IMG/VR virus record: IMGVR_UViG_3300027898_000001
Length of the DNA stretch: 64,000 nt
Reading direction: 5' to 3' (one strand)
Source: a virus
Taxonomy: Duplodnaviria; Caudoviricetes
Shown here: positions 1-64,000 of the stretch, piece after piece
Position numbering within the stretch: the stretch's first letter is position 1
Layout of the letters: every line of letters starts with the position of its first letter
Made by a program: the position numbers and the translations under genes
The notes under the pieces: model-generated
What the model was told of the DNA's origin: nothing
Seen by the model: the letters and a program-made list of their open reading frames with translations, nothing else
Databases searched by the model: none

Positions 1-80
1 CAATACTGTGAACACTCTTTTTGGAAAAATAACAAATGTTTTATGCCATTCATTGCTCTTATGGCGTTTAGAAAATAATC

Positions 81-746
81 TCATAGATGATCCAACACAT
101 TATTAATGGTTTTCTCACGATTGTCTGCGCCCATATAAAAAGCTATATCTACGGGCAAATGCAGACGTGTGGCAAAGAATTCAAGCGGATCACAACCACT
201 TACAATGACAACTCTAGGTATGTTCGGGTACATTTCGAGAATATCTCTAACCTTCTCTATCTTCGCATTGGTACTGTGTACATCAACATTTGACAATATC
301 AACATGCTAGGATTATCAGTCATACCATCATCACGTATAGTATCTTTGAAACCACCATACACTTTATGCCAAAGTGGGTAATCTTTCTTAGCAATACGAA
401 CAGACCTGGCTTTATCTTGGAATGATATTGCATGGTCCATGATATTAACAGCTAACATCTTAGCACGTAAATCTGTTGGGAAACTACCTATACTGATGAT
501 AGGGCTACCCCGTAGTGGGGATTCAAACAAACTGTGCAGCATAGCGATTTGGCGTTTAACACTAACGCTTTTAGTTACAATGTTTGGAATATCAGGCTTC
601 ATACGGACAGCAGCAACATCAAATTCAAAAGCGTTTCTACTACCAGCAAAGCACATACCGTCCACACCTCGAGAACGCATTACACGTTGTCGCTGTGGAT
701 CGAATTTAAACTTTAACTTAGGTGTTTTTATTTTGAGAGATTTCAT
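81..746 (-). CDS. Hypothetical replication-associated protein, possibly a degenerate AAA+/DnaC-like loader
   Basis: 221-aa ORF right after the helicase; alternating strand/helix pattern with MLILSNV (Walker B-like) but no intact Walker A; GTGTAAATA motif 28 nt upstream. Confidence 0.35.
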   Translation of the reverse strand: MKSLKIKTPKLKFKFDPQRQRVMRSRGVDGMCFAGSRNAFEFDVAAVRMKPDIPNIVTKSVSVKRQIAMLHSLFESPLRGSPIISIGSFPTDLRAKMLAVNIMDHAISFQDKARSVRIAKKDYPLWHKVYGGFKDTIRDDGMTDNPSMLILSNVDVHSTNAKIEKVRDILEMYPNIPRVVIVSGCDPLEFFATRLHLPVDIAFYMGADNREKTINNVLDHL

Positions 747-773
747 AACATATCCATTGAAAGTATTACAACT

Positions 774-782
774 TATTTACAC
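774..782 (-). promoter_or_regulatory. TGTAAATA promoter-like motif (GTGTAAATA)
   Basis: + strand tatttacac; same motif, orientation and distance as copies before several other genes. Confidence 0.55.
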
Positions 783-2434
783 TACTTCTTTGGCTTCAAG
801 CGTTTCAAACTGCCGAATAAACCTTGTGGCATGGTTTTTTCTTTCTTAAGTGTGCGTCTTGGTTTACTGTCAAGATAAATAGCTTCATCTGAATCCATAT
901 CTTTGCTGCCACGTTTAGCACCGTGGTCACGCATCAACTCTTTAGCCAATTCTCTGGCTTTATCTGTTGGCTCGTGATTGAAACCAAGCGCCTGCTTGTA
1001 AGTAGATACGAAACAACCTAATGATAGGCCAATGTTTGGATCAACAAACATACGAATGATAGGATCGCGCTTGCCATCTAGTGGAGTAAGCACACGCGAA
1101 CTTTCTTGTTTCCAATTCGGTTCGTTATTCATAGGTTGAATGTAATACAAGCAACTCCATCTAGGTACGTTCAAACCACGTTGTAAGATACTACGAATAC
1201 CTACAATTACACGGGTCTTACCGTCTTTTGCGCGTTGCAGTATTTCTTCACGTAAGTCTTTGTGCTTCTTACCAGCACCGCCGGTAAAACCTTCAGCTAT
1301 CTTAGCACCATATTCAGTATTGATACGTTTAACTAATTCGCTAACATGGTCTCTGAAATAAACTGGAATAACAATACTGTGTCCGTTCTTTAAATCTTTA
1401 CCAACGTATTCGATTATCTCATCCATACGTTTCTTATGATTAGAAAGCATCTTGCAGCAATTGGTAAAGCCGGCTTTGCCTGTATAGGCACTTCGAGACT
1501 TAACATAGTCACAACGGTGTATGATGATCTTAGCTTTTAATTGAGGAATAGTAATACGGCATATAACACTACCAATAATTTGTTCGGTAATTTTGTCCTT
1601 CTGGTCCTTTCTCTTATCAGTCCCGGTGAAACCTGTGCGATAACGTGCAGGAATTCCATTTATTACTTTGGCGAAGCCGTTAGCCGCACCTTTATCCGCT
1701 TCATCTATCAACAGATTGCCAAAATTAGGTCGCATTCTAGCAAAGCGTTCTTTACCACGATCCGTATCGAAGAACTGCTGATAAGTACTAACACCTATTT
1801 GCAATGTGTCATAATCATCCAAAGTTTTAGCAAAGCCGTACAGCTTAACCCCATACTTATCTTGTAGTCTAGGTAAATTTGTATAGCGTTCAACATGGTC
1901 AATGAATTGGGTTAGAAATTCATGCTGATTAGCAAGCATCATGGTGCGGACGCCTTGCTTCACTGACAAATAAAGTGCAAGAGGTGTCTTACCGCTACGT
2001 GGAGGTGCTACTATCATTCCAAACTTCTTTTTGCGCCAAGCATTAGCAGCTTCGTCTTGGTAATCACGCATGGTAAGGCCAATCAGTTTGACGTTGTAAT
2101 CAAACTTAGGCTTAACACGCAAATCAACGAATTTGAAGTCATCGAAATCTATCTTCAAACGCTTTTCGACGTTTTCTCTATCGCCAAGTGGAACCGCATA
2201 ATAATCAACACCCTTCTTCGAAGTAAACTTATACGTTTGAACAATACCTTTGAAAGCTTCACAATTATCACATTCGTAGTTATGACGATTTACTTTGTTT
2301 GGACAGCGTCGGCATGCCTGCTCCTCATACATACTATGTGTATAATGCTTATCAACTAAATGTTCTTGCACCTGAGTAGCAGGTATGTACATCTTGTCGT
2401 AAAGCACAATTGTTTCATCGTCATACTTGGCCAT
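782..2434 (-). CDS. Superfamily 2 DEAD/H helicase (UvsW/XPB-like)
   Basis: Motifs APPRSGKT, LIDEAD, FTGT, QRGLNVP, QESSRV. Confidence 0.9.
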   Translation of the reverse strand: MAKYDDETIVLYDKMYIPATQVQEHLVDKHYTHSMYEEQACRRCPNKVNRHNYECDNCEAFKGIVQTYKFTSKKGVDYYAVPLGDRENVEKRLKIDFDDFKFVDLRVKPKFDYNVKLIGLTMRDYQDEAANAWRKKKFGMIVAPPRSGKTPLALYLSVKQGVRTMMLANQHEFLTQFIDHVERYTNLPRLQDKYGVKLYGFAKTLDDYDTLQIGVSTYQQFFDTDRGKERFARMRPNFGNLLIDEADKGAANGFAKVINGIPARYRTGFTGTDKRKDQKDKITEQIIGSVICRITIPQLKAKIIIHRCDYVKSRSAYTGKAGFTNCCKMLSNHKKRMDEIIEYVGKDLKNGHSIVIPVYFRDHVSELVKRINTEYGAKIAEGFTGGAGKKHKDLREEILQRAKDGKTRVIVGIRSILQRGLNVPRWSCLYYIQPMNNEPNWKQESSRVLTPLDGKRDPIIRMFVDPNIGLSLGCFVSTYKQALGFNHEPTDKARELAKELMRDHGAKRGSKDMDSDEAIYLDSKPRRTLKKEKTMPQGLFGSLKRLKPKK

Positions 2435-2991
2435 TACAATTGATCCACTTTAGTGCTGCTAAGTTTAGCAGCCTCTACTAGGTTACGATATGAATAGGCA
2501 AATTTATCAATATCAACACATACCAACTCAACTGCGTCTTTTAAAGTAGATAGACGCTTTGAATACTTCAAATAAGGTTGGAATACATGATGCTTAATAA
2601 AATCAGCACGTTCACCTTTTGTTTTGAGTTGGTATAGTTTGGTACTATACTCCATCAACAGATAACCTTCCAAGGATTCTAAGGTATCTTCGAGTGTTCT
2701 TATAGTCTTTACACATACCATAAGTATCTCAACAAGCCGGGAACGCTTAGCACCATCATCAATCATACCATCAATTAAATCACGAATGAAGTTTTTATTC
2801 TTAGTGTTAAGCTGGCGAGTCTTTCTAAGTGCATGGATTGTTTTCACTTCATCATACAGTTCAGCAATGTTTAGCTGATACTGTGGAAGTGTGGTGAAAG
2901 CATCGTGCAATTTTAGCATACGTTTGTCTTTCAATAACGCACGTTTGAGCGAGACTAGTTCTGGTTTATCCACTGTACTCAACTCCTTCAA
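2434..2991 (-). CDS. Hypothetical alpha-helical protein
   Basis: 185-aa ORF whose stop overlaps the helicase start. Confidence 0.6.
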   Translation of the reverse strand: MKELSTVDKPELVSLKRALLKDKRMLKLHDAFTTLPQYQLNIAELYDEVKTIHALRKTRQLNTKNKNFIRDLIDGMIDDGAKRSRLVEILMVCVKTIRTLEDTLESLEGYLLMEYSTKLYQLKTKGERADFIKHHVFQPYLKYSKRLSTLKDAVELVCVDIDKFAYSYRNLVEAAKLSSTKVDQL

Positions 2992-3304
2992 TTTTTATAA
3001 AACGAATGCGCAGTACCTTTACTTTAAAGAGAAATAACTTACGGACGTATCGTATAGAGACTTCTTCTAAAATATTGGCACCAATGTCTTTGGCTGATTT
3101 TATGATAGCCGTAATGTTGTTGTCTAGCCTATTTCTATCATTTAATTGGAAACAATCAACATAAACCATGTCGCAGTATAAATTTGAAATAGATTTATCT
3201 TCGCACTTAAAAAGTCCAAAGTTAAAATTTAGTAGTTTTGCAGTCTCTTCCAACTTTTTATAAGCATACTTGAGCGTAACCTCATCATCAACTTTAAACT
3301 GCAT
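2966..3304 (-). CDS. Hypothetical protein (likely start ATG 3304, MQFKV)
   Basis: ORF in operon; internal ATG removes most of the overlap with the upstream gene. Confidence 0.55.
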   Translation of the reverse strand: MQFKVDDEVTLKYAYKKLEETAKLLNFNFGLFKCEDKSISNLYCDMVYVDCFQLNDRNRLDNNITAIIKSAKDIGANILEEVSIRYVRKLFLFKVKVLRIRFIKIEGVEYSG

Positions 3305-3734
3305 CGAACACCACCAATGGGTTGTAATCAACAGTACCCAAGTTTGCCAATAAATTGTCTTTGTCATCTATGTATATAGTTAGATTTCGTTTTGCATCTG
3401 CGAACGGATAAACTGCAAATGCACCACAAGACTCACTACCACCAACTATAAGGATACCATTATTAATACGGAACTTATCCTGAGGTACAGTGAATAAAAT
3501 ACCATATACACTACCTCTATTGTTCTGGATATTGTATATGGTACAGTATTTAGTTGCACGTATAGGTGTAGTGTGATCTACTGTCAACGCAGAAGACACG
3601 ATGTTGCGAAAGAAAACGGCGATGTGGTAATCGCCGAGCGGAGCACAGCCCAATGTTTCAAACGAATTCAATTTGCTGGGACGGTACTCAAACGAATCCG
3701 CTAAAGAATACAATGGGCTGGATTTATTCTTCAC
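3294..3734 (-). CDS. Hypothetical protein
   Basis: 146-aa ORF overlapping both neighbours in the same strand. Confidence 0.55.
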   Translation of the reverse strand: MKNKSSPLYSLADSFEYRPSKLNSFETLGCAPLGDYHIAVFFRNIVSSALTVDHTTPIRATKYCTIYNIQNNRGSVYGILFTVPQDKFRINNGILIVGGSESCGAFAVYPFADAKRNLTIYIDDKDNLLANLGTVDYNPLVVFDAV

Positions 3735-4905
3735 TATAAGTACCTACAAGATATGACTTTGCAGTCTTTGTATGGTTAGTAACTAGAAAGGCACTTGACT
3801 TACCTTTATTAGTACGTTGAAAGAAACTCATAGGAACTTCTGAGCTACTGCACTTATTGAACAAATCACTAAATACTCTAGGATCAATCAAGGCTAGCAG
3901 TGATCCTGACTTAGTATCTAATTTTGCTTCTGTTTTAAACGCATCTTGAACAGTACCATTTTCGTTAGATAGGGAAATATCAACACGACCGCTACCTATC
4001 TTCATCATAAGTTTACTATTCTCATCAGAAATAGTAAACATATTACCAACAGTTTTAATTCCAGCTTCTTTAAATATTAATGTGGCAGCAGGTTTAGTTA
4101 AGTTTTTGATATAACCAGGAACTTGACTGTATAAATTGTCGTCCATTTGAATAGGAGGTAATGAAATGATATACGTCTTACCGAATGCTATGAATTGCTT
4201 CTGACCAATTACGAATTCAACATCCTCACCTTCAGTAGCCGTAAACCTATCAATCAAGTTAAACATGTTGATTGGAATAGCCATTTTAAAATGGGATTCT
4301 GACGGTACAGTTGCACGATAATAACTCATGTGAAAGTTATCGAATGAGCTAACATCTAATTTACCATCTTTGGCACGAATCAAACAATTAATAGGGTCAC
4401 TATTATAGAAATTGCTCAGATTGCATGCCTTCATTGCGTCACGTAGTGTGTTTAACAAAGCACCGGTAACTGTAGTACTCTTATGCTTTTCATTCTTCAA
4501 CTTACTATTAACAACGTGAATGCCCTCTGCAGGCGTAGCAGAAGTTGCAATATCTCCAGAGTATTTACCTTTAACTGCACTAAAATGTAGGCGACCTTTG
4601 TCGTACTTAAATTTCAATTCACTACGATTCTTTATAAGACCAAGTAATGTTTTTGGTGTGAACTGGAATGAACCGTCTGTATTTGTTTTAACATCAGAAA
4701 CTTGGAATGCTGAAAATGTTTCTGTAGAATAACCAATTACAAATAAAGCGCCTTTATACGATGCTAGTATACACACAGACTTATCTTCGCTGCCTTTTGA
4801 AAAATCCGCTACAGTAACGATTTTTGTAATTGCCTTAGATAACAATGCACTATCGCATGTGAATTCAAATGAGGATTTTGACTCTGTTAATACACAAGTT
4901 TTCAT
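3724..4905 (-). CDS. dnaN: DNA sliding clamp, bacterial beta-clamp-like
   Basis: 393 aa; repeating beta-alpha pattern; SFDNFHMSY aligns with the beta-clamp ATDGHRL region; DnaX is in the same window. Confidence 0.55.
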   Translation of the reverse strand: MKTCVLTESKSSFEFTCDSALLSKAITKIVTVADFSKGSEDKSVCILASYKGALFVIGYSTETFSAFQVSDVKTNTDGSFQFTPKTLLGLIKNRSELKFKYDKGRLHFSAVKGKYSGDIATSATPAEGIHVVNSKLKNEKHKSTTVTGALLNTLRDAMKACNLSNFYNSDPINCLIRAKDGKLDVSSFDNFHMSYYRATVPSESHFKMAIPINMFNLIDRFTATEGEDVEFVIGQKQFIAFGKTYIISLPPIQMDDNLYSQVPGYIKNLTKPAATLIFKEAGIKTVGNMFTISDENSKLMMKIGSGRVDISLSNENGTVQDAFKTEAKLDTKSGSLLALIDPRVFSDLFNKCSSSEVPMSFFQRTNKGKSSAFLVTNHTKTAKSYLVGTYSEE

Positions 4906-4917
4906 TAAACTACTCCA

Positions 4918-5301
4918 CTAATTAAATTGTTTTGCATTATTAAATGAATCAAATTTGATATAATTATAGGAGTCTGTTCGGCTCCTAATATAATAGTAAA
5001 TGCTTATTTGCGATTCATTTGTATGATTTACAGTTGCACCTATACCGAAATGCAGAGGATCGTAACCTAAACTAGCTAAGTGGCTTTGCACTTTAAAGTT
5101 TAATTCAAATTCTATTGTACGTGCGATTATACAGATTGCATCATACGCTAAAATGTGTGGATACTGCGAAGCTACCGTAGCACTATACTGGCACATAGCA
5201 TTCATAGTTTCTGAAATCTTTAAGCGTTCCGCTCCGAAATTAGAAATGAATCTATATACATCCTCAGCCACGGTAACAGTAATGGTTACATTTATGTTCA
5301 C
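4918..5301 (-). CDS. Hypothetical protein
   Basis: 127-aa ORF, GTG start overlapping the upstream stop. Confidence 0.55.
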   Translation of the reverse strand: MNINVTITVTVAEDVYRFISNFGAERLKISETMNAMCQYSATVASQYPHILAYDAICIIARTIEFELNFKVQSHLASLGYDPLHFGIGATVNHTNESQISIYYYIRSRTDSYNYIKFDSFNNAKQFN

Positions 5302-5606
5302 TCTGCTTCGTCCTGTGTTGGTTGGAAGGCTTCAACGTGCATAAGAGCTAGTTCAAACTTCTCAACCATCACAGTGTTACGCATGATAGCAATAACATGG
5401 TACTCACCAGCTGTCTGCATAGCAACAATACCGTTGATAAGACCTAACATGTTTAACGCTGCATGTGTTGGACTATTACGATACTCCAAGTTTATAGGCG
5501 TATGAGATATTGTAATATCAACTAGATGTTCACTAAAAACCGCTCGTGATACACCTTCTCTGTCTATATCCAAGATTTTATTTAAAAGTATAATTAAATC
5601 TTCCAT
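5298..5606 (-). CDS. Hypothetical protein
   Basis: 102-aa ORF starting 3 nt after the polymerase stop. Confidence 0.6.
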   Translation of the reverse strand: MEDLIILLNKILDIDREGVSRAVFSEHLVDITISHTPINLEYRNSPTHAALNMLGLINGIVAMQTAGEYHVIAIMRNTVMVEKFELALMHVEAFQPTQDEAE

Positions 5607-5609
5607 ACG

Positions 5610-8600
5610 CTATGCTGCCTTTTTCTTAACAGATTTATCCATACCAGACATTTTCAGTTTGCAATTCCATGCCTGCGTCTTAGCCCAGCTAGGCATGTAC
5701 TCATACTGTTCACGCATAATATTGTTGTACACTGCTTTTGCATCCATATCTGGATATAGTTTTTGCTGCTCTTTCAAACAACTCTTTAAAATATCACCAA
5801 GCTGCTCGATACTAAAAGTCCAACCTTCACAATCACGCTCGTTGTTACCTATCTCGAAGTCAATCTCAAGAGGTACAATAAAGTCCATACCATGTCGTTC
5901 TTGTGATACTTTGGCGACTTCATCAGTAAGACCGCGTTCAATCATATCTAACGCTAACCAAACGTCTTCATACGCGCAACTAAAGCTAATGGAATCGTGT
6001 ACAGAGTTTGCTTGGTAGAAGTCTGGATAATGACCAGTTTTCTCAAAGTGCTCAAACTTCAAGCGTTCAACACTTCGTGCACCATTAATCAAGAAGTCTG
6101 AACCTATACCTTGAATAGGACTATTAACGCTCTGGCGTTCATTACGTGCAATCACGCTATCCGCATTTTTGGTAGCATTCTTTGGTATCAAATGACCCCA
6201 AGTATGGCGTCTACGACCAATAGGACTTTCAACATACAAATTGTCACGAGCAAACTGTTTAATAGCATCAAACCACTTAACACCAACAGGATGCTTCTTC
6301 TTAAACTGTGCTACCAATTTCTCGATAGCTTCAACAGTCTGCCCAGTTGATTTAGATAGACCGTTCATACCTTGTTGATAGATCAATCCAAAGATTACAG
6401 CCTTAACGGCGTCACGAATTTTCTTATCAACTTTCTCAATAGGAATACCGAAGAAGTATGCTGCATTTATTTTGTGTACGTCACCTTCTAACTTAACACG
6501 CTTCAATAATTCTGGATCAGGGTGTAACTTATATTGCTCACGTAACGCCCGACCATTTGCAAACAAATCGGCTACTGTCTTATCGCCAGTAAACAAGGAC
6601 CAGCAGTTGTGTACTAACACCGGTGTATCTTCGGGTTTATCGCAAACAAACAGATTGTGGTTATCAGCAATGCCTATGTCACAAACAAGTTCAGGCCGCG
6701 GGACCTTTCTAATAGATGTAACTTTAACAGCGGAATACTGCACACGCAAGGCATCACCTTCTACAATTTCATCCGCTCTTATGTAATCATTACGGGTAAC
6801 AGACCATATTTGATGATTACCTGTAACAGTTATAGTGCCACCATAATATCCAATCTCATACATATCTTCTTCGGGCGGATGAACAGACTGTGTGCCGATT
6901 TCTTTGAGTTCAACTTCACAAGTTTCATGGTTGAAAGAATGAACTAAAGGCTTATCGTGCATTTCTATAATGTCACGCAGCTTGACCATACCAATTTCAG
7001 TAGACACATAACTATCAAGGCTTAGGCAACGCACTTCGTGGGCAGAGTAGTCCACTTTTATTAGTATTCTACCCTTCTCTGTGATAAACAAGCGCTTAAT
7101 ATGTTTACCTAACTCAGGGCGCGATGGAATTTGGTGCAGACTAGGTTTCTGCGCACTTGTACGACCTGTAACAACGTCCAAGAAGCCAAAGTGTGGACGA
7201 ATACGCTTATCAAAACGCATATCATCATCAGAACCCCACTGCTTAATGAAGGCTTTAACATACGAAGTATACAACTTCTTAGCCTTACCAAGTGCTTGGA
7301 ATAACTTAACTTCTTCAACGTCTTCATATTTTTTCTGGAATGTTTTATCTACTTTAAACTTAGCTTTACCTTTAGAATTCTCTTTACCTTTGCCGGTAGG
7401 TTTTAATTTCAATACATCAAAGAATAACAACTGTTGGTGGTCTTGTTTAGCAATGTCGAAAACTTTAACATCTGAACGTCCAAACAAACCAATTGTAGGC
7501 ATACCGCTTTTCTTTAACAGCTTAGCATTAGCTTTCTGCACACCTTTTGTTTCATAAAACTTCTTCTTAATATTGTCCATTTCTTGGCGTATAGGACTAT
7601 CGCGTGTCTGTAGATAAAACAAATATTCAATATCTGTAGGGCAACCATTAAATTCCCATGTGGAGAACATGTGAATCATATCACTGATCTGCTTTCTAAC
7701 AATGTCTTTGTACTTCTTATAACCTTCGTCTTTGGCACGTTGTAACTGAAGGCGCATAATATGAAGAGGTATGATAACATCTAATGAGCAGTATTCTAAC
7801 AGTGCCTCATCCAAATCTACTTGTGCGATTGTTTTACGTTTGTCTTTACCAAATTCAGCATCATAGTAAGCTGTGCAGCCATATTGCATAGAAAGATTTA
7901 ACAAGCTGTAATAATAAGCACCAGTGACACCTGACAGATTTTTTAAATTTTCGTCTAAAGCGAATTCGCCTGCGAAAATATCCCATATATCTGTCTTAAA
8001 GAATCGAATGTCAAGATTATTACGCAACACAGTTAGGTCAAAGGTACCATTAGCAAAAATATGCACATCATTCTTGTTTTTACGCTCAAAGTAGTCGCGT
8101 AGCACCTTCTTTATATACTGCAATTCTTCCGAGGTAAAGGGGCTATCCTTGTGTAGGAATGGCAAAACATACGCGGTTTTGGTGGTGGTTGCAAACTGCA
8201 CAGTAAGCATACGATTAACGCGCCGATTGAGATTTTCAGTCTCCGTATCAATACTCAGACGGGGTTCATCTATAATTGCCTCAATCATCTTTTTAAATTT
8301 TTTGATACTATCGACAAGCACCGTAGTGTATTCTAACTTAGGAATTTTATAGCGCATTTCACCATTAAGTGCCGTACCTATATTACGAGCAACATAACCA
8401 GCCAACGCCATTTCATTACCTAAGCCTTGGTCGTTGATAAGTGTATTAAGACTGAGAGTAGGTACATGATTGCACTTATGGGATTTATCACCACGCTTCA
8501 CAATAATAGGAGTAGATACACCATATAAGTGTTGCATCTTACCGCCATACTGTTCTATTCGGGCACCATTCAATGCACGATAACCATCAGGACCAAACGT

Positions 8601-9002
8601 GAGAACTGTATTGGGTTTGTACGAAGTGATAATACTCTCAAGACGTTTCTTGAAAGCATCTTTAGCAGATTGTTTGAATATGTCTGTCTCACCAGCAGTT
8701 TTAAATCCATTGAATGCTACAGCTAACCAATCGAAATCATCAAGAGTACGAGAGTATCCATAGTACTTATTGGTAACAGCTAATAACTTTTTCAGTAGAT
8801 CACCAGTAACACCAGACAATACGCGACTGGATTTTAAATCTTCCGTTGGCATGTAATCCAATACTAACAACAACTTATCAGCACCCTTCTTTACATGCTT
8901 AGCTAACTGTACATGATTATAGGTTTGCGTACCTTTAAATGCAGTGCCAAAATTGTATTCGTATGTGTCGTAAATAACTTTAGCCATAATATAATTATCC
9001 AC
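5610..9002 (-). CDS. polA: Family A DNA polymerase with N-terminal UDG-like domain, 3'-5' exonuclease and mini-intein
   Basis: ExoI SIDTETE, ExoII ANGTFD, ExoIII YCSLD; motif A DYSAHEVR, motif B RDAVKAVIFGLIY, motif C VHDSI; TGRTSAQKPSLHQIP. Confidence 0.95.
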   Translation of the reverse strand: MDNYIMAKVIYDTYEYNFGTAFKGTQTYNHVQLAKHVKKGADKLLLVLDYMPTEDLKSSRVLSGVTGDLLKKLLAVTNKYYGYSRTLDDFDWLAVAFNGFKTAGETDIFKQSAKDAFKKRLESIITSYKPNTVLTFGPDGYRALNGARIEQYGGKMQHLYGVSTPIIVKRGDKSHKCNHVPTLSLNTLINDQGLGNEMALAGYVARNIGTALNGEMRYKIPKLEYTTVLVDSIKKFKKMIEAIIDEPRLSIDTETENLNRRVNRMLTVQFATTTKTAYVLPFLHKDSPFTSEELQYIKKVLRDYFERKNKNDVHIFANGTFDLTVLRNNLDIRFFKTDIWDIFAGEFALDENLKNLSGVTGAYYYSLLNLSMQYGCTAYYDAEFGKDKRKTIAQVDLDEALLEYCSLDVIIPLHIMRLQLQRAKDEGYKKYKDIVRKQISDMIHMFSTWEFNGCPTDIEYLFYLQTRDSPIRQEMDNIKKKFYETKGVQKANAKLLKKSGMPTIGLFGRSDVKVFDIAKQDHQQLLFFDVLKLKPTGKGKENSKGKAKFKVDKTFQKKYEDVEEVKLFQALGKAKKLYTSYVKAFIKQWGSDDDMRFDKRIRPHFGFLDVVTGRTSAQKPSLHQIPSRPELGKHIKRLFITEKGRILIKVDYSAHEVRCLSLDSYVSTEIGMVKLRDIIEMHDKPLVHSFNHETCEVELKEIGTQSVHPPEEDMYEIGYYGGTITVTGNHQIWSVTRNDYIRADEIVEGDALRVQYSAVKVTSIRKVPRPELVCDIGIADNHNLFVCDKPEDTPVLVHNCWSLFTGDKTVADLFANGRALREQYKLHPDPELLKRVKLEGDVHKINAAYFFGIPIEKVDKKIRDAVKAVIFGLIYQQGMNGLSKSTGQTVEAIEKLVAQFKKKHPVGVKWFDAIKQFARDNLYVESPIGRRRHTWGHLIPKNATKNADSVIARNERQSVNSPIQGIGSDFLINGARSVERLKFEHFEKTGHYPDFYQANSVHDSISFSCAYEDVWLALDMIERGLTDEVAKVSQERHGMDFIVPLEIDFEIGNNERDCEGWTFSIEQLGDILKSCLKEQQKLYPDMDAKAVYNNIMREQYEYMPSWAKTQAWNCKLKMSGMDKSVKKKAA
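6606..7028 (-). mobile_element. Mini-intein (141 aa, no homing endonuclease) inserted just after PolA motif A
   Basis: Starts CLSLDS, block B TVTGNH, ends VLVHN followed by +1 Cys; removal restores DYSAHEVR-CWSLF. Confidence 0.93.
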
Positions 9003-9026
9003 AAAATTATATAAGTATAGGCTAAC

Positions 9027-9035
9027 TATTTACAG
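9027..9035 (-). promoter_or_regulatory. CTGTAAATA promoter-like motif upstream of polA
   Basis: + strand tatttacag, 25 nt before the start and immediately after a terminator. Confidence 0.65.
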
Positions 9036-9048
9036 TATTCGTAAACGA

Positions 9049-9073
9049 AAAATGCTGCACAAGGCAGCATTTT
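9049..9073. terminator. Intrinsic terminator (possibly bidirectional)
   Basis: aaaatgctgc-acaag-gcagcatttt perfect inverted repeat with A/T tracts. Confidence 0.85.
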
Positions 9074-9075
9074 GG

Positions 9076-9348
9076 TCACACTAATTCTGATTCTACCGCA
9101 AGTCCAAATCGAACTAAAGCAGGAGCATTGTCTACAAATACAACAGTAGTTGGAATCTTGTTAATGCCGAATTTAGCACACACTTCCTTACATGCAGCAG
9201 CATTAACAATAAAGTTTCTAACAGGTAATGTGGCAACACGTTCTGACATTATCTTACCATGACCACTTGTAGGTAAAGTGAAAAGAACAACAGTCTTAGT
9301 TCCGTTCAATACTTCACTTTCAAAATTATCGGATGTTATTTCTACCAT
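9076..9348 (-). CDS. Thioredoxin-fold protein lacking the CxxC active site (90 aa; start ATG 9348)
   Basis: MVEITSDNFESEVL..VVLF like TrxA; TSGHG replaces WCGPC; cis-Pro IPT retained; SD GGAG upstream. Confidence 0.8.
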   Translation of the reverse strand: MVEITSDNFESEVLNGTKTVVLFTLPTSGHGKIMSERVATLPVRNFIVNAAACKEVCAKFGINKIPTTVVFVDNAPALVRFGLAVESELV

Positions 9349-9361
9349 AGTAATCTCCAAG

Positions 9362-9466
9362 AAAAAGGACCCACCGCACGGTGAAATGCGGCGAGTCAAG
9401 TGTCCATCAACGGTGAAATTAAATGGACAGAGGAGAGATAAGTAGGGTATCTCTCTAAAGTCCTCT
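9362..9466 (-). ncRNA. Three-hairpin structured element ending in a terminator-like stem, 5' of the thioredoxin-like gene
   Basis: Stems GAGAGAUA/UAUCUCUC, UGUCCAU/AUGGACA, GACUCGCCGCA/UGCGGUGGGUC followed by a U-tract; two loops share AUUUCACCG. Confidence 0.55.
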
Positions 9467-9482
9467 ACGTTGATAGTTCAAA

Positions 9483-10262
9483 TTAGTAAATATAAGGATA
9501 TATAACACGAACACGATCAGATAATGTTTTTAAATAAGTATCGTCATGGTTAGCAGAATATTGTAAAGTGTTCATGGTCCATAACGTCTTAAATACATGA
9601 GCAGCCGAACCGGATTGACAAGCATACTTCCACGCAGGAGAATTAGCTGCGAATACATTACTATGTACATAACCAGGAACTTTCTTCAACACATTAAAGT
9701 CGGTCATACCTATTTGAATATAAAACTTACCGTAACGATCTACACCAGTAACGCAGCACGTATCTGCCTGAGCATAACCATTAGAAAACTGAGGCACAAT
9801 TCTATTACCATCAACATCCTCATATAGAATATTTTGAACAATGTTATCCGCAACTGCCTCTGTTATATCGCATTTAATAATCTTACAAAGTTGGCGAATA
9901 GCTCGTTTGAATTGTGCGCGCTCTGGGCAATATTTGTGTTCATAGTATGGACGAATGATAGCATAAAGCTCGTCAACATATTCCTTTATTATCTTAGCGC
10001 TGCGATCTTGTGGAGATAAATCCACATATTTGGTTAGTAAGTTATCAATACTTGGAAGATCATAAAAACTCATGTCTTTAATCCAAATAGGATAACTTCT
10101 AGCAAAGTCTGTAGTGAATGCACCACTGCCGAATCCAAAAGCACTTAGAATATCTGTAGTCGATTCACCTGGACGGAAATCGCTTTCAGGATATGCAAAT
10201 AGATAAGCCGCACCGTACGGACCACTGTCAAAATACGCGAATGAAATATCTACGTTTTGCAT
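9483..10262 (-). CDS. Hypothetical protein
   Basis: 259-aa ORF in operon. Confidence 0.65.
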   Translation of the reverse strand: MQNVDISFAYFDSGPYGAAYLFAYPESDFRPGESTTDILSAFGFGSGAFTTDFARSYPIWIKDMSFYDLPSIDNLLTKYVDLSPQDRSAKIIKEYVDELYAIIRPYYEHKYCPERAQFKRAIRQLCKIIKCDITEAVADNIVQNILYEDVDGNRIVPQFSNGYAQADTCCVTGVDRYGKFYIQIGMTDFNVLKKVPGYVHSNVFAANSPAWKYACQSGSAAHVFKTLWTMNTLQYSANHDDTYLKTLSDRVRVIYPYIY

Positions 10263-10265
10263 ATA

Positions 10266-10724
10266 TTACCTATCGCGTCTTTGTGGATTATTACGATTTG
10301 GGTTATTGTTTTGTTGAACATTCGTAACTTCTTGTGAAGAAGCTGCTTCTGTTTCTACTGTTGGAGGAGATTCAATCACATTAGGAACAACTGGTGCCTG
10401 TATAACAGGTAATTCTACTGCGGCAACTTTAACAGGCTCGACAGGTTTAATACCAGACAACTCTGCGATAACCGTTTCAGACAGATTGACACAGGTAATT
10501 AGACGTGAGGGTAATTCGTAACTCATACCTTTAGGCAATACATCTTTATCACCAAATGGTAGTCCATTATTTGGATATGCGGGTGCAAAATCTCTGGTGC
10601 TTTCAAATGCTTTTTTAGCAGCTATAGAGGTAGGGCCCCAAATACCATCCAACTTACCTTTATAGTAATTCAAAAACTTTAGGACCAATTGTTGACGCAA
10701 CAGGTGCTCTGATTTAATTTGCAT
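10266..10724 (-). CDS. Peptidoglycan-binding (PG_binding_1-like) domain protein with low-complexity tail
   Basis: QQLVLKFLNYYKGKLDGIWGPTSIAAKKAFE fits the Q..L...Y..DG..G..T..A...FQ pattern. Confidence 0.65.
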   Translation of the reverse strand: MQIKSEHLLRQQLVLKFLNYYKGKLDGIWGPTSIAAKKAFESTRDFAPAYPNNGLPFGDKDVLPKGMSYELPSRLITCVNLSETVIAELSGIKPVEPVKVAAVELPVIQAPVVPNVIESPPTVETEAASSQEVTNVQQNNNPNRNNPQRRDR

Positions 10725-11370
10725 AGTTTGTGACTCCTAAAGTGTGTTGCACATTGCATAGCTTGCGCATGTTTTTGTATACAGAGAATGATTCGATTAT
10801 AGCCATTAAAGGATCTATAATCATACTAGTATAAAATTCTATTGGTGAAGCGCCGGAATTAATGCGCAATACTGAGGTAAATCCATTTGAATTAATGCTA
10901 AGATTTTCTAGCTTAAGATAATCCAAATTGTGATTTCTATAAATACTCTGCACTTGCATGTAGCATTGAGAAGCAGGCGCATTGGAATCACACAATCTTT
11001 GTAATAGCTCAGATTGTCTGCAATGAAGATACGCACACACGCTCGATATATTTAAACGTGGTGCGTATCTGGATAATATAAGTGCATCATTATACCGACA
11101 CACTATGACAACAACCTTTGTAGCGTCTTGGCACTCAATATCTAAATGCTTCTTTGATATTCCATATTTATTTCCATCATCAGACGGGAACATTATGTAA
11201 TCATCCGCATTTTCTGAGAATACATCACCATCTACCTGACGATAACCAGTGCGCTCCGTAACACATGTTGTATCTATATCTAATAACACAACATCTGGCA
11301 ACTTTTCCACGATCTTAGTTGCTAGTGTTCGCTTGCCTGTGAAGGAGGCGCCAGTTATGACGAGTAACAT
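10714..11370 (-). CDS. Guanylate kinase-like P-loop nucleotide kinase
   Basis: N-terminal GASFTGKRT; TT..ER..DG..F..GNKYG resembles the GMK NMP-binding domain. Confidence 0.65.
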   Translation of the reverse strand: MLLVITGASFTGKRTLATKIVEKLPDVVLLDIDTTCVTERTGYRQVDGDVFSENADDYIMFPSDDGNKYGISKKHLDIECQDATKVVVIVCRYNDALILSRYAPRLNISSVCAYLHCRQSELLQRLCDSNAPASQCYMQVQSIYRNHNLDYLKLENLSINSNGFTSVLRINSGASPIEFYTSMIIDPLMAIIESFSVYKNMRKLCNVQHTLGVTNYAN

Positions 11371-11386
11371 ATAATATACCTCTCAA

Positions 11387-14300
11387 CTACTTCTTGGTAG
11401 CAGTAGGTTGTTTAGTGGATTTAGGTGCACGGAACTTGATAGCAGTAATCTCAGCCAAAGTATCTTCACGGTTTTCAATCGTGAATCCAGCAGCTTCTAA
11501 TTCTTTTATCTTATCCCGCATTGCAGTTTTATCGTGTGCAAAATAAAGCTCATGTCCATCAGATAATGTCCACTTTGTTGCTGCGCCTGGAATTGATTTA
11601 CCTATATGCTTTTTAATTACTGGGCATGTAGCTAAATCAACAGCAATTTGCAACTCATCGGGCAGTATAATCGGATATGGACGAATCTCATTACGCACGG
11701 TCACTTTTTGTTTACGTACAGAGAAGAAGTGTGGTAAAGAAGACTGTGGTGCTAATTCCAAACGGTAGATTTCTTTACCGCCGGTTTCAAACGCCTCTTG
11801 AATCAACTCTAACCGTTTAGCACTTACATCCGAATACTTAAAATTAGCATCAATGTAGTCTAGTATCTTCTCATACTGGGCGTACTTGGTTGCACGAACA
11901 TAAACGTATGGACCAGTGTGTTTAAATCCAAACTTTGTTAATGCTGGAGCATCTTCATCATCAGATAACACTTCCAGTGTCAGGAAGCCTTGGAAATATG
12001 CAGGATGAATGCTAATAGACATTGCTGAAGTATCAGGTACTGTCTTAGGAAGTTTAGGCATACGCTTAACACCATCATTAATCGGTTTACCTGCTTCTAT
12101 ATTCTTCTTGCGCTTTTGTCCATCTTCATAGGCAGAGTGGCGTTCATCTAAGTCTTTGCGCTCCTTACGGCGACGCTTAGCTTCTTCGATCAACTCTTTC
12201 TCTTCCAATGCTTCTTTTGCATTACGTTCTTTTTCAGCTTCACGATCTAACTTACGTTGCTGTGCTTCTGTAACTGCTAGACTATCTACTTGGAATTGCT
12301 TAGCAGTTTTAGCATTTAATGTTTGAGGTGAAAATAACAAACCAGGATCATTAATACTAATGACGTTACCATCAACAAGTTTTATAGTAACACTTGAAAC
12401 TGGATTACGATCATCTAACTGCCTATTACCAAAGGCATCTAAATCTAATTCTGTTACGACTTTACCTTTAGCGTCTTTAATAGGCTGACCTTCATCATCT
12501 AACTTGGCTTTATAGCGATAACGGTAATTCAACTTAGCTATGCGACCTTTACCTAAATCAGATAGTATTGGCGAACCAATCAACGTAGTAGGATCTTTAA
12601 TAATATCAGCATGACGCAATAATTGACGCAATGACAATAAACCTAAACCTTCTGAATCATCAGGTTTTTGGTTACTAACGAATGGTGTGTTCACCTTAGC
12701 ACTGCCAGCAACTGCAGGTGTTACAGGTATATCACGCATTCTAGGTTCCATCGTATCACGCATTTCCTTAAACTCTTTGTGCATCACACCATTTAATGCA
12801 CCATAAGCATTAACGTAAGTGCTATACTGTTCTAACGTACTGCGACTGCGCAATATCTCCAAACTCATTGGAACTTCATCCAACTGGTAATGATCTAAAG
12901 CATCTTTATACAGAGGATTCTCAGCTTCATCGAAACGCGCTTTGTTGAATACCTTAGCAATCAAACGCGCTTGTTTCTGAATATGCAAAGTACCATCACA
13001 CAGTATCCAATCTAAGAAAATAACCTCGCGATACAAACTACCCGCTTTACCGCTTTCAACCATTGCTTTCGCAGCAGCTGGATCAGGGCGGAATATACGA
13101 GAAGCGGATTGGTCAAGATCACCTGGGTTCCAAGGGCTTTCTACACGAATAATACGACTTGCCATTTGCAAGTTGTGACCTTCTGAAATACCCATCTCAT
13201 TCGCAATAAGAATTTGGACTTTAGGGTCAGCTTTAAACGCATCTAAGTTGGCCCACTTATCGTCTTCTTGTCCCGTGAACTTTACCGCAATCTTTTGCAG
13301 ATCAGGTGACAAGGCATCATATATACCACCAACACTATTAGTGTAGCGACAAAATATAATAATCTTACCTTGTGGCTCTTCTCTCCAATAATCTGGATTG
13401 TTTTGTGGTTCAATACCTACAGTGCTTTCAGGCAAATTAACTTTAGCAACACCTTTATCCACTTTCTTAGCCAAGAATTGGATACCTTTATGTTGTACTA
13501 AAGCATCCTCTTTGTAGTTTGTATCTCGTGACCAATCAGGCACATTAAAGTGTTTATTAATATGCCGCGCAACAAAACTAGCTACAGAACTGTTATAGTG
13601 CTTGATACCAGCAAGTCCGAAGATGGATGGTGCTAAGGGGTCTGCCATTGGATTTGTAATCAAACGCTCTAAGCGGGCGATGAACGGTTTTAAATCGGCA
13701 GAGCTTAATCCAGATAGGTCCTCATCTTCCGTATCAAGATCACCGGTATCATCTCCATTCTCACCATCAGTCTCACCATCATTTTCGTCTTCGTCATCTT
13801 CGTCAGCATCTTCTTTACGTTTCTTAGCTGACTTGACTAGCGCTTCCAACTTTTCAATACTGTCATACAACACAGTATCGTATAATTGTCGGTGTAATTC
13901 ACCCAACTTAACTTCTTCTTCAGTAACACCATTACCTGGACGCATATCTGGGACAAGTGGAATTGGATAGAAGTTTTCTATAGGGCGAGGCAACATAAAT
14001 GCCCAGTTCTTTTTCTTCATCGTAATAACACTTGCGTAACGAGACAGCTTAGCACGAGCGCGTGATGGTGTGTCAACTTTCCAAAGAGGAATAGCTTCAC
14101 CGTTAACAACTACTTCATTCTCTTTCGCAGACAAAACATCATCTTCGCGGAAGATATGACCGTTATACAGACTAGCTTGACCGATAATGTCATTAATACG
14201 TCCGTGAATCAACGTACCTGTGGCTAATCGGAAATACTTGATACCACTCCAAGTAGTAAGTTGCTTAACTGCACGGTGACGTTGTGAAGACTTGTTAGCC

Positions 14301-17140
14301 AACTTATGAGATTCATCAATACAGATGTAATCGAAACCAAAACGCTTGATAAACTCCAAATTATTCGATACACGTACTTGGGTACTGCCGAACACGATGT
14401 TTTCAGAACGTGCAGTCAACATATTGTAACCAATTACACATACTGTATTCACAGGTGCATTTGTAATAAGTTCTTCTAACTTGTCGTAACCCCAACGGTC
14501 TATAGTCTTGGTAGTAATAGGAATCATGTTCCAATTAGTACCAGTGTGTATCTTCATATCATCTACCCAGTTACGAACTAAGCCGTCGGGACAAATGATT
14601 AGTGGTTTGACACGTTCACCCAACTCTGCAAGCTCTGTAGTCATTGCAGCAATGTCAGTAACACCAAGAGTAGTTTTACCACCACCAGCGCCGATATCAA
14701 GAACCGCAAACGCAGGACGTTTACGCAAACTCTGGTGAGTAGTTACTTGGTGTGGAAACAACTGAGCACCTGCGATACTACCAGACACTTTAATGTCTTG
14801 TTCAGTTATAGAAGTGTCCGGCTTATTGGTATCAGCAACTATTTCAGCAGCTTCTAAAATCTTTTCGCCTGTTGGTACATACTTAGCAAACATAACAGCT
14901 TGTGGTAATAAGAAACGAGATACTGCTTCATAGCTCGACTTATCATTTGGTATACTGCCAAACAATGTCTTATGTGGAACTTTAAGTATGTCCTCACATG
15001 CTAACTTAAACATCATACCACCGATGTAGTTATATAGGTGACCAAAATCAACCATAGGACTAACATCAGGTTTAAAGTAGTGTTCATGCTCGGGTACCAT
15101 ATCACGCAAATCTGCGAAAGATGTACCTTCGTGCTCCGATTCAAGCATACGAATGAATGTATTACCACCCATACAATGACGAGCAACTTGTGCTAACAAA
15201 GCTGCCATAATATTAGGATAAGTATCATGCACAATCAAATCATTTGAAATCAATGAAGCATAAATATCTTTCTGCATGAAAGGTGCAGATTCCATAGCTG
15301 TAATGCCAAGTTCAGATGCGGCTGCCTTACACAATTCTGCAGGAGAACGAACAATATTAGCTTGGTATAATGCTGTATGAAACTTCAACAATCTTGAAAC
15401 AGGACCCCCTTCTTGGTCGATATAATCTGTACGACCAATAACCTTAGCTGGAGTTGTATCATTGTCGATAGGCAAATTCAACATTAATGCCATGCTATCT
15501 GCAAATGTTTTCTTGATAGCAGGCTTACCAGAATCGGCGAAGTTATAACCTAGATAATCCGCCAATGTCATTGTATCAAGCTTTGCCGCACCGATGATTC
15601 TATCAGCAACCATATTACTTGGATCGGCAATGTTTGCTGTAATAACTACGTTGTAATCCCAATCATAAGACAGAATCTTACCGCTATAACCACGTACAGA
15701 TTTTTGAATCTCTCCGTACTTCTCATTAGCATTATTACCTTCACCTATTGCTAATAAAGTTTGATTAGGTAGAGATACTGTCGATTGCAGTGGTATATTG
15801 TGCGAGAAACAAAAGTCGATATACGATTCCATAGTAGCGTCGTAACCGTTTAAGTTATCTGCGATATCTGCACGTTGATCTGAGGGTAATCCATAGTGCA
15901 AGCCACCATTAGAACCTATGTAGATGTTGTTATCATCACCTTTACCGCGTTCTACTGCGTAACCATTCTTCTTTCTAGTTTCTGTAACCTGAGTTGTTTT
16001 AGAAATAGGTAATATAAATGAAGGCATTTCATTACGTTTAACTGGTCCACCTTTAATACGTCCACCTTTGGGTCGAACAAATCGGCGACTCCATAGAGTG
16101 ATCCAGTTATGTAAAGCAAGTAGCGATACTTTTTCTGTTTTAGGACTCTGTGTGATAAAGCGCACATCATCTTCAGGAATAGATAGTGTGAACGAGAAGG
16201 ATAATACTTGTTGTAACGCAAGACCTTCAGTAGTCAAGTTCTTACTAGCGTCAAAACTTCCATCATCAGAAGGACGATTTGAGTTTAATAGACGAGCATT
16301 TGGAGTACGGATAGGTGTAATAGAGAAACTATCACCGAATGACCGTATTGATTGTGGGTTTATGTTTTTCATAAACTCAACATCTAAAATAATACCAGAC
16401 TTCTCAAAGAAAATGTCATTCAGTGATTCAAAATTGAACGTAAGAAGCAAGTTATTGTTCAAGCGCTTATGTGCGGAACTCATGGATAGAGCTTCACCGC
16501 TACCGAACAATGCTGTGATGATAGCTTCACCTGTCGCTATGGCTGCCAAACTTAATGGTGTACTATATTGCTCCAACTTCTTTGTCTTGTAATCACTATC
16601 TATATCTACACCGATTGGAGAATAAGTAGTAATCTGATTTTCATTGTAATAAAAAATACATGTAGGGAACGATGTGTCAGAAGCATCCGAGGCTGTAATA
16701 TTACCAAGATATGAAACATCATATCCACCCTTGAATCTGGTACTAGGTGATATTACGTGATTACTGCCAGAAGCCAAATTAGTTAAATAATCTTTAGCCC
16801 CTGTTTTAACTACCGCCACGTTTGTCAGATTATTGAGAATGCGGTCCGCTTCTGCATTTAACACTGCGCGTCTGGCATCTTTATCCAAAGAATCTAAACG
16901 ATACGACTGTACCAAACAATAGCGTAGAAAACACAAATAAGCTGTAAGTCTTGCGGATACATCAGCAATATCGTCGGCAAGAGGTACAAAAGTACCAATG
17001 TTAGGAATGTATTTCTTTCTAAATACAGCCTCTTCTTTAGGATCCATATCAACAAGGATCATTTGTTGGCTAATAACGGAACGTCCAGAGTCAGTATTCT
17101 CAGGCGATTTAGCAGATTCTGAAATAAAATCATCAAACAT
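11387..17140 (-). CDS. Giant SNF2-family helicase/ATPase (1917 aa)
   Basis: DIGAGGGKTT, CIDESH, LATGT, IIIFCRY, GISEGHNLQ, QSASRIFR; acidic insert between the RecA lobes. Confidence 0.88.
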   Translation of the reverse strand: MFDDFISESAKSPENTDSGRSVISQQMILVDMDPKEEAVFRKKYIPNIGTFVPLADDIADVSARLTAYLCFLRYCLVQSYRLDSLDKDARRAVLNAEADRILNNLTNVAVVKTGAKDYLTNLASGSNHVISPSTRFKGGYDVSYLGNITASDASDTSFPTCIFYYNENQITTYSPIGVDIDSDYKTKKLEQYSTPLSLAAIATGEAIITALFGSGEALSMSSAHKRLNNNLLLTFNFESLNDIFFEKSGIILDVEFMKNINPQSIRSFGDSFSITPIRTPNARLLNSNRPSDDGSFDASKNLTTEGLALQQVLSFSFTLSIPEDDVRFITQSPKTEKVSLLALHNWITLWSRRFVRPKGGRIKGGPVKRNEMPSFILPISKTTQVTETRKKNGYAVERGKGDDNNIYIGSNGGLHYGLPSDQRADIADNLNGYDATMESYIDFCFSHNIPLQSTVSLPNQTLLAIGEGNNANEKYGEIQKSVRGYSGKILSYDWDYNVVITANIADPSNMVADRIIGAAKLDTMTLADYLGYNFADSGKPAIKKTFADSMALMLNLPIDNDTTPAKVIGRTDYIDQEGGPVSRLLKFHTALYQANIVRSPAELCKAAASELGITAMESAPFMQKDIYASLISNDLIVHDTYPNIMAALLAQVARHCMGGNTFIRMLESEHEGTSFADLRDMVPEHEHYFKPDVSPMVDFGHLYNYIGGMMFKLACEDILKVPHKTLFGSIPNDKSSYEAVSRFLLPQAVMFAKYVPTGEKILEAAEIVADTNKPDTSITEQDIKVSGSIAGAQLFPHQVTTHQSLRKRPAFAVLDIGAGGGKTTLGVTDIAAMTTELAELGERVKPLIICPDGLVRNWVDDMKIHTGTNWNMIPITTKTIDRWGYDKLEELITNAPVNTVCVIGYNMLTARSENIVFGSTQVRVSNNLEFIKRFGFDYICIDESHKLANKSSQRHRAVKQLTTWSGIKYFRLATGTLIHGRINDIIGQASLYNGHIFREDDVLSAKENEVVVNGEAIPLWKVDTPSRARAKLSRYASVITMKKKNWAFMLPRPIENFYPIPLVPDMRPGNGVTEEEVKLGELHRQLYDTVLYDSIEKLEALVKSAKKRKEDADEDDEDENDGETDGENGDDTGDLDTEDEDLSGLSSADLKPFIARLERLITNPMADPLAPSIFGLAGIKHYNSSVASFVARHINKHFNVPDWSRDTNYKEDALVQHKGIQFLAKKVDKGVAKVNLPESTVGIEPQNNPDYWREEPQGKIIIFCRYTNSVGGIYDALSPDLQKIAVKFTGQEDDKWANLDAFKADPKVQILIANEMGISEGHNLQMASRIIRVESPWNPGDLDQSASRIFRPDPAAAKAMVESGKAGSLYREVIFLDWILCDGTLHIQKQARLIAKVFNKARFDEAENPLYKDALDHYQLDEVPMSLEILRSRSTLEQYSTYVNAYGALNGVMHKEFKEMRDTMEPRMRDIPVTPAVAGSAKVNTPFVSNQKPDDSEGLGLLSLRQLLRHADIIKDPTTLIGSPILSDLGKGRIAKLNYRYRYKAKLDDEGQPIKDAKGKVVTELDLDAFGNRQLDDRNPVSSVTIKLVDGNVISINDPGLLFSPQTLNAKTAKQFQVDSLAVTEAQQRKLDREAEKERNAKEALEEKELIEEAKRRRKERKDLDERHSAYEDGQKRKKNIEAGKPINDGVKRMPKLPKTVPDTSAMSISIHPAYFQGFLTLEVLSDDEDAPALTKFGFKHTGPYVYVRATKYAQYEKILDYIDANFKYSDVSAKRLELIQEAFETGGKEIYRLELAPQSSLPHFFSVRKQKVTVRNEIRPYPIILPDELQIAVDLATCPVIKKHIGKSIPGAATKWTLSDGHELYFAHDKTAMRDKIKELEAAGFTIENREDTLAEITAIKFRAPKSTKQPTATKK

Positions 17141-17141
17141 A

Positions 17142-17588
17142 TTATTCTCCTAGCGCACCGTGGTTAGATACCACGTTCAGCCATACTGGTGAAGGTTTAT
17201 CATTTTGAGATTGTGCGTATTCTACCAATACACTACATACTCCTAGGCGAGTTTCTTTCTTATACGGAGCTAAACATTTCTCATCGTAGAATAGCACAAG
17301 AGTACCTACACTAAGACCTTTAAGTCTGGATGCGAAATTTTCTAAATCTTTCGATAAGTCAGTATCTGGAACTTTTATCTGTTCAGAAAGTTCGGCTATT
17401 TGCTTATCTTGATACTCGACTGTAGCGGCTAAGGTTTCAACCAACTTATCTATATTGGCTGTTGCTGCTGTCTCCACTTCATCAGCACTAAGACTTAAAA
17501 AGCCGGGCATACGTTGTTCGATAAGCGATTGCGCCGCAGGAGAAGCCGCGCGTAACTTATCGAGAACAGATTGCAACGATTTTGACAT
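17142..17588 (-). CDS. Hypothetical protein, possible virion component
   Basis: 148-aa ORF; carries LSLSA motif. Confidence 0.6.
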   Translation of the reverse strand: MSKSLQSVLDKLRAASPAAQSLIEQRMPGFLSLSADEVETAATANIDKLVETLAATVEYQDKQIAELSEQIKVPDTDLSKDLENFASRLKGLSVGTLVLFYDEKCLAPYKKETRLGVCSVLVEYAQSQNDKPSPVWLNVVSNHGALGE

Positions 17589-17599
17589 TATCTGGACTC

Positions 17600-18322
17600 C
17601 TATATAGATTCTACAAATTTGTTTAGATACGTATATGCTGCGGAAGTTGATTTATTTCCATAAAAGGCAATCGCATCAGGACGTATATCATACCGTACAA
17701 CAAGCATATTCATGCTGGCTCTGGCAATTTCTACATTGATATTCTTATCTGTATAGAATTGATACCAATTTTGTTTGCTTGCTAATACTGTGTCAAGTTT
17801 GGGTGATTTCATAAACTCGACAGGAAATGATCTGAATGTGCTGGGAACTAAGGTCTCCAGAAACTGTTGTAGGGTTTGACGACCATTTGGTGTCAAGATA
17901 ACATACCCTGTATATTTAATTCCAGTGACTCCTCGTATAAAATCGTTATCATGGAATTCCACTTCGTTTGTTTGCCGTATCTTCCGTAATGAAGAAAAAC
18001 CTTTTCTGTGTAACAGGTCTCGAATACGCGCGTAGTAGCTAGTTACGTTCAACATATTCAACTCTTGTATATTTACACTAACATCGCGCCAGCATTTATC
18101 ATCCATACTTGATATATAGGAGACAAACGCAGAGCACACCCTAACTTTTCCATAGTGCTTATTCTTCGCTAATTCTTTAGCTGCGGTTGTCTTAATAAAC
18201 TTTTTCCAGACAACACGATATTGTTCATCTAACACGGTTGGAAAGGCTTCTCGCAATGAAAATCCTGTAACGCCTAAAATATTTAATACGGAACGTAGTT
18301 TACTAGAAACGCTGAGTTTCAC
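17600..18322 (-). CDS. Hypothetical protein
   Basis: 240-aa ORF, SD GGAG; N-terminus MKLSVSS. Confidence 0.6.
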   Translation of the reverse strand: MKLSVSSKLRSVLNILGVTGFSLREAFPTVLDEQYRVVWKKFIKTTAAKELAKNKHYGKVRVCSAFVSYISSMDDKCWRDVSVNIQELNMLNVTSYYARIRDLLHRKGFSSLRKIRQTNEVEFHDNDFIRGVTGIKYTGYVILTPNGRQTLQQFLETLVPSTFRSFPVEFMKSPKLDTVLASKQNWYQFYTDKNINVEIARASMNMLVVRYDIRPDAIAFYGNKSTSAAYTYLNKFVESI

Positions 18323-18642
18323 AATCGTTTCCCCTTATCTTTATTACGCTGGTGTAGAATTAAGTGCTTGGCACACTTACTACTAGGACGTTTTGAATGG
18401 CATATATCACATAAGGTCCATAAGTTAGTCATTACCGTTTGACCGCCTTTAGATATAGGTATTATGTGATCTACTTGCAAATAGGTTACTCTTGGGCACA
18501 GTCTACATTTATGTCCGTCGCGTTTCTTGACAGCAGCAGATATAATACTCCAGTCACTGCGAGTACCGTATGCCTGTGTAGATGTGCGGCGTATCTTAGC
18601 AACTTTAGCAACACCTATTTTCGGAGGACCTATTCGTTTCAT
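18319..18642 (-). CDS. HNH endonuclease
   Basis: CRLC..QVDHIIPISKGGQ..TNLWTLCDICH. Confidence 0.9.
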   Translation of the reverse strand: MKRIGPPKIGVAKVAKIRRTSTQAYGTRSDWSIISAAVKKRDGHKCRLCPRVTYLQVDHIIPISKGGQTVMTNLWTLCDICHSKRPSSKCAKHLILHQRNKDKGKRL

Positions 18643-19541
18643 TATTTAGTACCATTCAATACGTCAATAATGCGAGATTTAGCTAGTTCAAACTCAGCTT
18701 GGATCTTTTGACCTTGTTCGGCAGCGTTCAATTTCAATGCCGCATCAATAACTTCAATGACGCGAGCATCTGAAACATACTGTCGCACGATTTGACCTGT
18801 CTTGTAGTAAAAGTCCAAAATACCTTCACCAGTAGCTCGCATAACAGGATCAATAACTTCTACGGACAAGCTATGTGCTTGCGCTTGCATATCTTTAATC
18901 GAGCGCATATCTGCAATAGTTTCACGCATCTGGCTATATAGTGTGGACAAGGCATATACATCTTTACTGCTAACATATTCCTTTTCAGGATCGAGCATGT
19001 TTGTTTCCATCTTACGCATAATCGTTTGAAGATTACCGTAGATGCGACCATATTCGTTTAAGAATTCTGATTCACTTGTGACAGCCCCAAGAGGCATTAA
19101 TTGCCCTTGCAACGACTCACTATCACCGCCTTGTATCTTACCAATAACTGCAAGTGCTTTTCCAGTAAACTTATCTAATCGTTTCTTAGCACGATCTAGT
19201 TTACCTTCGGACAACAATTCCCCTGTTGTCTTTCTAGGTTTTTTCTTTTTCTCAGAAACAGATTTGGTGGAAGCGCGTTCTTTTACAGCAGGTTCTTTCG
19301 TCTTTTTCTTTTTAGCATCGCGCTCTTTATCGCGCTTCTTATAACCTTCTTCGCGCTCAGTAGATTTTCGTTTGGTAATACGTTCTTCGGCTTCAGTTTT
19401 TGTTTCACGTAGGCGTTGCTTTGCTTTGCTACTTTTCGAGGAAGTACCTCTACGTCTACGTGCATCTTCGTCTATATCACGATTAATAACCTTACCAAAA
19501 CTAACGTCAATACCTTCGTCATCACTGCGCTTAACCATCAC
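18642..19541 (-). CDS. Hypothetical protein with K/R/E-rich N-terminus and helical C-terminus
   Basis: 299-aa ORF coupled to the HNH gene. Confidence 0.6.
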   Translation of the reverse strand: MMVKRSDDEGIDVSFGKVINRDIDEDARRRRGTSSKSSKAKQRLRETKTEAEERITKRKSTEREEGYKKRDKERDAKKKKTKEPAVKERASTKSVSEKKKKPRKTTGELLSEGKLDRAKKRLDKFTGKALAVIGKIQGGDSESLQGQLMPLGAVTSESEFLNEYGRIYGNLQTIMRKMETNMLDPEKEYVSSKDVYALSTLYSQMRETIADMRSIKDMQAQAHSLSVEVIDPVMRATGEGILDFYYKTGQIVRQYVSDARVIEVIDAALKLNAAEQGQKIQAEFELAKSRIIDVLNGTK

Positions 19542-20020
19542 CGTTTCTCCAAAGACGCCCAGAACTCTTTTAACCCTTCATAGTCGGGTTTATATTTTGT
19601 AAACTTACGTAAATAAGAATAAATAAGAGGTGAGTTGGGCTGCACATACTTATATAATGGATTCTCAGCTACTCTTTGACCATCACTGCGTAGATAATCT
19701 GCAATGAAGTTTTCTATTCTGTACGTAGGTGATACATGACGTATCTCGCGCACAAACGTAACAAATGCATTCCAAATAGTTGTTTCAGAAGCATTGTTTA
19801 AATCGGTTAAGCCGTGACGTTCCAATTCTATATGCGTTAGAGGTCTATCGTACACAACAATACCGTATGTGTACTCACGCTCATCTTCTATAGTCATTGT
19901 ACGGGCTTTCTTGAGCGGAATAAAATCAATCTTACCTGGAGGTAGATTAGTTTCAGGTAAAGGTTTTAACTTCAACCCATACAAGAAACGTGAAACGCTT
20001 TTCGATATACTAATCAACAT
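19538..20020 (-). CDS. Hypothetical protein
   Basis: 160-aa ORF with SD GGAG. Confidence 0.6.
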   Translation of the reverse strand: MLISISKSVSRFLYGLKLKPLPETNLPPGKIDFIPLKKARTMTIEDEREYTYGIVVYDRPLTHIELERHGLTDLNNASETTIWNAFVTFVREIRHVSPTYRIENFIADYLRSDGQRVAENPLYKYVQPNSPLIYSYLRKFTKYKPDYEGLKEFWASLEKR

Positions 20021-20038
20021 ATTTCACACTCCAAACGT

Positions 20039-20064
20039 AAAACGGGCCACTAGGACCCGTTTTT
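20039..20064. terminator. Intrinsic terminator
   Basis: aaaacggg-ccactagga-cccgtttt(t). Confidence 0.75.
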
Positions 20065-20072
20065 AGTACATC

Positions 20073-20942
20073 TTATTGAAACGAGTGTTGTTTCCAGCGA
20101 GAGATAAATTTCTCGAAGTAACTTGGATCGCGTTGGAACATACGGCTGTAATAAGATATGATTTCTTCGATTGAGTGTCCTGCCGCAGAGGTACTCTCTT
20201 GCATAAGACCTTCATCATTGAACTCAACATCACTAGCCAAAGCTAGAACCAGTTTACGGTCGATAATAGTGTGCTCAGTATCACCATTGGCAACTACACA
20301 CAACTTCTCTGATTTACCGTCTTCAACAACAGCGGCAGCAACTGCACCGAACACAACTTCTTCACGATTAGGATCAACGTATACAACGAAGTCACCACCA
20401 GAAAGTTTGTTTAGATTGCCTGCAATAGCTTGATAGTTTTGAAGTCCTGCAGCAGATGAAGTACCTACACCAGCACTGGATACAGACTGCATAACATCAG
20501 AAATAATGTCATCATCTTCACGAGTACGTGCGCGGATTAACACATCACCGGCAACAGTTTTCTGTAATGTCCAAGCGTTGTCACTATCGTCAAGAAACAT
20601 ATTACCGGCAACTGCACGGAAGCCAGGTAAGCCTTCTGAATATGCAACACTTTCAGGATTAGCCGAAAGAATACCAGTCAATGTTACGTTAATCGCATCA
20701 GAAGCTAATACTGAAAACGATTCAGGAACGATACGCATTTTGTTACCGAGTTTTGACGCAATTGCAGAAAGTGCATGAGCACCATCTTTAACAGTTGATT
20801 TTGTTATGGTAGCTACAACTCGTGCAAAACCACGATTCGTAGTAGGATCGACAGAAACAACTTTTACAACAGGGGTTTTGTTCGCATGTAGCTGACCAAT
20901 TAAGGCATTAACGTGCGTACGGTTTTGATTCAATGTACTCAT
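20073..20942 (-). CDS. Hypothetical protein, probable virion component
   Basis: 289 aa, strong SD AGGAG, followed by a terminator; SVSSA and ESTSA motifs. Confidence 0.55.
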   Translation of the reverse strand: MSTLNQNRTHVNALIGQLHANKTPVVKVVSVDPTTNRGFARVVATITKSTVKDGAHALSAIASKLGNKMRIVPESFSVLASDAINVTLTGILSANPESVAYSEGLPGFRAVAGNMFLDDSDNAWTLQKTVAGDVLIRARTREDDDIISDVMQSVSSAGVGTSSAAGLQNYQAIAGNLNKLSGGDFVVYVDPNREEVVFGAVAAAVVEDGKSEKLCVVANGDTEHTIIDRKLVLALASDVEFNDEGLMQESTSAAGHSIEEIISYYSRMFQRDPSYFEKFISRWKQHSFQ

Positions 20943-20987
20943 TGGAAAATCTCCTAGGATATGCTTGCTATAGCGAATTAAATTACT

Positions 20988-22214
20988 TTAAACCAGTTGT
21001 TGTGCCCAAGAACCACGTTGTCCGCCATAGAACACACGAGTTGTAGGAGCATTGATAACACCCAATGTACCCAAGTTTGTAGAACCATTAATAACTTGTC
21101 CACCTATACTACCATCACCACTAGTAGCACCAGCTTTAGCTAATAGCTGTTTCATTGGTTTTAATCTATCTGATAGAGCACTCTCTACTCTACCTAAAGC
21201 ACTTTCAATAGCTGGTGTTCTATCTACATTCAATGAAACTGACTGTCCACTGAAATCAAATGCCATTGCACCTTCTGCTTGTAGTTGCGAAGCCAATGCG
21301 TAGTAACTAGAACACATCAACCAACCGTCAAGAATCATACCTTGCATATTCATCCCAGTAAAAGAACTCAATTGTGGTGGGAATGAATTCAACAAAGCTA
21401 AACCACGATGCAGATATTGTATTAAATCAGCTTGCGTGTAAGCAAGCTCGGGAATTACGTTCTTTGCATGAGCTTTATTTATGAAATCTTCTAACTGGCT
21501 AGCAGCTACTAAGATTGATGGTGTGACTGCCCATACTTTAAATGTGAATGTCTTCGGTAAAGATTGTTGGGGTGTTTTATAATCTACAAGCAATGCCATT
21601 GGTTCTAACTGATTTCTACCAACGATAGCCGGGGCTTGTATAGTTGTCTTACCTATGTGAGGTGTTACGTTTACACCAGACGTTGTATCAGAAGCTAATA
21701 AACCATCCACTCCATATAATGGTGTGTTATTCATATACAGTGATAGTAATAAGCTATCTCCGGGAATAGCAGGCTGGGCTGGTGTGGAAGTGCTTATATT
21801 TGCTGGAATAGCAGCTATGGGCGGTACGTATTCAACAGGTAGTGAGAACTCTATGCGCTTATCTCTACCTATAACCATAACAATATCGGTTTCTCGCGTT
21901 TCTTGCGATGGATCAACGTGAAATGATTGTTTTGTTTTATGTACATCACCTTCGGCTGTCTTAAACTTAAATACAGCAACAAATTCGGATCTGCGTTCCA
22001 ACCCCATAATAGGAATTGTTATTGTCGCAGACCAATCACCAGGAGCTCCGTTAATATCAGGTATAGCAATTGCTTCTAATACAGTGTCTTTATTCTCATC
22101 TAATATGGTGACATAAGGACCCTGTTCAGTATTAGCTAATTCCAACGGGTCATCGAAATCATCCACAAATGATTCAACAAGTACAATACGTTCACCTTCT
22201 GTTACTATACTCAT
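20988..22214 (-). CDS. Hypothetical protein, possible virion structural (neck-like)
   Basis: 408 aa; beta-rich N-terminus and helical C-terminus with FSGQSVSLNV strand; no catalytic motif. Confidence 0.4.
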   Translation of the reverse strand: MSIVTEGERIVLVESFVDDFDDPLELANTEQGPYVTILDENKDTVLEAIAIPDINGAPGDWSATITIPIMGLERRSEFVAVFKFKTAEGDVHKTKQSFHVDPSQETRETDIVMVIGRDKRIEFSLPVEYVPPIAAIPANISTSTPAQPAIPGDSLLLSLYMNNTPLYGVDGLLASDTTSGVNVTPHIGKTTIQAPAIVGRNQLEPMALLVDYKTPQQSLPKTFTFKVWAVTPSILVAASQLEDFINKAHAKNVIPELAYTQADLIQYLHRGLALLNSFPPQLSSFTGMNMQGMILDGWLMCSSYYALASQLQAEGAMAFDFSGQSVSLNVDRTPAIESALGRVESALSDRLKPMKQLLAKAGATSGDGSIGGQVINGSTNLGTLGVINAPTTRVFYGGQRGSWAQQLV

Positions 22215-23137
22215 TTATAAAACTCCAGAAGTTTATCAGTATACGCATCAACCTGCGTCATGGCAGGTAAGTTATAATTGAACTCTACCATTCGTGTAAT
22301 AACGCCAGCTTTATCTTGACCTAATGATAAACAGTCCAGAACTTGATTATGTACATAGGTACGAATGCGCTTCTCGATCTCAATAACATTTGCAGTAGAG
22401 TATTTCTTCCAATGTCTACGAAGATAGCGACAATAGAAGGCACAAAAAATGTCATCAGCAGCACTTGGATGTAATGCATTGGGCATTGATTGCCAAGCAC
22501 GATCCGAATAAATCCAATCAGCATATTCATACTTGCTAAACAGTGAGGGTAAACCTACATACAAAATGGCTTGCTTGTTATTTACTAGTGATTTAAAATC
22601 ATAAGTATTAGGATCATAGTAGTTACAACGATTGACAAATCCTTTAGAAAAAGCACCAATCAGATAATACAACCATTGCACTTCACGCATGTTAGGTGCC
22701 CAGATACCGCACTCTTTTATTACGCTTCTAGGTATACTGATAGTCATAAAATCAGAAGAGGTTCGCAATGTACTACCCCAAAGATTAACGTGAGGATAAG
22801 CGTTAATACAATAGCGAGGCTCTTTCTTAGCAACGTATTTATTGTTGTAACGAAACGCAAATGAACACACTATAGGACTAAGTCGTAACATACGATAACT
22901 TGGAATATCATTGTAACCATAACTAAGTCCAGATACTGGACTAACTATGTTTGTCAAACTAAATGTGGTGCGATATACAAATGCTTTACCTATATCATAC
23001 AAAGTCTTAGACAAGTAATCAATAAGTGGAACCATGTTATACTGTAACTTGTCTCGTTTAAAAAACACCTGAGTGGAACCGCAAGATTTGGGCCACTCAG
23101 ATAATCTAAATGTTGTCGATGTATTAAGGTAAATCAT
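22211..23137 (-). CDS. Hypothetical protein
   Basis: 308-aa ORF overlapping the next gene by ATGA. Confidence 0.6.
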   Translation of the reverse strand: MIYLNTSTTFRLSEWPKSCGSTQVFFKRDKLQYNMVPLIDYLSKTLYDIGKAFVYRTTFSLTNIVSPVSGLSYGYNDIPSYRMLRLSPIVCSFAFRYNNKYVAKKEPRYCINAYPHVNLWGSTLRTSSDFMTISIPRSVIKECGIWAPNMREVQWLYYLIGAFSKGFVNRCNYYDPNTYDFKSLVNNKQAILYVGLPSLFSKYEYADWIYSDRAWQSMPNALHPSAADDIFCAFYCRYLRRHWKKYSTANVIEIEKRIRTYVHNQVLDCLSLGQDKAGVITRMVEFNYNLPAMTQVDAYTDKLLEFYK

Positions 23138-23140
23138 AGA

Positions 23141-24544
23141 TTAGCCTTTTACGTAAGATATACGCATCACCTGTTTTGAGCCGGACTGTTCGAGTTTGTA
23201 CGTAAACTTAGCATCGCGCCTTGTTCTAGCAATGACAGAGTTTAGAGCAACTAACACATCCGGCCAGATATTGTTTTGGATGACTTTAGGGTTATCTGTA
23301 GCCAGCGTTAATACAATATCACCATTGTCATTGATAGCGTCATCAACACCACCAACATTAGTTAATGGGCTGTGGCGCAATTGCTGAGTAGTTTTATCTA
23401 TCTTGATACGACCAATCAGAGGTAATATGCTATGAACACTTATCAACTGCATAGCTTCTTTAAATAAGTTGCGCGATATATTGGAATTACTATTACCAGA
23501 AATCTGCACACCTGGATTGAAATGGCCGGGTGCTGCGAATTTGGGCAAACTTGTTAAGAATATTGCCATGGTAAATAAAGAACGATCAGCCGAAACTTTA
23601 ACTTCTGGAGAAGTAAGTGCGGTTAGTTGGTCAGTCAATTCAGCGCGTTCAGTAGCTGCGGCTTTTGTCTTAACCCCTTTCAATGCTTCCAATCTTTTAT
23701 TGACTGCATTTAATTTGCGCTTCTCAGGAGCCGTGAGCACACGTTCCTTCATGACAGATTTAGTTTGAGCAGTTTCATATACTACAAATGTAAGTGCCAA
23801 TACCATTTCAGTTGTTGTGAAACTATCTTTATCCAAACCATCAAGATAAATGTACGCTGTGAACTCAATCGCTGCATTTTTAATACCGGCAAAAGTTTCA
23901 TGTGAAGTTATAGTAAAATCGCCACGCTCTACACCTGAATATGTATCGCTATCTAAGGCACCATTAATACCCATAACCAAGTTATCAGTTAATTCTATGA
24001 CTTGTGCTGGTGCGTGTTTATGAAACAACTCTGTCATAGTATCTATAGCTTGTTCTTTATTTTCCTGTAACTTATCACGAATTTCATTCAATGATTTAAT
24101 GCGATCTTTTATATAGGCTTCTTTAGATGATTTTAAACGTGCAAACGCTATATCTAATTCAACTATGGCAGCCTCAGCTTCATCAATCAACTGTGCGTAT
24201 TTTGCCACAGAATTACGATTCGGAGCTTTAAAATCCTGTAGAGGTACTACTCTACCATGATGTGTTTGTATTGTTTCTTTACCAGAGATTAAATCGCGGT
24301 GTTGTTTGAATTTAGGCGACTCATTAGTACCAAACTCTGGACCACCTCCACTAACATCAACCTTATAGTCATCATCTTCACTGGCAGATGTAGATACTAA
24401 GGTATTCAAGTCCGCGAGTTTCGCAATAAGACTTTGATATTCCACCTCTCTGCCAGTAAGATAACGCAATAGCTGAGGAATAGTAGCTGAACGTAACCAC
24501 TCTTTAGCGCGTTTAATCATGGATTTAATATCTAGTAGAGGCAT
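23141..24544 (-). CDS. Hypothetical protein, possible virion component
   Basis: 467 aa with coiled-coil segments; VSTSA motif. Confidence 0.55.
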   Translation of the reverse strand: MPLLDIKSMIKRAKEWLRSATIPQLLRYLTGREVEYQSLIAKLADLNTLVSTSASEDDDYKVDVSGGGPEFGTNESPKFKQHRDLISGKETIQTHHGRVVPLQDFKAPNRNSVAKYAQLIDEAEAAIVELDIAFARLKSSKEAYIKDRIKSLNEIRDKLQENKEQAIDTMTELFHKHAPAQVIELTDNLVMGINGALDSDTYSGVERGDFTITSHETFAGIKNAAIEFTAYIYLDGLDKDSFTTTEMVLALTFVVYETAQTKSVMKERVLTAPEKRKLNAVNKRLEALKGVKTKAAATERAELTDQLTALTSPEVKVSADRSLFTMAIFLTSLPKFAAPGHFNPGVQISGNSNSNISRNLFKEAMQLISVHSILPLIGRIKIDKTTQQLRHSPLTNVGGVDDAINDNGDIVLTLATDNPKVIQNNIWPDVLVALNSVIARTRRDAKFTYKLEQSGSKQVMRISYVKG

Positions 24545-24546
24545 GT

Positions 24547-25557
24547 TTATTGTCCTGTAATACTTAAAAGAGTTTTATAGGTTTGGCTATCCAAATTCAA
24601 TCGGCGTTTGAGTGTGCGGATAGCGCTACTATCACAGAAATTACGATCCATAAGTGCGATTTTAATGACCTTATTACCATTAGGCGCTACAGACATACGA
24701 TGTATGATATCCTTTCTAGGATCTGTAATACCAAGTGCCACATACGCTATAGGTAATATTTTCGTAAGTACATTATTAATATCAGAAGGTGATACGTCAG
24801 ACGATAACTCTATAGCCAAATGGTTATCATCTATATAAGTAGCTGACACATTATCAATACGGTTGATAGCATTTTTCGATTCCGGCTTCAACCTTTGGAT
24901 TGCCAAAACATCACTACCTATACAAGATTCTATTGCTTTCGTCACAGTCTTTTTAGATACAGGCTGAGCGTCTGCTGGAAAAAACATTTTAGATGGGAAA
25001 CTAATAGTCAGTGACTCTGTATTATTTAACTTAGTTGAGTTTAATGCTATTATAAATTCACTGATAATATACCCAGATGGTGTAGATATGTTGTTTAAAA
25101 TGAAATAATGTGTAACATTATTTCCATTAATAGGTATAATAATGGATGCGTACACCTTAACATATTTGGATAAGAAGTTTAAAGCAGTAAAGGCCAATTC
25201 TTGTAATTGCTCTGACTCTACTTGCATACCTAATGTATTTAAAGCATGGTAAGCGTTAGATAGAGTAGTGTTTACAAGGTTCTCTACCTTAGAGCATAAT
25301 AACTTATACTTCGCAGTTTTGTTATCTGTTGTTATAACACTAAGAGTCTTCGAGAATTGTAATGAATATGAGAACTCTTCCAATGATTCTACACCTTGTA
25401 GTAAAACAGGTGCAGATGCTCCTTTTTGTACTCTATTGGCTATAGACTCAGTATTGCCATTAATGGTACTTAAAACTACAACTAAATCGTTATAGGATCT
25501 GGCAGACTTGAAACTCTCCATTGTACGGCAGGAGTCTATAGTCTTGAAATCAATCAT
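24547..25557 (-). CDS. Hypothetical protein (likely start ATG 25557)
   Basis: SD GGAG upstream of MIDFK. Confidence 0.6.
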   Translation of the reverse strand: MIDFKTIDSCRTMESFKSARSYNDLVVVLSTINGNTESIANRVQKGASAPVLLQGVESLEEFSYSLQFSKTLSVITTDNKTAKYKLLCSKVENLVNTTLSNAYHALNTLGMQVESEQLQELAFTALNFLSKYVKVYASIIIPINGNNVTHYFILNNISTPSGYIISEFIIALNSTKLNNTESLTISFPSKMFFPADAQPVSKKTVTKAIESCIGSDVLAIQRLKPESKNAINRIDNVSATYIDDNHLAIELSSDVSPSDINNVLTKILPIAYVALGITDPRKDIIHRMSVAPNGNKVIKIALMDRNFCDSSAIRTLKRRLNLDSQTYKTLLSITGQ

Positions 25558-25655
25558 ATTGCTCTCCAATACGAAAAAACGCACATAGAACTGAGCCTAT
25601 GTGCGTTTTTGATTAGGCTCGGTAGTTAATGATTAAATTAACGACCTAGACACTA

Positions 25656-26549
25656 TTAACGGCGACGTGCTACTTTAGCTGGGGCTTTTTTGGCCGGAGC
25701 CTTCTTAGCTGGTGCTTTACGTGCTACTGGCTTTTTGGCTGCAGCAGGTTTAGCTGCCGGAGCTTTCTTAGCCGCAGCGGGTTTAGCTACGTGTGCTACG
25801 TGTTTTTTAGCAGCAGCTGGAGTTTTCTTAGCTGGAGCTTTTTTAGCCGCAGCTGGCTTCTTAGCTGCAACTTTAACAGGAGCTACACGGGTAGTTTTCT
25901 TACCAGCTGGAGCTTTACGTACTAAACCATGCTTAGCTTTAGCTGCTTTGTGATCTTCAACAATTTTCTTACGTTGAGCGGTCAAAGCAGTTTTAGCTTT
26001 AGTCAAAGAAGCCTTTTTCTTCAAGAAAGCTGTACGCAATGCTAAGTTTTTAGCTTTACGTTGTGCAGCAGGCAATTTAGCATTCTTAGCACGAGCAGCT
26101 TTCAAACCAGCGCGCAAAGTTTTCATTTGCTCACTCAATTTGGTACGCTTACCAGATAGTGCGGTACGAGCAGCTTTGGCTTTGGCTTGCAACTGTTGAG
26201 AAGTAGTTGGCTTACCTGCAGCTTTAGCTTTCTTGTCACGCAGCATACGCTTAGCAGTAGCTTCTGGAATACCTTTGTTAACCAAAGATAAGAAGTACGC
26301 ACGATCTGAACGCAACGCCTTCACTTTTGGTGAAGTCTTAGCCGCAGCTTGTTTGCGCTTGGTCTTGATTGTAGCTTTCTCGGAACGGTAACGAGTCTTA
26401 GCTGCTTTACGTGCTTTTTTAGCTTCAGCAGAATTGTCAATCTTTTTACGGACGATTTTCTGGGTAGCTACTTTTACTTTACGAGCAGCTGGCTTTTTAG
26501 CGGCAGGTGCAGCCTTTTTAGCAGCAGCGGGTTTGCGTTTTACGGCCAT
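25656..26549 (-). CDS. Histone H1-like Lys/Ala/Pro-rich DNA-binding protein
   Basis: 297 aa dominated by K/A/R with many PAAKK/KKAPA units at both ends; strong GCT/GCA codon bias; SD GGAG. Confidence 0.82.
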   Translation of the reverse strand: MAVKRKPAAAKKAAPAAKKPAARKVKVATQKIVRKKIDNSAEAKKARKAAKTRYRSEKATIKTKRKQAAAKTSPKVKALRSDRAYFLSLVNKGIPEATAKRMLRDKKAKAAGKPTTSQQLQAKAKAARTALSGKRTKLSEQMKTLRAGLKAARAKNAKLPAAQRKAKNLALRTAFLKKKASLTKAKTALTAQRKKIVEDHKAAKAKHGLVRKAPAGKKTTRVAPVKVAAKKPAAAKKAPAKKTPAAAKKHVAHVAKPAAAKKAPAAKPAAAKKPVARKAPAKKAPAKKAPAKVARRR

Positions 26550-26679
26550 AACAGTATCTCCAAAATGAGTTCTATAGAACGATTAAGTTTGTTACCTATC
26601 AGACTTCGAGCTTCTAGCCCGGGCGCCCGAAGTAATCGGTAGCATAATCAAATTACTATAATAATCATTTATTGATAGG

Positions 26680-27738
26680 CTATTCCGAAGATAAATCAAT
26701 ACCTAGCTCATTTGCAGCAGCTTGAGTAGCCACATAAGCATCACGTATAAATGCTTTATCGTGTCCAGCGTTCTTTAAAAAGACGGATAGTTGCTTTTTG
26801 ACGTTGATTTTACGACTAACCGTTGATGTGGCTACAGTTGGAGCGGAATCAGAACGTGTTTTAGTGCCCAAGTCAAATATACCGCCAGTAATATTGGGGA
26901 ACTCTACACGTATATTCTTAGGTATCTCAACCCCAGGTGTAATCCACAGTTTATATCTAAATGCGTCAGAAGACGACAACTTAGCGAAATCTCTACGAGA
27001 TTCTATAATTAGGTTGATGAATTGGAAGTCAGGCTTGTTATCTATAAACTTATGACGTATATCGAGAACACCATTATTGTAACGTGCTTTCAAATGTACG
27101 AAACCTTTAGGTAGAGGTTCGCCAAAGTTCTTCTGGTATGGACTACCGCAGAATATAGCACGTTTAGATTTTAAGTATTGATAAACGTGAATATGTCCAG
27201 ATACGTTAAAATCACCATCATTCTGTATGAATTCTCTTGAAGTACGTAGAGGTCTACCATTATCACCTATACAACCATTATATTCGATGTGAGTGAAATT
27301 CAAAGAAGGTGTCTTAGACTTAGGTGCGTGTAAACATGGATAGGGCAAGAAGTTTATAGGTACACCACTTACTACCATCTTGTTTGGCTTGAGAAACAAG
27401 TGGAATGTCTTAAACATACCGTGAAGTTTAATAACATCCAACAAGTCCATTGACGTTTTGCGTATATCAGAGAAGTCGTGATTACCAGGGATGTAGTACG
27501 TATGGATAAGACCATCGTATTTTTTGAGAAGATTGACTAATGCTATATACGCAGCTTCTTCCATCTTAGGGGTATCAGATACGTCACCAGGTACGAACAC
27601 ATGACTAATACCATTGTCGATAGCATATTGGTAAATCTTTTCTAGTTCCAGCATTTGACGATCAATGTGGTTAGTGAAGTGTTTAGCAAGACCGTCTAAG
27701 TGCCAATCACTTGTTACAATACAATCCAATGTAGCCAT
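26680..27738 (-). CDS. sbcD: SbcD/Mre11-like metallophosphoesterase nuclease
   Basis: SDWH, GDVSD, GNHD, HIE, GHIH motifs. Confidence 0.88.
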   Translation of the reverse strand: MATLDCIVTSDWHLDGLAKHFTNHIDRQMLELEKIYQYAIDNGISHVFVPGDVSDTPKMEEAAYIALVNLLKKYDGLIHTYYIPGNHDFSDIRKTSMDLLDVIKLHGMFKTFHLFLKPNKMVVSGVPINFLPYPCLHAPKSKTPSLNFTHIEYNGCIGDNGRPLRTSREFIQNDGDFNVSGHIHVYQYLKSKRAIFCGSPYQKNFGEPLPKGFVHLKARYNNGVLDIRHKFIDNKPDFQFINLIIESRRDFAKLSSSDAFRYKLWITPGVEIPKNIRVEFPNITGGIFDLGTKTRSDSAPTVATSTVSRKINVKKQLSVFLKNAGHDKAFIRDAYVATQAAANELGIDLSSE

Positions 27739-28007
27739 TACTTCTCGCACTCTATTAGTAGTTGTTCTGTATTACGAATTTGAACGGCAGGCTCATTCGC
27801 ATAATAGTTAGGCACAGTCCCCGCATTACCAATAAACTCAAAATTTACGTTATGTGTACGATAGTTGTTCCAAGGTCTAAGTTCCGAACTACAGGAAAGA
27901 GAGTGTAGATGTATGTTACCACTACGTAACCCTGCTGCTACAGTTTCAAAGAAACGTGCAAATTCTTCTGCGTCTGGAAAAGGCGGTGGAGTATAAGTTT
28001 TCTTCAT
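27738..28007 (-). CDS. Hypothetical protein
   Basis: 89-aa ORF with TAATG overlap to sbcD. Confidence 0.55.
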   Translation of the reverse strand: MKKTYTPPPFPDAEEFARFFETVAAGLRSGNIHLHSLSCSSELRPWNNYRTHNVNFEFIGNAGTVPNYYANEPAVQIRNTEQLLIECEK

Positions 28008-28312
28008 TAGTATGCCCTATTTTGTAATAACCTATTTAGGTATCTGCGAGCCCTAAGTTGCCACAGCAGATCATTTGTAACTACTGTATAGGTTGCTGTA
28101 CCTATCATATCAGAGGCATCGTTGGGTAGTGTTGTAATTGTGCTGAAGTGTGTCATATTGTTATATGGAGGTTTTAGAACACCATTCTTGTCAATACGTG
28201 ATTTCTTGTTTTTATTCAAGCCTTGTGCTTGTCGCTGTCTGCTTCTGCGTTCTAGCTCTTTTACACTTAGCTTCTTTTTACTAGCCACAATAACCTCACT
28301 TGGTAACCGCAC
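28007..28312 (-). CDS. Hypothetical basic protein
   Basis: 101-aa ORF in operon. Confidence 0.5.
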   Translation of the reverse strand: MRLPSEVIVASKKKLSVKELERRSRQRQAQGLNKNKKSRIDKNGVLKPPYNNMTHFSTITTLPNDASDMIGTATYTVVTNDLLWQLRARRYLNRLLQNRAY

Positions 28313-29042
28313 GGATGTATCGAATTTCGTAAGCAGACACCTTCATCTTAGTTACTATTTTGTAGAATGCTGGGCTATCCAAATCAGTGATATGTTTAGT
28401 GGCTTTTAATGCTTGGCGATAAAGTTCGGCAACTTCGGACGTGGCTATAGTACGTAAGCGCTGTATCTGCTTCTCAGATATAGGTGCATGTTGTTGATTC
28501 TTTTTAATTCTAACATCCAGATCATCCGCAGTCTCATCAGATACTAACCATTGGCAAACCATTTCCTTCACAGGTGCTTGGTGTGTACTAGGACGTATCT
28601 GGTAAATAAATGTCATCAACTGTGTAAGTATCCCATTAAACGATTGTACTTTCTCTAACACTATGTCTAAGAAATCGTGCTTAGTATATTTAACTTGGAC
28701 AGGTGAGGCATGCAGTAAATCTAATTGAATAGGTGTGAACTGGAACGCATCCAAGTGCACGTTCTCGGATAAACTGTAATCTAAAGGTATTATATCAAAT
28801 GACATTAAATCTACAGGACTACCAAATACAAAACACAATGTGTTATCATAAATTGTGGTGTTAAGAGTAGGTAAGTGGTGTTTGAATACACTAGGTGATA
28901 GAAATAACAATGCTTTATTCTTGGTTGTTTCTGGGAGTAGTTCAGCTACCATAAACGTGTTCTTTAAAGACACATTAGCGACCTTCTTTAACCAATGTGT
29001 TATATAATCAGGTGAATGGTTACATACGCCTAGTGGTATCAT
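28296..29042 (-). CDS. Hypothetical protein
   Basis: 248-aa ORF in operon. Confidence 0.6.
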   Translation of the reverse strand: MIPLGVCNHSPDYITHWLKKVANVSLKNTFMVAELLPETTKNKALLFLSPSVFKHHLPTLNTTIYDNTLCFVFGSPVDLMSFDIIPLDYSLSENVHLDAFQFTPIQLDLLHASPVQVKYTKHDFLDIVLEKVQSFNGILTQLMTFIYQIRPSTHQAPVKEMVCQWLVSDETADDLDVRIKKNQQHAPISEKQIQRLRTIATSEVAELYRQALKATKHITDLDSPAFYKIVTKMKVSAYEIRYIRAVTK

Positions 29043-29044
29043 TT

Positions 29045-29383
29045 TTATTCTTCTCCAAAGCAGCGGTACTCTATGTTAAGAGTTGGCACATTCTCACTAT
29101 CACGTACATTTCTGTGTTGAAATACGTCACTACGTGCAGGTATGCCAAACATAGTACCACAACCAGTATCTGATTTACGTAAATCAATCTCCGCGTTATA
29201 TGTATTTACATTAAGTTGGGCACCGTTTAGCGAAAGATACGCGGAATGTTCTATAAAGTATTCTTCGCGTATAACTGGGTAAAATGAGGAAGATACCTTA
29301 CAGTCGTCGTGAAATTGCTTTACTTTAACAGATATTTCGGCAGCTGTTAAGCTGCGTAAACATAATCTCGCACTATACAACAT
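29045..29383 (-). CDS. Hypothetical protein
   Basis: 112-aa ORF overlapping the sbcC stop. Confidence 0.55.
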   Translation of the reverse strand: MLYSARLCLRSLTAAEISVKVKQFHDDCKVSSSFYPVIREEYFIEHSAYLSLNGAQLNVNTYNAEIDLRKSDTGCGTMFGIPARSDVFQHRNVRDSENVPTLNIEYRCFGEE

Positions 29384-31695
29384 TAGTGTTCTCCTACAAC
29401 TAATTTGGACACACCTTTATGCTTAATAACACGCCATATAGTTGTGTCTTCGTAAAGGTGTTCATCATTCGGTGTTATTAAAAACACATGGGGTACCACT
29501 TCACGCAAGAAAGGTAAGAACTTGTTTATGAATATATTGCGTGTAGCCTCATCCATGTGACTGTCCGGTTCGTCTAACACCACGAAATTAGTTCGGCGAG
29601 CAGGATCTACCATTAGCAGTAAGCTAAGCAAGAACAATAACTTAAATGAATCAGATTCTGCACCACTCATTAAACGAACATCTGTAGGTGCAGTACCATT
29701 ACCACGAGATACTTCGCAGAATATACCAGACTCTGTAGCGTATGTTCGGAACTGAAATGGTTCCGCAAATATTAATTCAGAATACTTGTTTAGATTAGAT
29801 TCCAACAACGCCATAATATCATTAGCAGCGTTTACTTTGATACCTTTTGCAGACCAAGCACGTTCAAGTGCTTTATACATATCCCGCTTAGCAAGTATTG
29901 GTTTAACTTCATCCAACTCTGCTTCTAATTCTTTGCGCTGACGTATTAGCGTAGTATATTCACCAAACATCAGATCAAGTTTAGATTTACGCTCCAACAT
30001 GACAGTGTATTTTTTACTAATACGCTTTAAATCTAAATCCAATGTTTCGAGACACGTTGTGGTATCAGCGTGTGTTTTATTGACGGACTTGTAAGTGTTA
30101 CCACCAACTTCATTCTCTAATTGGATGAATTCTTTCAAGGCACCAATCTGTTTCCGATAGTAAGAGGCGGACTTCTTAACAGTGGGTACTTCTTTAGGTT
30201 TACGAATATCTGCTTTAGATGCCAATACTTCTTTTATAGTCTTAGCATTATCAATACGTGTTTCTAGTTTCTCCAAACGCACAGTAAGTGCAGTTAACTT
30301 GGTAGATAACTCACTAACATCAATAACTGGTTCTAGTTTGGCTTTCAATTCTTTATAACGAGTAGCAAGTGCTTTGGCATCACGCACAGCCGTTAGTTCA
30401 TCAATGCGTTTTCTAGCTACACTGACAGACTTCTGTATTGCCTTAATATCTACAGACTGTTGGCAGGTTGGACACGTAGCACAATCTTTAGCATCGAGTA
30501 GGTCGCGTAATTTCAACGTAGTCTTGTACGCAGCTAAATCTTCATCCAATGTTTTAGGTACAACAATATCTTTAGGGCTATTAAAGCCTAGTGCAGTTAT
30601 TTCTTTACGAAGCTCAGTACACTGTTCCTCTATCTTTGCCATTCTATCATTGTGTACTTTGGCATCTTTAACAGCTTGTCGCAATGTATCGTGACGTGCT
30701 TCAAACTTTTTGTACTCGGTAATTAATGCTTTAATATCAGGTAGTTCACCCGTATAACACAGCTTATCCAATCTTGTTTTTATTTTAGCTGATTGTGTAT
30801 CGAATGTTTCTTTATCTCTCAGATAATATTCATAGGCTTCTGCGGCCTTCAATTTCTCGGTAAGTATTACTTTATCGAACTCTTTAATCTCACCACGCAT
30901 GTTCTCTAACTTAGTCAGAGACTTCAATAGAGTGCGAAGTCCAGCAAGTTCTGCAATCAACTCATTTTTACGATCAGATAATTGAGTGGACCGTTTAGAT
31001 ATTTTCTTTAACTTAGTAGATAGTTCATCATATTCAACACGAAGATCATTAGACCAATTTACTTTTCCAAGTCCAGTAGTAATACTCAGCATTTTAGATT
31101 CTAATACATCGAATCGAATTTGCTCTTCCTTAACTTTACCCAACATCATGGTAAAGTATTTCTTCATCTTGTCATAATCGTCAAGACGGAAGATAGAAGT
31201 AATGAATTTCAGACGTTCGGAAGGTTTATCAACTTGGAAGTGTACTCTTTGTCCTTGTATGCTGGACAAATAGGTGTAGGCATAAAACTCTTCCTCCGAT
31301 AGTGGGAATAGTTCTGCCATTTTAGCAATCTGGTGATCCATGCGGTGAACGTGCTGATCTTCACCATTGATATGGATGTTCCAGCCTTTGGTGTGCTGTG
31401 TGAATTGCACTTTACGACCATCTGCTGTTACGAATCGGAAGCCTATCTTGGAACCTTTGCTAATCATATCTTTCTTGCTGTTCTTCAACGTACTAGACGG
31501 TGCAGAAGAATAGCGGCAATTAGAAATAGCGCCGAACAACATAGACTTACCAGAACCATTACTTTGATTCTTTGATATGCGACTGTCTTTATTATGACCT
31601 GTAACAACAACAAGACCGTCGTTATCTGTTAGCGATACACGAACTGATTTGTACGGCTTAACATTGTGAAGTAATATTTCTGTACCGATTATCAT
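29383..31695 (-). CDS. sbcC: SbcC/Rad50-like SMC ATPase
   Basis: GSGKS, long coiled coil with CPTC zinc hook, signature MSGAE, Walker B VVLDE. Confidence 0.92.
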   Translation of the reverse strand: MIIGTEILLHNVKPYKSVRVSLTDNDGLVVVTGHNKDSRISKNQSNGSGKSMLFGAISNCRYSSAPSSTLKNSKKDMISKGSKIGFRFVTADGRKVQFTQHTKGWNIHINGEDQHVHRMDHQIAKMAELFPLSEEEFYAYTYLSSIQGQRVHFQVDKPSERLKFITSIFRLDDYDKMKKYFTMMLGKVKEEQIRFDVLESKMLSITTGLGKVNWSNDLRVEYDELSTKLKKISKRSTQLSDRKNELIAELAGLRTLLKSLTKLENMRGEIKEFDKVILTEKLKAAEAYEYYLRDKETFDTQSAKIKTRLDKLCYTGELPDIKALITEYKKFEARHDTLRQAVKDAKVHNDRMAKIEEQCTELRKEITALGFNSPKDIVVPKTLDEDLAAYKTTLKLRDLLDAKDCATCPTCQQSVDIKAIQKSVSVARKRIDELTAVRDAKALATRYKELKAKLEPVIDVSELSTKLTALTVRLEKLETRIDNAKTIKEVLASKADIRKPKEVPTVKKSASYYRKQIGALKEFIQLENEVGGNTYKSVNKTHADTTTCLETLDLDLKRISKKYTVMLERKSKLDLMFGEYTTLIRQRKELEAELDEVKPILAKRDMYKALERAWSAKGIKVNAANDIMALLESNLNKYSELIFAEPFQFRTYATESGIFCEVSRGNGTAPTDVRLMSGAESDSFKLLFLLSLLLMVDPARRTNFVVLDEPDSHMDEATRNIFINKFLPFLREVVPHVFLITPNDEHLYEDTTIWRVIKHKGVSKLVVGEH

Positions 31696-31697
31696 AA

Positions 31698-32192
31698 CTA
31701 GCTCTCATTTTCTGCAATGTATTTCTCAATAGCTGCAATCACGTAATGGTGTACTGGTGATTCTTTTTCGGATTTCATATCAGGCAACAAGCACATAAGC
31801 TGTCTGCGGAAATCACTAAAGTGTGTTTTAAAGAATTTTACATATTTGTCAGGAATAGCGTCGGCAGGCAATTCAGTGAGTATCCGAAAGAATCTACCAC
31901 GTACATCCAAATTACCTGATATATACGCACGTAACATAAATAGGTGAACTCTGCGGCGCTTAGCATCCAACAGACTTTCATCTATCTCAAACTTGTGTCC
32001 TGTTTCACGACAGTAATCACGATACACGGAAATAATATCGTGTACTTCTTTACGCATAAGCTCTATGTTATTCGGTACGTCCTGGTGCTTAGCATCGAAT
32101 GAACCGAAACGAGAAGACTTACCTACGATCTGAGATACTTCACCACATTCCTCACCTAAACAGGCAAGTAGGTGTTCTTTATAATCTAACAT
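31698..32192 (-). CDS. MazG-like NTP pyrophosphohydrolase domain protein
   Basis: LGEECGEVSQ..ELMRKEVHD (EExxE..ExxD). Confidence 0.75.
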   Translation of the reverse strand: MLDYKEHLLACLGEECGEVSQIVGKSSRFGSFDAKHQDVPNNIELMRKEVHDIISVYRDYCRETGHKFEIDESLLDAKRRRVHLFMLRAYISGNLDVRGRFFRILTELPADAIPDKYVKFFKTHFSDFRRQLMCLLPDMKSEKESPVHHYVIAAIEKYIAENES

Positions 32193-32502
32193 GTTCTGGT
32201 GCCTCGCAAATAAATTCTTTGTAGTTTTCAGAGCAGGTTTCTATATGTTGAATATTACCGACAGAGTTTGTTTTAAACATACCGATAGGTAAGAATGTTC
32301 GCTTAAACACGTTGTGCCACACACCAAAGCCAGAGAGTTTACCGTTGTGGTATTTGGAGGGACCACAAGCGCTGCAAAGTTTCTTACCTCGCAAGTGCTC
32401 TATACCTTCCCAACTAAAACTATCGAGACTATGTATGAAGCCTTGATTAGACACTGCGGTATTTTCAACACAACCGCAGTTTTCACATTGAAATAGCGAC
32501 AT
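32179..32502 (-). CDS. Zinc-finger hypothetical protein
   Basis: CENCGC and LCSACG Cys pairs. Confidence 0.55.
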   Translation of the reverse strand: MSLFQCENCGCVENTAVSNQGFIHSLDSFSWEGIEHLRGKKLCSACGPSKYHNGKLSGFGVWHNVFKRTFLPIGMFKTNSVGNIQHIETCSENYKEFICEAPEHVRL

Positions 32503-32504
32503 GA

Positions 32505-32747
32505 TTAATCCAGGTTCTTATCATCTGCAAATCGTTTGATAGCTTCCATTGCACGTAATTCAGTTGCAATAGTATTACTGTGATTGCCTGTTGTAGCGTG
32601 TGCAACAACATTTATGGCAGAGAAGTATGCTACACGATCTGGCAGCAGACAACGCGCAGCGAACCAAGATAGTTTATCGCGCATACGATAGAACGCAGTA
32701 GATGACTTAAACTTTAACACAAACAGCCAATGTTGTAATAAATACAT
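32505..32747 (-). CDS. Hypothetical protein
   Basis: 80-aa ORF in operon with SD GGAG. Confidence 0.5.
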   Translation of the reverse strand: MYLLQHWLFVLKFKSSTAFYRMRDKLSWFAARCLLPDRVAYFSAINVVAHATTGNHSNTIATELRAMEAIKRFADDKNLD

Positions 32748-32750
32748 AGA

Positions 32751-33899
32751 TTACTCCTGGGCATATTTTTCAATGGAGGCATGTAAAATGAAAGATTCTT
32801 GAACTGTACTACGATTGAAGTCCTGATTTGCTTCAACTAACACACGCAATAGTTTCATAACAGCGGCGAACTTTGGCTGTTCATATCCATTTTTCTTACA
32901 CACTTCATCGAATAGGCGAACGGTGTAAGATTGGAACTTGTTTGTTTTTGTGTGACGACCTACAAGGTTATCTGCGAGCCAGAGTGATTTAGATAAGAAG
33001 CCGCGCATGTTTTCAGTAGTGCGTAACACACCTACTGCGGCAGAGAATTTATTGGCAAGCATAAGAGCTACGAAGTTGGCTGATGCCTTATCTAAATCTA
33101 CTTCGCTGTTTTGTACATAAGCAGTAAGCACAGTCTTATCGCTAATATCACCACCACCTTGAATACCGAACAGTACAGTTTCTAACAAGGCTAGTGCTTC
33201 GCGCATACTGCCGTTGGTGAAATCTGCAATCATTTCTAATGCTTCTTTGCTACCTTTAATCTTAGCCAAGTTAGTACCTTCTTGTTCTGCAACTGTCATA
33301 AGCCTCTCAATGATCTGAGCCTTAGGAATTGTACGCATAACAAGGCGAACACAACGGTTCTTTAACGTAGCTTTCAAACCTTCAGGTTCAGTAGTACACA
33401 AAATCCAAATTGTATCTCTACTGGGTTCTTCTAATGGTACTAAAAGTGCCTCAGCACTAGCACCTGTAAGTTTATGTGCCTCATCCACGCAAATAACACG
33501 CTTATTAAACAAAGGACTTAGATTAGCACTTTTTACTAGCTTACGCATGGCATCTACACCACCATCGGTACCTGCGTTGACTACCTGCAAATCAGGATGC
33601 GATTCAACACCCATTTGACACGATGCACACTTACCACAAGCGTTATACGTTTCACAATTCAAATACGCAAATAACATACGGGCAGTAGTAGTCTTACCTC
33701 CGCCTGTTTGACCTTCAATAAGAATAGCACCAGGAAACTTGCGCGTCTTGAACATACCTTTAATTACAGTGACGACTGGATCTTGACCTACAAGGTCTTT
33801 AAACTTGCGTGGACGATATTTAACTGCTAATGACTGTGATATAACAATCTCTTTACTCTCTTTTTTCTTTGCACTCTTTTCTTTTGCCACAATATTCAC
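32751..33899 (-). CDS. dnaX: Clamp loader subunit, DNA Pol III gamma/tau-like (gamma length)
   Basis: KYRPRKFKDLVGQ, GQTGGGKTT, C4 zinc module, DEAH, LKNRC. Confidence 0.93.
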   Translation of the reverse strand: MNIVAKEKSAKKKESKEIVISQSLAVKYRPRKFKDLVGQDPVVTVIKGMFKTRKFPGAILIEGQTGGGKTTTARMLFAYLNCETYNACGKCASCQMGVESHPDLQVVNAGTDGGVDAMRKLVKSANLSPLFNKRVICVDEAHKLTGASAEALLVPLEEPSRDTIWILCTTEPEGLKATLKNRCVRLVMRTIPKAQIIERLMTVAEQEGTNLAKIKGSKEALEMIADFTNGSMREALALLETVLFGIQGGGDISDKTVLTAYVQNSEVDLDKASANFVALMLANKFSAAVGVLRTTENMRGFLSKSLWLADNLVGRHTKTNKFQSYTVRLFDEVCKKNGYEQPKFAAVMKLLRVLVEANQDFNRSTVQESFILHASIEKYAQE

Positions 33900-33902
33900 C
33901 TA

Positions 33903-34109
33903 TTATGCTATACAGCACCATTTCAAATCAATTAAACCTGCGTGAAAGCTATCTAAATCCGTAACACCAAGATCATTGGAATGTACTTGCAGATAACTAC
34001 CGTTACGTGTAATAGCAACACGCTCTGGAACATAATTATTTTCGCTACAAGTTATCTCATACAAGCCTACCTTAGTTGGTTGCTTTTTCGTAAACTTTAA
34101 GTCGACCAT
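33903..34109 (-). CDS. Hypothetical protein
   Basis: 68-aa ORF in operon. Confidence 0.5.
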   Translation of the reverse strand: MVDLKFTKKQPTKVGLYEITCSENNYVPERVAITRNGSYLQVHSNDLGVTDLDSFHAGLIDLKWCCIA

Positions 34110-34831
34110 TTCATTACATCTCCTATTTCTGTGTACGGTGTGTACATATTGTACAGTAGAGTATACACAATTGCTAAGAAATCAGGATCGGAGGGATCAT
34201 ACACCAAATCTGTATTTACTACAGATAATACAAGGTCACCTTTAGTACCAACATTAGGACGATAATCAGTATTGGCATATTGTCGTATTACACGTATATC
34301 TGCTTTTATTTTATTTACGCGATCTGTACTATCGGTGTGACGAACAGTGGACACTAAACCTTGCACCAATAAACTAACGTACTGCACTTCACGCAAGTAA
34401 CAGAATTCTGGTTTGAAAATATCAGTAGGTAATGTACTAGCTACCATCAGACACTGAGGATGTTTGTAGAAGCGCAGCTCGCCATCACGATATTCTAATT
34501 GATTGAATATTTTATATGATTGGATATTTTTAGTAAGGAACAGTAGACCGAGATGTTCAGGTACTTTAATCACGGTACCTTGTGTAGCTGTAGGTAGAAC
34601 TTGCAATATAGCAGCTTCTAGTATCTCCTGATCATCTAAAGACAAATCAGGAATAATGAAATATAATCCACTGTGTAGAATCTGAACTCTAACAGGGTCA
34701 TAGAGAAACTTAACTTTGTTTGGACACAACAAAGAAGTAGATTGGAGAGGTGCTGAATTTGAAATTAACGTATTGAACAGCAGTAGGCCATTAAACATTT
34801 TTGTTAGAAAAGACTGATCCACCGCTGTCAT
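34097..34831 (-). CDS. Hypothetical protein
   Basis: 244-aa ORF, SD AAGG. Confidence 0.6.
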   Translation of the reverse strand: MTAVDQSFLTKMFNGLLLFNTLISNSAPLQSTSLLCPNKVKFLYDPVRVQILHSGLYFIIPDLSLDDQEILEAAILQVLPTATQGTVIKVPEHLGLLFLTKNIQSYKIFNQLEYRDGELRFYKHPQCLMVASTLPTDIFKPEFCYLREVQYVSLLVQGLVSTVRHTDSTDRVNKIKADIRVIRQYANTDYRPNVGTKGDLVLSVVNTDLVYDPSDPDFLAIVYTLLYNMYTPYTEIGDVMKWST

Positions 34832-34844
34832 ACAATATACCTTA

Positions 34845-35828
34845 TTAGTTGTCGTTCAATGTTCTTTTACAGTGTTTGAATGTGTATTGCAGACCCTTTT
34901 CCACATCTTTCGGCAACTTTTTACCAGTAGCATGGTAAGCCACAGCTTCACAAAAGAATTCCTGATAACTCTTTAAACTATAAGTGGAAATATCAGGACG
35001 TTCCTCTGTTAATGCTGTAGTTGATGGCCACATATCTGCCAAAGTTTCCGTATCTTGCAACAACATCATATCAATATCATCGCGTGTCATGCGATGATTT
35101 CTACGAAAATAACCAATTACTTCTTTTAGTACTAAACTATCTGTATCATCTGCCATTTCTTTTTGAAAAGCACTAAGACCACCTTCGTACTCTACAACAG
35201 ACTTCCAAAGAAGGTCAAGTTGCTCACGTTTAATCTTAGATAGTTTTAAACGCTTCTGATACAACTTCAACCACTTAGCGCGTATTGGTTTAGGCACACA
35301 GCGATTAAACAGACCATGTGCGAATTCATGTGCAATCATGTACTCATTGTATTTAGTATCAGAAAATGCTTTAGGCATCAAGTGCATTTCATCTTGAATA
35401 TCTGTACCCTTAACTTTTGTTATATAGCAACCTACCATCTTACCTGCAGGTGGGTACAAATATATAGCATACAATGGTAAGAATGCAGTTGTAACATTCT
35501 TTTCATACCAATCAAACACTGTCTTCATAGCACCACTGAGTGCTTTCATATCTTTCTTTGGAATTTCAGTACAAATATGAATAGGACCAAAGCGTTTACT
35601 TTCCACAGTCTTAATAAATGGGCGTACCTTAACTTTGCAGTATGTGTCTGGTTTAGGGTTCTGCCCTAGGTTACACAACACCTGTTCTGGATCATACTCA
35701 ATAGTTTCAGGCTCATCAGCATGTAATGTACTTTCAAGAGTAGCACGAAAGCCACCAGCGAGTTTAACACATAGTTTGGCACGACCGCGATGGCGCGCAA
35801 TAAAATAATCACCAGATTCCAATTTCAT
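34845..35828 (-). CDS. Putative zincin-type metallopeptidase
   Basis: AHEFAHG (HExxH) with downstream QEFFCEAVAY third ligand. Confidence 0.6.
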   Translation of the reverse strand: MKLESGDYFIARHRGRAKLCVKLAGGFRATLESTLHADEPETIEYDPEQVLCNLGQNPKPDTYCKVKVRPFIKTVESKRFGPIHICTEIPKKDMKALSGAMKTVFDWYEKNVTTAFLPLYAIYLYPPAGKMVGCYITKVKGTDIQDEMHLMPKAFSDTKYNEYMIAHEFAHGLFNRCVPKPIRAKWLKLYQKRLKLSKIKREQLDLLWKSVVEYEGGLSAFQKEMADDTDSLVLKEVIGYFRRNHRMTRDDIDMMLLQDTETLADMWPSTTALTEERPDISTYSLKSYQEFFCEAVAYHATGKKLPKDVEKGLQYTFKHCKRTLNDN

Positions 35829-35829
35829 T

Positions 35830-36711
35830 TTAATATACCCGTTGTTTTAATATGCGTAGTAGTTGTATTTTCATTTTTGAAATAGCTTTTACTTGAATTT
35901 GTCGCACACGTTCTCTAGTGCGTTCTAAGATTTTACCAACATCATCCAAAGTAAGCTCATTACAATCTTCACCTAAACCGAAACGTAACATAATGACTGT
36001 TCTTTCAGAGTCGTTAAGCGAGTCTAAACATTGCGATATGGCAGTCTTTAGTAGTTCTCTATCCACAGTATCTTCCAAAGTCATTAGACTCTCGTCCTCC
36101 ACTGTATCGAATATAGAGGAAACTTCTTCCGCGTCAACAGTGGCAAGTATATTTTCAGAATACGTGTACGGTACTAATTCGAAGGTTCTCAAATCTTTTG
36201 GAGTAAAGTCTTCATCGAAATACTCGGCATAATCACTGGGCTTAGGATCATGTATGCCGCGCAAATATAACTTACGTTGAATACGTTTTACAGCCGCCAT
36301 ACTTCTAGTAACATGAATAGGCAATCGAATGGTGCTTTGAGTATTTTTACCCTCTCTGTCCATACTCTGCTTAATCCACCAAGTAGCGTATGTACTAAAC
36401 TGAAATGGCTTGCCAGTTTCTGGATTAACCATATCAGGATCGTATTTTTCAACAGCGTGAAGAAGTCCTAGATTACCCCACTGAATGCGATCTTCAATAT
36501 CTAAAATTGAAGTGTGTTGACTACGCATTGCCATTGCCATAACAAGTTTCAGGTTGTGTCGAATAACGCGGTTTCGGGCAGTTATGTCACCTGTCTTTGC
36601 TTTTCTAACAAGATCACAAACAACATCATTCGGCAGCAGATCAACAGTCTGCGCTTCCTTGTAGTAGTTCAATATGCCACTAGGTGTATTATTAATATCC
36701 ATTATCATCAC
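35830..36711 (-). CDS. Sigma70-family RNA polymerase sigma factor (RpoD/RpoS-like, no region 1.1)
   Basis: HNLKLV, QWGNLGLLHAVEKYD, FSTYATWWIKQ, IRLPIH, region 4 LTLDDVG..TRERVRQIQ. Confidence 0.93.
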   Translation of the reverse strand: MMIMDINNTPSGILNYYKEAQTVDLLPNDVVCDLVRKAKTGDITARNRVIRHNLKLVMAMAMRSQHTSILDIEDRIQWGNLGLLHAVEKYDPDMVNPETGKPFQFSTYATWWIKQSMDREGKNTQSTIRLPIHVTRSMAAVKRIQRKLYLRGIHDPKPSDYAEYFDEDFTPKDLRTFELVPYTYSENILATVDAEEVSSIFDTVEDESLMTLEDTVDRELLKTAISQCLDSLNDSERTVIMLRFGLGEDCNELTLDDVGKILERTRERVRQIQVKAISKMKIQLLRILKQRVY

Positions 36712-36723
36712 TCTATGTAGGTA

Positions 36724-37143
36724 TTACTGCCACAATTTCTTGCCATGCAAATCTGTAGTTCTACGCAACACAACTTTGTGCTTTCCAGTAAAATCTATAG
36801 CTGCAACAGTTCTAGCGCCTTTAAACTTAGTAGCTACTTTACTGTCAATAGAATAGCCAATAGGACTCTTTGACTTATCTAAAGCTAAATACCCAAACGA
36901 TTTAGACTTTGCTAAACCTTCTAATATGGTAAGAATTTCATCTGGGTAACATACTGCACGTTCAGCAGATGAAAGTGAATAGAATATAGTATTCACTCCA
37001 CCTTTACCTACTGTGAACGTATAATCCCCAGGTATTTTAATAAGCAGCTGCCATTGATGGCACTCGCACTGTACCTTTGTCAGCTGGTCATCTTCTTTTA
37101 ACAACAACTTAACCTTATTTAAAATATTCTTGTAAGGATTCAT
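36724..37143 (-). CDS. Hypothetical protein (likely start ATG 37143, MNPYK)
   Basis: ORF between the glycosyltransferase and sigma; SD AGGT. Confidence 0.55.
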   Translation of the reverse strand: MNPYKNILNKVKLLLKEDDQLTKVQCECHQWQLLIKIPGDYTFTVGKGGVNTIFYSLSSAERAVCYPDEILTILEGLAKSKSFGYLALDKSKSPIGYSIDSKVATKFKGARTVAAIDFTGKHKVVLRRTTDLHGKKLWQ

Positions 37144-37150
37144 TTTATAC

Positions 37151-38035
37151 CTACTTCTTTTTGAGCGATGCTGAAATAATCCTAGGGTAAGCGTAATCAC
37201 CCTGAATTAAATGGTGAACACGGCCTACAGCACGTTGATACATAACACGGGTAGATGAGGGTGAAGCAATGAGAGTATAGAAACTCTTTTGATAAGTGCC
37301 CGCATCTTTATAAATATCTGTCAAACCACCAACAGCTTTTTGCGTAGTAGTTTGTTCTAACTGAACTAGACAGTTTGTTATTACAACACCACCAGCTTGA
37401 GCTACTTGAACACCCATCGTAGAGTCTTCATTGATAGTGCCGTTAAACTGAATTGGGTTAGAGACTTTCAAGAAAAACACATTCATTGCTTTACGCAAGG
37501 GTCTGAAATTGTTTTTATTGATATTACCATTCCAACCACCTACGAAATCGCCACCTTGTGCAAATGCAAGAACATCTAAGTTGGCAGTTTCTAGGAATTT
37601 CAAATGCGCGGTAATCAGTCTATCCATATCAGTGACTTTAGTGCGCTTGTAAAAGCCTGTCTGATCTACCGATAGATAGAACACGGAGTAATCGTCATCC
37701 ATCACAACGATATAGTCCAAGCCCATTTTCTTTGCAACGTCGTACACAGCGTTACGTGCATAGACAACTGCATTAAATTTAACATCGTTGGTCATGAGGT
37801 CAAACTTGTTTACATACGCTTTCTTATCAAACGTCTTTACAGAATCGCCGTACAATTTTTTGTACTGTTTCAACGTAGGGTCTTGTGTATCGCATAGCAA
37901 ATAAAGATCGCCTGTGTACCCAGCTTTCTTCAATGTGGCAATTGTTATTTGCTGTTCAGGACGCTTATGTGTGAGAATAAATATGGCACACTTCTTTATA
38001 CTCGGCTTTGATTTGACTGCATTATTTTTGGCCAT
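37151..38035 (-). CDS. GT-A fold glycosyltransferase, GREB1-like/TET-associated type
   Basis: IFILTHKRP, YARNAVY, IVVMDDD, RKAMNVFF, GTINED, QKAVGGLTDIY. Confidence 0.75.
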   Translation of the reverse strand: MAKNNAVKSKPSIKKCAIFILTHKRPEQQITIATLKKAGYTGDLYLLCDTQDPTLKQYKKLYGDSVKTFDKKAYVNKFDLMTNDVKFNAVVYARNAVYDVAKKMGLDYIVVMDDDYSVFYLSVDQTGFYKRTKVTDMDRLITAHLKFLETANLDVLAFAQGGDFVGGWNGNINKNNFRPLRKAMNVFFLKVSNPIQFNGTINEDSTMGVQVAQAGGVVITNCLVQLEQTTTQKAVGGLTDIYKDAGTYQKSFYTLIASPSSTRVMYQRAVGRVHHLIQGDYAYPRIISASLKKK

Positions 38036-38852
38036 TTTTTACCATATCCATAATTTCGTCAGTTAGTTTGAGATAGCCATGCTCAATAGCTTTCTTGTGG
38101 TCAACTATTACAAGCGCACAATCTTCCATAAGTGACTGCACATTCTTAGGCGCATGAGCGTAGTATTCTGCAATGTTGGCAAAGTTAAACTTAGTGTGAC
38201 GTTCGGCTGCGGACATAAGGAACTCTTGAACGTCTTTAGGCAATCGGGCTTCTGCAATCGACTCTTTCAGTTCATTAGCCTTAGTCTTGTCGTAAATATC
38301 CGCAAGTTTAGGTTTCTTACCAGTCACTTCATACACAGGTGAAGCTAACTTGCGCACATATTTTTGTTCTGGTTCGGCTTCAATTGAGCGTCTAATAAGA
38401 TTCTGTACAGCACCATCAGAGAATCCTATTGTTTCAATATCAAATTCTTTTTTATCTAATTCGGCTAACAGCTTACCAAGCTTCTGATTATCAAATTCAC
38501 CACCGTGGTTGTTCGCCGCAATATTAGCCAACTTCTCAGTACGCAAATCCCAATCTACGATACGCAATGATACTTTAAATTTAGCACCGTTTGGACGCAT
38601 TACAAGTATATAACCTTGTTCTACAGTACCAAAATCGTCAACATGCTTTTCAGTAACGATTTTTGTTTTCTTATCGCCGAGAGTTTTTAGGCGCTGGTGC
38701 CCTGCAACAATCGTATTAGTACGTTTGTTGATAACAACACATGCCAGGTCGCCAAAAGTTCCAATTGAGCGATCTAGCGCTTGTAATTGTGCGCTAGATA
38801 TTTTTCTTGGATTATACTTGGCTTGATTGAAGTCTTTTAGTTTCAACATCAT
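38022..38852 (-). CDS. ParB/Sulfiredoxin N-terminal domain protein with conserved C-terminal domain
   Basis: YNPRKI, IVAGHQRL, LANIAANN; C-terminal AAERHTKFNFANIAEYYAHA. Confidence 0.8.
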   Translation of the reverse strand: MMLKLKDFNQAKYNPRKISSAQLQALDRSIGTFGDLACVVINKRTNTIVAGHQRLKTLGDKKTKIVTEKHVDDFGTVEQGYILVMRPNGAKFKVSLRIVDWDLRTEKLANIAANNHGGEFDNQKLGKLLAELDKKEFDIETIGFSDGAVQNLIRRSIEAEPEQKYVRKLASPVYEVTGKKPKLADIYDKTKANELKESIAEARLPKDVQEFLMSAAERHTKFNFANIAEYYAHAPKNVQSLMEDCALVIVDHKKAIEHGYLKLTDEIMDMVKNGQK

Positions 38853-39616
38853 TTAGTTCTCTTTTTCTTAATAGGCATTTGGGTGAATTGTGCCCATACG
38901 CGGCCATGATATAAACGAGGTCTACCGTTCTTATCTATCTTTACAGTGAAGCCTGGCCAGTCTTTAGCTAATTGCAAGAATCGAACATGACGACCTTGAC
39001 CTGCCAATGCTAAATCTGTAAGACCACCTTTCTGCTGCAAATGCGGAACTGTATCAATCAACTGTCTGTTGGCAATCATGGTGGTGCCACCAGAACTCAA
39101 CACTTGCAGAGCAAAGTCCGCATCATCAACAGTGCCTTTATTCCACTTAGCCTTCACATCGTTCTTTAATAAAATGCAAGAGCACGGGTTCTTGTTAATA
39201 CTAAAGTCAGTTGTTTGTGAGAATGCAAAGCTAGTATAGCGATGTGCGATCACAGATAAGTTCTTGTACGAATCAAATACCTTCTCCACTGCTAGTAAAG
39301 ATTTTTCGGCATGTATCTTCACGTTCTTACTATCTTGGCGCACCATGAAATGACGAATATCATCATCCATTTGCCAGTGTGCATCTTCATCCCGCGAGCG
39401 AGATAGTTTAAGCGCACTGTTTCTAGCAAACGGTAAACCAGCATCATCCTTTTTCAACTTATGCAAGTTAGCCTTATCGTAATACTTAGCATACTCTTTG
39501 TAGTCTTGCGGCTCTACTATGATGGTAAAATCAATACCACGCTTTTGCAAAGTTTGTGCTGTTAGACAATGACTGGCTCTGCCTTTTGATACAATGTAGA
39601 TAGGATACTTATTCAT
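38849..39616 (-). CDS. GT-A fold glycosyltransferase, GREB1-like/TET-associated type (start ATG 39616)
   Basis: YPIYIVSKGR, IIVEPQD, FARN, WQMDDD, GTVDDADF, QQKGGLTD. Confidence 0.78.
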   Translation of the reverse strand: MNKYPIYIVSKGRASHCLTAQTLQKRGIDFTIIVEPQDYKEYAKYYDKANLHKLKKDDAGLPFARNSALKLSRSRDEDAHWQMDDDIRHFMVRQDSKNVKIHAEKSLLAVEKVFDSYKNLSVIAHRYTSFAFSQTTDFSINKNPCSCILLKNDVKAKWNKGTVDDADFALQVLSSGGTTMIANRQLIDTVPHLQQKGGLTDLALAGQGRHVRFLQLAKDWPGFTVKIDKNGRPRLYHGRVWAQFTQMPIKKKRTK

Positions 39617-40805
39617 CGGAGTCCACCGTATTACGATTGTTCCAAATAGATTTACATGGAATTTTAGATACGTCACAACGATCTTTGTATTTCGTGGCAA
39701 TATCTAATACTTCTGATAGTAAACCTTGTTCTAGTGTTATCGCATTGAGACCCAGCTGCTTGAATTTCTCACGTACAACATGCAATTCGTTTTCGGCAGC
39801 TTCATTTCTAGGATTCTCAACAAAGTCTACGGTAACGCCAGTTATGACGCTAATCATCATAGCGAGGTCACGCACACGGTGTGTTTCTGTCATTTGATTG
39901 CGAATGACAACTTTATCGCCACGCGCTGGCGGATTCTCAATAGCTAACTGAATACATTTAACGGTATCACGGATATGAATGAACGCGCGAGTTTGACCGC
40001 CTGTACCATGAACTGTGAGTGGATGACCTAAGGCTGCTTGCATCAAGAATCGGTTCAATACAGTACCATAATCACCATCATAATCAAAACGATTGATTAA
40101 TGTTTCGTGCATTTCTGTTTCAGGAGTTTGTGTACCCCAAACTATACCTTGGTGTAGGTCTGTGATACGCAATCTATCATTCTTCACATAATACTGGAAC
40201 ATCAACTGATCCATAGTCTTAGTGAGGTGATATACGCTGCCAGGATTCGTTGGGTACAAACATTCAACTTCAACAGGGTTACCATCCATTCCGTTCATAG
40301 TTACTGTGGTGTAACCTTCTGGAATAGCAACACCAGCAGTACCATATCCGTAAACACCCATAGTGCCCAGATGCACGATATGGATGTCAGGATCAATATC
40401 ACAAACCGCTACCAATAAGTTGTGTGTAGCATTAGTGTTGTTGTTGACTGTGTAGCGTTTTGTTTGACTAGATTTCATTGAAAATGGCGCGGCGCGTTGT
40501 TCCGCAAAGTGTACAACGGCAAGAACATTTCTACTTATTAGATTAGATAATGAACTCGCATGTTCCGCAATGTCGATATTGTAGAAGCCTATAACTTTAC
40601 CAGTCAATTCTTCCCACTTCGCAATACGCTGTTTCATAGTAGAAATAGGAGTTAAAGAGTCACAACCTAGTGTTTCATCAATCGCACGGCGCGAGAAGTT
40701 GTCGATAATAGTAACATCATATCCTATATTGGATAGATGTAAAGCGGTTGGCCAACCACAGAAGCCGTCACCGCCGAGTACGATAACATGGTTCTTATTA
40801 GTCAT
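39609..40805 (-). CDS. sqdB: UDP-sulfoquinovose synthase
   Basis: GGDGFCGWPTALHL, SLTPI, HFAEQRAAPFSM, HLGTMGVYG, YHLTK, TDLHQGIVWG, RFDYDGDYGTVLNRF, GGQTRAFIHI, EAAENEL. Confidence 0.93.
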   Translation of the reverse strand: MTNKNHVIVLGGDGFCGWPTALHLSNIGYDVTIIDNFSRRAIDETLGCDSLTPISTMKQRIAKWEELTGKVIGFYNIDIAEHASSLSNLISRNVLAVVHFAEQRAAPFSMKSSQTKRYTVNNNTNATHNLLVAVCDIDPDIHIVHLGTMGVYGYGTAGVAIPEGYTTVTMNGMDGNPVEVECLYPTNPGSVYHLTKTMDQLMFQYYVKNDRLRITDLHQGIVWGTQTPETEMHETLINRFDYDGDYGTVLNRFLMQAALGHPLTVHGTGGQTRAFIHIRDTVKCIQLAIENPPARGDKVVIRNQMTETHRVRDLAMMISVITGVTVDFVENPRNEAAENELHVVREKFKQLGLNAITLEQGLLSEVLDIATKYKDRCDVSKIPCKSIWNNRNTVDSDE

Positions 40806-40838
40806 AATGTATCCTCTAAAATTTTCGGTATTTTTATA

Positions 40839-40847
40839 TATTTACAG
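40839..40847 (-). promoter_or_regulatory. CTGTAAATA promoter-like motif heading the sqdB operon
   Basis: + strand tatttacag, 34 nt upstream of the sqdB ATG. Confidence 0.65.
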
Positions 40848-40858
40848 TTTAAATTAGG

Positions 40859-41341
40859 TCAAACTTTGTTAAGAGCCTTTAGCTTTTTCTCTGTGATAAT
40901 GGTAGTTTCGTAGTTATCATTAGCAACGACAAAGCCCACACGCTTCTTAGAATAGCCAAGTAGTGTATACGAGTTTTTCTTTCCAACATATTCATCACCA
41001 GCAACGTATTTACTTGGAAGTGCTTTTACCCATTTGTTGATAGTATCTTCTGAAACAACTATTCGCTTTGACCACTTCTTAGCACTGAATTTATTTTTCG
41101 ACACTAGCGGTTGTATATCACTATCACCGTTTTGTTTATCTACGATGAATGCAGTAACGTCATCTGGAGAAACACCTTCTACCATTAGACCTATTTCTAG
41201 CAGAATACCATCCTTATTAAACTTACCTCCAATAGATACAGGCGAAACACCTAAATTAAGGCTTGCAACAAACGAAGCTATGTTTTTCTTGAAAGCGGTT
41301 TCCACAGAATCCGCGAGTGCTTGTGTGATAATTATACGCAT
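40859..41341 (-). CDS. Hypothetical protein (likely start ATG 41341)
   Basis: SD GGAG before MRIII. Confidence 0.55.
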   Translation of the reverse strand: MRIIITQALADSVETAFKKNIASFVASLNLGVSPVSIGGKFNKDGILLEIGLMVEGVSPDDVTAFIVDKQNGDSDIQPLVSKNKFSAKKWSKRIVVSEDTINKWVKALPSKYVAGDEYVGKKNSYTLLGYSKKRVGFVVANDNYETTIITEKKLKALNKV

Positions 41342-41349
41342 ACTGTCTC

Positions 41350-41868
41350 CTATGGAATAGGGCCCCAATCATAGCACTCTGTAACTTCAACACCAATTTG
41401 ATATTGACGTGATTCTAAGTCTTTTGTAACAAACACGCTGCCCATCGAGCTTGCTCCGGTAACACGATGACGAACACCTTTGATAGTACAAAAGCATTTC
41501 ATATCACGAAACATTGGTAAGTTATCATAAATCATCTTACGGTATGCTGGCATTGCTTTGTAATCTAGGAATGCAATTGCATGTGCCAATCCAGAATCTT
41601 GTTCAGCCACATATAGTTGACTGTCTAACCAATCGTAAACGTGAACAAAACCCTCTTTACGTTCTTTTATAGGCTTGCTGATTTCTTGTAACAATGTGCG
41701 AGCACGATTACCGTTCTCAATATATGATGTTCCTTGCAAAGTATAATCAGCTGGGTCCAATATAACATCTGCAGGTATTGAATCATGTGGCACTATGTGT
41801 TGCCCAGAATAGAACTCTAATACTTGGTTAACATCATATAAAATATTCTCGCTCATATCATTCTCCAT
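41350..41868 (-). CDS. Hypothetical protein
   Basis: 172-aa ORF in operon. Confidence 0.6.
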   Translation of the reverse strand: MENDMSENILYDVNQVLEFYSGQHIVPHDSIPADVILDPADYTLQGTSYIENGNRARTLLQEISKPIKERKEGFVHVYDWLDSQLYVAEQDSGLAHAIAFLDYKAMPAYRKMIYDNLPMFRDMKCFCTIKGVRHRVTGASSMGSVFVTKDLESRQYQIGVEVTECYDWGPIP

Positions 41869-42175
41869 TTTGTATAGGCATAAAAGAAAAGTCTAAGAAG
41901 CATTCGCCAAATGATACAATCAATGTGTATACTATGCGACCATGTTCTCTTATAGATGGTTTAGGTGCGCCGTTACGTGTGATAGCGAACCGGCTTGTTA
42001 TATCATCAACAACAGTTTCTGGGCTACTAGGCTCTTTAACCCAAGGTATACAAATTAGGTCAAAATCACGTGCCATACTACCATGAACAGCCAATGCGTA
42101 TCCATGCGATCTAGCAATTTCTGCTAATTCTGGATATAGACCAACATAGATAGGTGCAAAGTTAGCAGGCTTCAT
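41858..42175 (-). CDS. Minimal Pol-beta-superfamily nucleotidyltransferase-like protein
   Basis: VHGSMARDFDL = GS..DxD motif. Confidence 0.6.
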   Translation of the reverse strand: MKPANFAPIYVGLYPELAEIARSHGYALAVHGSMARDFDLICIPWVKEPSSPETVVDDITSRFAITRNGAPKPSIREHGRIVYTLIVSFGECFLDFSFMPIQNGE

Positions 42176-43215
42176 TACAGATCACCTTCCTGTAAATTTA
42201 ATACAGGTATTAATTGTTGTATTGATTTAGCGCTGTATCTGTGTGCCGATTCTGCTTTATCTAAATAGTCATTCAATCGACGTTTATTAAAACACACAGA
42301 TAACAATTCACATTCATCGTAGAAGTTTATATCAGTTTCGTATTGTTTTCGAGAACTGCAAGGTTTCGCAGCAATAGCGTATGTGCGATCTTTGAGAGCG
42401 AAGGATCTTACACCGGCAACAAACTTTTTACGTTCATGTTTGATAGTATCACCACTACGCTTACTCCATACGGGTGTCCATTTTTCAGAATACTCGTAGA
42501 AGTTAAATGGATTGTCTCTCGATAAATAGAGAAGACTAAAACCGTCAATAACCATACCGTACTTCTTCGCAAGAACATAACAATAAGCAGGTAATTGAAT
42601 AAGATGTGCAGAGTGTGGTAACTTCTTCGACATTATCTTACGTGCGGTGGTAGTCTTATAATCTGCTACCCAGAAATGACCATTCGGTAATAATATGATA
42701 CAATCAATGTGACCTACCAAACCTTTATATTTAATCTCTTTCTCAACATATCCCATTGGATGTTTGCAGCATGGGCATATATTGTTAGTGGTATTCTTCG
42801 CCGTAATACTACCTTTTCTTGTGATAGCTCCCTTTTCATTATACAAATCGCGTGTGTCATAAAACTTTTGACAATAAGGTGTGATGCAATTCCAATCACC
42901 CCAAACTTTACCAGTAGTGCCTATATAGTATTGGATATTCTCGTGAGCAGCCGTACCTACAGAAGTGAAGTAACCGCCGGCGGCGCTCATTTCCTGCTCG
43001 AAGTAACCTAAACTAGCACCTTTCATTAACTTCAAATAAACGTGAATGCTACACATAGGTAAAGAGCTGGGACGAAAAGCAGGAGCGCGCCCAGTTCGTG
43101 TAGTAATACTCTTTTCCATAGCATCTGCGTATAGCTTACCGAAAAAGGAACTACTTTGACCCATAGTTCGTTTTCCATAAGCGTACGGTCGTTTTTTAGG
43201 TAACTTACTAAACAT
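42175..43215 (-). CDS. PD-(D/E)xK exonuclease, Cas4/AddB/RecB-like
   Basis: RPSSLPMC, GTAAHE, GHIDC, VADYKT, QLPAY, three C-terminal Cys. Confidence 0.85.
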   Translation of the reverse strand: MFSKLPKKRPYAYGKRTMGQSSSFFGKLYADAMEKSITTRTGRAPAFRPSSLPMCSIHVYLKLMKGASLGYFEQEMSAAGGYFTSVGTAAHENIQYYIGTTGKVWGDWNCITPYCQKFYDTRDLYNEKGAITRKGSITAKNTTNNICPCCKHPMGYVEKEIKYKGLVGHIDCIILLPNGHFWVADYKTTTARKIMSKKLPHSAHLIQLPAYCYVLAKKYGMVIDGFSLLYLSRDNPFNFYEYSEKWTPVWSKRSGDTIKHERKKFVAGVRSFALKDRTYAIAAKPCSSRKQYETDINFYDECELLSVCFNKRRLNDYLDKAESAHRYSAKSIQQLIPVLNLQEGDL

Positions 43216-43233
43216 ATCGTAAACCTCTACCTA

Positions 43234-43242
43234 TATTTACAG
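43234..43242 (-). promoter_or_regulatory. CTGTAAATA motif (leftward) of a divergent pair
   Basis: + strand tatttacag, 19 nt upstream of the exonuclease ATG. Confidence 0.65.
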
Positions 43243-43272
43243 TATCTTGATTCAAATTATAGGAAATTGTAA

Positions 43273-43281
43273 CTGTAAATA
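43273..43281 (+). promoter_or_regulatory. CTGTAAATA motif (rightward) of a divergent pair
   Basis: 20 nt upstream of the primase ATG 43302. Confidence 0.65.
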
Positions 43282-43301
43282 TGAGTTACGAGGTACTTAA
43301 T

Positions 43302-44336
43302 ATGTCAGAAGATGCGCGTCAAATAATAAGTGAGGAATTGAATAATTCTCCTGGTCCTAAAAAGATGGCAGGTAGTTCACTTCTCATACAATGTCCTTTC
43401 CATGATGAAAACACACCATCATGTGGTGTCAACTTAAATCAAGATAGTGGTATTCCACTTGGCTGGTTTCATTGCTTTGGTTGTGGTGCTAAAGGTCCGT
43501 GGAATCGCTTAGCAAAACAAATGGGATTGACCCAGTTTAAGAAGTGGCAATTAGATTTCAAAGGTAATGGTGCGACTAGAGAAGAAAAACGTAGAACACC
43601 AGAAGCTAGTATGAAAAGTACAAATCAACTTGAGCGTATGTATAAGACGTTGAAAACAAAGGAGTTGATTGAATGGCCTACTAGAATGGACTGGAGAGGT
43701 TATGATGGCACACTACTTAGAAAGCTAGGCGCATTAATGTTTAGTGAAGAAGTGTGGAATAAACAAGAACGTGCTAGAGAAGCAGAGGTAATGCTGTTCT
43801 TCCCAATTTATGTAAACGAAAAGTTTGTAGGTGGTGTTAAAGCATTCATGGAGAAACAAAAAGACGGTCTAAGTTACTTGAACACGCCAGGCAGTTGGGT
43901 AAGAACAAGTGGTTTACTGGGATATGATTATATTCGCAAAGTAATAGCTAATGTAAGAGAAAAGAAAAAGAGACAATACACATCATTAGTATTAGTTGAA
44001 GGCCCGCGTGACGTAGCACGACTTCTGTTAAACAGAGTGCCAGCAATGGCTATTTTGGGTATCGAGAACTTTAGTGAAAAGAAGTTAATGAAAATACTGG
44101 CGGTAAATAGCAATATAAAAAGATTGTATGTAATGTCGGATAATGACAAAGCTGGTAAGCGTATGTATAAGATTATCAAGGAGATGGCTGCGAATTACAT
44201 CCCTGTAAAACGATTGAAATTGCCTGAAGAGTATGACAAGAAAGGAAAGCTAATTAAAATGGATCCAGACGATGCACCGCAAGAACTAATTGATACTGTA
44301 AGAGAACTTATAGAGTCGGAGATGGTGAAAGTCTAG
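43302..44336 (+). CDS. dnaG: DnaG-type DNA primase (likely start 43302)
   Basis: CPFHDENTPS..HCFGC zinc finger; TOPRIM LVEGPRD, DNDKAG; SD GAGG. Confidence 0.92.
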   Translation: MSEDARQIISEELNNSPGPKKMAGSSLLIQCPFHDENTPSCGVNLNQDSGIPLGWFHCFGCGAKGPWNRLAKQMGLTQFKKWQLDFKGNGATREEKRRTPEASMKSTNQLERMYKTLKTKELIEWPTRMDWRGYDGTLLRKLGALMFSEEVWNKQERAREAEVMLFFPIYVNEKFVGGVKAFMEKQKDGLSYLNTPGSWVRTSGLLGYDYIRKVIANVREKKKRQYTSLVLVEGPRDVARLLLNRVPAMAILGIENFSEKKLMKILAVNSNIKRLYVMSDNDKAGKRMYKIIKEMAANYIPVKRLKLPEEYDKKGKLIKMDPDDAPQELIDTVRELIESEMVKV

Positions 44337-45084
44337 CATTAGCGGATAAGTAACCATTCTGAAACAAAAGGTCAGTATCAAACACTCCAAACCCAGAAGA
44401 TTTAACATCTAGGAATAATATATTTGTTTTATCATCTACCTCATTCAAATACGCATCTGTATTATCTACTGCGTAGGTTAACATAGATATAACTTTCGGT
44501 AAATAACTCAAGCCTTTATATCCACTAACTGTAGGCGCACTACGTACTCTAATACCGTACGTAATCGCATTGGATGGTGGCATCACATTTACAGGTGTAG
44601 GGTTCAAGACACCACCATCTACTAGTAACTTGTTTAAATATTTTACAGGCGTATACAAAATTGGTATAGATAAAGAAGCACGTACAGCTAACCAAATAGG
44701 TGCATTTGGAGAAGTTTCTTTACTGAATACAAATGGTTCGCCTGATATAACGTCAGACGATGTTATATAAATAGGTATAGGAGAATCTGCAAACGTCTTA
44801 GTACCAAATGTTCGTTTCAATTCACCTTCAATGTGTGTTCCAAAGCAAAAACTACTTTGAAATATTGCAGTTGGATTAAATGAAATGGCTTTAGAAGGGT
44901 CGAGAGATTTAAGGATAAGAAGTGCTTTATCAATAGGATAGAATGCTAACAAAGCTGCAATAATAGCACCTCCAGATGTACCAGACACTGCGGTTAAAGT
45001 GCTACTATCTTTTTCTATGATACTTTGATAAGCACCTAAGTGCATAGCATACAATAAACCACTACCAGAAAATGCCACTCTCAT
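44308..45084 (-). CDS. Patatin-like phospholipase
   Basis: FSGSG..H oxyanion loop, GTSGG nucleophile, RASLSIP, DGG. Confidence 0.9.
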   Translation of the reverse strand: MRVAFSGSGLLYAMHLGAYQSIIEKDSSTLTAVSGTSGGAIIAALLAFYPIDKALLILKSLDPSKAISFNPTAIFQSSFCFGTHIEGELKRTFGTKTFADSPIPIYITSSDVISGEPFVFSKETSPNAPIWLAVRASLSIPILYTPVKYLNKLLVDGGVLNPTPVNVMPPSNAITYGIRVRSAPTVSGYKGLSYLPKVISMLTYAVDNTDAYLNEVDDKTNILFLDVKSSGFGVFDTDLLFQNGYLSANARLSPSPTL

Positions 45085-45102
45085 AATGTCCTCACGTAGA
45101 CG

Positions 45103-45135
45103 AAAAAAAGGCCGAAGGATATTATCCCTCAGCCT
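45103..45135 (-). terminator. Intrinsic terminator
   Basis: Minus strand AGGCUGAGGGAU-AAU-AUCCUUCGGCCU followed by U6. Confidence 0.85.
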
Positions 45136-45164
45136 AAGTTAATACTCACTTTCACTCTGTTAAA

Positions 45165-45773
45165 TTAGCGAGATGCTATAGCCGTTGCTCCCCACTCTTT
45201 AACATTAGCCGATACAGAGTTGGCAATCAAATACTGGATGTCTGCAACGCTCAACGTATGCTCTTTGCTATCTAATTCGTTGATCAGGTCTTCTTCTTGT
45301 TCATCAGAAGACAAACGTAATACCATGTTAGTAATGAATGGATTTATATCATCAGCACCTTTTGGAGGTTCAGCATTGATCTGTTGGTCAACTGGTGCAT
45401 TGAAATCTGCAATATCTGTTTGCTTACTGTTGATATCCAACAATTTGTTCAATTCTGTTTGTGCTCTTGAATTACCTGCAATCAACGCAGCAGCTTCGGC
45501 ACTGTCAATGATTTCCAAGAAGCCCTTTGCTACAACGCGACGGAAGTCTGGATTGCTAAGAACATCTTTCTTTGGACAGAACATACTAGCATCGAATGGA
45601 ATCCAAGTGACTGGAACTTGAAGACTAACTTTGCTGTTGTTTGAAGTAATAACCATATTAATGTTGCCAGATGGATTACTTTTATTCAACAAATACAATT
45701 CTGTGTCATCATTACGCAAACTAGTTTCTGCTTGCGCGATAGTAAGTTTTTTAAGTGATACTTTTGTGCTCAT
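45165..45773 (-). CDS. Hypothetical protein
   Basis: 202 aa, SD AGGAG, followed by a terminator. Confidence 0.65.
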   Translation of the reverse strand: MSTKVSLKKLTIAQAETSLRNDDTELYLLNKSNPSGNINMVITSNNSKVSLQVPVTWIPFDASMFCPKKDVLSNPDFRRVVAKGFLEIIDSAEAAALIAGNSRAQTELNKLLDINSKQTDIADFNAPVDQQINAEPPKGADDINPFITNMVLRLSSDEQEEDLINELDSKEHTLSVADIQYLIANSVSANVKEWGATAIASR

Positions 45774-45787
45774 GTGAAAGTCTCCTA

Positions 45788-46333
45788 TTAGACTATTGTT
45801 TGAAATAATGTATCTCCCGAAGCCATGACACGAACATCTTTTGAAAACGCATCATATTCCCGTTGAGAAAGGTTTAACACTGATCTAAATGAAAATTGTG
45901 GTACAATGGTTGTGCAATACTTTTCATCTACGAGTTTTAATAGCATCCAAGGCATGAAATTAAAATCTTGTACATTTAAAGGTTTATCTGCTATAACACT
46001 ATCAACTAATTGCGATCTACCTGCTTGGTAAATAAACTGCTCAGGTTTCTCTGTGTTTAAAATGTGTGCTACTACATGGTGAAACATAATCCACGAGTTC
46101 ATTCTATCAGTAGCTTTAGAACGGATACGCTTAACGTCTTTAACTGTTATTTCTTTATCTGGGAATTTATACAACAACAATTCAGAATCAGATATTGGTG
46201 TATCACCTGCAGCAGCTTTAACGTCTAAGGCAAGACAACGATTAGCCGTTGTTGGAGTATAGTTCTTACACGAGGTTATTTTGCAACGTGAAGTAAAACA
46301 ATATGAGGCTACTAGAGGACATTGTTTTTTCAT
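45788..46333 (-). CDS. Hypothetical protein with Cys-rich N-terminus
   Basis: 181-aa ORF; C..C..C..C..C in the first 30 residues. Confidence 0.6.
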   Translation of the reverse strand: MKKQCPLVASYCFTSRCKITSCKNYTPTTANRCLALDVKAAAGDTPISDSELLLYKFPDKEITVKDVKRIRSKATDRMNSWIMFHHVVAHILNTEKPEQFIYQAGRSQLVDSVIADKPLNVQDFNFMPWMLLKLVDEKYCTTIVPQFSFRSVLNLSQREYDAFSKDVRVMASGDTLFQTIV

Positions 46334-46334
46334 A

Positions 46335-46553
46335 TTAATCCAACACCGCCACAGACTGTATAGGTCTCACAGGTAATGATGCACGGACCAAACAATCTTT
46401 AGCTTCCAACAGTTTGCGCAAACCCGCTGACTTTTCTGGACCATCAGGCAACATGTCATCATACTGATGTGCAATATCACAAATTGGTTTACTCACTGAC
46501 TGTAATGCTGGAGGTAAATGTGCGTATTCAAAATATTGTAGAATTGGATTCAT
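46335..46553 (-). CDS. Small helical phage protein (72 aa; start ATG 46553)
   Basis: YFEYAHLP..EKSAGLRKLLEAKDCLVRA helical hairpin; SD AGGT. Confidence 0.7.
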   Translation of the reverse strand: MNPILQYFEYAHLPPALQSVSKPICDIAHQYDDMLPDGPEKSAGLRKLLEAKDCLVRASLPVRPIQSVAVLD

Positions 46554-46573
46554 ATAAATACCTATGCAATATA

Positions 46574-46712
46574 AACCATTATAATGTAGCAGTCTGCCTA
46601 TCATATCTTCGGTGCCTTGTACTTTGGCACATGCGCCCGATACTCAAGTTTTCCGTTTTATTGGCCGCGTATCCAATAAGTTACAGTTACAAACTGCTAG
46701 ACTATAATGGCT
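46574..46712 (-). ncRNA. Candidate ~140-nt structured RNA or 5' leader
   Basis: Closing stems AGCCAUUAUA/UAUAAUGGUU and UAGCAGUUU/AGACUGCUA enclosing hairpins UUAUUGG/CCAAUAA and GUGCC/GGCAC; starts ~15 nt after CTGTAAATA. Confidence 0.65.
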
Positions 46713-46727
46713 CTGTGGCACATAAGC

Positions 46728-46736
46728 TATTTACAG
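46728..46736 (-). promoter_or_regulatory. CTGTAAATA motif overlapping the ruvC stop
   Basis: + strand tatttacag directly upstream of the structured element. Confidence 0.6.
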
Positions 46737-47306
46737 TTTAGCGGACTTGTCCAAGTGACGTAGGAACGATATTATCCTTGCTTCACCTTCTAGGTTTGCG
46801 AATGGTATAAGATCAAATTGTTTAGCTACATGGTACTGCGCCATTAGCGTACAATCTAGTTCATGTACTTGGTGACGTATTTTAGGAGATTTTGGTTTCG
46901 ACAATACTTTTAGCATATCGTAAGTATCATTTAAAGAACAATCCTTATTAACGCGGTTAAAAGCATTCTTCCAAGTACCTGCAGTGTAAAGTACTATATT
47001 AGGATAAATATCATGTAACTTACCAATCATCATATTGATTGATTCTATGGAAAGTCCCTTTAATCCCCTACTTTGAAAACGCTCCGCGCACACTAAATCA
47101 AACGGTCCATATAAATGCTCAAGATGGTATATGTTTGATACAAACGCTCTACCCTCAGTCTTGATAGACATAGGGTTCTTAATAGGGCGCTCAAGCATTT
47201 GCGTACCAAGAACTTTTACTTTTAATTCACCGTCTTTAACTATCATATCAGATATTGAAACACCGTAATTAGCAGTACCTGGATCCATTGATAATATGCG
47301 CATCAC
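46731..47306 (-). CDS. ruvC: RuvC-like Holliday junction resolvase
   Basis: ILSMDPGTANYG, CAERF, HELDC acidic RNase H-fold pattern. Confidence 0.82.
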   Translation of the reverse strand: MMRILSMDPGTANYGVSISDMIVKDGELKVKVLGTQMLERPIKNPMSIKTEGRAFVSNIYHLEHLYGPFDLVCAERFQSRGLKGLSIESINMMIGKLHDIYPNIVLYTAGTWKNAFNRVNKDCSLNDTYDMLKVLSKPKSPKIRHQVHELDCTLMAQYHVAKQFDLIPFANLEGEARIISFLRHLDKSAKL

Positions 47307-47392
47307 ATCTACCTTATAAGAGTTTCGAGAAAATTAGCATATCGTGGTTCGATAATTTTAATTATATTTCCAATGCTAAAGGTAGAAGTAGA

Positions 47393-48499
47393 ATGGCTAT
47401 ATATAGAGGACCACAAGATACAAACAGACGCGCCAAGAACTACACACACAAACAAGCTCAAGCACGTTTGGAAGAGACTATACCTACATTTAACGAGCAA
47501 GTAATCAACTCACTTGGTGTGGATAGTGTTTTCATAGATTACTTCCATGTACATGATAGAGTAGGTGAAGTGTGCAGTTGTAGAAAAACAAAGGTAGAGG
47601 ACACATTCGATCACGTGGAAGATGGTGTGAATACAGTAGTACCTACACGTAATGATGTTAAGTCGTCCATAATACTGCAAGATGATGATATATTCGGAGA
47701 TAGTCGGGCAGAACGTATCTACGAAGATCAGGGGATAGATGTAAGTGGAGACTTAGATTATGATCCTAGTATTCCAGACGTGTTGACTGCACAACTAGAT
47801 AAAGATGGTAATGTTGTATATCAAGATAGTGTGACAGAAGGTAATGTAGATTGTCCTATATGTTATCGCACAGGCATACTACCCGGCTACACAAGATTGA
47901 ATACAGTGCGCCATTTGTTGACAAGTTTGAACTATGTTAAACTTGATGGTTACAATATAGATAGGGCATTGACACCACACGAGTTGTGGAACGTAAGTAA
48001 AACAGGTAATGCGTATTATGAGATATTAGTGCCAAAATACTTCACAGTAGCTAATTACAGTGTTCGTTATGGTAAGTACATTCTAAAGGCCGAAAGTATC
48101 TATCTGAACGGTGTGCCTCTGTCAGATAAGTTATTACGCAGATACGCAGGCACAAAGATAATAGTGTCTACAAAGGCCGAAAAATTTACACACATTGTTA
48201 TAGAGTTTGAATTAGTGCAAGAAAAACTACGTGGTAACCTGAGCGCTGAATCGAAAGCCTTAGATTACAATTTACGTGATATGACAGCGGATTTCACAGT
48301 AATCTTACCACCAAGTTTACATGAAGTAAGAGTGAATGATGTTATTGTAATACGGGATAGAAGGTTAGTATTAAAGGTGAAAGACATGGAACGTAAAGTG
48401 ACGGCAGCAAAAAAGCAATTAGAATGGTCAGTTCAAACGAGGGTGGTTCAACCACAGGAACCAATCAAAAACATTTACAAATCATTTAAAATAGGTTAA
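47393..48499 (+). CDS. Hypothetical protein, possible head-closure/neck protein (start ATG 47393)
   Basis: CSC..CPICYRTG zinc motif and beta-rich C-terminus; structural role inferred. Confidence 0.45.
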   Translation: MAIYRGPQDTNRRAKNYTHKQAQARLEETIPTFNEQVINSLGVDSVFIDYFHVHDRVGEVCSCRKTKVEDTFDHVEDGVNTVVPTRNDVKSSIILQDDDIFGDSRAERIYEDQGIDVSGDLDYDPSIPDVLTAQLDKDGNVVYQDSVTEGNVDCPICYRTGILPGYTRLNTVRHLLTSLNYVKLDGYNIDRALTPHELWNVSKTGNAYYEILVPKYFTVANYSVRYGKYILKAESIYLNGVPLSDKLLRRYAGTKIIVSTKAEKFTHIVIEFELVQEKLRGNLSAESKALDYNLRDMTADFTVILPPSLHEVRVNDVIVIRDRRLVLKVKDMERKVTAAKKQLEWSVQTRVVQPQEPIKNIYKSFKIG

Positions 48500-48503
48500 T
48501 ACT

Positions 48504-49085
48504 ATGAAAGACAGTACGGAAATAGCAGTACAAAAGAACATGATGGCTCTTGCAAAGAAGCGCGGCAGTAGTGCTCGTAGTCGTATGCTTAGTATGATTA
48601 TGCCCCACCTGTCCCAAGAAAATGGTGAGAAATTAGCCTCAGCATTAGATTCCAAGAATTCTTCTAAGTTTAGAGAAGTTTGGGATAAGATTCGTAAGGA
48701 AATTGAAACTAAATTTGGGCACAAAGCCGAAGCTAGTAATAGCAATGACTTCTTGGAAGAGTTTGAATTGGAAGTATTAGCTTCCTATAACGATTCTGAT
48801 GATGGTATCTTGTTGAATGGTAGTGGTCCATTCAAAGATCAACTACGTAGCATAATTGCAAATGGTTATGCTGAAATATCTCCAGGTATTGTATATCGTT
48901 TAGTATCAATTGATTTAGGTGCAGCACATAACCGCGCATTACAATCAAACATTGCAAAGATAGATGCAGAATTACACAGAGTGGATGGTACGTTAATTAA
49001 GTCATTCCGTTTCAGCGGCAAGTTAGTAAGTGCAGTATTCGACAACTTATTACTGGCAAAGGCGTTTATCAAAGATGATAAGTAA
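48504..49085 (+). CDS. Hypothetical protein
   Basis: 193-aa ORF in operon. Confidence 0.6.
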   Translation: MKDSTEIAVQKNMMALAKKRGSSARSRMLSMIMPHLSQENGEKLASALDSKNSSKFREVWDKIRKEIETKFGHKAEASNSNDFLEEFELEVLASYNDSDDGILLNGSGPFKDQLRSIIANGYAEISPGIVYRLVSIDLGAAHNRALQSNIAKIDAELHRVDGTLIKSFRFSGKLVSAVFDNLLLAKAFIKDDK

Positions 49086-49284
49086 ATGCACGAATACAAC
49101 ATGCCCTATGCGCAGCGAGTGCAGACGTTCTACAGATATGTGGAGAGAAGATGATCCTAAGTCTTGGTACACGTATACTGTAGGAATAAATGGTGCGGAA
49201 TGTTCAAACAAGATAGATAACTATAGACGGTTATCTATCTCAAACCGCACTACTCCTATTCGTAATTCTGTGGTTGTATTTTAA
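49075..49284 (+). CDS. Small Cys-rich protein (start ATG 49075)
   Basis: CTNTTCPMRSECRR..AEC four-Cys pattern. Confidence 0.5.
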   Translation: MISKCTNTTCPMRSECRRSTDMWREDDPKSWYTYTVGINGAECSNKIDNYRRLSISNRTTPIRNSVVVF

Positions 49285-49501
49285 GTATGTTGTAATCTAT
49301 ATGCGCGAGTACGACGGCTTCTAAGTTTTGTCTATCTAAACTACCGTCGTACCTGCATATCTTAACTCCTGCATTAGGTAATGTATCTACACACACAAAT
49401 AGATAACATTTACCATTCACATTTTCCCATCCAATAGGTAATTCATCTATAGCAATATAATGAGAAATACCGTCAACTTCTACTACACTAAACCATTCCA
49501 T
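49256..49501 (-). CDS. Hypothetical protein
   Basis: 81-aa ORF, SD AGGAG; first gene left of the non-coding region. Confidence 0.55.
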   Translation of the reverse strand: MEWFSVVEVDGISHYIAIDELPIGWENVNGKCYLFVCVDTLPNAGVKICRYDGSLDRQNLEAVVLAHIDYNILKIQPQNYE

Positions 49502-49939
49502 ACTTTTCTCCTAAAACACGTTTTTGGCAGATTATCAATTATTTACAATTTCTGTTTTTGCAAAAAGGACGAAAATCGTTCATTTTCATGCGAAAAAGTC
49601 ACTCAATTTCTTCAAAAACACGCTCTTATAACTAAAAGTTATTAAAACGCGGTTCCAAGAAAATGCTATTCCACATGCTAGGAATGAAGCCTACGGTATG
49701 CCTAATGTACGTTCCACCCAAACCAGTGTTTTTACAGGTGATACCTTTTCATGTTTTCGTCAAAAATTAATAGCTGTTTTTATTGCAAAAATAATATGAA
49801 TTCCATCCTAATGCATGGTCCTATCAAGGTAGTACTATTAAAACACTATATAACCACGCTTTTTCAAGATTAGACAGGTAGCAATTCGTATATAACCAAA
49901 TAGTCTAAAAATTCAGAAATAAAAAGTGTCAATACATAG

Positions 49940-50640
49940 TATTGCGCGAGAGCGAATAGCCTCGAAACGAATTCCCCAGCCAGAATGAGTGATAGAGATT
50001 GACCGAATGAGAACGAAGCGAAAGTGAGGGTATTTATACCCGAACAGAATTAGGCGCATTTGCGAAAAACTTGAATAGACTAGCCAGATTAATAAGCCTA
50101 ATCGGACGAGCGGAGTGAAGTCCTAATAGCGAAGCGTCCTGTCCGATGCTGCGGAGCAGCGAGTACACCTTAGCGCAGCGAAAGGTGATTAAAGATACTC
50201 TAAAAGATATTTCCCTGGCTCCAAGAATACATCATCCTAATTGGTAGATGATGTTGATTAGGTCTTTGGTAAATTGGGCAAAGCCTGCTTTTCGGAAAGC
50301 CATTGTTCCCGTTTCTAATTAGCCTATCTTTATAACGATTTAATTAGGATTAATTCTTTGCCTTTTTGCCTTTAAAGTTAGGATTAATTCTTGTATGAGT
50401 TAATCGCCTACGGCTCATAACTCCACTCTGCTGCGCAGAGGTCTTTATCGTTACTTCGTAACTCTTATTCTTCGCTCCGCTCATCATCCGCTACACTACG
50501 TTCCGCTCCTATTTTTAACTAATCTGTTTTAATTCCTTTTTCTATGCGCTAACGCGCTTGATAATATTTTACGCCGCGCCGGTTCGAGGCTGCTTTCGTG
50601 CGCGTTTCGCGCTTTTCTGAGTAATTTTATATACTTTTTC
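49940..50640. other. Candidate replication origin / strand-switch control region
   Basis: Non-coding; purine-rich left arm and pyrimidine-rich right arm; GNA-loop mini-hairpins on opposite strands; coding strand flips here. Confidence 0.6.
50344..50392 (+). repeat. 15-bp direct repeat TTAGGATTAATTCTT x2
   Basis: Copies at 50344-50358 and 50378-50392. Confidence 0.85.
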
Positions 50641-50659
50641 ACATAAACGAGTAAATGCT

Positions 50660-50965
50660 ATGATACCTATTACAATAGTTCTAGCTAGTGACAGATATAA
50701 TAGTTACGATGAATATACTGCTAATCAAACTGAACCTTCTGACGAAGAATTGGAAGAGCAACGTATAGAAGATGAACGTCAGGTTGCAGAAGATGCCAAG
50801 AAAGCTGATGAGGCTAAGAAAAAGCCAGCTGCTAAAGATGATACCGCTTCCGAAGATAGTAGTGAAGAAGGAGATGATTCTGACGAGGAATCCGACGATA
50901 CTGACGAAGACGAGGAATCTACTGATGATACCGATGATGAGGACGATACCAAGGCTGACAAATAG
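50660..50965 (+). CDS. Highly acidic low-complexity protein
   Basis: 101 aa; C-terminal half almost all D/E/S/T. Confidence 0.7.
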   Translation: MIPITIVLASDRYNSYDEYTANQTEPSDEELEEQRIEDERQVAEDAKKADEAKKKPAAKDDTASEDSSEEGDDSDEESDDTDEDEESTDDTDDEDDTKADK

Positions 50966-51206
50966 TGCAGCAGAATTGGGCCGTATTAAAACGCACAGAG
51001 ACAAGCATATTAAAGCTCTATCTTATTATGATAGACGCAAAAACCTTTGTCGTTTAGATAACATTACACAGTTGGCATACATACGAGAATTAATGTTATT
51101 GCGTCTACGTATGGAACGTCCAGAACCTGTTAAAGACTACGATAGATTGTTGATGCGCTCTGCATTACAACACTTCAGATTTGGCCTACACCACCTTTGC
51201 AACTGA
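50925..51206 (+). CDS. Hypothetical basic protein (start uncertain)
   Basis: GAGGA 8 nt before ATG 50925; overlaps the acidic ORF. Confidence 0.4.
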   Translation: MIPMMRTIPRLTNSAAELGRIKTHRDKHIKALSYYDRRKNLCRLDNITQLAYIRELMLLRLRMERPEPVKDYDRLLMRSALQHFRFGLHHLCN

Positions 51207-51216
51207 GACATTTAAA

Positions 51217-51585
51217 ATGACCGAAATTCTTATTTCCACCAGTGCGTCCTCACCAAACAATGATTTAGACAGAGCCATTTATGAAGCTCTCAATACTTCA
51301 TTTGATCTTAAGGTAAACAAGAACGATCTGTACCGTTCCGTATTTAACGTAGTTAACGCTCCTGATGCTATTTTCAGATACAAAACTCTTTCCAAAGATC
51401 CGAGATACACTACACTGTGTCGCGCATTTGAAGACAGTATTTCCGAGCGGTATGATGAATTAATTGAGAAATATGATTCCGCAACCGATAGTGAATTATT
51501 GGATAAACTGCAGGATGCCTTGTCTAAAGATTTTGGTATCCAAGCACATATTAATCTAGGCCGTTTAATCGTATCTTTAGCATAG
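51217..51585 (+). CDS. Hypothetical protein (start ATG 51217)
   Basis: MTEILISTSA N-terminus. Confidence 0.6.
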   Translation: MTEILISTSASSPNNDLDRAIYEALNTSFDLKVNKNDLYRSVFNVVNAPDAIFRYKTLSKDPRYTTLCRAFEDSISERYDELIEKYDSATDSELLDKLQDALSKDFGIQAHINLGRLIVSLA

Positions 51586-51586
51586 T

Positions 51587-51615
51587 TTGAAACCGTCAGC
51601 AAAACATGATATAAT
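51587..51615 (+). promoter_or_regulatory. Host sigma70-type promoter
   Basis: TTGAAA-17 bp-TATAAT with extended -10 TG. Confidence 0.8.
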
Positions 51616-51635
51616 GAGTTGTGAAAGAAATATCT

Positions 51636-51707
51636 ATCCTGTCTGCACTTTGTAGGTATAGCTCATAGTTAATATTGAAATGTTTGTAAACTTTAGGAGT
51701 ATCAAAT
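51636..51707 (+). repeat. Leader cassette copy 1 (72 bp; paralog at 60226-60297)
   Basis: 62/72 identical, last 30 nt identical, includes AGGAG. Confidence 0.9.
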
Positions 51708-51829
51708 CTAGTGATGTAGATATTCAAGCTTACCAACTTTATTAAACCTTTTTCTGTTAGAGTGTTCTAATAAAACGAGTATTTATGATATCGGATAGAT
51801 TTAATTTAAAAGTGTAAACATTACAATAT

Positions 51830-51926
51830 GAAGTTGAGACTGAATGGTTACCGAACGGGGATGAAGCCTAGCGGGTCGACAGTTAAACATCCTGTTATGT
51901 ACTGGAGGTTACGCAGTCTCAGCTTC
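51830..51926 (+). ncRNA. Candidate ~97-nt structured RNA
   Basis: 13-bp closing stem GAAGUUGAGACUG/CAGUCUCAGCUUC; GC-richer than flanks; preceded by GTGTAAACA. Confidence 0.55.
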
Positions 51927-52060
51927 CTCTGTTTCATCTAATCTAGTTGCGGCATTAAACTACCACGGCCTGCTCTTTTATTTAAGGTAATCATTATGTA
52001 TAACATGAATCCTGCACAACTATTACTCCTTCGATGTAGTACAATCATTGGAGAATTGTT

Positions 52061-52240
52061 ATGTCAAAGAAGTATTGTTTCAAATTCCTGCGAGTTGGTC
52101 CAGGCGGTATGAAATGTAACTGCTGCGCACCTGCTCCAGGGAAACGCAAAGAAATGTTCCGCAGTGCTAAGCGCCAGTTAGATCGTGCGTTGATGCGTGT
52201 GGAAAAGCAAGAACTCGAGGCTATTCGTAAAGAAAGCTAA
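52061..52240 (+). CDS. 59-aa protein with GPGG-x2-C-x-CC motif (below ORF-track cutoff)
   Basis: SD GGAGA; MSKKYCFKFLRVGPGGMKCNCCAPAPGKRKEMFR.. Confidence 0.7.
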   Translation: MSKKYCFKFLRVGPGGMKCNCCAPAPGKRKEMFRSAKRQLDRALMRVEKQELEAIRKES

Positions 52241-52242
52241 AA

Positions 52243-52251
52243 GTGTAAATA
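52243..52251 (+). promoter_or_regulatory. GTGTAAATA motif upstream of the tRNA
   Basis: 32 nt before the tRNA 5' end. Confidence 0.55.
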
Positions 52252-52283
52252 AGTGTTGACAGATAACTACTGTCCCTTACAAC

Positions 52284-52360
52284 GGGCCTATAGCTCAGTT
52301 GGTCAGAGCGTTCGGCTCATAACCGAAATGTCCGCAGTTCAAGTCTGCGTGGGCCCACCA
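52284..52360 (+). tRNA. tRNA with CAT anticodon, most likely Ile2 (lysidine type)
   Basis: Acceptor GGGCCTA/TGGGCCC, anticodon arm TTCGG-CTCATAA-CCGAA, T-loop TTCAAGT, encoded CCA; C4:G69, C5:G68, A73. Confidence 0.93.
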
Positions 52361-52401
52361 ACATAACCCAACTAATGTTATTCGTAAGGAATCTTTTAAT
52401 C

Positions 52402-52521
52402 ATGTTAATAAAAACAAGAACTGTGTTAAAAACGAATGGAAAAAACGTACAAGTCATTACAGTAAAACGTAAGACGATAGTTGCACCTACACAACACCTA
52501 GCTTTCGCTAAAGTCGCGTGA
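52402..52521 (+). CDS. 39-aa basic hypothetical peptide
   Basis: AAGGA upstream; ends just before a terminator. Confidence 0.35.
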   Translation: MLIKTRTVLKTNGKNVQVITVKRKTIVAPTQHLAFAKVA

Positions 52522-52525
52522 TATA

Positions 52526-52552
52526 AAAATGCCTCCCTCGTGGAGGCATTTT
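52526..52552. terminator. Intrinsic terminator (possibly bidirectional)
   Basis: aaaatgcctcc-ctcgt-ggaggcatttt. Confidence 0.85.
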
Positions 52553-52568
52553 GCTTTTGGAGACAAAA

Positions 52569-52946
52569 ATGTTTGTACCGATTTTTATATTTTTCAGTGA
52601 AGTCGTCGATTCACTTATCTACGTAGATACACTGGACACTGCACACCGTTGCGATTCAACTATGTTGCAACAAATATCGCATATTATGGACAACTACCTA
52701 AATGCAGTAGTATATCTACTGCCTGTGAAGGCACCACTCAAACCTGCTATCCAAGACATTCAAACACGCCACAAAGCATGGTCCGTTGAAGTGTTTGTAC
52801 ACAAATCACAATATAGCACAATAACTAAAAGCAGCCCGTTTTTACCTAATATGATCCAAGATTGTATTGATACTCGTGCTAGATTAAATCTTAGCTCTAT
52901 TCGCAATAGACTTGAAACTACTATGGAGACTGAAAATGAATATTGA
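52569..52946 (+). CDS. Hypothetical protein (start ATG 52569)
   Basis: SD GGAG. Confidence 0.55.
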   Translation: MFVPIFIFFSEVVDSLIYVDTLDTAHRCDSTMLQQISHIMDNYLNAVVYLLPVKAPLKPAIQDIQTRHKAWSVEVFVHKSQYSTITKSSPFLPNMIQDCIDTRARLNLSSIRNRLETTMETENEY

Positions 52947-53382
52947 TTTAACTATTACTGCAACAGCGCAAGAACCTGCCTATGTTATCAGTGGTTTTCC
53001 TGGTATAGGTAAATCACACTTTCAAAGCACTAGAGAGCGTGTATCTGATTCTGATAGTAGCAAATTCCCGAAAGACAATTTCCCTGCAAACTATATCGAA
53101 CATATCAAGGTCGCTATTAATGATAATGCGTTTGTTATGGTGTCTTCTCACGATGTTGTCCGTCAGGCTTTGGTTGATAACAATATTCCCTACATGTTAG
53201 TATATCCTGCGAAAGAATTAAAAGCAGAGTATATGCAACGATACACAGAGCGAGGTTCGCCGCAACCATTCTTAGACTTAATGGATAAAAACTGGGATTC
53301 GTTTGTTGATGGTTGTAAGTCACAAGATGGTTGTACGCACATTGAATTACAGGCTGGGCAATACCTGTCGGATGTGGTGTAA
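52936..53382 (+). CDS. P-loop NTPase, nucleotide kinase-like (start ATG 52936)
   Basis: VISGFPGIGKS Walker A, DSDSS, lid ERGS. Confidence 0.75.
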   Translation: MNIDLTITATAQEPAYVISGFPGIGKSHFQSTRERVSDSDSSKFPKDNFPANYIEHIKVAINDNAFVMVSSHDVVRQALVDNNIPYMLVYPAKELKAEYMQRYTERGSPQPFLDLMDKNWDSFVDGCKSQDGCTHIELQAGQYLSDVV

Positions 53383-53386
53383 TGTT

Positions 53387-53710
53387 ATGACTGCAAAATA
53401 TAAAGCATTACATGACGTACTGTATTCAAGATTCCTTAATCTTCGTATGCACTTTGTTATACCCGGTTTTCGTGAAAAAATGTTGCGCGAGCATTCTTTA
53501 CCTGAGGCCTTACAGTTTATATTGTTTGATTGTTGTGTCTACGTGTTACCTGCAGAAAATTTAACAGGATATAATTCTGTTTATATAACGCAAGGTGATT
53601 TTATTGCCTGGTTATTTATAGATAAAAATCATTATATCCTAGATACTTATTCAGAATTACCTTTTAAAATATTAGCAAATATTCTAATTGAGTTGGATAC
53701 ACGTATATGA
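53387..53710 (+). CDS. Hypothetical protein (start ATG 53387)
   Basis: ORF following the kinase. Confidence 0.5.
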   Translation: MTAKYKALHDVLYSRFLNLRMHFVIPGFREKMLREHSLPEALQFILFDCCVYVLPAENLTGYNSVYITQGDFIAWLFIDKNHYILDTYSELPFKILANILIELDTRI

Positions 53711-54181
53711 AAACTATTTATTTCAACAAGTTCTCCGAAAATAGATTATCCTAAAATCGAAAATGTCCAATTACATTTAGATGATCCTGATAAAAATACG
53801 GATGCTGCGCATGTGAAAGATGGTCGTATTGTATTTTTATGCAGAGCTGACATTGAAAATTCTATAGCAACACAAACTTTTGTTTGGTCTGATAAAAGTT
53901 TCGTGCGTGGGTATGCTAGAAAATTTATGCACTATGTATTGAAAGAAATTGGTATCATCCGCACATCTAAGACACAGCGTCCACTTGGCATTGAAATGTG
54001 GAAGAAGTTTATTGTTGAATGTTTGCATAGTTCTAATTATGTTTATTGGGGCAATGATTTTTCGTCTTTACACCAAATATCTAGGGTTACTGAATTGGAT
54101 AAACATTATTCTGATATTTGGGGCAATTCTTCCGAGCATGGAATGCAACATAAACATGTTTCAACCAAACCATTAATGTAA
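53707..54181 (+). pseudogene. Gene apparently frameshifted by one extra A after the start codon (or read from GTG 53813)
   Basis: ATGAAAACTA; removing one A yields MKLFISTSSPK.. in frame with the 53813-54181 ORF. Confidence 0.55.
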
Positions 54182-54184
54182 ATA
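54176..54184 (+). promoter_or_regulatory. ATGTAAATA motif upstream of gyrB
   Basis: 33 nt before the ATG. Confidence 0.55.
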
Positions 54185-54217
54185 TACAAAAACATTTCTC
54201 TATTAGGAAAGTTAAGT

Positions 54218-56221
54218 ATGAGTGAAAAGAAAAAGAAAAGTGCCAGCCAAGATGGTTTTCAGGTATTAGAAAATCTTGATGGTATAAAAGCCAACCCGTC
54301 TATGTACTTGGGTAATCTAGGCGAGGACATGGCCTACCGCTGCGTTAAGGAGCCTGTCGACAACGCTTACGATGAAGCCGTTGCAGGTAGAAACAAGCTA
54401 ATCGAAGTGTGTTTAAACTACGATACTGACTATATAACTGTAGCAGATGGTGCCGGAGGTGTGCCGACCGAATTAAAGACACTAAAATCCGGCGAGAAGA
54501 TTAGTATTCTAACGGCAGCGTTTACTCGTGTTCACGCTGGCGGTAAATTTAATGCTACATCGTACAAAACATCTGCAGGAACCCATGGCGTAGGTGTTGC
54601 TGCTGTAAATGCTGTGTCAGAAGAAATGCGAGTATGGTCAAACTATAGAAATAAGCTAGTACATCAGGCGTATCTAGGTGGAGACATATCAACAAAAGGT
54701 CCGCATCCAGTACAAGTTAAATCTGTGGATAAAGACGTTGCCGTAATGCTTCGAGATAAGCCTACAGATTACGGTACTATTGTCACAATAAAACTCAATC
54801 AGTCCATAGTATCAGAAAATGCCCGTCGTGGTAAAGCACTGCCTAAGAATTTCGTTAAAGCCGAACCAAATGCAAAACAAATTGCATCTTGGCTTAAGAA
54901 CATGGCTTACTTGAATCCAGGTTTAGAGATTCGATTCTCGTTTATCCGTAAAGGTAAGCGTAAAGACCTCACGTTTATCAATAAGAAAGATTTAGCGTGG
55001 ATACCAAAACAAATGTGCGAAGTCCATGAGCTATCTGCTATGGGCAAACCGCTTGTGTTTAAGAACGATAACATTAGTTGTGCTATTGTGTGGGCAGATC
55101 ATCCAGACACGGATAACTTCTTAACATTCGTAAACACATCACCAACTGTTGATGGTGGTTGGCACGTTACAGGCTTTATGACTGCACTTGGCCAGGCGAT
55201 CAAACCATTCTTACCTGTATCTAAGGGCAAGAAAAAGAAAGATGCAGGCTTTTCAAACAGTGACTTGTTAATTGGCCTTACTGGTATGTTTGACTGGCGT
55301 ATGCACGGTGCGGCGTACACGAGCCAAGTTAAAGATAAGCTAGCCAGTAAAGTTGACCGTGAAGTACATGAAATCATGCTGCCTGTATTTGAGAGCTATT
55401 TCAAAGCAAACAGTAAAGTCGCTAAAGCGATTATCAAACGCGCACAGACCATGACTAAAGGTCGTGAAGAATTAGCGGCAGTTGTTAAGAGTATGGCGGA
55501 TGTTAAGAAAAAGAAAAAAGGTAATACACTACCCTCTTGTTTAGCTGCTAGTCCAAAAGCTAAATCAAGTGAGCGTGAGCTTTACGTTGTTGAAGGTGAT
55601 TCTGCGGCTAAAACTGCTATTGATGCTCGTAATGGTATGTATCAAGAAGTATTAGGTGCAGGAGGTAAACCTCTTAACGCACTAAAAGCCACTTTAGCTA
55701 AGGTGTTAGCACATGAAGAAATTCAAAACATGCTTATCTGTTTGGGTGCTGATATTAAGACTCTTGATCCTAAAGCAGAAAACCCCACACTGTCTGTTGA
55801 TAAGTTACGTGCTGCACATCTGATATTCTTAGTTGATCCTGATCCTGATGGTTATCACATTGCAGTGTTGTTCCTAGCAGCTATTTACCGTTTGATGCCA
55901 GACTTACTGCGTCAAGGTCGCGTGTGGTGTGTTCGAGCTCCACTGTATGCAGTTGTTTATAAAGGTAAGTTGTATGGTGGTGAGACATTCCAAGAAGCTC
56001 GCGCAACTGCGCCTAAAGAAGTGAAAGACAAAGACATTATACGCATTAAAGGTTGGGGGGAGGTTGATGAGACTGTTCTCGAACCTATTGCATTCGATCC
56101 TAAGATTCGTAATCTAATTCGTATCAACCCTTTTGAAAGTGCTGAGCAAGCGAAATTCTTTAGAGGTGTGGTTGGTGAAGATGCTGTGTACCGTCGTCAG
56201 TTGTTAGGGTTGGAGAACTAA
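54218..56221 (+). CDS. gyrB: Type IIA topoisomerase B subunit (GyrB/ParE)
   Basis: PSMYLG, EPVDNAYDE, HAGGKF, GTHGVG, VEGDSA, DPDPDGYHI, IKGWGE. Confidence 0.95.
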   Translation: MSEKKKKSASQDGFQVLENLDGIKANPSMYLGNLGEDMAYRCVKEPVDNAYDEAVAGRNKLIEVCLNYDTDYITVADGAGGVPTELKTLKSGEKISILTAAFTRVHAGGKFNATSYKTSAGTHGVGVAAVNAVSEEMRVWSNYRNKLVHQAYLGGDISTKGPHPVQVKSVDKDVAVMLRDKPTDYGTIVTIKLNQSIVSENARRGKALPKNFVKAEPNAKQIASWLKNMAYLNPGLEIRFSFIRKGKRKDLTFINKKDLAWIPKQMCEVHELSAMGKPLVFKNDNISCAIVWADHPDTDNFLTFVNTSPTVDGGWHVTGFMTALGQAIKPFLPVSKGKKKKDAGFSNSDLLIGLTGMFDWRMHGAAYTSQVKDKLASKVDREVHEIMLPVFESYFKANSKVAKAIIKRAQTMTKGREELAAVVKSMADVKKKKKGNTLPSCLAASPKAKSSERELYVVEGDSAAKTAIDARNGMYQEVLGAGGKPLNALKATLAKVLAHEEIQNMLICLGADIKTLDPKAENPTLSVDKLRAAHLIFLVDPDPDGYHIAVLFLAAIYRLMPDLLRQGRVWCVRAPLYAVVYKGKLYGGETFQEARATAPKEVKDKDIIRIKGWGEVDETVLEPIAFDPKIRNLIRINPFESAEQAKFFRGVVGEDAVYRRQLLGLEN

Positions 56222-56222
56222 G

Positions 56223-57845
56223 ATGAAGAAGTCTAAGAAAAACACTCGTGATATAAAGGGCGTTGATGTTAGTGGTACAAACGTGAGCAAAAAGACGATC
56301 GCACCAACTGCTGAATTGTTGGATGTAGATGCTCCAGTTAAGTTTCTGCCAATGTTGAATCAACCTGAATCTAATGTTATCAATATGGGTATGGCGGATT
56401 TTACTGAAGATGCACTACGTAGGTACGGTAGTTATGTTGTTGAAGAACGTGCTATTCCTGATTTTCGAGATGGTCTAAAACCGTCACATAGAGCTGTGTT
56501 GTGGTCATTGTGTGGTTTAGGTTTACGGCCAAGCAGCTCGTATAAGAAATCAGCACGTACAGTAGGTGATGCTATTGGTAAATATCATCCACACGGAGAT
56601 GCTGCTACTTATGGTGCTATGGTTACTATCGCTAACACGATGCCTCCAGTTGTTGACGGTCAAGGTAACTGGGGCACACCTATAAATATGGCAGCAGCTT
56701 ATAGATATACTGAAGCAAAGATAAGTAAGTTTGCACATTTGTTTATGGCAGACACTAAGTATCTTGAAGTAATACCAAAAGTACCAAACTTCTCTGGTGA
56801 TGATGTTATTCCTCTGTACATGCCTGCCCTGCTGCCTTACATACTGTTCATAGGTAACGTACCAGCACCAGCTTATGGTGTACGTGCTGGTAATCCTAGC
56901 TTCTCATTCAAGAGTGTTGCTAAAGTCGTTATTGAAATGTTGAAAGGTGTTGAGTATAATCATAAAAAGTTAGCCAAGCAATTAAAGATTCAACATGCGT
57001 TTGGTTGTGATGATGCTACCGATGATGATGCGTTCTTAGAAATGATTAGCACAGGTAAGGGTAATATTACCTACATGCCAAAAGCTGATTACGATTTTGA
57101 TAAGCGTGTTATTCGTATTCAATCGTTTACACCTGGATCATTATCTTCAGTTAAGAACATAGATAACACCCTTGCCAAGATAAGTAACATTGAAGGTGTT
57201 AGGGAAGCATACTCCGCACAAGGTAAAAAATCTGTTGGTAGCGGACCGTACGGTGCACTATTCAATATTGAATTGCAGAAATCTTTATCGGATGACCGCT
57301 TTGATTCTATTTGTGAGAAAGTTGACCACATTATTACATCATCGGTTAACTATCGTCTTGGTATCACAATTCGTAAGTCGGACGAAACTAACAAATTCAA
57401 GTATGTGAATTACTTGTCATTACTACAGGCGTGGATTAAATATCGTATTGCGCTTGAAGTGAAAATGATTAAGCACTTGAAAATGAAGGCTGAGCGCGAC
57501 CTGCATATCAATGAGGTGTACTTGTTTGCTATTGAAAACATGGACAAAATTCTCAAGATATTACCTAAGGTTCTTGTTGCCAAAGAGCCTGATGTTACAT
57601 TAGCAAGTGCGTTGAAGATGCCTGTAGAAGATGCGACAATTATATTGGATCGTAAAGTTCGACAGTTGGCTAAGTTGGAAGCAGGTGCTATCAAAGAAAA
57701 GGTCCGTGCGTTGAAAGCCGAGATTATGCAGCTATCTAAAGACCTGAAAGACCCTGGTGGTCGTGCCGCACGTGATACAGAAGAACGTGTTGCCACTTAT
57801 TTGAAATCACCCGATTCTCCACAGTCTGGTCTAAAATTCGAGTAA
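56223..57845 (+). CDS. gyrA: Type IIA topoisomerase A subunit (GyrA/ParC) lacking the C-terminal pinwheel
   Basis: RAIPDFRDGLKP, KSARTVG, YHPHGD, GQGNWG, AAYRYTE catalytic Tyr; 540 aa. Confidence 0.95.
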   Translation: MKKSKKNTRDIKGVDVSGTNVSKKTIAPTAELLDVDAPVKFLPMLNQPESNVINMGMADFTEDALRRYGSYVVEERAIPDFRDGLKPSHRAVLWSLCGLGLRPSSSYKKSARTVGDAIGKYHPHGDAATYGAMVTIANTMPPVVDGQGNWGTPINMAAAYRYTEAKISKFAHLFMADTKYLEVIPKVPNFSGDDVIPLYMPALLPYILFIGNVPAPAYGVRAGNPSFSFKSVAKVVIEMLKGVEYNHKKLAKQLKIQHAFGCDDATDDDAFLEMISTGKGNITYMPKADYDFDKRVIRIQSFTPGSLSSVKNIDNTLAKISNIEGVREAYSAQGKKSVGSGPYGALFNIELQKSLSDDRFDSICEKVDHIITSSVNYRLGITIRKSDETNKFKYVNYLSLLQAWIKYRIALEVKMIKHLKMKAERDLHINEVYLFAIENMDKILKILPKVLVAKEPDVTLASALKMPVEDATIILDRKVRQLAKLEAGAIKEKVRALKAEIMQLSKDLKDPGGRAARDTEERVATYLKSPDSPQSGLKFE

Positions 57846-57850
57846 ATATT

Positions 57851-58276
57851 ATGAAAGTATACATACCAGCAAACTCTGAACATTTCAATTACGATGTAAC
57901 ATCTTTAACTTGTAGTCTGAAGACAGAATCGGGATTCACTTTAAGTGGTAGTGCGTTAACCTATGCTCAGCAATGTATAGCCGATATAGCACCTGACACA
58001 TCTTGTGATTTTTCTATAACTTCTTTTCGTATTGTTGGTATGGATCAGAACTGCGAACGCGGGTTATATGTTGAGTACGACATTACTGTCACTACAGATG
58101 TTCAATTTGTAGCATACAAGACCTCGCACAGTCGCCAGAAACTTTATGTTATGGACTTAGAGCGAGAATTAATTACAACTGAACCTGAAAGTGCCATTAA
58201 ATATTCAATAGATGAAGCACTCGAATTGAAAGACCGCAATTATTATATAGAAGTCTTTGCTGGGTACCGTGTATGA
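57851..58276 (+). CDS. Hypothetical protein
   Basis: 141-aa ORF in operon. Confidence 0.6.
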   Translation: MKVYIPANSEHFNYDVTSLTCSLKTESGFTLSGSALTYAQQCIADIAPDTSCDFSITSFRIVGMDQNCERGLYVEYDITVTTDVQFVAYKTSHSRQKLYVMDLERELITTEPESAIKYSIDEALELKDRNYYIEVFAGYRV

Positions 58277-58578
58277 AGCACATAAAAGCCTTTGCGGATA
58301 TTGTTGGTGATGAGGACGAAGTCAAACGGTTCATAGAAGACCATGACCTTGAAATATTCTTGATTAGCGTTATGAACAAAATATTGCGAGAGCCGACCGT
58401 TGTGTCATTGACGCTTGAACTATTTGAAATGGATGACAATTCCAATCGCCTATATTTACTAGGCGATTGTACTTTGGAAGATGCTTCTGATATTGTAGAT
58501 TTGGAAGAGCGTATCTTCCAAGAAGTGTTTGTAACAGACAGTAGCTATGATGGAAAGGTTGTATTCTCATTGGACTAA
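58273..58578 (+). CDS. Hypothetical acidic protein
   Basis: 101 aa, ATGA overlap. Confidence 0.6.
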   Translation: MKHIKAFADIVGDEDEVKRFIEDHDLEIFLISVMNKILREPTVVSLTLELFEMDDNSNRLYLLGDCTLEDASDIVDLEERIFQEVFVTDSSYDGKVVFSLD

Positions 58579-58582
58579 TATC

Positions 58583-58912
58583 ATGCAAGAAAAATTGAAT
58601 GAGTTGATTGCTAAAATAAGTAGTTTGAATAATAAAGAATTTTACGAACAGTTTGTTCTTGAAACCTTTCGACAAGACCAATTCCGAAACAACCTCTCAC
58701 TGCTGGCAGTAGGTGATTACTGTGAAGACATTATCAAAGATTTCCAATGCTTCAATGCAGAAGAAAATGCTGGCGACTACTTGGGTGATATTTACGGGCA
58801 CCCAGTAGTACGTCTTCACAGTTATCCAAAGAACTGCTTTATGTTTGTAGCATACAATATCAACATGCGTATAATTAGTAGTTTAACATATTACGATACT
58901 ACAAAGGTGTAA
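58583..58912 (+). CDS. Hypothetical protein (start ATG 58583)
   Basis: ORF in operon. Confidence 0.55.
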   Translation: MQEKLNELIAKISSLNNKEFYEQFVLETFRQDQFRNNLSLLAVGDYCEDIIKDFQCFNAEENAGDYLGDIYGHPVVRLHSYPKNCFMFVAYNINMRIISSLTYYDTTKV

Positions 58913-58913
58913 C

Positions 58914-59273
58914 ATGATTCCTATAAGTTTAGCTGAATTGACCAGATTAAAAGGATTGATACCAGCTTTCGATCCATCTGCTGATGTAACATTCGATCTT
59001 AATACAATCGCCTATATACGCGCAAGTGTTATACGGTCAACACATGTAGAAGTAGCTATGATTATCGGTTCAAAAGATATTCTTACTGAGAAGATATTGT
59101 TACTATTCGATCCTATAAATAATATTGAACTTGTACAAGCAGGTCTCCTTGGATCCATTTTAGCCATGCACGTTATTGTAGATTCAACTTGGCATGCAAA
59201 TACAATGATGATTATGGCCTACAACAATCGTAGTTCGGACGTAATCGCTAAATCTGTTTATTTGGTTGAATAG
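58914..59273 (+). CDS. Hypothetical protein
   Basis: 119-aa ORF. Confidence 0.55.
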   Translation: MIPISLAELTRLKGLIPAFDPSADVTFDLNTIAYIRASVIRSTHVEVAMIIGSKDILTEKILLLFDPINNIELVQAGLLGSILAMHVIVDSTWHANTMMIMAYNNRSSDVIAKSVYLVE

Positions 59274-59282
59274 GGGCATTAT

Positions 59283-59804
59283 ATGATTTTTGTATTCAAC
59301 AATCCAAACAATATAATCTACAACGATTATATTTATGTGTTTCTCCGTAGCTGGTACATGCCCAGTGTTCCAGAGTTCACTATCACTGGCGATAAGTGGT
59401 TGAAGTTACCTGCGTTGCGTACAGATATGTCTGAGAATCGCCAACACTATACTTGCTGCAATGCAAATGCTGCCCTGTCTGCCCTGATAACAATAGCTGC
59501 TAATGGTAGTGTGTTACGTGTAGGTAGAGCAACACCTAATACAGTGTGTGATGAAACCGTGTTTGCATTAATTAAGGAGGACGCTATAAATGTGGAGTTG
59601 TGGGAACGCAATAACAATAAGCCTTGGCCGTATGACAACATGTTTGCTAAGACTCTCGTGAAGAAGCGGTATGAAGTGGTATACGGTACTAACACAACAC
59701 CGTTCAATGAAAATATCAATGACGCGGCTTACAATGCTATATCAAGTAAGTTAAAGCCGAAGCCTTGTAATTGCGGTAAAACAAAGGTGATTACAAAGAT
59801 ATGA
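59283..59804 (+). CDS. Hypothetical protein
   Basis: 173-aa ORF; C-terminal CNCG. Confidence 0.55.
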   Translation: MIFVFNNPNNIIYNDYIYVFLRSWYMPSVPEFTITGDKWLKLPALRTDMSENRQHYTCCNANAALSALITIAANGSVLRVGRATPNTVCDETVFALIKEDAINVELWERNNNKPWPYDNMFAKTLVKKRYEVVYGTNTTPFNENINDAAYNAISSKLKPKPCNCGKTKVITKI

Positions 59805-60124
59805 CTAACGATATTAAACCTCGTTTTGCACCTAGAGACATTGTGAAAGAGTCTGCGGAGATTAGTTCGATACTATCTACTTTATATAAAGGTACTCGTG
59901 TAGAGCTATTTGAATATCTACCTAGACCAAATTGTCCTAGATGCCACGCACCTGTTACCAACTTCATCATAATAGTAGAAGATACAACATACAAGATGGA
60001 AGCAGAGTGTTTAGAAAAAGAAAAGAAGTATGCTTGCAGTTATGAATTCTATCGCGTCAATAGAGATGATTTTGATTTAACCAAAGTTGTTGGACTTGCA
60101 CCAGAATACGATCACTACAAATAA
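59801..60124 (+). CDS. Hypothetical protein with CxxC zinc knuckle
   Basis: CPRCH..C..C; ATGA overlap. Confidence 0.55.
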   Translation: MTNDIKPRFAPRDIVKESAEISSILSTLYKGTRVELFEYLPRPNCPRCHAPVTNFIIIVEDTTYKMEAECLEKEKKYACSYEFYRVNRDDFDLTKVVGLAPEYDHYK

Positions 60125-60126
60125 TA

Positions 60127-60149
60127 GGGAGCACTAGGCTCCCATTTTT
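60127..60149 (+). terminator. Intrinsic terminator
   Basis: gggagc-actag-gctccc-attttt. Confidence 0.8.
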
Positions 60150-60195
60150 ACGTCTCCAATCTCGCAAAATTTAGATATATTTTTGTTTTAAAATA

Positions 60196-60204
60196 TGATA
60201 TAAT
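60196..60204 (+). promoter_or_regulatory. Extended -10 sigma70 promoter
   Basis: TGATATAAT, same context as 51607-51615. Confidence 0.7.
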
Positions 60205-60225
60205 GACTTATATTTACAAAAGAAC

Positions 60226-60297
60226 ATCCTGTTCAAACTTTGTAGGTATACGTCATAATCCATATTCAAATGTTTGTAAACTTTAGGAGTATCAAAT
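60226..60297 (+). repeat. Leader cassette copy 2
   Basis: Paralog of 51636-51707; ends directly at ATG 60298. Confidence 0.9.
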
Positions 60298-60921
60298 ATG
60301 AAAGCTACATACGAATCTACAGTATCCTTGATTGAATCCCTGCTTCTTTGCGTTAAACATAAATCACACAAAGCATTAGTGTACACCAAATTCAGCATAG
60401 TTTCTCTGACTGAATATCGAGAGACAATTATAACCGTCCGCAGTATTTCACAATCTGTGGAAATAAAACAACACAGTCATATAGCTGAATTTGCAGACTC
60501 GAAAAAGGTTTTTAAATTTAAAAACACCAATCTAACAACTATACATGCTTATGTAGGGACCACAATTCGGGACTACCAGCCACACGGTAACTTTGTAGGT
60601 CATATTCGAGCCACAATGTGTGATTCACCGTACGTGAACAATACGCAGGATGTTATGGACAAATATGGCTATTATTCTGCAACTGAATTGTTGATGACTC
60701 TCGCTGTTCATGTGGACGCACACGCCATTAAACCATTCTATTTCAACGTACTTGTTTTAGAGAACGGTCACATTCAACTTCTACTGGGGTTTATGAATAC
60801 CAATTTTGAGGTAGTTGCTCGATTATTAGGTTACCCTACATTAGGTATTATGGCACGAACACTTCGCACTCTAGGTGGTAAGGTTGTCATTAAACATAAA
60901 AATATGAGCATCACATTTTAA
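60298..60921 (+). CDS. Hypothetical protein
   Basis: 207 aa, SD AGGAG. Confidence 0.65.
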   Translation: MKATYESTVSLIESLLLCVKHKSHKALVYTKFSIVSLTEYRETIITVRSISQSVEIKQHSHIAEFADSKKVFKFKNTNLTTIHAYVGTTIRDYQPHGNFVGHIRATMCDSPYVNNTQDVMDKYGYYSATELLMTLAVHVDAHAIKPFYFNVLVLENGHIQLLLGFMNTNFEVVARLLGYPTLGIMARTLRTLGGKVVIKHKNMSITF

Positions 60922-60946
60922 CCATCAAAAATACATAGGTATAAAC

Positions 60947-61306
60947 ATGTTAGAAGATATATCTGACTTTATAACTGTATGTATAAACCACGAAGTTAGA
61001 CCCTCACAATCAAAATGGTTTATGTTTGAAAAATTTGAAGTCTATCTACGTGCCGGTACTGTTTATGCAGGCAATGGTAAATATGTTAAAGGTGTTACTA
61101 TCTCAAACATTAATGTATTTCCAAACTATCAACGTACTGGTGTGTTCAAAGCATTTTTAACAGACTTAACATCACTCGCTAAGTCCAAATATTATGAATA
61201 CATTGTTGTAGAAAATGTTATCAATCCAGATTTGCGCACGTATTTATTCTCACTGAAATACGAACAGTGTCCAGGTAATCCAGTTTCCCTTCGTACTAAA
61301 CTTTAG
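60947..61306 (+). CDS. GNAT-family acetyltransferase
   Basis: ISNINVFPNYQRTGVFKAFL acetyl-CoA motif A; VENVINP. Confidence 0.75.
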   Translation: MLEDISDFITVCINHEVRPSQSKWFMFEKFEVYLRAGTVYAGNGKYVKGVTISNINVFPNYQRTGVFKAFLTDLTSLAKSKYYEYIVVENVINPDLRTYLFSLKYEQCPGNPVSLRTKL

Positions 61307-61315
61307 GAGTAATGT

Positions 61316-61750
61316 ATGAATCATTCTAACTTAGAATTAATGGTTCGCGTATTAGCAACACTCGATCCAGCTTTGCACTATGAACCATTACCGCAATCGG
61401 ATGTTAGTGGTAATAAACCTCTTTTGCCTGCACACAGCTTGGAAGAGTTACAGCATTGCTGCTATCGTGCTAGTTTTACTACGTTGTTTGCACTCACCGA
61501 TAAAGGTAAAGCTGCTGGGTGTAGTGTTGATATGAATGGTCGTATGATGTTCAATAAGTGTCACAGTATAGAAGCATTACTGCACTTTTTAGAAATAGAT
61601 TTCAATACAGCTCGGTTATTGGAGTGTGGTGATTTAATCCACAAAGGTACCACTATATTCTCAGACTTCTACAACAAACCGTATGCTGATGTTACACTTA
61701 CAGATACCATTTCCCGACTTCAAAATCTTATACATAAAACTCAGGAGTAA
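61316..61750 (+). CDS. Hypothetical protein
   Basis: 144 aa; leader AAACTTTAGGAGTA. Confidence 0.6.
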   Translation: MNHSNLELMVRVLATLDPALHYEPLPQSDVSGNKPLLPAHSLEELQHCCYRASFTTLFALTDKGKAAGCSVDMNGRMMFNKCHSIEALLHFLEIDFNTARLLECGDLIHKGTTIFSDFYNKPYADVTLTDTISRLQNLIHKTQE

Positions 61751-61754
61751 ATGT

Positions 61755-62207
61755 ATGAATATTTATAAACACTTACACTATCTATTGTCCGCAGCTATCC
61801 ACGATATGTGTAACTATAATGTTTCTATCACAGGTATAGATACTGCACTCGAAGGTATTTGGGATCGTGGAATATTTCATGTGCGAATTGACACGCCGAA
61901 AGGTTGTTATACGGATGTTCAGAACTGGTCCTACACTGTAGGGAAAGATAAACAGGCTATTGAATATTTACCTCAAATTTTACTTCAGGATGAAGGTAAT
62001 GCGGGTAGTGATTTTCCTCATTTACCTAACCCTACACTTGAACGCTTCTACACTGAGCTGATGCGTAAGTTTACTATAAAACTTATCCGGTGTAATGGTT
62101 CTAATGATAAGCCTACAGTTGGTTTATTATTCTACGATCCTCAAATAATGGGTGATGGTTTAATGGTCCGCTACTGTTCACGCAATAACATAGGTATTCA
62201 AGAATGA
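61755..62207 (+). CDS. Hypothetical protein (start ATG 61755)
   Basis: SD AGGAG. Confidence 0.6.
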   Translation: MNIYKHLHYLLSAAIHDMCNYNVSITGIDTALEGIWDRGIFHVRIDTPKGCYTDVQNWSYTVGKDKQAIEYLPQILLQDEGNAGSDFPHLPNPTLERFYTELMRKFTIKLIRCNGSNDKPTVGLLFYDPQIMGDGLMVRYCSRNNIGIQE

Positions 62208-62707
62208 ATAAACTACAACGTGCATTTTATGAGAAAGAATTGGACCATGCTAACAAATGGAATCGCTTGTCTGCTTACAATGCGATAGGCTTTACCAAAA
62301 AAGCATTTGATGATCCATTTCCAATGATTCGTCTTAAAGCGTATGAGGCTCTCGGCTTCACACCCGAATCTCGTCACGATATTGACGAAGCTATTAGAAT
62401 GGCAGCTTGTCGTAAAATCGGCTTTATTCCAGGCATGTGTTTGGATGAGGACGTGCGTGTTCGATTAGAAGCACTGCGTTACTTTAAATTCCCTGTGGAG
62501 GCGTTTAAAGACAAAAGCAATGTTGTTCGTGAAGCAGCGTATGACTTTCACGGTTACACTTCGGAAGCCTTTTTCGATGAGCACTATGTAATACGTTTAA
62601 AAGCATACAGACAATTAGGTTTTACTCCTGATGCTTTGAAAGATCCAAACAAACATATCGTGCAAGAAGCCAAACGTGTTCTTGCCTTTATTTCTGAAAA
62701 CAGTTGA
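62204..62707 (+). CDS. HEAT-like 22-aa tandem repeat protein
   Basis: Six repeats F..ea..D....vR..A...lG. Confidence 0.75.
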   Translation: MNKLQRAFYEKELDHANKWNRLSAYNAIGFTKKAFDDPFPMIRLKAYEALGFTPESRHDIDEAIRMAACRKIGFIPGMCLDEDVRVRLEALRYFKFPVEAFKDKSNVVREAAYDFHGYTSEAFFDEHYVIRLKAYRQLGFTPDALKDPNKHIVQEAKRVLAFISENS

Positions 62708-62714
62708 GGTTATT

Positions 62715-63110
62715 ATGAATATTTCTCTTTTAAACGATATTGGTTTATTTTTTGCCGGCGCTGCATTTTGCGCACTCACATTCTCCACAATAGTTATACC
62801 ACATATACTGTACCGTGCAGAGCGTAGACACATAAATGAAGTTAAGGCACATGTTCTCCTTAATATGGAGACCACTCTAATGTTGTTACAGAAAAGTGCG
62901 GCAGAGGTTTTGGAAACGTATGATTGGAATGAAATCTCCAAAGAAATCATTTTGATGTACAAGGCCGATGTTACTACAAACATTGAGAATATGCGTATTC
63001 GTTTGGACTTGGAAGAGACAAAGAGCTTTTGCATATTGCGCGATTCTGTTATGCGAGAAGTAGACGCACAACTAGACCTCGCACAATCTCTAAAAGCGAG
63101 AGGTGAATAA
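62715..63110 (+). CDS. Hypothetical protein with N-terminal transmembrane helix (start ATG 62715)
   Basis: IGLFFAGAAFCALTFSTIVI hydrophobic stretch; SD GAGG. Confidence 0.55.
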   Translation: MNISLLNDIGLFFAGAAFCALTFSTIVIPHILYRAERRHINEVKAHVLLNMETTLMLLQKSAAEVLETYDWNEISKEIILMYKADVTTNIENMRIRLDLEETKSFCILRDSVMREVDAQLDLAQSLKARGE

Positions 63111-63489
63111 AATGAAAATTGCCTTACAATCTACTACAGCCGTAATGGTTCCAGTCACGCGCCAGCAAAAGGTCAACTTATCTTTATTTGCTAAAATGTT
63201 GCAGTATGATTCTAATGAAGATTTGGAAATGGTCATACAGAGTATGCCTTTTCATGTTGTTTGTGAACCACCCCGTGATAGCAGATTACACACATACTGT
63301 TTGCGCTTTTGTTATGATATGACAGAACATTTTGGGGATGTTATTCCCAAATATCTTGGATTCGCAGGCTTCACCCAAATGTGTGATGTTATACACAGGT
63401 TGCAGTACAAAAATAAACGCATGACAGTTATAAGCCGCAAAGTTGATGCGCATACTATTATGATAGCTTTACGCATATACTCAGTTTGA
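63103..63489 (+). CDS. Hypothetical protein
   Basis: 128-aa ORF. Confidence 0.55.
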   Translation: MNKMKIALQSTTAVMVPVTRQQKVNLSLFAKMLQYDSNEDLEMVIQSMPFHVVCEPPRDSRLHTYCLRFCYDMTEHFGDVIPKYLGFAGFTQMCDVIHRLQYKNKRMTVISRKVDAHTIMIALRIYSV

Positions 63490-63496
63490 GGTTACT

Positions 63497-64000
63497 ATGA
63501 AACAATTAAGTACAAAACAATTCACAGGTGATGTTGCTTTCAAAAAGCTAAACACTGGTTGTTATTGGGAATCTAACGTATTTGGACAATGGCGTGAATG
63601 TCTGCTAAAAGATGAAAGCGGTCTGCCATTCCCAGTAATAACTGCGAAACCTGAAGGTTACAATCGCAAAGCGTTCTTGCGTAAGTTAGATGATGTTTCA
63701 AAGAAAGCCAAAGCAGTAAAGACTAAAAAGCCTAATGTTCATCGGTGGGAAGAATCTGATGACGTTATTGGTGGAGCATTGTTGTACAAAGGTTGTACGT
63801 GGCCGAATGATTATCGTCAGTATATTGCTGATGGTGTTATTCCAAGTCGAGAGTTTTATAACCTCGTTACAGGTAAAGATTTAGATACATTGCCCAGTTA
63901 TGTGCAACACGATAGCAAGAAAGCTAATAGCAAGAAAACTGTTGCTGTTGCTCAATCTAAATCTACTCCTGCAAAGAAAGAAAAAGATTCAGGCAAGAAA
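63497..64000 (+). CDS. Hypothetical protein, runs off the window end
   Basis: SD GAGG; MKQLSTKQFTGD.. open to 64000. Confidence 0.6.
   Translation, partial: MKQLSTKQFTGDVAFKKLNTGCYWESNVFGQWRECLLKDESGLPFPVITAKPEGYNRKAFLRKLDDVSKKAKAVKTKKPNVHRWEESDDVIGGALLYKGCTWPNDYRQYIADGVIPSREFYNLVTGKDLDTLPSYVQHDSKKANSKKTVAVAQSKSTPAKKEKDSGKK

What the first reader, a model, noticed from the sequence alone, without database searches (positions are those of the whole stretch)
37151..40847. sqdB fused into a glycosyltransferase-ParB-glycosyltransferase operon: candidate sulfoquinovose hypermodification of phage DNA
Seen: four genes whose ends overlap (sqdB/GT 8 nt, GT/ParB ATGA, ParB/GT 14 nt) behind their own CTGTAAATA motif. 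SqdB has its family motifs intact. Both GTs have the GT-A pattern: an N-terminal IxIxS/TxxR, an ARN helix, a DDD and a late ED/DD. Known: SqdB/SQD1 makes UDP-sulfoquinovose from UDP-glucose and sulfite. Cells pair it with SqdD (GT8) or SqdX/SQD2 (GT4) to make sulfolipid; neither type is recognisable here. GREB1-like/TET-associated GT-A enzymes (relatives of the base-J glucosyltransferase) and ParB/Srx domains are typical of phage base-modification clusters. Inference: the phage makes a sulfosugar donor and transfers it to hydroxymethylated bases, giving anionic sulfoglycosylated DNA resistant to restriction or CRISPR. The second GT may extend the glycan. Alternatives are glycosylation of virion proteins or host lipid/surface. 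No hydroxymethyl-base source (TET/JBP, dCMP or dUMP hydroxymethylase) is recognisable in this window.
Basis: partly seen in the sequence, partly recalled or inferred. Interest (0 to 1): 0.93.

Follow-up and report, generated by a model that had tools for sequence, protein, structure and literature searches.

The report
Sulfosugar glycosylation cassette in jumbo phage
An uncultured freshwater jumbo phage carries a gene for the sulfonated sugar donor UDP-sulfoquinovose, joined to two glycosyltransferases of the DNA-modifying TAGT family and a ParB-like partner, so it probably puts a sulfonated sugar on its DNA, a modification not yet reported.

Summary
Four minus-strand genes overlap by 8, 4 and 14 nt behind a TGTAAATA promoter-like motif:
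- SqdB (E 3e-97 to plant SQD1, catalytic Thr/Tyr-His/Lys intact, 66-72% identical to bacterial SqdB)
- TAGT-1
- a ParB-fold protein
- TAGT-2

A fifth conserved 139-aa gene follows.

The linkage is conserved. Every one of the 7 members I examined from an 11-leaf viral SqdB clade has a TAGT gene directly downstream, including two predicted from the tree before I looked. None of 77 other viral SqdB loci does.

Sister phages keep TAGT-ParB-TAGT but lack sqdB, or carry a UDP-galactofuranose mutase or an rmlABCD set instead. The sugar-nucleotide gene is therefore a swappable donor supply.

ParB and TAGT-2 form an obligate pair (64 of 64 metagenomic loci). They are predicted to bind (ipSAE 0.83, best control 0.00).

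DNA as the target is inferred, not shown. No hydroxymethyl-pyrimidine source (TET/JBP, ThyA family) lies in the 147 kb I could read, which is about 56% of the genome. The same ParB-TAGT pair also occurs in complete small phage genomes that lack any such source.

The scan noted this same stretch once before, on the same DNA.

The parts
40839..40847 (-). CTGTAAATA promoter-like motif, 34 nt upstream of the sqdB start
   Evidence: 7 of 12 TGTAAATA copies lie within 60 nt upstream, in sense, of a start codon (P about 1e-7). The same motif precedes polA, the exonuclease, the primase and gyrB.
39609..40805 (-). SqdB, UDP-sulfoquinovose synthase orthologue (398 aa)
   Evidence: SQD1 (1i24, 1qrr) E 3e-97 over the full length, with T145/Y182/H183/K186 equivalents kept. 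NF041015 is the best hit at E 4.5e-97; 66-72% identity to bacterial proteins that JGI names UDP-sulfoquinovose synthase; it falls in an 11-leaf viral clade.
38849..39616 (-). TAGT-1, GT-A glycosyltransferase (255 aa) and the likely sulfoquinovosyltransferase
   Evidence: PF20691 E 3.7e-31. AF2 pLDDT 92.3. GT-A fold, top hits TarP/SpsA/ColGalT1 and GREB1. It lies directly downstream of sqdB in 7 of 7 clade members. It is fused to ParB in L004.
38022..38852 (-). ParB/Srx-fold protein of the YnaK family (276 aa), predicted partner of TAGT-2
   Evidence: phrog_620 E 6.5e-40. AF2 pLDDT 85.5; Foldseek hits ParB-CDP 6sdk, KorB and Noc at probability 1.0; invariant N14, G51, R54 and a conserved C-terminal domain; predicted complex with TAGT-2 through that C-terminal domain.
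37151..38035 (-). TAGT-2, GT-A glycosyltransferase (294 aa), the ParB-coupled enzyme
   Evidence: PF20691 E 5.2e-30; phrog_842 E 8e-51; this subtype follows the ParB gene in 64 of 64 metagenomic loci with room, and in 60 of them within 300 bp.
36724..37143 (-). Conserved 139-aa protein of unknown function (phrog_23597), the fifth cassette gene
   Evidence: phrog_23597 E 4e-12; present after TAGT-2 in L004, L094, L176, L177, L178, L179 and L180 at 49-70% identity; no fold or feature match.

Best explanation
This is a five-gene glycosylation cassette in the replication-gene region of a PaBG-like jumbo phage of about 260 kb from fresh water. SqdB converts host UDP-glucose and sulfite into UDP-sulfoquinovose. 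TAGT-2 is held on DNA by its bound ParB-fold partner and installs the first sugar. TAGT-1, the transferase that always travels with sqdB, adds sulfoquinovose, most likely onto that first sugar and possibly straight onto the base. The product would be phage DNA carrying a permanently anionic sulfonated glycan, made during or after replication and serving to evade nucleases. Shown here: the identities of the proteins, the conserved linkage, the swappable donor gene, and a predicted ParB-TAGT-2 complex. Inferred: that DNA is the acceptor, the order of the two transferases, and the biological role. Unknown: which atom of DNA is glycosylated.
For: SqdB identity. TAGT identity and GT-A/GREB1-like fold.

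Published TAGT-family and phage GT-A enzymes act on DNA bases. The T6 second glucosyltransferase is described in PMC13390438. TET-associated enzymes that add a first and then a second sugar are described in PMC8256090. Clusters where the GT needs its paired SDR sugar enzyme are described in bioRxiv 10.1101/2023.12.21.572611.

Linkage: SqdB-TAGT-ParB-TAGT-small protein recurs in L004, L176, L179 and L180, and partly in L006. These SqdBs form one clade with support 0.94, and two contexts were predicted from the tree and then confirmed. Of the 78 IMG/VR viral SqdB loci, only L009, itself a member of that clade, has a TAGT gene; the other 77 do not. Several of those sit in GT2/NeuB glycan clusters.

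Donor swapping: L094 and L095 are collinear with the window but lack sqdB. L177 has a P-loop kinase in that position. L178 has UDP-galactopyranose mutase. L004 adds an NTP_transferase. The unrelated phage G001 keeps CDO-SqdB-TAGT at one site and MTase-RmlABCD-ParB-TAGT at another.

ParB coupling: 64 of 64 loci pair this ParB with a TAGT. TAGT-1 and ParB are naturally fused in L004. The predicted ParB-TAGT-2 complex scores ipSAE 0.83 against a best of 3 controls of 0.00. That mark was reached by 58 of 80 solved complexes and 2 of 110 mismatched pairs, and the counts hold only roughly because I used my own alignments. The runs agree in at least 87% of contacts, and the partner pLDDT is at least 77. 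No solved relative of either protein was found by sequence.

Context: the cassette lies between the primase/exonuclease genes and the sigma factor, clamp loader and SbcCD genes. It shares its promoter motif with polA, the primase and gyrB.
Against: No TET/JBP (PF12851), ThyA-family (PF00303) or 2OG-FeII_Oxy_3 gene is present in the 147 kb held. No homologue of a phage TET was found near any ParB-TAGT locus. The complete genomes of Lactobacillus phage c5 and an E. coli siphophage carry ParB-TAGT without either family. A hydroxymethyl acceptor is therefore unsupported, and a non-DNA acceptor cannot be excluded. GREB1, the closest Swiss-Prot structural match, is published as a protein O-GlcNAc transferase (PMC7968844, listed). 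SqdB scores below the curated NCBIfam cut-off (325 against 575 bits). No sulfite-supply gene (PAPS reductase) lies in the contig. Residues that separate TAGT-1 of sqdB-plus phages from sqdB-minus phages are few and rest on only two minus sequences.
Confidence: 0.5

Rival explanations
1. The cassette sulfoglycosylates a protein rather than DNA. Candidates are a DNA-bound or virion protein, or ParB itself. ParB would act as an adaptor or a substrate.
For: GREB1, the eukaryotic TAGT-family member and the top Swiss-Prot structural match, is published as a protein glycosyltransferase (PMC7968844). ParB-TAGT pairs occur in complete phage genomes with no hydroxymethyl-pyrimidine source. Sulfoquinovose on proteins is known from Sulfolobus N-glycans (my own knowledge, not checked here). 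Virion glycosylation is known in mycobacteriophages (cited in PMC12619734).
Against: Every phage TAGT or GT-A enzyme tested so far acts on DNA bases. TAGT-1 relatives sit in TET-TAGT-methyltransferase clusters. The partner has a ParB NTPase fold typical of DNA clamps. The cassette is embedded in replication genes, not structural ones. In G001 a DNA methylase lies next to the module.
Confidence: 0.2
2. The cassette glycosylates DNA, but the SqdB homologue supplies a non-sulfonated sugar. It might work as a 4,6-dehydratase or epimerase, or stop at the UDP-4-keto-glucose-5-ene intermediate. The glycan would then be neutral, as in known epimerase-plus-GT clusters.
For: The protein scores below the curated equivalog cut-off. 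No sulfite-generating gene lies in the contig. Published partner SDRs in phage DNA-glycan clusters are epimerase-type enzymes.
Against: It is 66-72% identical to bacterial SqdB over the full length. It keeps His183, which sets SQD1 apart from plain epimerases (its role in SQD1 is my own knowledge). The next-best family in NCBIfam scores E 4e-12 against 4.5e-97. In phage G001 a cysteine dioxygenase, a route to sulfite, lies directly upstream of sqdB. PAPS-reductase-SqdB fusions exist among close homologues.
Confidence: 0.1
3. sqdB is an auxiliary metabolic gene. It would remodel host sulfolipid or a surface polysaccharide, and its position next to the TAGT genes would be incidental.
For: Most viral SqdB loci in IMG/VR lie in GT2/NeuB/methyltransferase glycan clusters. 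A viral sqdB has been discussed as an auxiliary metabolic gene (PMC7785012). A bacterial homologue sits in an ABC-transporter polysaccharide cluster.
Against: sqdB and TAGT-1 overlap translationally in every clade member. No SqdX/SqdD-type GT4 or GT8 and no membrane glycosyltransferase is nearby. The clade-specific linkage passed a prospective test. In sister phages other donor genes occupy the sqdB place.
Confidence: 0.07

Closest known systems
Phage post-replicative DNA glycan hypermodification clusters with a paired SDR sugar enzyme and a GT-A transferase (Pyle et al. 2024, 'subclass II'; bioRxiv 10.1101/2023.12.21.572611)
   Same: A JGT/TarP-like GT-A transferase with R...DDD...(E/D)D motifs sits next to an SDR that tailors the nucleotide sugar. 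ParB-like genes are often nearby. A second GT extends the glycan.
   Different: Those clusters contain a 5mYOX, often with a C5-methyltransferase, and none is visible here. Their products are Hex, HexNAc or HexA. Their SDRs are epimerase-type, not SqdB. The text holds no word beginning 'sulfo'.
T2/T6 gentiobiosyl-5hmC (alpha-GT plus the TAGT-family beta-glucosyl-HMC-alpha-glucosyltransferase)
   Same: Two transferases act in sequence on DNA. A TAGT-family enzyme uses a DNA-bound sugar as its acceptor (PMC13390438). Both window GTs match PHROG 842, which is named after this enzyme.
   Different: T-even phages make 5hmC before replication with a ThyA homologue, use plain UDP-glucose, and have no ParB partner or donor-synthesis gene.
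ParB-dependent phage thymine dioxygenases (O'Toole et al. 2026, PMC13229309)
   Same: A ParB-fold protein without an evident role in partition serves as the protein partner of a DNA-modifying enzyme. It co-occurs with GTs and terminases.
   Different: There ParB activates a 5mYOX. Here no 5mYOX was found, and ParB is predicted to bind the glycosyltransferase through a conserved C-terminal domain. I could not test whether the two ParB groups are the same family.
Base J synthesis in kinetoplastids (JBP1/2 plus JGT)
   Same: A GT-A enzyme of the same superfamily glycosylates a thymine-derived base in DNA.
   Different: Base J synthesis is eukaryotic, uses UDP-glucose, and needs a JBP hydroxylase.
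Sulfoquinovose pathways: SQDG (SqdB with SqdX, SQD2 or SqdD) and Sulfolobus N-glycan (Agl3 with Agl16)
   Same: The same donor-forming enzyme is used, with catalytic residues conserved.
   Different: The partner transferases there are GT4, GT8 or membrane enzymes acting on lipid or dolichol-linked glycan. Here the partners are soluble TAGT enzymes coupled to ParB.

Membership tests
UDP-sulfoquinovose synthase (SqdB/SQD1/Agl3) | Full-length extended-SDR homology to structurally solved SQD1 | tested here: met
   E 3.1e-97, residues 5-389 against 12-393 of 1i24.
UDP-sulfoquinovose synthase (SqdB/SQD1/Agl3) | Catalytic Thr145, Tyr182 and Lys186 plus His183, and the NAD-binding glycine motif | tested here: met
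   LGTMG, SVYHLTK and GGDGFCG are conserved, and invariant across 7 viral homologues.
UDP-sulfoquinovose synthase (SqdB/SQD1/Agl3) | Score above the curated NCBIfam equivalog cut-off (NF041015) | tested here: inconclusive
   it is by far the best family (E 4.5e-97; the next is 4e-12), but 325 bits is below the 575-bit cut-off. Bacterial proteins that JGI names UDP-sulfoquinovose synthase are 66-69% identical.
UDP-sulfoquinovose synthase (SqdB/SQD1/Agl3) | Converts UDP-glucose and sulfite to UDP-sulfoquinovose | not testable with these tools
   Needs an enzyme assay.
TAGT / JGT-like GT-A DNA glycosyltransferases (PF20691) | Pfam score above the gathering threshold | tested here: met
   109.1 and 105.4 bits against a cut-off of 27.5.
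TAGT / JGT-like GT-A DNA glycosyltransferases (PF20691) | GT-A fold with R...DDD...(E/D)D motifs | tested here: met
   motifs present in both GTs. TAGT-1 model pLDDT 92.3, with top hits TarP, SpsA, ColGalT1 and GREB1. TAGT-2 was not folded alone.
TAGT / JGT-like GT-A DNA glycosyltransferases (PF20691) | A co-encoded source of a hydroxylated pyrimidine (TET/JBP 5mYOX or a ThyA homologue) | tested here: inconclusive
   none in the 147 kb, but the record is only about 56% complete. An unverified first-stage note (e1-5402720) reports a TS-like ORF outside the DNA I could reach.
TAGT / JGT-like GT-A DNA glycosyltransferases (PF20691) | The acceptor is a base, or a sugar on a base, in DNA | not testable with these tools
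   Needs nucleoside LC-MS.
ParB/Srx (ParB-CTPase fold) | ParB N-terminal fold with the GxxR phosphate motif | tested here: met
   ParB-CDP 6sdk, KorB and Noc at probability 1.0. G51 and R54 are invariant in 59 homologues. Pfam gives no hit for this copy, although homologues at 66-70% identity carry PF02195.
5mYOX-activating ParB (O'Toole et al. 2026) | A cognate 5mYOX gene nearby | tested here: not met
   there is no dioxygenase-like gene in the neighbourhood or in the contig.
Sulfolipid (SQDG) operon | SqdB paired with a SqdX/SQD2 (GT4) or SqdD (GT8) transferase | tested here: not met
   the only glycosyltransferases within 10 kb are the two TAGT enzymes.

The most novel reading that the evidence does not exclude
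The ParB(YnaK-family)-TAGT heterodimer is a self-sufficient DNA glycosylation machine that needs no hydroxymethylated base. It would be guided by the ParB NTPase and would write a sugar directly on canonical DNA. Phages diversify the glycan by plugging in donor genes (SqdB, Glf, RmlABCD), and here the result is sulfonated DNA. The same uncharacterised pair sits in prophages of roughly a third of complete E. coli genomes.
Probability: 0.2. Interest if true: 0.92.

Novelty: new variant of a known kind. Interest (0 to 1): 0.8.

Why it matters
Sulfonated sugars are not among the reported natural DNA modifications. My full-text searches for sulfoquinovose together with phage DNA modification or hypermodification found nothing. 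A fixed negative charge on a bulky glycan would be a new chemical class of nucleic-acid modification. It could affect evasion of restriction enzymes and CRISPR, DNA packaging, and enzymatic DNA labelling.

The comparisons also define a modular system: a ParB-bound transferase plus interchangeable donor-supply genes. This gives a direct and cheap test, which is co-expression in E. coli followed by nucleoside LC-MS.

The work also points to an uncharacterised ParB-TAGT pair that is very common in E. coli prophages.

Tried and rejected
- **Rest of the genome.** I could not reach it. The held record is 146,824 bp of about 260 kb. Exact-protein look-up of the window's SqdB is blocked.
- **Hydroxylase among the neighbours.** ORFs 34845-35828 and 34097-34831 have no Pfam hit. 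The Atlas suggests a metallopeptidase-like fold for the first and nothing for the second. The 139-aa protein has no match.
- **Single-sequence scan of IMG/VR with SqdB.** It found nothing. The alignment-based scan was needed.
- **Nucleotide search against isolated phages.** It matched only a 134-nt ParB stretch in Vibrio phages. The ThyA of Vibrio phage phiKT1024 looks like an ordinary dUMP-specific thymidylate synthase (Cys, Asp169 and Asn177 equivalents kept), so it says nothing about this phage.
- **Donor-specificity residues in TAGT-1.** His after the GR motif looked diagnostic with 4 sqdB-plus sequences. It failed when L179 and L180 were added.
- **Sigma-70 promoter and terminator scans.** Counts were at chance level.
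- **Sequencing runs.** No RNA holder is listed. One DNA run labelled freshwater metagenome holds the whole stretch and may be its source.
- **PDB sequence searches.** They gave nothing for either TAGT or for ParB.
- **Literature on ynaK and on the ParB-CTPase fold.** Neither mentions a glycosyltransferase partner.

Full report

| Gene | Coordinates | Length |
|---|---|---|
| SqdB | 39609-40805 | 398 aa |
| TAGT-1 | 38849-39616 | 255 aa |
| ParB-like | 38022-38852 | 276 aa |
| TAGT-2 | 37151-38035 | 294 aa |

- The overlaps are 8, 4 (ATGA) and 14 nt.
- A fifth gene (36724-37143, 139 aa, phrog_23597) starts 7 nt after TAGT-2 and belongs to the unit.
- CTGTAAATA lies 34 nt upstream of sqdB.
- By count the octamer TGTAAATA is only mildly enriched (12 against 7.0 +/- 2.9).
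- Seven of the 12 copies lie within 60 nt upstream, in sense, of a start codon, including those of polA, the exonuclease, the primase and gyrB (P about 1e-7).
- The motif resembles the T4 late -10 element TATAAATA (my own knowledge).
- No terminator-like site stands out inside the block.

**The parts.**
- *SqdB.* It aligns over its full length with plant SQD1 (E 3e-97). It keeps the NAD motif and the equivalents of T145, Y182, H183 and K186. Its best NCBIfam family is UDP-sulfoquinovose synthase (E 4.5e-97, below the curated cut-off). It is 66-72% identical to thousands of bacterial SqdB proteins.
- *The two transferases.* Both exceed the Pfam TAGT threshold about four-fold and keep the R / ARN / DDD / late acidic / GG motifs. 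An AF2 model of TAGT-1 (pLDDT 92.3) is a GT-A fold. Its best solved matches include TarP and SpsA. Its best Swiss-Prot matches are the GREB1 and GREB1L glycosyltransferase domains.
- *The two subtypes.* TAGT-1 groups with enzymes of T4-like Aeromonas phages and with Nonlabens phage P12024L. In P12024L the gene lies between a TET/JBP gene and a methyltransferase. TAGT-2 groups with enzymes that follow a ParB gene just before the terminase in small siphophages.
- *The ParB-like protein.* It has no Pfam hit of its own. It matches PHROG 620. Its model (pLDDT 85.5) matches ParB-CDP, KorB and Noc at probability 1.0. The GxxR motif and a C-terminal domain are conserved in 59 homologues.

**The phage.**
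- The window comes from an IMG/VR record of 146,824 bp, judged 56% complete.
- The same proteins occur on a 260,268-bp contig.
- PolA is 55% identical to that of Pseudomonas jumbo phage PaBG.
- The only run that holds the whole stretch is labelled freshwater metagenome and may be its source.
- The cassette lies among replication and recombination genes: Cas4-like exonuclease, primase, sigma factor, clamp loader and SbcCD.

**Is the linkage conserved?** Yes.
- The same order, SqdB-TAGT-ParB-TAGT-small protein, occurs in L004, L176, L179 and L180, and partly in L006.
- In L004, TAGT-1 and ParB are one reading frame.
- Between the window and L004 the cassette proteins are 62-76% identical, against 29-48% for the flanking backbone proteins.
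- In a tree of 140 SqdB sequences the TAGT-linked ones form an 11-leaf clade (support 0.94).
- Two members of unknown context, P0030 and P0024, were then looked up, and both carry the full cassette.
- That clade also holds the SqdB of an unrelated phage (G001, locus L009). There a cysteine dioxygenase, SqdB and a TAGT-1-like gene lie in a row.
- Of 78 IMG/VR viral loci with SqdB, only L009 has a TAGT gene. Several others sit in GT2/NeuB/methyltransferase glycan clusters.
- No isolated phage in the INPHARED set has SqdB.

**The donor gene is swappable.**
- L094 and L095 are collinear with the window gene for gene, but a 70-aa ORF replaces sqdB.
- L177 has a thymidylate-kinase-like P-loop kinase in that position.
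- L178 lacks TAGT-1 and carries UDP-galactopyranose mutase after TAGT-2.
- L004 adds a sugar nucleotidyltransferase.
- G001 has a second module 140 kb from its SqdB: N6/N4 DNA methylase, RmlA/B/C/D-like genes, a ParB-like gene and TAGT.
- The constant core is therefore ParB plus TAGT-2, usually with TAGT-1 and the small protein. The variable part is a nucleotide-sugar supply gene.
- This is the pattern expected if SqdB feeds the neighbouring transferase. SqdB always travels with the TAGT-1 type, even when ParB-TAGT-2 is elsewhere in the genome, which makes TAGT-1 the likely sulfoquinovosyltransferase.

**ParB is the transferase's partner.**
- A metagenome scan with the ParB C-terminal motif returned more than 570 relatives.
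- Of the 80 loci kept, 79 contain a TAGT gene.
- All 64 loci with at least 900 bp downstream have one, and in 60 it starts within 300 bp.
- The predicted ParB-TAGT-2 complex scores ipSAE 0.83 against a best of 3 controls of 0.00. That mark was reached by 58 of 80 solved complexes and 2 of 110 mismatched pairs, and the counts hold only roughly because I used my own alignments.
- The runs agree in at least 87% of contacts, and the partner pLDDT is at least 77.
- The interface uses the conserved ParB C-terminal domain (residues 165-176 and 221-276).
- No solved homologue of either chain exists by sequence, so recall of a known complex is unlikely.
- This differs from the published role of phage ParB as activator of thymine dioxygenases (PMC13229309).

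**What is the acceptor?** This is the weak point.
- The 147 kb held contain no Tet_JBP, thymidylate-synthase-family, 2OG-FeII_Oxy_3, N6/N4 methylase, PAPS reductase or NTP_transferase gene.
- The neighbouring unknown ORFs do not look like dioxygenases.
- A phmmer search with a phage TET protein against all 6,837 ORFs of every locus fetched found only itself.
- About 44% of the genome is unseen. A first-stage note mentions a TS-like ORF there, which I could not verify.
- The ParB-TAGT pair also occurs in the complete genomes of Lactobacillus phage c5 and an E. coli siphophage, which have neither family. A hydroxymethyl-pyrimidine may therefore not be required at all.
- DNA remains the best-supported target. 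Every phage TAGT or GT-A enzyme tested so far acts on DNA. The partner has a DNA-clamp fold. The module is co-located and apparently co-regulated with replication genes.
- A protein acceptor cannot be excluded, because GREB1 is a protein glycosyltransferase.

**Verdict.**
- I put 0.9 on SqdB making UDP-sulfoquinovose.
- I put about 0.75 on one of the TAGTs, most likely TAGT-1, transferring it.
- I put about 0.65 on DNA being the target. Together these give roughly 0.5 for sulfoquinovosylated DNA.
- The architecture (SDR plus GT-A plus ParB) is a known kind (Pyle et al. 2024). The sulfosugar donor and the ParB-bound transferase are new variants.
- No paper in the library links sulfoquinovose to DNA modification.
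- The scan had noted this same stretch once before, in an overlapping window of the same genome, and on no other DNA.

Noticed in passing
L086:4202-5918 (Escherichia phage vB_EcoS-666R9) and E. coli genomes: The ParB partner family is annotated ynaK in E. coli. The ParB-plus-TAGT DNA matches 1,580 of 5,426 complete E. coli genomes (889 at 80% coverage or more). It lies just upstream of the terminase, and the GT is annotated only as a hypothetical protein. No functional study was found.
   Followed up: partly
L184:2235-8132 (G001:C1:21234-27131): The unrelated SqdB-bearing phage G001 has N6/N4 DNA methylase, RmlA-, RmlB-, RmlC- and RmlD-like genes, a ParB-like gene and a TAGT gene in a row. This suggests a rhamnose-type donor for its ParB-coupled transferase.
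   Followed up: partly
L009:6-467: A cysteine dioxygenase type I homologue (Pfam CDO_I, E 2e-5, just over the cut-off) lies directly upstream of SqdB in phage G001. It may be a phage-encoded route to sulfite.
   Followed up: no
L178:6976-8001 and 9826-10914: A sister phage lacks TAGT-1. It has a 1-kb ORF-free gap upstream of ParB and a UDP-galactopyranose mutase (GLF) after TAGT-2.
   Followed up: partly
L177:6600-7226 and 10281-10748: In another sister phage a thymidylate-kinase-like P-loop kinase precedes TAGT-1, and an Acb1 (anti-CBASS) homologue follows the cassette.
   Followed up: no
window 26000-48500 against L004: The cassette proteins are 62-76% identical between the two phages, while flanking replication proteins are 29-48% identical. 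This fits recent horizontal exchange or unusually strong constraint on the cassette.
   Followed up: partly
window 44308-45084 (-): A patatin-like phospholipase gene (Pfam E 2e-25) lies next to the primase and is conserved in L006 and L094.
   Followed up: no
window 34845-35828 (-): A 327-aa protein without a Pfam hit is conserved in L004 and L094. Its Atlas neighbours are metallopeptidase-like (ATLF, Peptidase_M90, M1), with weak scores.
   Followed up: no
proteins P0064 and P0092: Close SqdB homologues are fused to an N-terminal PAPS-reductase domain. This suggests sulfite channelling into SqdB in some organisms.
   Followed up: no
L176:14565-15476: A Tad3 (anti-Thoeris) family gene lies 5 kb downstream of the cassette in an sqdB-plus relative.
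   Followed up: no

Follow-up and report, generated by a model that had tools for sequence, protein, structure and literature searches.

An orphan RNA fold with statistical support in an operon leader of a freshwater jumbo phage

In the P4 CI and P1 C4 antisense RNAs (the C4 families of Rfam), which are excised from a phage leader, a stalk formed by both ends of the molecule closes two internal hairpins, and the msr-msd RNA of retrons is also built from a stalk of this kind closing two internal hairpins. The RNase III sites of phage T7 (R1.1 and the promoter-proximal late ones), like the processing stalks of rRNA, are helices of about two turns that lie between a promoter or an upstream gene and the next ribosome binding site (RBS). 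RNase III recognizes its sites primarily by a helix of two turns, one set of proximal and distal boxes is enough to specify a site, and an internal loop can restrict the enzyme to one strand, leaving a protective hairpin (PMC1540722). The element described here shares with the T7 sites the position of its two-turn helix, an internal loop at the helix base and a partial match to the boxes, but the T7 helices are capped by a short loop, whereas the stalk of the element holds a folded cargo of 93 nt, its box match is incomplete and its cleavage is only predicted. It is larger than the P4 CI and P1 C4 RNAs and lacks an Rfam match, and no antisense target for it was found in its virus record (G000); likeness to a retron finds no reverse transcriptase in this incomplete record and none adjacent to the element. 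Neither an Rfam match nor a TROVE protein, in G000 (56% complete) or in four relatives, links it to the Y RNA/Ro60 system.

The element lies in a stretch of 64,000 nucleotides (the window) that belongs to a freshwater jumbo phage, represented by the 147-kb partial virus record G000 (56% complete according to CheckV) and with an estimated genome of ~260 kb. PaBG, Y3 and Afa-NA1 are kin of this phage by their RuvC-like resolvases (36-40% identity). On the minus strand, a gap of 177 bp houses the RNA, between the gene of this Holliday junction resolvase (47306-46731; phrog_18317, E 1.5e-40, with orthologues in PaBG and Y3) and a gene coding for a 72-aa protein (46553-46335). Two core genes follow on the same strand (45165-46333), which match phrog_19006 and phrog_17686 and are conserved in related loci, and the operon ends at a hairpin that resembles an intrinsic terminator (45109-45135, minus strand), the sole terminator-like site in 45100-47400. 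The frame of the resolvase and small genes runs through 46554-46730 (minus strand) with a single stop (TGA), immediately 5' of the second hairpin of the RNA, and an 8-codon ORF starts at ATG 46723 (minus strand), near the expected transcription start; the element-spanning open frame and the short ORF have a ~10% chance by rough estimate, and are probably incidental.

From its placement, we infer that the motif TGTAAATA at 46728-46735 (minus strand), which overlaps the stop codon of the resolvase gene (46733-46731), is a single-box phage promoter. In G000, 17 of its 27 copies are located in non-coding space, which makes up 9.5% of the record, mostly 26-62 nt ahead of a start, and in 28 of 30 related loci, some of which are not independent of each other, TGTAAA coincides with the RuvC stop or follows it closely. 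It is this placement that is significant, and not the number of copies in the window (12 versus 7.0 +/- 2.9 expected), so that the motif behaves like a real promoter, as a preliminary description had proposed. The copy of the element is 175 nt from the AUG, and there is no further TGTAAATA between 46728 and 45100. Because no second copy precedes the hairpin at 45135-45109, the two core genes would have to be read through the element, barring an unrecognised promoter, and the RNA therefore belongs to the operon leader, whatever its other role. TATAAATA at 46553-46560 (plus strand) was rejected as an antisense promoter, since this motif is mostly intragenic (3 of its 16 copies are outside ORFs). 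Elsewhere in the window, a divergent pair of TGTAAATA is located at 43234-43281, between the genes for a primase and a PD-(D/E)XK nuclease.

The RNA, of about 140 bases, is organized around a basal helix of the minus strand (the stalk), in which the 5' arm (46713-46690) pairs with the 3' arm (46596-46573). The helix starts 15 nt after the promoter motif and stops 20 nt short of ATG 46553, where it had been placed, and turns out to be longer than the interrupted ~20 bp previously described: 24 positions form 23 pairs (4 of them G.U), with one mismatch (C46700.C46586), and pair probabilities reach 0.96-1.0 for positions 46711-46690. The 93-nt interior closed by the stalk contains two hairpins. 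Hairpin 1 (46653-46686, minus strand; pair probabilities 0.93-1.0) has a 7-bp stem and an 8-nt loop (46679-46658), to which 4 bp are added by 46686-46683 with 46656-46653; it agrees with the preliminary description and extends it. Hairpin 2 (46603-46643, minus strand) is also present, but it is irregular, with two alternative registers at its apex, and the register first described lies ~2 kcal/mol above the one preferred by ViennaRNA (46631-46627 with 46622-46618, p 0.95-0.98). A TATAAT hexamer without a -35 is found inside the 3' arm of the stalk. Ahead of the stalk, the 5' leader (46714-46727, minus strand) pairs weakly (5-8 bp) in the MFE structures with 46567-46560, which include the AGGU of a Shine-Dalgarno (SD)-like sequence. 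This sequence of the small gene (AGGUA, 46559-46563, minus strand) has a counterpart in L095, a related locus in which a comparable RBS context lies directly 3' of the promoter. Opening the RBS is predicted to cost just ~4 kcal/mol, and no RBS switch is predicted for the element.

The fold in this phage operon leader is real and statistically supported, and a chance origin is unlikely. The minus-strand core reaches -50.6 kcal/mol (z -5.8 and -4.5), a value not equalled in any of 300 shuffles, whereas the plus strand of the core gives -37.0 kcal/mol, 13.6 kcal/mol worse (z -3.2 and -1.3); a 191-nt fold has z -3.7. When both strands of G000 were scanned, the stalk was the top long-range helix (score 19.8, runner-up 18.8), and its score was matched in 1 of 200 shuffled stretches of 28 kb, the size of the non-coding genome. 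The 93-nt interior deprived of the stalk still gives z -2.6 (p=0.011). Of the five positions at which the arms differ as DNA, four become G.U pairs on the transcribed minus strand, although two of these four pairs are terminal and favoured by the helix definition used, so this asymmetry is modest evidence.

The site where the RNA is located carries different genes in related phages. In many relatives, phrog_19006 comes directly after the resolvase gene and the promoter, and in a subgroup of more distant phages the position belongs to a different gene. In L286 the small gene begins 27 nt after the RuvC stop, without the RNA, while L091 and L092, the closest relatives, carry a small Cys/His ORF, followed by the small gene in fused form, and in L095 a 368-aa gene without PHROG match (L095:1032-2138) occupies the same promoter-proximal slot, with the small gene next. 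Comparison with L095 places the boundaries of the insert roughly at 46726 and 46569, an interval filled almost exactly by the fold. Judged by these comparisons, the site is a cargo hotspot and the RNA an insert specific to this phage lineage. In the fused form (L091:8604-9269 and L092:2315-2980), the sponge-like domain is joined to ~150 more residues behind the Cys/His ORF, which codes for 66 aa and has no PHROG match. The RNA was also considered as a relic of this ORF and rejected, as their alignment is at chance level.

The gene downstream of the RNA (46335-46553, minus strand; phrog_1761/5120) codes for a putative signal sponge of the Acb2/Tad1 type. It belongs to a large family (2,388 matches among 2,400 candidates), and its 72-aa product is modelled as a three-helix hairpin (pLDDT 94), small and all-helical as the Acb2/Tad1 sponges (PF24729) are. 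The likeness is one of language-model features only: in ESM Atlas, scores of 0.92-0.94 were obtained to clusters in which 18-51% of the members carry PF24729 (Acb2_Tad1_hairpin). Unlike those sponges, the protein belongs to an uncharacterised family and has no specific match in Pfam, PDB sequence, Foldseek or VIA; its model retrieved generic helical matches only from the last two (best Z 6.8), a result that excludes nothing. The anti-defence assignment suggested earlier for this gene thus agrees with the ESM Atlas features and finds no counterpart in Pfam, PDB sequence or Foldseek. The 17-codon N-terminal extension was rightly suspected to be a gene-calling error, because the family consensus starts at ATG 46553; the extensions present in some homologues are unlike it.

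The element is an orphan. Rfam, searched at the gathering threshold and at E<=10, returned nothing but two chance miRNA matches (E 2.5), in line with the lack of a recognizable riboswitch or ribozyme consensus noted from the start. When the element was compared by blastn with phages, plasmids, E. coli and 50 records of the sponge family, no homologue was detected; there is no second copy in G000, and the abstracts retrieved from the literature contained no description of the RNA or the promoter. Two single-sequence CMs found it neither at ~90 loci of the sponge family, including the same-site L286, nor in the whole of four relatives, ~25 records of phages that were related or had matched a pattern, and 151 genomes from a single bacterial class. 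Its absence from the ~90 loci indicates that the RNA and the small gene are neighbours and not a conserved unit, and led us to reject it as a conserved leader of the sponge family. Exact or gapped patterns for hairpin 1, hairpin 1 plus linker, the inner stalk, a 21-mer and the outer stalk retrieved chance matches or tRNA-array cassettes from IMG/VR, and the inner-stalk pattern retrieved only CTAG-type MITEs and chance matches from GTDB; single-sequence CMs and exact patterns tend to miss homologues that have diverged, especially in families whose stems turn over. Kinship with the late-leader stalk of lambda was rejected, as the 5' arm is no more similar to it than may be expected by chance (p=0.15). 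Within G000, 46666-46686 of the window (minus strand), comprising hairpin 1 and its 5' flank, matches 19 of 21 positions of G000:116820-116840 (plus strand; E 0.025), in the intergenic leader of a gene coding for a 689-aa ATPase; the two may share a motif that resembles a promoter or binds a protein, or the match may be due to chance.

The best reading, which we hold tentatively and at somewhat less than even confidence, is that the leader of this operon of three genes contains a stalk of the RNase III type, which would release an RNA of ~120 nt. In the lineage of this phage, a cassette of ~160 bp has entered between the conserved TGTAAA promoter and the RBS of the first gene of the operon, and its RNA would be transcribed as the 5' leader of the three genes. 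The two-turn stalk would be cut by the RNase III of the host, in the best register between 46703 and 46702 in the 5' arm and between 46582 and 46581 in the 3' arm, or alternatively by a single cut near 46569, in the loop below the stalk, as at T7 R1.1. The enzyme would have to be that of the host because neither G000 nor four relatives have an RNase III gene. Cleavage would free a stem-closed RNA of ~120 nt and give the mRNA a new 5' end 15-28 nt ahead of the AUG, the cargo being a passenger that exploits a strong promoter and not a sensor for the sponge gene.

The stalk, with two full turns and one mismatch, has the length that RNase III demands. In the outer register, pb2, pb3 and pb4 are A-U/U-A and db2 is U.G, with departures from the optimum at pb1 (A-U) and db1 (unpaired), according to box rules that are those of E. 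coli and may not be those of the host; a match this good is ~8% likely in such a helix (a rough hand estimate), making the box fit suggestive only. The second register, with its cut near 46569, resembles T7 R1.1. Predicted access to the RBS is no better after either cut (5.5 and 4.3 kcal/mol, versus ~3.9 kcal/mol uncut), and since cutting is not predicted to free the RBS, cargo release is a likelier purpose than translational activation. Processing with release of a cargo is also favoured by the different cargo that the site takes in relatives, by the stalk-plus-cargo cassettes that occur in the tRNA arrays of other phages and by the recurrence in this phage group of a promoter followed by a stalk-closed small RNA (window 51830-51926; G000:120840-120902; G005 and G006). 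A bolder proposal, that the phage uses the cargo as a decoy or counter-defence RNA of a new kind, cut from or terminated within the sponge transcript at one hotspot where RNA and protein anti-defence cargo are interchangeable, must be regarded as doubtful.

In the tRNA arrays of other phages, stems of 16-18 bp that start on the CCA of a tRNA enclose different folded interiors (L351:7120-7267 and 8029-8125; L396:9153-9300 and 11910-12005; L310; L320), and the tRNA-Glu cassette differs among L310, L320 and L351. These cassettes (also present in L369) resemble the element in their long CCA-starting stem, multi-hairpin interior and overall size of 95-147 nt, and the outer 9 bp of the tRNA-Glu cassettes equal those of the element, but this identity was forced by the search pattern. 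The cassettes follow a tRNA, whereas none precedes the element (the window has a single tRNA, at 52284-52360), and the inner half of the stem is out of register, needing a 3-bp insertion. Against unselected tRNA-array stalks (three distinct ones only), the similarity of the arms is at chance level (p 0.4-0.65), and the CMs do not score the cassettes. Given the pattern-imposed 9 bp, the chance-level similarity to unselected stalks and the lack of a preceding tRNA, the element was not filed with the tRNA-array cassettes.

A three-way-junction RNA of 65-75 nt was observed outside the window, at G000:C1:120840-120902 (plus strand), and in two other phages, at G005:16519-16590 (in L263) and G006:196690-196755 (in L283). 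It lies behind TGTAAAGA, with the phrog_20988 ATPase gene ~2 kb upstream in each of the three phages, and has a conserved core (GACAAGGCYGGCC) and a 13-bp closing stem whose sequence is different in each phage while its pairing remains intact; in G005 and G006 it is followed by a U-run. As this RNA keeps its junction and replaces the sequence of its stalk, stalk-based searches would miss such a family. With its covariation, it is a better-supported lead than the 140-base element. A second promoter-linked candidate in the window (51830-51926, plus strand), with a perfect 13-bp stem and a 71-nt interior, is located just after GTGTAAACA and upstream of tRNA-Met, and has no Rfam match at the gathering threshold. 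Nested long inverted repeats at G005:164916-165190, with three helices scoring 20-23, are possibly the counterpart of a mirrored hairpin region at 49940-50640 of the window.

Among the alternatives to processing by RNase III, the one that survives best, although unlikely, is a discrete trans-acting small RNA of ~150 nt, made from the promoter, ended by partial termination at the U-rich run behind the stalk and serving a protein of the host or the phage as ligand or decoy, possibly in counter-defence. The interior folds independently, 6 of the 8 nt that follow the final G-C pair (46575-46568) are U and U-runs follow the other stalked RNAs of the group in G005 and G006, but the terminator scan did not call the site, and efficient termination there would sever two core genes for which there is no further TGTAAATA promoter. 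The search for a partner found neither TROVE/Ro60 nor a reverse transcriptase in the 56%-complete G000.

A little less probable is a DNA-level element, with the RNA fold as a by-product: the relic of a MITE with its CTAG insertion site at the centre of a small palindrome, a pair of back-to-back sigma-70 promoters or an invertible segment. The MITE version would explain an orphan insertion, the C.C mismatch falls exactly where CTAG faces CTAC, and the inner arms are like the ends of bacterial MITEs that target CTAG (a likeness built into the search); however, the terminal repeat would be of 7 bp only, with CTAG/CTAC flanks and a single copy in the record, and the interior is unrelated to any MITE match. 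A TATAAT in each arm and a plus-strand promoter-like site scoring 10/12 (46680-46708) would suit sigma-70 promoters, yet the minus-strand TATAAT lacks a -35 and sigma-70-like sites are fewer than in shuffles (4 versus 8.2). For an invertible segment, neither a tyrosine nor a serine recombinase was found in G000 (an incomplete record), and the arm differences, which favour G.U pairs on one strand, argue against any DNA-level explanation. A large family of 100-130-bp MITEs with ends CAGTYTGTCGGA and CTAG-like target flanks was observed in L148-L262, from MAGs of Chloroflexota, Planctomycetota and Acidobacteriota.

A cis-acting leader that modulates translation or stability without cleavage is clearly improbable. 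It would work through the pairing of the 5' end with the SD, seen in the MFE structure with 46567-46560, and through nested transcripts from the tandem TGTAAC boxes at the top of the stalk (46691 and 46685), which would lack the 5' arm and fold differently; nested late promoters are known in T4. Non-coding space holds 3 of 12 TGTAAC variants, though, which is no enrichment, and the opening energy hardly varies with the start site (3.8-4.9 kcal/mol). The match of hairpin 1 to the intergenic leader at G000:116820 would fit a cis-acting leader as well, but the 21-mer is barely above background (34 versus 32) and has no viral copies.

Very little room is left for a functionless chance fold within a recently gained spacer. 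Such an origin would account for an orphan, and the element was picked by its stem among many windows, so that p ~0.005 per genome is less extreme over a large scan; against it, the stalk and the interior are significant separately, and the limits of the fold, which is on the transcribed strand, nearly coincide with those of the insert. The most improbable reading of all is control of the sponge gene by a self-cleaving ribozyme or by a riboswitch that responds to a ligand, the latter being the second of two options in the preliminary description: it would fit the 5' leader position, the multi-stem junction with A-rich linkers and, biologically, a link to cyclic nucleotides, but the RNA is missing upstream of ~90 homologues of the gene, L286 included, no RBS switch or alternative fold was seen, the 24-bp stalk is too stable for ligand switching, Rfam yields only the two chance miRNA matches, the hammerhead core misfits by eye and no perfect Watson-Crick pseudoknot of at least 5 bp appears among those listed from the loops.

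As a single orphan element, the RNA is at present valuable as a defined, easily synthesised test substrate. If its processing by RNase III is real, PaBG-like jumbo phages would keep next to a promoter a slot open to protein genes as well as to stalk-closed RNAs that a nuclease of the host sets free, and the T7-type RNase III site, otherwise a mere place of cutting, would also be able to carry small RNAs, away from tRNA arrays. RNA-based counter-defences are few, and the cargo would be one more of them if it binds a defence protein.

Follow-up and report, generated by a model that had tools for sequence, protein, structure and literature searches.

The 64,000-nucleotide stretch of DNA analysed here (the window) comes from the dsDNA genome of an uncultured freshwater jumbo phage of ~260 kb, the record of which spans 146.8 kb and is ~56% complete. 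At 49940-50640, we found a degenerate dyad of ~700 bp with its centre near 50285, whose two arms carry DNA mini-hairpins with GNA triloops on opposite strands. A 1.16-kb non-coding region (49502-50659), present once per genome, has this stretch as its core. Our preferred, still tentative, reading is that the element acts in cis, in a single copy, by means of hairpins that form when its DNA is single-stranded or extruded, most likely as a bidirectional origin of replication; the start of DNA copying is favoured because related phages keep the same design. By analogy, and with equal reserve, we suggest that such an origin would carry single-strand hairpin signals of the ssi/G4 type, with ssiA/ssiB of the IncQ oriV as the closest analogue.

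In the region 49502-50659, no ORF with a start codon reaches 50 aa, and stop-to-stop frames do not exceed 69 aa. Small proteins encoded by the arms were considered and rejected, as the purine-rich strands have no open frame that gives similar peptides. A DNA search of the phage's own record with the region returned the region itself as the sole match. It is flanked by a minus-strand ORF (49256-49501) and a plus-strand ORF that starts at 50660. A preliminary description of this DNA had placed the element at a strand-switch point, with mostly minus-strand genes to the left and only plus-strand genes to the right. This holds in outline, except that three plus-strand ORFs lie at the left (47288-49284), and the large switch in gene orientation is found at ~47.3 kb. 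The element is less than 3 kb from this switch and within a module of replication and recombination genes, as it is in the phages PaBG, Lu11 and HRDY3. Based on PHROG matches, the module contains a DnaG-type primase gene (43281..44336, plus strand), the product of which might read the hairpins, alongside genes for helicases, a PolA-type polymerase, a clamp, a clamp loader and a RuvC-like resolvase. No initiator gene was identified. The conserved neighbour gene at 47288-48499 was considered for this role, which is unsupported because the gene has no Pfam family and its product gave no significant fold match (nothing at E ≤ 0.001, with weak matches to carbohydrate-binding beta-sandwich modules); the structural model of the product was of low quality overall (mean pLDDT 59.6), with the C-terminal half alone modelled well. 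Homologue searches with the small flanking ORFs at 49256-49501 and 51181-51585 came back empty.

All eight hairpins of the preliminary description were found at the coordinates given there, and they form part of a longer series of features. At its left edge, on the plus strand, a GTGTCAATA box is followed by the hairpin CAATAC-ATA-GTATTG (49926..49944); by position this is the counterpart of the AAAACTGTAAA promoter of the HRDY3/Lu11 clade. The outer dyad blocks GCGCGAGAGCG and AGCCTCGAAACG (49944..49969, plus strand) mirror the blocks CGGTTCGAGGCT and GCGCG-TTT-CGCGC (50580..50612, minus strand), with which they form inverted pairs, as also seen in the global dyad alignment. Further inward, an unpaired run of AGCG pentamers (GACGAGCGGAGTGAAG), a CCTAAT box and the mini-hairpin GC-GAA-GC, the last inside AGCGAAGCG (50129-35), occupy 50105..50135 on the plus strand, and the inverted-pair member in this stretch is 88% complementary to 50470-85. 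Next comes a left module of two plus-strand hairpins, namely hairpin A, GCTGC-GGA-GCAGC (50148..50160), and hairpin B, CACCTT-AGCGCAGCGA-AAGGTG (50166..50187), which nests GC-GCA-GC (50173-79) and has the loop format seen in Lu11 (AGGGG-AGCGAAGCGA-CCCCT). The middle of the element has features to which no strand is assigned: the palindrome ACATCATC-(CTAATTGGTA)-GATGATGT (50229..50254), which contains a CCTAAT box; the dyad centre, made up of the conserved block GGGCAAAGCCTGCTT and the hairpin GCTTT-TCGG-AAAGC (50277..50300); and an AT-rich patch (50300..50400) with two direct copies of TTAGGATTAATTCTT (50344-58 and 50378-92). On the right, all on the minus strand, are the hairpin GCC-GTA-GGC (50406..50414), whose CCTACGG core is common to PaBG and the HRDY3 clade, a right module with hairpin B, CTCTGC-GCA-GCAGAG or alternatively CTCT-GCGCAGC-AGAG (50426..50440), and hairpin A, GTTAC-GAA-GTAAC (50450..50462), and an unpaired AGCG-pentamer run, GATGAGCGGAGCGAAG (50470..50505), that includes GC-GGA-GC (50474-80). 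Two weak 2-bp GNA hairpins lie at 50495-501 (AC-GTA-GT) and 50499-505 on the same strand. In addition, eight CCTAAT boxes, candidate protein-binding repeats, are spread over 49701..50348, five in the plus orientation (49701, 49807, 50097, 50122 and 50236) and three in the minus orientation (50049, 50257 and 50343).

Motif counts far above chance confirmed that the hairpins are non-random. The record holds 23 GNA hairpins with a stem of at least 5 bp on its two strands together, of which 3 fall within 315 bp here; shuffled versions of the region had a mean of 0.09 (P 0.0005). GCGNAGC was found 45 times in the record and 5 times in 50100-50500, where 0.12 copies were expected (Poisson 2e-7, ~8e-5 after window correction), and three of the four copies of AGCGNAGCG in the record are located here. 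For CCTAAT, 8 of the 68 copies in the record lie here against 0.31 expected (Poisson 1.5e-9). Bare 2-bp GNA stems such as AC-GTA-GT occur at ~4.4 per kb per strand in the record, and on their own they are therefore at chance level. The original observation separates into two layers: what look like 2-bp 'GC-GNA-GC' hairpins are no more than AGCG-N pentamers in tandem, whereas the selected structures are the surrounding longer, covarying stems. The mirror-image composition of the arms was borne out as well, with a purine fraction of 0.56-0.68 in 49950-50200 versus 0.26-0.42 in 50300-50650, and the strand polarity of the hairpins flips at the dyad centre near 50285. The dyad symmetry of the arms is weak but significant in global alignment (z 4.9-5.3 versus 1.8-2.1 for the direct-orientation control); when aligned locally, the left arm and the reverse complement of the right arm gave no significant match. 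In the AT-rich patch the lowest 80-bp GC content is 0.26, which belongs to the bottom 1% of windows in the record. The folding energies of the arms as ssDNA were unexceptional (z -0.15 to -2.2) under a nearest-neighbour energy model that may omit the special stability of GNA loops.

What is conserved among relatives is a twin-hairpin module with variable stems, in which hairpin A has a stem of 5-7 bp and a C-GNA-G triloop, and hairpin B a stem of 4-8 bp around an AGCG-N(1-2)-AGCGA loop. The gap from A to B is 0-9 nt when the two are adjacent (14 nt in the right arm of relative L013), additional unpaired AGCG pentamers lie near the modules, and in each arm the module belongs to the strand whose 5'-to-3' direction points to the centre. 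Between the modules, ~240 bp contain the conserved centre block and CCTAAT boxes, and no other patch of the region is as rich in AT as the one found there. In a genome-wide scan of three genomes (147-314 kb), the strict A-then-B module was confined to the syntenic non-coding region, with two copies in this phage (50148-50187 plus and 50426-50462 minus), two in PaBG (117081-117120 plus and 117363-117402 minus) and one in a complete 314-kb relative. A looser definition by the B-type hairpin was discarded as too permissive in GC-rich genomes (78 and 50 matches), the A-then-B combination alone being specific.

Syntenic non-coding regions were found in PaBG, Lu11, HRDY3 and metagenomic relatives, and in jumbo phages of the PaBG, Lu11 and HRDY3 types the region carries the same motifs at the same gene position. 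Profile searches returned only distant relatives, at 27-42% protein identity. The DNA of the region had no nucleotide match among 50,697 phage records, single-protein searches of viral and metagenome contigs found no closer relatives, and contigs from sequencing runs were either identical to the window or from unrelated organisms, and yielded neither variants nor a depth profile nor ends. In four genomes (this phage, PaBG, L013 and L022) the GNA and AGCG motifs are in sense on opposite strands of the two arms; their inverted modules are spaced by 238, 242, 246 and 263 bp, and the centre pattern [AC]AAG[CT]CTG[CT]TT occurs once per non-coding region, midway between the modules. L017, L020 and Lu11, all of the HRDY3/Lu11 clade, have plus-strand motifs only, and the region of this clade shows no dyad symmetry (z below 0).

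The loops are constant and the stems differ, whether one compares genomes or the arms of a single genome. An identical 12-nt loop, GAGCGCCAGCGA, is carried in PaBG by the stems GCGCA/TGCGC and AGGAGT/ACTCCT, and hairpin B variants of the HRDY3 clade include GGTGGC-GTA-GCCACC, GGGAACC-GAA-GGTTCCC, GGTGGT-GAA-ACCACC and TGTTCC-GAA-GGAACA. Compensatory changes were seen in 24 of the 75 predicted pairs of the HRDY3-clade alignment, and L013 has CCTTCGG in place of CCTACGG, so that the loop on the minus strand stays GNA. Retention of the hairpins but not of their spacers, which had been put forward as a check on the functional proposal, is what we observed, in that the GNA and AGCG-N-AGCGA loops are conserved and the stems covary while the spacers drift. 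A covariance model of the HRDY3-clade module gave a weak match to the right arm in this phage (50387-50475 minus, 12.6 bits, E 0.41), which is suggestive of homology but does not prove it. CCTAAT-like boxes also form clusters on the left side of the region in Lu11 and HRDY3.

We then have to ask which molecule forms these hairpins. The main rival to an origin, conceivable although we consider it doubtful, makes them RNA structure: a large non-coding RNA with extensive structure, or else a long leader that is itself structured, would start from the TGT(A/C)AA box at the left edge, and this phage and the PaBG clade would have another such unit on the opposite strand. A AAAACTGTAAA box, annotated in Lu11 as a middle/late promoter, is invariant in nine sequences of the HRDY3/Lu11 clade; it comes after an upstream terminator, and the ~450 nt into which it reads are conserved, free of ORFs and contain at least seven covarying hairpins, some of them without GNA loops. 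This counts against an origin, since the promoter reads into the module, most hairpins there are in transcript sense, and RNA fits equally well. Six genomes have a single TGT(A/C)AA box in their non-coding region, at a distance of 310-367 nt to the left of the centre block, and in this phage it is the GTGTCAATA box at 49926, one base off the TGTAAATA promoter box that is found upstream of at least 19 ORFs in the record. At this position the HRDY3/Lu11 clade has an invariant CTGTAAA, whereas this phage and the PaBG clade have nothing but TGTCAA variants. The TGTCAA variant deviates from an otherwise strict 8-mer and was rejected as a general promoter, as it is not recurrent upstream of this phage's genes. 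The sole TGTAAA-type boxes at the left edge, which are on the minus strand at 49540-47 (a TGTAAATA box beside the ORF at 49256-49501) and at 49731, point away from the core.

Folded as RNA, the whole 725 nt did better than shuffled sequences (z -3.1 for the plus strand and -2.3 for the minus strand; 20 shuffles), and tRNA genes are located 1.6-2.6 kb downstream of the region, a setting in which large RNAs of phages, such as ROOL and GOLLD, often occur. Searches of Rfam 15, which includes ROOL and GOLLD, nevertheless gave no match at E ≤ 1 in the region of this phage, PaBG, Lu11 or HRDY3, and the loops are DNA-stable C-GNA-G triloops rather than the GNRA/UNCG tetraloops typical of RNAs. Consensus folding was near-equal on both strands (-54.9 versus -49.6 kcal/mol) and was therefore rejected as a means of choosing between them. 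Importantly, since the arms are on opposite strands, a single transcript would be unable to carry both in sense. The right-arm modules keep their GNA and AGCG-N-AGCGA motifs on the opposite strand in four genomes, and no canonical promoter reads them in sense. An RNA role would make the element a new member of the large structured RNAs of phages, unusual for a design made up of triloops throughout.

The short boxes could instead be read as duplex signals. They are strongly enriched in both orientations, the flanking ORFs are divergent, the repeated palindromes of the ACTACTGATTGCAGT type in PaBG-clade regions resemble operators, and the gene for the RuvC-like resolvase is 2.6 kb away. These observations would suit a double-stranded regulatory or processing site with secondary hairpins, either a divergent promoter/operator with CCTAAT and TTAGGATTAATTCTT as operators, or a recombination, partition or packaging site that a phage protein would recognise, possibly in cruciform shape. 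We regard such a site as unlikely. A scan detected no sigma-70-like promoter in the core (49800-50630), and the whole region has 7 matches where 6.5 are expected; moreover, the covarying stems imply selected pairing within a strand, for which a site acting only as duplex has no need. One relative has direct terminal repeats, and there the region is ~26 kb from the ends and hence is not the packaging end.

Promoter hairpins of the phage N4 type had also been proposed in the preliminary description, and this proposal was not borne out. It holds that a phage single-subunit RNA polymerase reads the hairpins on the template strand for divergent transcription, which we consider highly improbable. 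The stems of 5-6 bp with GGA/GAA triloops do resemble N4 early-promoter hairpins (5-7 bp stem, GGA/GAA triloop, GCGGAGC core, template strand), the GCGGAGC core included (PMC13037366). GCTGC-GGA-GCAGC and GTTAC-GAA-GTAAC each have such a stem and loop on the template strand, and the hairpins are on the template strand for outward transcription to the flanking ORFs. Yet N4 has a promoter set ahead of early genes, unlike the lone, internal element here, for which no cognate polymerase was found. N4-type promoters are unsupported because no virion RNA polymerase was found: the T7/N4-like domain (PF00940) was not detected in the record (~56% of this phage's genome), PaBG, Lu11 or the complete 314-kb relative, in a search of unproven sensitivity whose controls gave no match. 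There is likewise no ORF of N4 size (maximum 1969 aa for PaBG and 2055 aa for the 314-kb relative), and the scanned large ORFs of the record match helicase, polymerase, tail-protein, recombinase or unknown-function families. The group is described as relying on host RNA polymerase with phage sigma factors, and sigma factors are all that the PaBG paper describes in this respect (PMC7412058).

For the bidirectional origin that we prefer, the arrangement of the strands is consistent with outward synthesis, as the preliminary description had supposed. In both arms the template for such synthesis is the sense strand, and both modules have their 3' sides turned to the centre, so that two forks would leave in opposite directions. 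The AT-rich centre, in the lowest 1% of GC windows, and the enriched CCTAAT and TTAGGATTAATTCTT boxes also support this reading. In such a scheme, the centre would first be opened by a box-binding protein or by transcription from the TGT(A/C)AA box, where transcription through the purine-rich arm could give a stable hybrid of purine RNA and pyrimidine DNA. The freed purine-rich strand of each arm would subsequently fold into mini-hairpins, and these would mark the start of synthesis for the phage DnaG-type primase and helicase. GC skew was rejected as an origin test, since it follows the orientation of the genes, its sign is reversed in PaBG, and in the 314-kb relative the region does not coincide with a global extreme.

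We put forward, with slightly more caution than the origin itself, that PaBG-type ('Lupandier') jumbo phages have an undescribed kind of origin, in which twin-hairpin modules ~240 bp apart on opposite strands serve as priming and helicase-loading signals for a DnaG-type primase. In the literature we found no link to an origin for the PaBG/Lu11/HRDY3 group, and the PaBG genome paper makes no mention of an origin, the intergenic region or hairpins. Such hairpin signals for priming have been described in ssDNA phages and plasmids, and we know of none in large dsDNA phages. If the element is an origin, priming signals made of GNA mini-hairpins would also exist outside ssDNA phages and IncQ-type plasmids; the ssi/G4 principle would extend to jumbo phages, and the group would have its first testable origin. 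The group is widespread, comprising PaBG, Lu11, HRDY3 and many uncultured freshwater and soil relatives, and the element offers a precise, single-copy, conserved target of two 40-nt modules and a 15-nt centre block.

C-GNA-G and GNNA loops form extra-stable DNA mini-hairpins, which have been reported from the complementary-strand origin of G4, ssiA of RSF1010 and N4 promoters (PMC13037366). Those of G4 and ssiA are reported to bind SSB poorly and to be located at priming sites. In IncQ plasmids, ssiA and ssiB each occur once, as an inverted pair with one member on each complementary strand, and the primer begins 3' of the hairpin (PMC8567376). The phage element is alike in having hairpin signals capped by GNA mini-hairpins (CCGAAGG in ssiA; PMC13037366), where the A hairpins are of the C-GNA-G form, the B hairpins nest GC-GNA-GC, and the stems covary. 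It also resembles them in carrying one single-copy signal per strand as an inverted pair, an arrangement found in this phage and PaBG as well as in L013 and L022 but absent from part of the HRDY3/Lu11 clade. The geometry would likewise be similar, with the primer starting 3' of the hairpin and synthesis running through it in ssiA (PMC8567376), and both the IncQ oriV and the phage element have an AT-rich region with repeated boxes nearby. The IncQ signals, however, are a near-identical pair of 40 nt read by the Pri-type primase RepB', whereas the phage element has a twin hairpin with an additional AGCG-N-AGCGA loop, its copies share loops and not stems, and they lie ~240 bp apart around a conserved centre. 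Also in contrast to IncQ, the encoded primase is of the DnaG type, and we saw no sequence homology. The DnaG-dependent complementary-strand origins of G4, St-1 and alpha3 are comparable in their clusters of hairpins on one strand, with mini-hairpins of the GCGAAAGC or GCGTTAGC type, and G4-type mini-hairpins are thought to resist SSB and to guide DnaG primase (PMC13037366). These origins serve one strand of a naturally ssDNA genome, whereas the phage element has its signals on both strands of a ~260-kb dsDNA genome, in which an opening step is needed.

The T4 origins oriF and oriG, which consist of a promoter and a downstream unwinding element and are primed by an R-loop, have to our knowledge neither GNA hairpin modules nor a dyad arrangement. 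The phage element may resemble them in having a putative phage-type promoter box 130-260 nt upstream of the left module. This box is strictly conserved in the HRDY3/Lu11 clade, although in this phage it is a one-base variant (TGTCAATA) of the strict TGTAAATA. A transcript from it would be purine-rich, and the displaced structured strand could receive helicase and primase, as at oriF and oriG.

All hairpins that the preliminary description had listed for the element (49940-50640, inside the non-coding region 49502-50659) were present at the listed positions, and its division into a purine-rich left half and a pyrimidine-rich right half was confirmed. Because GNA "hairpins" with a 2-bp stem have a background of ~4.4 per kb per strand in the 146.8-kb record, the weakest items (AC-GTA-GT, CG-GAA-CG) are meaningless alone. 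GNA hairpins with a stem of at least 5 bp number 23 on both strands of the record, and 3 of these fall within 315 bp at the element, where shuffling gave a mean of 0.09 (P 0.0005). The heptamer GCGNAGC occurs 45 times in the record, with 5 copies in 50100-50500 against 0.12 expected (Poisson 2e-7), while the element holds three of the four record copies of AGCGNAGCG and, within 650 bp, 8 of the 68 copies of the word CCTAAT (1.5e-9). When the left arm was aligned locally with the reverse-complemented right arm, the result was not significant. Global alignment did reveal the dyad, with z values of 4.9-5.3; the direct-orientation control gave 1.8-2.1, and ten control centres gave -1.7 to 2.7. On this basis the element is a degenerate dyad that spans ~700 bp and has its centre near 50285. 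Between the arms of this phage lie an 8-bp-stem palindrome containing a CCTAAT box and two copies of TTAGGATTAATTCTT, the latter inside the 80-bp stretch of the region that is richest in AT (GC 0.26, in the lowest 1% of record windows). The ssDNA folding energies of the arms were ordinary; the whole 725 nt self-folded slightly better than shuffles on either strand, as is expected of a dyad. Contigs from public sequencing runs were either identical to the window or from unrelated organisms.

The proteins of the IMG/VR virus record that contains the window (estimated completeness ~56%) are closest to those of the Pseudomonas phages PaBG, Lu11 and HRDY3, with Erwinia and Dickeya jumbo phages more distant. 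In several relatives, metagenomic ones included, a long non-coding region lies 3' of the homologues of 47288-49085, measuring 1.5 kb in PaBG, ~0.63 kb in HRDY3 and ~0.75 kb in Lu11 (with two tiny ORFs annotated inside). BLAST of this phage's region against these regions found no alignable sequence. The relatives' regions nevertheless share with that of this phage tandem AGCG-N pentamers, C-GNA-G triloop hairpins and hairpins with AGCG-N(1-2)-AGCGA loops. The 2-bp GC-GNA-GC "mini-hairpins" of the preliminary description thus turn out to arise automatically wherever two AGCG-N pentamers adjoin; the selected structures are the longer stems. Conservation in related phages, proposed earlier as a check, was indeed found: the GNA and AGCG-N-AGCGA loops are kept and the stems covary.

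The unit that recurs across clades is a twin-hairpin module on one strand, in which hairpin A (a 5-7 bp stem with a GNA triloop) is followed by hairpin B, 0-9 nt away when adjacent and 14 nt away in the right arm of relative L013; in the left arm of relative L022 the order is reversed, B then A. This phage carries GCTGC-GGA-GCAGC, a 5-nt gap and CACCTT-AGCGCAGCGA-AAGGTG in the left arm (plus strand), and GTTAC-GAA-GTAAC, a 9-nt gap and CTCT-GCGCAGC-AGAG in the right arm (minus strand). The PaBG modules, each with a 1-nt gap, are TTTCGCC-GCA-GGCGAAA with GCGCA-GAGCGCCAGCGA-TGCGC (left, plus) and GTGAGC-GAA-GCTCAC with AGGAGT-GAGCGCCAGCGA-ACTCCT (right, minus), the two B copies sharing an identical 12-nt loop on unrelated stems. 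In the right arm of L022 (minus strand) GAGGGC-GAA-GCCCTC directly abuts GGTAT-GAGCGTAGCGA-ATACC (gap 0 nt), and in Lu11 (plus strand) TTCCGC-GAA-GCGGAA precedes AGGGG-AGCGAAGCGA-CCCCT by 1 nt. Under a strict definition, which required 5 bp or more in the A stem and, no further than 25 nt along the same strand, a second stem of 4 bp or more enclosing GCG-N(1-2)-AGC, the module occurs genome-wide only in the syntenic region: this phage and PaBG (258 kb) have two copies each, and a complete HRDY3-like genome of 314 kb has one. That the element has no function takes up only the small remainder of probability left by the readings discussed below.

Part of the phage group has kept the mirror arrangement. 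Four genomes (this phage, PaBG, L013 and L022) carry the motifs in purine-rich sense form on the plus strand for the left arm and on the minus strand for the right; their arms are spaced by 238, 242, 263 and 246 bp, respectively, and exactly one copy of the centre block [AC]AAG[CT]CTG[CT]TT stands at the arm midpoint of each (50280 in this phage). The right-arm triloop reads CCTACGG in this phage, PaBG and the HRDY3 clade and CCTTCGG in L013, so that its minus-strand loop stays G-N-A with N varying. Global dyad symmetry reached z values of 5.3 in this phage, 4.3 in L022, 2.1 in L013 and 1.7 in PaBG, and was absent in HRDY3, L023 and Lu11. A minus-strand pair is recognisable in HRDY3, L018 and L023 as GTTACC-GTA-GGTAAC plus a long hairpin with GCGAAGC or GCGCAGC in its minus-strand loop; L017, L020 and Lu11 have the motifs on the plus strand only. 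One TGT(A/C)AA box each was found in this phage, PaBG, L013 and L022, 310-367 nt left of the centre block, a distance equal to that of the HRDY3-clade promoter box. We judge it improbable that the element works as duplex DNA in regulation or processing, with CCTAAT and other short boxes as its operators.

Nine HRDY3/Lu11-clade sequences aligned across the whole region, in the order terminator of the upstream gene, invariant AAAACTGTAAA box, ~450 nt with several hairpins, C-rich tract and next gene. Of the 75 pairs that RNAalifold predicted here, 24 carry compensatory changes, and covariation was clearest in the hairpin after CTAACGC-G(T/G)A-GCGTTAG, which appears as GGTGGC-GTA-GCCACC, GGGAACC-GAA-GGTTCCC, GGTGGT-GAA-ACCACC or TGTTCC-GAA-GGAACA. 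A covariance model of the HRDY3-clade module matched Lu11 (E 0.05); its best match in the window was a weak one (E 0.41) to the right arm (50387-50475, minus strand), with AACGATA, GAC, a GC-GNA-GC hairpin, GGAG and a C-GTA-G hairpin in model order.

Several features were confined to parts of the group. At the right end of the HRDY3/Lu11-clade region, immediately ahead of the next gene, a tract containing four C runs of 4-5 nt each is conserved (L006:9640-9700, and L018, L021, L023, L020, L017 and L005; alignment A2, columns 800-850), and its minus strand is a canonical G-quadruplex motif; the tract is absent from this AT-richer phage. In the left half of the PaBG-clade region the palindrome ACTACTGATTGCAGT(AG) recurs two to three times, always after TTGAC or TTGCA (L002:11537-11690 in PaBG; L013:7150-7300); these copies resemble operator or promoter units, and this phage has none. 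The record of phage NCTB starts inside the non-coding region; at the syntenic position there (L007:9400-9560), a CTGTAAATA box is followed by a pyrimidine-rich stretch that holds TTCCCTTCCGGGATAT in three direct copies. The Erwinia jumbo-phage relatives, with a short syntenic region of ~400 bp, lack the twin-hairpin module; several of them (among L027, L029-L032, L034 and L039) keep one plus-strand GTAAG-GTA-CTTAC hairpin at ~8780-8850 of their loci, downstream of the 47288-48499 homologue.

The conserved loops are exactly of the C-GNA-G and GNNA types, which form extraordinarily stable DNA mini-hairpins and have been reported from the G4 complementary-strand origin, RSF1010 ssiA and N4 promoters (PMC13037366). 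A transcript from the left-edge promoter box, which is invariant in the HRDY3/Lu11 clade and is followed there by further non-GNA hairpins, would itself contain the purine-rich sense strand; the box, these hairpins and such a transcript would suit a structured RNA or leader, or at least transcription. We nevertheless consider that reading doubtful, and counted for DNA the loop types, the virtual absence of RNA-type tetraloops and the lack of a canonical promoter reading the right arm in sense; moreover, a single transcript cannot carry both arms in sense, because the sense motif lies on opposite strands. Consensus folding showed no strand preference (-54.9 vs -49.6 kcal/mol). Given the observed anatomy, uniqueness, conservation pattern and polarity, we tentatively favour a single-copy cis-acting DNA site operating via single-strand hairpins, most likely a bidirectional origin. 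In this reading the element would open, its hairpins would fold in vivo, and priming and the start of replication would take place there. The DNA and RNA views can be reconciled in a T4-like scheme: as a purine-rich arm is transcribed, the RNA would stay paired with the DNA in a stable hybrid, and hairpins formed by the displaced strand would hold the bubble open and take up primase and helicase.

The closest analogue is the ssiA/ssiB pair in oriV of the IncQ plasmid RSF1010, where each of the complementary strands carries one hairpin signal, the two being inverted relative to each other; a GNA mini-hairpin caps the signal, and the primer starts 3' of the hairpin (PMC8567376). The element has matching geometry, in that each module turns its 3' side towards the centre and synthesis on the sense strands would run outward, in agreement with the earlier suggestion that the hairpins sit on the template strand for outward synthesis. 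By sequence the element is not a family member, and the phage primase is DnaG-type, closer to G4-type signals. GNA mini-hairpin priming signals are already known; neither the PaBG genome paper nor the literature searched nor Rfam describes a jumbo dsDNA phage in which twin-hairpin modules with AGCG-N-AGCGA loops mirror each other across a conserved centre. The element offers a precise, testable origin candidate for the whole phage group.

As far as can be told, the element does not represent N4-type hairpin promoters, the other function first proposed, and we regard these as very improbable, since the cognate virion RNA polymerase was not found. A T7/N4-like polymerase domain was detected in none of the record, PaBG, Lu11 and the complete relative (the search controls gave no signal), no ORF is of N4 size or exceeds 2055 aa, and the scanned large ORFs of the record belong to helicase, polymerase, tail-protein and recombinase families or to families of unknown function. 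For PaBG only sigma factors were reported (PMC7412058). At least 19 ORFs of the record are preceded, at a distance of 16-62 nt, by a strict 8-mer, TGTAAATA, which in most cases has A at positions -2 and -4; examples lie at 43274, 54177 and 52244 (plus strand) and at 49547, 43241, 40846 and 9034 (minus strand). Its Lu11 counterpart is annotated as "middle/late promoter", and the 8-mer is this phage group's counterpart of the T4-style late promoter box. One such box directly precedes tRNA-Met (52284).

Three further identities were rejected. A coding region is contradicted by stop-to-stop frames of at most 69 aa, unrelated peptides from the purine-strand frames of the arms, and indels in relatives that are not multiples of three; a known RNA family, by the lack of an Rfam match at E <= 1 in this phage, PaBG, Lu11 and HRDY3; and a genome end, by the position of the region ~26 kb inside a relative with direct terminal repeats.

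GC skew, which had been put forward as a check for an origin, tracked gene orientation without a consistent origin signal. In this record cumulative skew was lowest over a broad stretch at 37-53 kb, and in PaBG, with opposite sign, it peaked at 115 kb, adjoining the region; the 314-kb relative showed no global extreme at the syntenic region. With a G-rich coding strand in this phage (38% GC) and a C-rich one in PaBG (56% GC), the curves are mirror images around a common gene-orientation switch, which calls for caution in skew-based origin finding in this group.

The described switch, from mostly minus-strand genes on the left to plus-strand genes on the right, was roughly right: genes are plus-strand from 50660 onward and, except for the primase, minus-strand up to ~47.3 kb. 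In the interval between, three plus-strand ORFs occupy 47288-49284, followed by a small minus-strand ORF (49256-49501) preceded by a TGTAAATA box. The window contains a replication and recombination module with helicases, a PolA-type polymerase, clamp, clamp loader, SbcC, Cas4-like nuclease, RuvC-like resolvase, topoisomerase II and the DnaG-type primase (43281-44336). The protein encoded at 47288-48499 (plus strand), of unassigned function and without a Pfam match, is a core protein conserved across the whole PaBG/Erwinia jumbo-phage group (alignments A1 and A5), with invariant CxC and CxxC cysteine pairs. Its structural model was of low confidence overall, with a poorly modelled N-terminal and a confidently modelled C-terminal half, and a fold search with it returned no significant match, only weak ones to carbohydrate-binding beta-sandwich modules. 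The first ORF right of the element (50660-50965, plus strand) encodes an extremely acidic, low-complexity protein of 101 aa with D/E/S-rich runs and without a family match, which might act as a mimic of DNA or as a histone-like binder.
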